DNA of 8,358 nucleotides from Candidatus Jordarchaeales archaeon (GCA_038858525.1 JAWCFL010000016.1:21841-30198), one strand, 5' to 3'. Counted from the stretch's first letter, positions 1-8,358 are shown. The notes: generated by a model from the letters alone, not told the origin. Numbers and translations: made by a program.

Positions 1-2
1 AT

Positions 3-749
3 GAGGAGACGGGCGGCTTTAGGGGGACTCGGTACCTGTTATCCCGGACGAATTTAAGGCCCGACTACGTTTTGATAGGCGAGACGACGGATCTATTGTT
101 GAAAGTTGGAAGGCGAGGAATAATTCAAACTAGGCTTAGAGTTTACGGCGACGAGATGCACTCCTCAAGAGTTTACTTGAGCTATGTCAGCTCCATCGAG
201 ATATGCTCCGAGCTCACCCTTCTAGTCAGGAGACTGGATCCCGGGGATGCAGGGGACATAATGCCTCGGACAACCTTTGCTGTCACAATTTTCGAGGCTG
301 GCGTTAAGGAAAACGTGATACCCCGGGTCGCCAACCTACACATAGACATAAGGAACACGCCCAAAGTCACACGTGCAGACGTGGAAAGCCTCCTCAAAAG
401 AGAACTGGAGAGGCTTAAGGAAAAGTACGGCGAATTCAAGTATGAGCTCGACATAAGAGAAGCAGCTAGGCCATACATGATAAGGGACTCTCACCTAGCC
501 AGGGTTCTGGAGGACGTCTACAGGAAGCTTGGGCTAACACCAGTCCACGACGCTGGGGGAGGAGCATCTGACGGGCGCTTTTTCGTTGAGGAGGGAGTAA
601 GGAACATCGTCGAGGTAGGACCTATAGGAAAGAACATACATGGTATAAATGAAAAAGTCGAAATCGAGTCTATCTTCCAGACACAGAGAATCTATATTGA
701 AGCTGCAAGAACAATTCTAGGACGCGAGAAAATAGCCTTTACAGAGTGA
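3..749 (+). CDS. M20 family metallopeptidase/amidohydrolase (ArgE/DapE-like), 5'-truncated by the window edge
   Basis: The frame of the 72..749 ORF is open back to the window start: (D)EETGGFRGTRYLLSRTNLRPDYVLIGETT. This gives the M20 'DEE' and 'D-x-x-x-x-GE' metal-ligand motifs, so TTG at 72 is internal. The dimerisation domain (NVIP...DIR) and the C-terminal GGASDGRFF...GP...IHGINE motif are typical of M20A enzymes. Substrate cannot be assigned. Confidence 0.9.
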   Translation, partial: EETGGFRGTRYLLSRTNLRPDYVLIGETTDLLLKVGRRGIIQTRLRVYGDEMHSSRVYLSYVSSIEICSELTLLVRRLDPGDAGDIMPRTTFAVTIFEAGVKENVIPRVANLHIDIRNTPKVTRADVESLLKRELERLKEKYGEFKYELDIREAARPYMIRDSHLARVLEDVYRKLGLTPVHDAGGGASDGRFFVEEGVRNIVEVGPIGKNIHGINEKVEIESIFQTQRIYIEAARTILGREKIAFTE

Positions 750-843
750 AGCATAAAAAAGCGGAACGAAAAAATTATCTAGGAGACAAGTTATTAGTTG
801 ATATTTGTAAAAAATTGGGGGAGAGAGTATTCCCGGGGGCTAT

Positions 844-2664
844 ATGGGTAAGTTTTTAGATGTTGACCTTACGAAAGGCAAAATCAGCGATTACACGCCT
901 AAAGAGGATATACTGCGCATGTTTCTTGGAGGCAAGGGGCTGGCGTTATCCATCATAATGGAGCACGCTCGAAACCTAGCTAGGAAGGGCGTTAATCTAG
1001 CTGAGCTGGACCCGTTCAGCCCGGACAACGTGCTTGTCTTCGCCACTGGCCCAGCTACCGGGACAGGTTTCCCGTCAAGTGGCAGGTACCACGTTATGGC
1101 ATTGAAGTCCCCTCTTACAGGATCCGTGGCAAGCGCCAACTCTGGGGGTGAGTGGGGTCCATACCTGAAATTTGCAGGGTACGACGGGGTAATAGTTAGA
1201 GGGGCGGCTGAGAAGCCTGTCTACGTCTCCGTAATGGATGGTAAAGCCGAAATTAAGGATGCAGGCCGCCTGTGGGGCATGAATACCTTCGACACTACCA
1301 GCACGCTTAAAGAGGAGCATGGGAAGGATGTTAGCGTCGCCTGTATAGGGCCCGCAGGAGAAAACCTTGTCCGCTTCGCAAACATAATAAACGACGAGCA
1401 CAGGGCGGCGGGAAGAACGGGCGTAGGCGCAGTGATGGGAAGTAAGAAACTAAAAGCAATAGTAGCGGGAGGAAGCCAAAAGGTCACTATAGCAAAGCCT
1501 GAAGATTTCAAGAATGCACAAAAGAATGCGCTGAAAAAAGTTAAGGAGAACAGCATCACGGGGCAAGGTCTCCCGACTTATGGAACAGCGATCCTGGTCA
1601 ACATAATAAACGCCCACGGCATATTCCCAACCAGAAACTTTCAGGCAAGCGTTTTTCCTGATGCGGAGAAGATTAGTGGTGAGACGTTAGCGGAGAAGTA
1701 TCTTACTAAGAGGAGGGCCTGCTGGGGTTGTCCTATTGGTTGTGGCAGGGTGACTAGGGTTCCGAGTGGTCCTTTTGCTGTGGAGTATAGTGAGGGGCCT
1801 GAGTATGAAAGTGTTTGGGCTCTTGGGGCTGACTGTGGTGTTAGTGAGCTTGACGCAATAGTTAAGGCTAACCATTTTTGTGATGAGCTTGGCCTCGACA
1901 CTATCAGTATGGGTGCCACGATCGCCTGCGCCATGGAACTAGTTCAACGGAAGAAGATCAAGCCTGAGAGGCTTCAGGGTTTGAAGCTCGAGTTTGGGAA
2001 TGCTGCAGCAATGGTGGAAGCAGTTTGGAGGACAGCATACAGGGCTGGTATAGGGGCGGACCTAGCTGAAGGCTCAAAGAGACTGGCGGAAAAATATGGA
2101 GCACCAGAATTAAGCATGAGTGCAAAGGGACTAGAACTACCAGCCTACGATCCGCGCGGCGTCCAAGGAATGACGTTGAACTATGCCACAGCTAATCGTG
2201 GAGGGTGTCACGTATCCGGATACGCCATTGCCTCAGAGGTTTTAGCCCCGCAGCCCGTCGACAGGTTTACAACAGAAGGAAAGGCGCAACTGGTCAAGAC
2301 GCTGCAGGACTTCACTTGTGTCGTTAACTCTGCGTGTGTTTGTCTCTTCGTAACCTTTGCTCTAGGTCCACCAGACTTCGCACAGCTACTCTCAGCTATA
2401 ACAGGATGGGACCTAACCGAGAACGAGCTACTAAAAATAGGTGAGCGGGTATACAATATCGAGAGGCAGCTAATGAACATGATTGGCATAGACGGGAAGG
2501 AAGACACTTTGCCTCCTAGACTACTAAAAGAGAAGATACGCGAAGGGCCAGCTAAGGGCCATGTCGCCAAACTTGACGTCATGTTGCCGGAGTACTATGA
2601 GCTGCGAGGCTGGGTGAACGGTGTACCGAAAGAGGATAAGCTGAAAGAGTTAAAGTTGGCCTAG
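844..2664 (+). CDS. aor: Tungsten-containing aldehyde:ferredoxin oxidoreductase (AOR/WOR family), about 606 aa; the true start may be ATT at 829
   Basis: Family motifs KSPLTG, GRTGVGAVMGSKKLKAI, CWGCPIGC (CxxCxxxC 4Fe-4S ligands), EGPEYES, DELGLDTIS, KGLELPAYDPRG and RGGCH, plus a later Cys in SACVCLF as the likely fourth cluster ligand. Length matches single-subunit archaeal AORs. Exact substrate subfamily not determined. Confidence 0.95.
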   Translation: MGKFLDVDLTKGKISDYTPKEDILRMFLGGKGLALSIIMEHARNLARKGVNLAELDPFSPDNVLVFATGPATGTGFPSSGRYHVMALKSPLTGSVASANSGGEWGPYLKFAGYDGVIVRGAAEKPVYVSVMDGKAEIKDAGRLWGMNTFDTTSTLKEEHGKDVSVACIGPAGENLVRFANIINDEHRAAGRTGVGAVMGSKKLKAIVAGGSQKVTIAKPEDFKNAQKNALKKVKENSITGQGLPTYGTAILVNIINAHGIFPTRNFQASVFPDAEKISGETLAEKYLTKRRACWGCPIGCGRVTRVPSGPFAVEYSEGPEYESVWALGADCGVSELDAIVKANHFCDELGLDTISMGATIACAMELVQRKKIKPERLQGLKLEFGNAAAMVEAVWRTAYRAGIGADLAEGSKRLAEKYGAPELSMSAKGLELPAYDPRGVQGMTLNYATANRGGCHVSGYAIASEVLAPQPVDRFTTEGKAQLVKTLQDFTCVVNSACVCLFVTFALGPPDFAQLLSAITGWDLTENELLKIGERVYNIERQLMNMIGIDGKEDTLPPRLLKEKIREGPAKGHVAKLDVMLPEYYELRGWVNGVPKEDKLKELKLA

Positions 2665-2715
2665 AAACCTCTTTATATCCCCACTTTTTTCTGATATCTT
2701 AAAGGGTGTTACATT

Positions 2716-2994
2716 ATGGTTAGAGTTAAAGTGAAGTTTTACGCATCCTTGAGAGATAAATACAAAGTTAAGGAAGTCGAATTAGACTGCAATGGAGGAC
2801 TGGAAAGCTTTATGGACTCCTTAGACTCCAAGGTTAAAGGAGCGAAACGTGACCTTTTCGACAGCGAGAAAAGCTCGGTTAAGGACAACGTGCTTTTCCT
2901 TCTGAACGGGGTTAACGTGAAAACCATGAAAGAACCGATAAAGTTTAAGGATGGAGACCTAGTCTCGATTTTCCCGCCAATAGCCGGTGGATAA
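2716..2994 (+). CDS. moaD: MoaD/ThiS-family ubiquitin-like sulfur carrier (SAMP-like), 92 aa
   Basis: Beta-grasp pattern VKVKFYASLR...LLNGVNV...GDLVSIFPPIAGG ending in the di-glycine. RBS-like AAAGGGTG at 2701-2708. Sits directly after aor, a known context for MoaD/SAMP genes. Confidence 0.9.
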   Translation: MVRVKVKFYASLRDKYKVKEVELDCNGGLESFMDSLDSKVKGAKRDLFDSEKSSVKDNVLFLLNGVNVKTMKEPIKFKDGDLVSIFPPIAGG

Positions 2995-3079
2995 GCATAA
3001 GTGTTAGAAATCTTTTTGGGCCCTAAAGTTGTCAGTACCCATTTTGTTCTTCCGCCTCGTTTCCTCAGCTTCATTTTTT

Positions 3080-3109
3080 GGCTTGCTAAATTTTTAGAAG
3101 CCTTTTATT
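3080..3109 (+). terminator. Possible terminator (imperfect hairpin plus T tract) after aor-moaD
   Basis: GGCTT-G-CTAA-ATTT-TTAG-AAGCC followed by TTTTATT, within a strongly T-rich intergenic stretch that has other oligo-T runs. Confidence 0.4.
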
Positions 3110-3151
3110 CCCATTTCTAGTTACCTCTTTTCAATGTGGGTTGTGGTTTTG

Positions 3152-3159
3152 CTTATATA
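3152..3159 (+). promoter_or_regulatory. Possible TATA box for the rSAM-fmdE unit
   Basis: CTTATATA lies about 26-35 nt upstream of the GTG/TTG starts at 3185-3194. No A-rich BRE is visible, so the call is weak. Confidence 0.4.
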
Positions 3160-3193
3160 CGTGGGATTTGTCTTTGTTGTTCTGGTGGTGTTG

Positions 3194-4477
3194 TTGTCTG
3201 ACGGTTTTCCATCGGCTCTTCAGGTCGAGGTTTCATCTGTCTGCAACTTAGACTGCTTCATGTGCCAAAGGCACTCTTGGGGTCCGAGCGAGGAAGGACT
3301 GATGCCTCTCTCAATTTTCAGGAGGATTGAAGATTCTCTGCGCGAGGCTGAAAGGGTGGCTCTTTACGGTGTCGGGGAACCCTTAATGAATCCCGACATA
3401 GTCGAAATTGTGGCGTTCGCCAGAAGAGCTATGGGCGAGAGTGGAGAAATACTTCTCTCCACGAACGGCACGCTTCTCACTCCGAAGCTCGCCGGAAGGC
3501 TGGTTGAGGCAGGCCTAACCTCACTGTACATGTCCCTTGACAGCTTGAACGAGGAGAAACTGAAAGGTATTCGGAGAGGAATAGATTATGTGAGCGCACT
3601 TGAGAACTTCAAATTTTTCTTGAAGAATTTTGGGTCTGACGTGGAGGCTGGGGTCGAGTATGTCATTATGAAGGAAAACTTGAGTGAGCTTCCTATGTTT
3701 ATTGTTGATGCTGCTGAAATGGGAGTCAGCCACATTTTCACGTCTCACATTGTTCCCTTCTCTGAGGAGGTGGCGAAGCAAGCGGTCTACACGACGATCA
3801 GTGAGGAGGCAATCGAGGCAGGCAAGGAGCTTATCGGGAGGGGGTGGCAGGTTATAGTTGAAGCTTCACGTTTCTTCGTGTCGCTGGGGTATGTTGGAAG
3901 CGTGGTGGAGTCACGTATGGTTGAGCTTCTTAGCGAGGCCTGGCGTAAGGCTGAAGCAGCTGGCGTCGAGTTAAACGTTCCCCAGCTTTTGGGAGGCGAG
4001 GTAGACCTTAACTTGCTGGACGAAGTTAGGGAAACTTTCAGGAGAGCTGAGCGAGTTGCAGGAGAGTATGGCGTGGAGCTAACTCTCCCCCCGGTAACCT
4101 TCAAAGCCAACGCTAGATCTTGCCCTTACGCTGAAAAAGAGGTTGCAACAGTTCGATGGGATGGAATGGTTTCCCCATGCCAGGAATACCTTCACGACCA
4201 CAGTCTTTACGTGAACAAGCACAGTAAAAGATTCAAGGCGCACTTCTTTGGAGACGTAAAGGAGCGTAGCCTAAAAGAAATATGGAGGAGCAGGGATTAC
4301 GCCGAGTTCAGGGAAAAAATAGGGACATTGCCGAAGACGGTTCCATGGTGCGGGAACTGCCCCTACTCTACGCTGAAGTGCTGGTTCGTCGACAGCAACC
4401 AGGTTGACTGCTACGGGAATTCTCCAAGTTGCAGCGAGTGCATATACAGCACCGGCATGGCCAAGTGCAACATATAA
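3194..4477 (+). CDS. Radical SAM/SPASM-domain protein, probable tungsten-cofactor oxidoreductase maturase (TIGR04317/Cmo-like, from recollection)
   Basis: CNLDCFMC (CxxxCxxC, 3242-3265), GVGEPLMNP (GGE motif) and STNGTLL. The C-terminus is Cys-rich: CPY...PC...CGNCPYSTLKC...NQVDCYGNSPSCSECIYSTGMAKC. aor is adjacent. I placed the start at TTG 3194 behind GGTGGTG (3184-3190); in-frame GTG 3185/3188, TTG 3191 and the track's ATG 3134 are alternatives. Confidence 0.85.
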   Translation: MSDGFPSALQVEVSSVCNLDCFMCQRHSWGPSEEGLMPLSIFRRIEDSLREAERVALYGVGEPLMNPDIVEIVAFARRAMGESGEILLSTNGTLLTPKLAGRLVEAGLTSLYMSLDSLNEEKLKGIRRGIDYVSALENFKFFLKNFGSDVEAGVEYVIMKENLSELPMFIVDAAEMGVSHIFTSHIVPFSEEVAKQAVYTTISEEAIEAGKELIGRGWQVIVEASRFFVSLGYVGSVVESRMVELLSEAWRKAEAAGVELNVPQLLGGEVDLNLLDEVRETFRRAERVAGEYGVELTLPPVTFKANARSCPYAEKEVATVRWDGMVSPCQEYLHDHSLYVNKHSKRFKAHFFGDVKERSLKEIWRSRDYAEFREKIGTLPKTVPWCGNCPYSTLKCWFVDSNQVDCYGNSPSCSECIYSTGMAKCNI

Positions 4478-4502
4478 AAAGAAGCCGTTAGGTGGAAGGT
4501 TT

Positions 4503-4943
4503 ATGGATGCTGAAGAGCTTTTGGGTTTCGCTGTTAAATTTCACGGTCATCTTGGCCCCTTCCTTGTTTTAGGGTTACGTGCAGGTTTAATTGCTAGAAA
4601 ACTGATAGGTGTGCCCTCAAGTGTAGAGGTCCGCGTTTTCCCTAGGCCACCATTAAGCTGTGTGATAGACGGAGTTCAAGTCTCTTCTGGTTGTACCGTT
4701 GGTAATGGGAAGCTACTTGTGAAGTCCACTCGTGATAGGCTTAAAGTAAAATTGGTTTTCCGCTCGGAGGAAGGTGTTGTAGACATCTCCTTGTTAAGGG
4801 GGCTTATTGAAAGCCTTCTTTCGAAAATGCCTGCGAGCGAGGAGGAGATGGAAAAAGACGCTATGAATCTCCTGGGCGAGGATGAACAGCGTCTATTCAT
4901 CATCAAGAGAGGCGAGTCCAAGAAATTTCTGCTTAGGAGGTGA
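4503..4943 (+). CDS. FmdE-family (formylmethanofuran dehydrogenase subunit E domain) stand-alone protein, 146 aa
   Basis: FHGHLGPFLVLG and SCVIDGVQVSSGCTVGNG match the FmdE signature (HGH...C-x-x-D-x-x-Q-x-x-x-GCT-x-G-x-G). ATG 4503 has RBS GGTGGAAGG (4491-4499) and lies 25 bp after the rSAM stop. The track's extension to 4404 overlaps the rSAM gene. Confidence 0.85.
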   Translation: MDAEELLGFAVKFHGHLGPFLVLGLRAGLIARKLIGVPSSVEVRVFPRPPLSCVIDGVQVSSGCTVGNGKLLVKSTRDRLKVKLVFRSEEGVVDISLLRGLIESLLSKMPASEEEMEKDAMNLLGEDEQRLFIIKRGESKKFLLRR

Positions 4944-7188
4944 GAGTCCACCAGTTAACTAGAAGCGTTATGAGGGGCTCCGGGGCTAGGGGACTGATAG
5001 CCAGGTACACGTGGTAAACTCCCGCTCCAATAAGAATGGCTGAGATTATCGTTGTCAAGCTCACCAGTAGCGCCGTTTTCAGGTTGAACTCTCTGGCTAT
5101 GACTGCGAAGGTTGCAACGCAGGGGAAGTATAGCGCCACCACGAGGGCATAGATGAAGATTTGCATGGGCGTCATGAAGAGTGAAAGTTCGCTCACTCCT
5201 AATTTAAGATTCGAGATAACTAAAAGCGTTTCAATGGCCATTTCTTTTCGGAGAAGCCCATACATCAATGTGACACTTGTGATCGACGGGAGGCCGAGGA
5301 CATCGCTCATGAAGCCGGCTGAAGCATATAAGACTGGCGTCACCAAGTTGAACGCTTCAAGGAGCGCTAACAATAAGCTGCCAGCCACTATAAATGGGAG
5401 AGCCACCTTAAAGAACTCCCGCGTTCTGATCCACGTCTTGGAAAACAACGACGACCACGTTGGCACCCTGTACGGTGGCATCTCCATGAGCATGCTTGGA
5501 GACTCTCCGGGGATCACCTTGCTCAGCACTATTGAAAGCAGGGCGACTAGCCCAATGATAACAAAGTATATCGCCAGCGCGTATTGGAGGCCACCGTAGT
5601 ATCCTGCCGCTCCCAGTATAACCGCTGTCCTCGCGGAGCATGGGAGAAGCGTTATCAGGAAAGTGACGATCACCCTCTGCTTCCTGCTTTCAAGTATCCT
5701 CGTCGACATTATGGCTGGAACGTTGCAGCCTAGAGCCGACACCAAGGGTATTATCGATTTTCCGTGAAGCCCAAACTTGTGGAGGACTAAATCAGTCAAG
5801 TATGCTATGCGCGACAGGTAGCCCGTATCCTCCAGTAGTGCTAGGGCAAGGTAAAATGTGACCACGTATGGCAACGCCACCGATAAAGCTGCCTCAATAC
5901 CCGTCAACAGCCCGTCGACGACAAAATACTTTGCAAGCGTCTGGATGGGGAAAAACTGGCCTGCCATGAGTTCAACGACCCGCGCAACGATATCACCATA
6001 GAATTGTGAAGCAGAGCTACTAACTGCTTTCATGACTAGTTCCACCCACGTGTAGCCGATAAGCCACTCTACAAGAGGTGTCACGTAGCTTTCAAAGAAG
6101 CCTGCGATCCCCCTCTCGAGAACTCCTCCACCGAGAAACACTAGGGCGAACATTCCCATCAATATTAGGACGAGAATCGGGAAACCTGTTTGATAGGAGA
6201 GGAGAAAGTTGTCCAGTTTCTCCTGTAGCGTTGCCTTAGTTCTCTCTCTACGCATAACCTGTCGAGTTATCCAGCCAGCTAGGGCGAACCGCTCTTTCGC
6301 CATGACCACCGATGAGTTCTCGCCGAGCGTCCACTCCAGCTCGCGCCTAACTGCGTCTATCTCGGCGGCGAGCCAGCCGGGCAAGCTCCCCCCAATCGCC
6401 GCCTCAACCGCTTTAGCGTCTCCTTCCAAGGCCCACTCTGCCAAGATCCTCGGAGTAACCACGCTGCCTACAAGGTACCCTGCGAATGCGCGCTCCAATT
6501 TTCGAACGCGGCTTTCGACTAGAGAGGAATACTCCACTCTTCTTCGGTGACCGAGCCTCGGAAGAATAGCAATCTCCCTTCCTAGTTGCCCATGCCTGAA
6601 TCTTCTCCTCCTACCGTATCCGCTCTCAACGGTATGCCCTGCTTCTCCTCCTCTTCTTGCTTCCAGCGTCGATTTGATAGCGACTTCTAGGACTTCTCTG
6701 ACGTTTATCCCCTTGGTTGCCACGGTGGGTATAACGGGGATCCCTAGAAGCTCTGATAACGCTTCATGATTCACGTTGAGCCCCCTCTTTTTGGCGAAGT
6801 CCACCTGATTAAGAGCCATCACGATCGGCACATTCAACTCTAGGAGCTGAATGGTAAGGGCGAGGCTTTGCTCTAGCCTGCTCGCATCGGCCACGTTCAC
6901 TATGACGTCTGGTTTCTCCTTTATGATAGCCCTCACGGTCACTTCTTGATCCTCTGAGAGACAACCTAGGCTGTATGTTCCTGGAAGGTCCGTCACCTCA
7001 ACCTTAGTCCCGTTGAGGCTGGCCAGCCCTCTAGTAACCTCAACAGTGGTTCCAGGGTAATTCGACACTATAGCGTTAACTCCCGTGAGCCTATTGAAGA
7101 AGACGCTCTTACCGACATTCGGCACTCCCACAAGGAAAACCTTTAAGGCACGGCCTCCAAGCGTCGCTTCTCTATCCATTTCACTCAC
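4933..7188 (-). CDS. feoB: Ferrous iron transport protein B
   Basis: G1 GVPNVGKS, G2 NYPGTTV, G3 DLPGTYSL, G4 NQVD. The membrane domain has LEDTGYLSR, GCNVPAIM, LPCSAR, MEMPPYRVP and LYFPCVAT. Start is GTG 7188, or ATG 7179 which has GGTGA 5 nt upstream; it is coupled to the regulator stop at 7181-7183. Confidence 0.96.
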   Translation of the reverse strand: MSEMDREATLGGRALKVFLVGVPNVGKSVFFNRLTGVNAIVSNYPGTTVEVTRGLASLNGTKVEVTDLPGTYSLGCLSEDQEVTVRAIIKEKPDVIVNVADASRLEQSLALTIQLLELNVPIVMALNQVDFAKKRGLNVNHEALSELLGIPVIPTVATKGINVREVLEVAIKSTLEARRGGEAGHTVESGYGRRRRFRHGQLGREIAILPRLGHRRRVEYSSLVESRVRKLERAFAGYLVGSVVTPRILAEWALEGDAKAVEAAIGGSLPGWLAAEIDAVRRELEWTLGENSSVVMAKERFALAGWITRQVMRRERTKATLQEKLDNFLLSYQTGFPILVLILMGMFALVFLGGGVLERGIAGFFESYVTPLVEWLIGYTWVELVMKAVSSSASQFYGDIVARVVELMAGQFFPIQTLAKYFVVDGLLTGIEAALSVALPYVVTFYLALALLEDTGYLSRIAYLTDLVLHKFGLHGKSIIPLVSALGCNVPAIMSTRILESRKQRVIVTFLITLLPCSARTAVILGAAGYYGGLQYALAIYFVIIGLVALLSIVLSKVIPGESPSMLMEMPPYRVPTWSSLFSKTWIRTREFFKVALPFIVAGSLLLALLEAFNLVTPVLYASAGFMSDVLGLPSITSVTLMYGLLRKEMAIETLLVISNLKLGVSELSLFMTPMQIFIYALVVALYFPCVATFAVIAREFNLKTALLVSLTTIISAILIGAGVYHVYLAISPLAPEPLITLLVNWWTLTS

Positions 7189-7867
7189 CGTCTACTGGGA
7201 CCGCCATGATGACCTCGGCAAGCTCCCGTCCCATGGCCACTTGGAGACAGCCGGAGTCAACTATGACTGGGCCACCTGCAGGCGCCCTCCTGATCAGCTT
7301 GAGCTCAACCCCTGGCATTATACCTAAGGAAGCCAGCCTTCTCAGCACGTCGCGCTTCTCCTTAATTATTCTCACAACCCTAACCTTCAATGGAGGGTTG
7401 AAGCTGATGAGAGGTCGACCCACCTCGCCCTTTATTTCTCCTGTTGGGGGAGGAATAATGTTGCCGTGAGGGCAAGTCTCGGGGTTTTTAAGGGATGCCG
7501 CCAGCTTGTCTGCTACTTCGTCGCTTAGAGCATGCTCCAACTTACATGCTTCCTCATGACATTCATCCCAATTAACTCCCGCAACGTCCGTGAGCAAGCG
7601 TTCAGCTATCCTATGCCTCCTTACAACCCTCGCGGCGACCTCACGCCCCAAGGAAGTCAGACTAGCCCCCCTGTAGGGAACATACTCCACCAGGTTCTTC
7701 TTTGTAAGCGAGTCCTTCAACATCTCTGTCACTGACGCTGGGGAAACACCCAGCCTCTCAGCTAGCTCACTCGTCTTCACGCTGGCTTTGCCTTCCTCAT
7801 ACATATGATAAAGCGCCTCTATGTATTCTTCCTCCGACTCTGAGAGTTCATCTTGCTCCGGCGTCAT
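7181..7867 (-). CDS. DtxR/MntR-family metal-dependent transcriptional repressor with C-terminal FeoA (SH3-like) domain
   Basis: EEEYIEALY; winged HTH ELAERLGVSPASVTEMLK; RRHRIAERLL; HEEACKLEH; CPHGN; FeoA-like tail RRLASLGIMPGVELKLIRRAPAGGPV. ATG 7867 is preceded by GGATGTGAG; TTG 7879 and GTG 7873 are in-frame alternatives. Confidence 0.93.
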   Translation of the reverse strand: MTPEQDELSESEEEYIEALYHMYEEGKASVKTSELAERLGVSPASVTEMLKDSLTKKNLVEYVPYRGASLTSLGREVAARVVRRHRIAERLLTDVAGVNWDECHEEACKLEHALSDEVADKLAASLKNPETCPHGNIIPPPTGEIKGEVGRPLISFNPPLKVRVVRIIKEKRDVLRRLASLGIMPGVELKLIRRAPAGGPVIVDSGCLQVAMGRELAEVIMAVPVDGE

Positions 7868-7879
7868 GCTCACATCCAA

Positions 7880-7897
7880 TTTTAGGCTAACCTAAAA
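7880..7897. promoter_or_regulatory. DtxR/SirR-type operator palindrome (probable autoregulatory site of the dtxR-feoB unit)
   Basis: TTTTAGG-CTAA-CCTAAAA has perfect 7-bp inverted arms. On the - strand it reads TTTTAGGTTAGCCTAAAA, containing TTAGGTTAGCCTAA, the core of known DtxR/SirR/MntR boxes. It lies between the TATA box and the start of a DtxR-family gene. Confidence 0.85.
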
Positions 7898-7899
7898 AA

Positions 7900-7916
7900 C
7901 ATATAAACATTTTCCC
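7900..7916 (-). promoter_or_regulatory. Archaeal BRE + TATA box for dtxR-feoB
   Basis: The - strand reads GGGAAAA-TG-TTTATATG. The TATA box is about 30 nt upstream of the start-codon cluster at 7867-7879. Confidence 0.7.
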
Positions 7917-8174
7917 TAATCGAGCAACAACACAAAGAAAACCAGCAGAGTGCAGGAACTTAAAAGCTAAGTTACTAAGCTTAATTAAAATTATCCACAA
8001 CAGACAGAAAAGGAACGATCAAACGTTGAAACCTACCTAGCCAACTCATCAATAAACTAAGTTCAGCTAAAAAAATATTTTATATGCCTTGTAGAGTCTT
8101 TCAGAAAAACACAGCCAAAACATAATTTTTACCCGAAATAATACGAAAAACACCCCTTTATGAATCAACTTCAT

Positions 8175-8189
8175 GAAAAAATTTATATT
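8175..8189 (+). promoter_or_regulatory. Archaeal BRE + TATA box for the gene starting at 8240
   Basis: GAAAAAA-TTTATATT, about 50 nt upstream of an RBS (GGAGGAG, 8228-8234) and a GTG start. Confidence 0.55.
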
Positions 8190-8239
8190 AAACAAAGAGA
8201 AAACTATTTTTTCGAAAACCTTTGGTTGGAGGAGTGGCA

Positions 8240-8358
8240 GTGTCTGAGACTGTTTCTGAAAAAGAAATTCTTTCAGCATGGTCGATCCTATCAGTGATCG
8301 GCGGCCTCTACGCTCTGGGTGTAGGCGCCTTAGTTCTGCCGATACCGTCAGCCATAAA
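8240..8358 (+). CDS. N-terminus of a probable membrane protein (3'-truncated, not in the ORF track)
   Basis: GGAGG (8228-8232) lies 7 nt before GTG 8240. The frame is open to the window end: MSETVSEKEILSAWSILSVIGGLYALGVGALVLPIPSAI, a polar N-terminus followed by a hydrophobic helix-length segment. Composition shifts from AT-rich intergenic to coding-like here. Confidence 0.65.
   Translation, partial: MSETVSEKEILSAWSILSVIGGLYALGVGALVLPIPSAI

Follow-up and report, generated by a model that had tools for sequence, protein, structure and literature searches.

The window, a stretch of 8,358 nucleotides from a Candidatus Jordarchaeales archaeon (GCA_038858525.1 JAWCFL010000016.1:21841-30198), probably carries the Jordarchaeum (Asgard archaeon) copy of a known cassette composed of aor, a moaD-like gene, and a radical SAM-SPASM ("Cmo"-type) gene. 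The gene downstream encodes an FmdE protein of the core-only "HGHLGP" type, a widespread subfamily of small metal-binding proteins. In the reading that we favor, it has adjoined the radical SAM (rSAM) gene only since the Jordarchaeaceae ancestor, and it would serve general metal handling rather than a dedicated tungsten-cofactor step.

As stated in the initial annotation, four co-oriented genes occupy positions 844 to 4943 of the + strand, in the order AOR, MoaD-like, radical SAM/SPASM, and FmdE, and all four were recovered by domain searches (Table 1). The gap between the rSAM gene and fmdE, given there as 25 bp, measured exactly 25 nt, and profile searches across the whole window found no other fmd/fwd gene and no moaE, moeA, or ferredoxin gene, again in agreement with that annotation. 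Besides these four genes, the window contains feoB, a gene for a DtxR/MntR-FeoA regulator, and a fragment of an M20 peptidase gene.

Table 1. Features of the aor locus and its downstream flank, in window coordinates
Feature	Position	Strand	Basis
aor, AOR sensu stricto, tungsten-type aldehyde:ferredoxin oxidoreductase, 606 aa	844..2664	+	AFOR_N + AFOR_C, 1aor match
MoaD/SAMP-like ubiquitin-like sulfur carrier, 92 aa, C-terminal GG	2716..2994	+	TIGR01687, PF02597
Spacer between the moaD-like gene and the rSAM gene, T5-T6 runs and TTTTATT box; probably archaeal terminator plus promoter	2995..3190	+	Sequence reading
Radical SAM/SPASM enzyme, AOR-linked "Cmo" type; real start probably near 3185-3194	3134..4477	+	PF04055, PF13186
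Core-only FmdE-family protein (PF02663), "HGHLGP" subfamily, 146 aa counted from ATG	4503..4943	+	PF02663, AlphaFold2 model
feoB, flanking context, outside the module	4933..7188	-	TIGR00437, 435 bits

The AOR and its MoaD-like neighbor

The aor product matched AFOR_N (PF02730; 256 bits, E 3e-76) and AFOR_C (PF01314; 503 bits, E 6e-151) end to end and scored 627 bits against the P. furiosus AOR, 1aor. Its [4Fe-4S] ligand motif CxxCxxxC reads CWGCPIGC at residues 293 to 300, with further cysteines at positions 492, 498, and 500, and the pterin motif DxxGL(C/D) reads DELGLD at approximately residue 350. The protein is predicted from its sequence to be a tungsten bis-pyranopterin, [4Fe-4S] enzyme. 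Of the eight AOR-family paralogues that the genome encodes, only the copy in the window adjoins MoaD-like and rSAM genes.

The MoaD-like protein scored above the cutoffs of TIGR01687 (56.6 bits versus 49.5) and PF02597 (33.4 bits versus 22.5), and it ends in PPIAGG. Proteins of the MoaD family are thiocarboxylated and donate sulfur for the pterin dithiolene, a role that is established for the family. By analogy with its family, the GG-ended ubiquitin-like protein of the window would be thiocarboxylated and pass sulfur to the pterin dithiolene. A MoaE gene is present elsewhere in the genome, on contig C2 (93.8 bits).

The rSAM enzyme is AOR linked and falls below both maturase cutoffs

The rSAM enzyme harbors the domains PF04055 and PF13186, a cluster motif CX3CX2C at C37, C41, and C44, and nine conserved cysteines toward its C terminus. 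Against TIGR04311 (radical SAM/SPASM putative metalloenzyme maturase) it scored 315 bits, below the cutoff of 400, while covering profile positions 1 to 422 of 423. Against TIGR04317 (tungsten cofactor oxidoreductase radical SAM maturase) it scored 254 bits, below the cutoff of 380, and the match was split into two stretches separated by an insert of approximately 90 residues; no copy anywhere in the genome reached this cutoff. Of the profiles that the initial annotation had suggested for a search, PF02663, AFOR_N/AFOR_C, and the MoaD signature were matched above cutoff, but TIGR04317 was not. Formally, the enzyme is a member of neither TIGR04311 nor TIGR04317 and, judged by its sequence, it is a separate Asgard/Bathyarchaeia branch. 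Its nearest relatives outside the family share only 36 to 40% identity.

As for the TIGR04311 and TIGR04317 families, AOR is the genomic partner of the rSAM enzyme in the window. With its CX3CX2C core, its Cys-rich SPASM end, and its AOR neighbor, the enzyme is of the AOR-linked Cmo type as we define it here. P. furiosus aor/cmo was reportedly described by Kletzin et al. in 1995. A literature search found no characterized Cmo/TIGR04317 enzyme, in good agreement with the earlier statement that the chemistry of AOR-linked rSAM enzymes is not established. We regard the radical SAM/SPASM enzyme as a putative conserved helper linked to AOR.

The rSAM reading frame probably starts at a GTG or TTG around positions 3185 to 3194 rather than at 3134, because the first 20 or so hydrophobic codons are unconserved in relatives, whose gene calls begin there. 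We rejected the possibility that this hydrophobic N terminus is a membrane anchor; it most likely reflects an overextended open reading frame.

Conservation of the AOR-MoaD-rSAM trio

In a census of 301 Asgard genomes, the rSAM enzyme was present in 34; 30 loci were retrieved for analysis of rSAM neighborhoods, and at 29 of them AOR adjoined the rSAM gene. The full AOR-MoaD-rSAM trio, devoid of FmdE, occurs at three Bathyarchaeia loci and in another Asgard family, and T. kodakarensis tk1066-tk1065-tk1064 is a published module made of AOR, a MoaD-like protein, and a radical SAM enzyme (PMC11323500). The claim that these three genes form a real conserved unit is therefore well founded. Its core is the AOR-rSAM pair, conserved at almost all of the sampled Asgard loci, whereas the presence of MoaD varies and FmdE is restricted to a single family. 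In one congeneric genome (G002), only a deletion remnant of the rSAM gene is left and AOR, MoaD, and FmdE are intact, and this natural loss hints that one close relative, at least, can do without the rSAM enzyme.

The window shares with the Thermococcales aor-ublC-radical SAM cluster the three gene families, their order, and their orientation, its MoaD-like gene holding the position of T. kodakarensis UblC/TK1065 (PMC11323500). The likeness extends to an AOR sensu stricto, a ubiquitin-like protein with a GG end, and an rSAM enzyme with CX3CX2C and a Cys-rich SPASM end. However, the window rSAM enzyme scores below the TIGR04317 cutoff, an FmdE gene lies 3' of the rSAM gene, and the moaD-rSAM spacer spans approximately 140 to 200 bp and contains T-runs, whereas tk1065-tk1064 is reported as one operon (PMC11323500). 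As read from the sequence, this spacer, which is poorly conserved among relatives, harbors several T5-T6 runs and a TTTTATT box and probably represents an archaeal terminator plus promoter. Aor-moaD and rSAM-fmdE may form two separate transcription units, a reading that, like that of the spacer, rests on T-runs, a TATA-like box, and a Shine-Dalgarno (SD)-like motif.

FmdE is a core-only protein with a predicted three-ligand metal site

The FmdE protein scored 60.6 bits against PF02663 (cutoff, 22.9), and its AlphaFold2 model (pLDDT, 92) gave 2glz (TM 0.72, the best), 2gvi, and 3d00 as top fold matches. Its alpha+beta core fold is that of the core-only FmdE proteins, represented by D. hafniense Dhaf_2992 (2glz) and, in T. 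acidophilum Ta1109, by the N-terminal domain (2gvi) (PMC2954224). With both it shares the HGH motif, the Asp/Gln/Thr motif of the dimer interface, and the cysteine of the second motif, and like 2glz it has no C-terminal zinc finger. Residues H14, H16, C53, D56, Q59, C64, and T65 are invariant in the subfamily.

In 2glz and 2gvi, the metal ligands are the His, His, and Cys of FHGHxC and the Cys of the second motif (PMC2954224). The window protein keeps three of these four canonical ligands (His14, His16, and Cys53), but the Cys of HxC is replaced by Gly18, which is invariant in the subfamily. The four-ligand set is not an absolute requirement in the FmdE family, since the 3d00 protein also lacks two ligands (PMC2954224). 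The predicted metal site is of the His2-Cys type and leaves one of the four ligand positions vacant.

The only fused forms of FmdE were two 319-aa Bathyarchaeia proteins, one of which is ThiN (PF10120) fused to FmdE, and no molybdopterin-binding domain was found in them. A phylogeny of FmdE places the five Jordarchaeaceae proteins in a single clade (support, 0.985). Since the support for the sister group is only 0.09, the tree is silent on whether FmdE was inherited vertically or acquired. Rather than carrying out a dedicated step in tungsten-cofactor synthesis, FmdE most likely handles or buffers transition metals in general.

FmdE adjoins the rSAM gene only in Jordarchaeaceae

FmdE was found beside rSAM/aor only in Jordarchaeaceae, in two genera, with intact loci in G000, G001, G003, and G004 and a locus with the rSAM gene deleted in G002. 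None of the remaining 26 Asgard rSAM loci had it, nor did any of the three Bathyarchaeia AOR-MoaD-rSAM trios. Seen from the side of FmdE, none of the 77 other subfamily loci had AOR, MoaD, or rSAM within 7 kb, and the rSAM enzyme is absent from 46 of the 50 genomes carrying the FmdE subfamily of the window. The initial annotation had presented FmdE as part of an AOR maturation unit and had itself named a restriction to this lineage as evidence against that proposal; the proposal fails because FmdE adjoins rSAM/aor in the Jordarchaeaceae lineage only. It had also asked whether stand-alone FmdE co-occurs with rSAM and aor in genomes lacking fwd/fmd, a setting to which this genome does not belong. 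The FmdE gene of the window is not inside an fmd/fwd operon; however, the genome encodes FwdA (836 bits) and two copies of FwdB (639 and 510 bits), with fwdA/fwdB on contigs C36, C11, and C4, as well as MoaE and, on another contig, a further FmdE that is canonical and has a zinc finger.

Outside Jordarchaeaceae, the genes that recur beside those of the subfamily encode an ECF-S-like membrane protein (20 loci), NikR (13), DUF1893 (11), NadA (9), thioredoxin (8), and DUF2148 (7), and sometimes metal transporters, including ZnuA and ABC-3. Single-query tblastn detected no homologues of the ECF-S-like protein, DUF1893, or DUF2148 in Jordarchaeum. Without its usual partners, FmdE may have another partner in this organism. 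The 25-nt spacer in front of fmdE contains an SD-like motif (GGTGGA/AGGTGG) before the ATG and no T-run, and across the two genera the rSAM-fmdE spacers measure 25, 33, 56, and approximately 70 bp. The FmdE proteins of the two genera are only 52% identical, yet the short spacer is kept and the gene downstream of fmdE differs, which is compatible with a lineage-specific recruitment. In our preferred reading, FmdE became a neighbor of the rSAM gene only in the Jordarchaeaceae ancestor, and in this family the two are probably cotranscribed.

These observations speak for a functional role of FmdE in AOR maturation, for which the Jordarchaeaceae ancestor would have recruited it as a metal or cofactor chaperone or as a partner of the rSAM enzyme. 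The same holds for the presence of FmdE genes in certain operons of the fmd type, whose products are Mo/W-pterin enzymes (PMC2954224). We nevertheless consider such a role unlikely. The link is confined to one family, as the Asgard and Bathyarchaeia counts above show, and G002 has lost the rSAM gene but retained FmdE, AOR, and MoaD. Moreover, synteny is weak evidence at such a distance, because the M20 peptidase gene upstream, presumably unrelated, is kept in the same block across relatives. Regarding G002, a co-decay of FmdE with the rSAM gene was rejected, since translation identified the TGA within the match as the earlier stop of an intact 138-aa protein. We are similarly doubtful that the Jordarchaeaceae "HGHLGP" FmdE was taken from its usual context (membrane transporter, NikR, and DUF1893) and recruited as a cotranscribed accessory of the Cmo-type rSAM enzyme, chaperoning metal or Fe-S clusters for either AOR or this three-cluster rSAM enzyme.

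The FmdE gene of the window also differs from those of the core-only proteins in having an rSAM gene as neighbor instead of a transporter gene or an fmd operon; among PF02663 genes, most adjoin genes for metal-ion transporters and only 13 of 208 adjoin fmd (PMC2954224). This transporter context agrees with general metal handling and would also fit a protein working with feoB and the DtxR/MntR-FeoA regulator in iron or divalent-metal handling, its place behind the rSAM gene being incidental. In genus g1, feoB is convergent with fmdE and the two genes overlap by 11 bp. In one Baldrarchaeota genome, the Asgard genome G014, and three genomes of Bipolaricaulota, FeoB and/or DtxR are encoded within approximately 4 kb of a gene of the FmdE subfamily; the ZnuA, ABC-3, and NikR neighbors point in the same direction. 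However, a link to iron uptake seems improbable, even more so than a role in maturation, since convergent genes share no transcript, fmdE of the second genus (G004) still lies 3' of the rSAM gene at a locus from which feoB and dtxR are absent, and FeoB is near only about 5 of the 77 other subfamily loci, three of them from related genomes.

Implications

We thus retain general metal handling as the preferred reading for FmdE and consider the finding ordinary overall. The AOR/MoaD-like/radical SAM trio has long been known, and one more Asgard copy adds little alone. The residual chance of a lineage-specific recruitment of FmdE is small; if true, this recruitment would provide the first functional handle both on an FmdE-family protein and on the AOR-linked radical SAM enzyme. 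The conserved context that the subfamily has in other genomes, with ECF-type membrane protein, NikR, DUF1893, thioredoxin, and DUF2148, is probably the better place to study the role of this FmdE subfamily.

Gene content of the window

The gene order of the window is given in the table. The spacers measure 51 nt between aor and the moaD-like gene, 139 nt between the latter and the radical SAM/SPASM gene (rSAM), and 25 nt between rSAM and fmdE, and the initial annotation had described these four genes accurately. The 3' ends of the convergent fmdE and feoB genes share 11 bp. At its start, feoB overlaps over 8 bp with the gene of a DtxR/MntR-type repressor whose C-terminal domain is FeoA. In the genus of the window, these two iron-uptake genes have remained beside fmdE; in the sister genus, they have not.

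Features of the window, from an ORF listing and profile searches
Feature	Position	Strand
M20 peptidase fragment	3-749	+
aor	844-2664	+
moaD-like gene	2716-2994	+
radical SAM/SPASM gene	3134-4477	+
FmdE-family gene	4503-4943 (counted from ATG)	+
feoB	4933-7188	-
DtxR/MntR-FeoA regulator gene	7181-7879	-

By its sequence, the aor product is an AOR sensu stricto: it matched the P. furiosus enzyme (1aor) with 627 bits and carries the CxxCxxxC cluster motif and the DELGLD pterin motif. The MoaD-like protein (Ubl) scored above the TIGR01687 cut-off and ends in GG. In rSAM, we found C37/C41/C44 and nine conserved C-terminal cysteines; TIGR04311 matched it end to end with 315 bits, under the curated cut-off of 400, and TIGR04317 in two pieces with 254 bits, under the curated cut-off of 380. 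The annotated ATG of rSAM (window 3134-3194) adds about 20 very hydrophobic residues. Because these are conserved neither in same-genus nor in sister-genus genes, and because the gene calls of relatives begin about 20 residues downstream, translation probably begins at a GTG/TTG at about 3185-3194. A membrane anchor at the unconserved rSAM N terminus was also considered and is likely an artefact of the annotated start.

In the moaD-rSAM spacer, T5-T6 runs occur several times, and a TTTTATT box precedes the ATG at 3134 by about 25 to 30 nt. T-runs are absent from the rSAM-fmdE spacer, which contains an SD-like GGTGGA. Based on these features, we infer that aor-moaD and rSAM-fmdE may form two units, with fmdE cotranscribed with rSAM.

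The AOR-MoaD-rSAM trio is a known module

The trio has been described for T. kodakarensis (tk1066-tk1065-tk1064), and mutants in ubl are reported to have lowered AOR and FOR activity (PMC11323500). A homolog of the window rSAM (E <= 1e-40) was found in 34 of 301 Asgard genomes. The AOR gene lay directly beside rSAM in 29 of the 30 Asgard loci examined, the remaining locus beginning at a contig end, and a MoaD-like gene was present in only some of the 30. Tightly packed AOR-MoaD-rSAM genes in the same order also occur in three Bathyarchaeia genomes. The rSAM loci of this census, which also served the search for FmdE, came from Asgard genomes and from those with the FmdE subfamily described below, with flanks of 1.5 kb; Thermococcales and bacterial Cmo-type loci were not among them. 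Treating AOR, the MoaD-like protein, and rSAM as a unit was right, though this unit is already known. The 2.09-Mb assembly encodes eight AOR-family proteins, of which only the window copy has MoaD-like and rSAM neighbors, a single rSAM of this type, four ThiS/MoaD-family proteins, and MoaE.

FmdE has a predicted metal site and is not the only FmdE of the genome

The 146-aa FmdE belongs to a core-only "HGHLGP" subfamily (PF02663), in whose alignment H14-G-H16-L-G18-P19, C53, D56, Q59, C64, and T65 are invariant. The Zn/Ni site seen in crystals of 2glz and 2gvi is built from His, His, and Cys of FHGHxC together with a second-motif Cys (PMC2954224). Profile alignment to these chains placed a Gly at the HxC Cys of the window FmdE and retained the three other ligands. 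The AlphaFold2 model was confident (pLDDT 92), its closest structural matches being 2glz (TM 0.72), then 2gvi and 3d00. Because three ligands are kept and the fold matches these structures, the window protein is, judged from alignment and model, a core-only FmdE-family protein with a predicted three-ligand metal centre in which one site is open.

The initial annotation had called FmdE stand-alone and had seen no other fmd/fwd subunit gene in the window. Elsewhere in the genome, we found FwdA and two FwdB homologs above NCBIfam cut-offs (C36:4066-5730, C11:23506-26829, and C4:28531-29802), probably representing one or two formylmethanofuran dehydrogenase sets, and another FmdE, which is canonical and ends in a DksA/TraR-type zinc finger (contig C58, L001:1462-3078). 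The window FmdE is therefore neither the genome's single FmdE nor part of a genome devoid of fwd. Neither FmdE gene adjoins fwdA/fwdB. The canonical one comes after an isocitrate-dehydrogenase-family gene and overlaps the start of a nucleotidyltransferase/HEPN (NTase/HEPN) gene pair.

Adjacency of FmdE to the trio is confined to one lineage

Adjacent rSAM and fmdE genes were found in four genomes of one family with two genera, the Jordarchaeaceae: the window's own (G000), G003, G001, and, in the sister genus, G004, whose FmdE is down to 52% identity with the window protein. In these genomes, the M20-AOR-MoaD-rSAM-FmdE block is wholly syntenic; since it includes a presumably unrelated M20 peptidase gene, synteny at such distance is weak evidence of function. 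For the aor ortholog of G001 (L052:10322-12116), the match was split into two segments that overlap, one of 66% over residues 1-295 and one of 85% over residues 191-595. This points to a frameshift, to internal duplication, or to misassembly of this MAG.

A subfamily HMM search found no FmdE in 26 of 26 Asgard rSAM loci outside the Jordarchaeaceae, and tblastn found none in the Bathyarchaeia trios. Conversely, among the best 80 of at least 576 confirmed FmdE-subfamily relatives in GTDB species representatives, only three Jordarchaeaceae loci had AOR, MoaD, or rSAM within 7 kb. Forty-six of 50 genomes with this subfamily lacked an rSAM homolog at E <= 1e-30. The other four encode rSAM at a separate place, away from FmdE: in three it belongs to an AOR-MoaD-rSAM trio whose examined flanks contain no FmdE gene, and in the fourth it lies at a contig end. 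The initial annotation had proposed FmdE as a candidate component of a tungsten-cofactor module and had named, among the outcomes that would refute this, an adjacency to rSAM/aor restricted to this lineage; because this is the distribution found, we do not retain that assignment.

G002, a congeneric genome (95% complete, 8 contigs), has naturally lost rSAM. About 258 bp replace the stretch equal to window 3002-3998, that is, the spacer and the first two-thirds of the gene, including CX3CX2C, and the 3' third is a degraded remnant (pseudogene, L051:8503-9272). No further rSAM copy was found in this genome. AOR (607 aa) and MoaD are intact, as is FmdE, which has 138 aa and all invariant residues; FmdE and AOR are therefore both kept without rSAM, although this is one genome and may contain an undetected substitute.

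FmdE could have been recruited in the Jordarchaeaceae as an accessory of rSAM or AOR. In G004, the gene downstream of fmdE is a phosphodiesterase/HD gene rather than feoB, so that fmdE stays with rSAM and not with feoB. However, the restriction of the adjacency to one lineage and the retention of FmdE without rSAM in G002 make recruitment unlikely. It is quite improbable that FmdE functions with the iron-uptake genes next to it (feoB and DtxR/MntR-FeoA), this pair not being beside fmdE in the sister genus.

The FmdE subfamily has a recurring neighborhood of its own

Neighbors were counted in the best 80 of at least 576 loci, minus the three Jordarchaeaceae loci. Just upstream on the same strand, 20 loci had a multi-pass, ECF-S-like membrane protein, five reaching Pfam ECF_trnsprt. 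NikR (13 loci) and NadA (9) were often nearby, and DUF1893/TM1506 (11), thioredoxin (8), and DUF2148 (7) lay downstream; ZnuA, ABC-3, and FeoB were occasional neighbors. This fits the statement that metal-ion transporter genes adjoin most PF02663 genes, while fmd genes adjoin only 13 of 208 (PMC2954224). The recurring neighborhood is seen, for example, at L134:5906-9121, L137:1429-4309, L091:7001-7877, and about 20 more loci, mostly in Bathyarchaeia. Of these usual partners, single-query tblastn found no homolog of the ECF-S-like protein, DUF1893, or DUF2148 in the window's genome. The only fused forms found were P0151 and P0152, 319-aa Bathyarchaeia proteins with the subfamily domain; in P0151, its fusion partner is a thiamine-phosphate synthase domain of the ThiN type (PF10120).

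Overall, the part of the interpretation that concerns the trio is right, yet not new. We consider it fairly probable that the locus combines this known cassette with a general metal-handling FmdE, which would have become the neighbor of the cassette in the Jordarchaeaceae.
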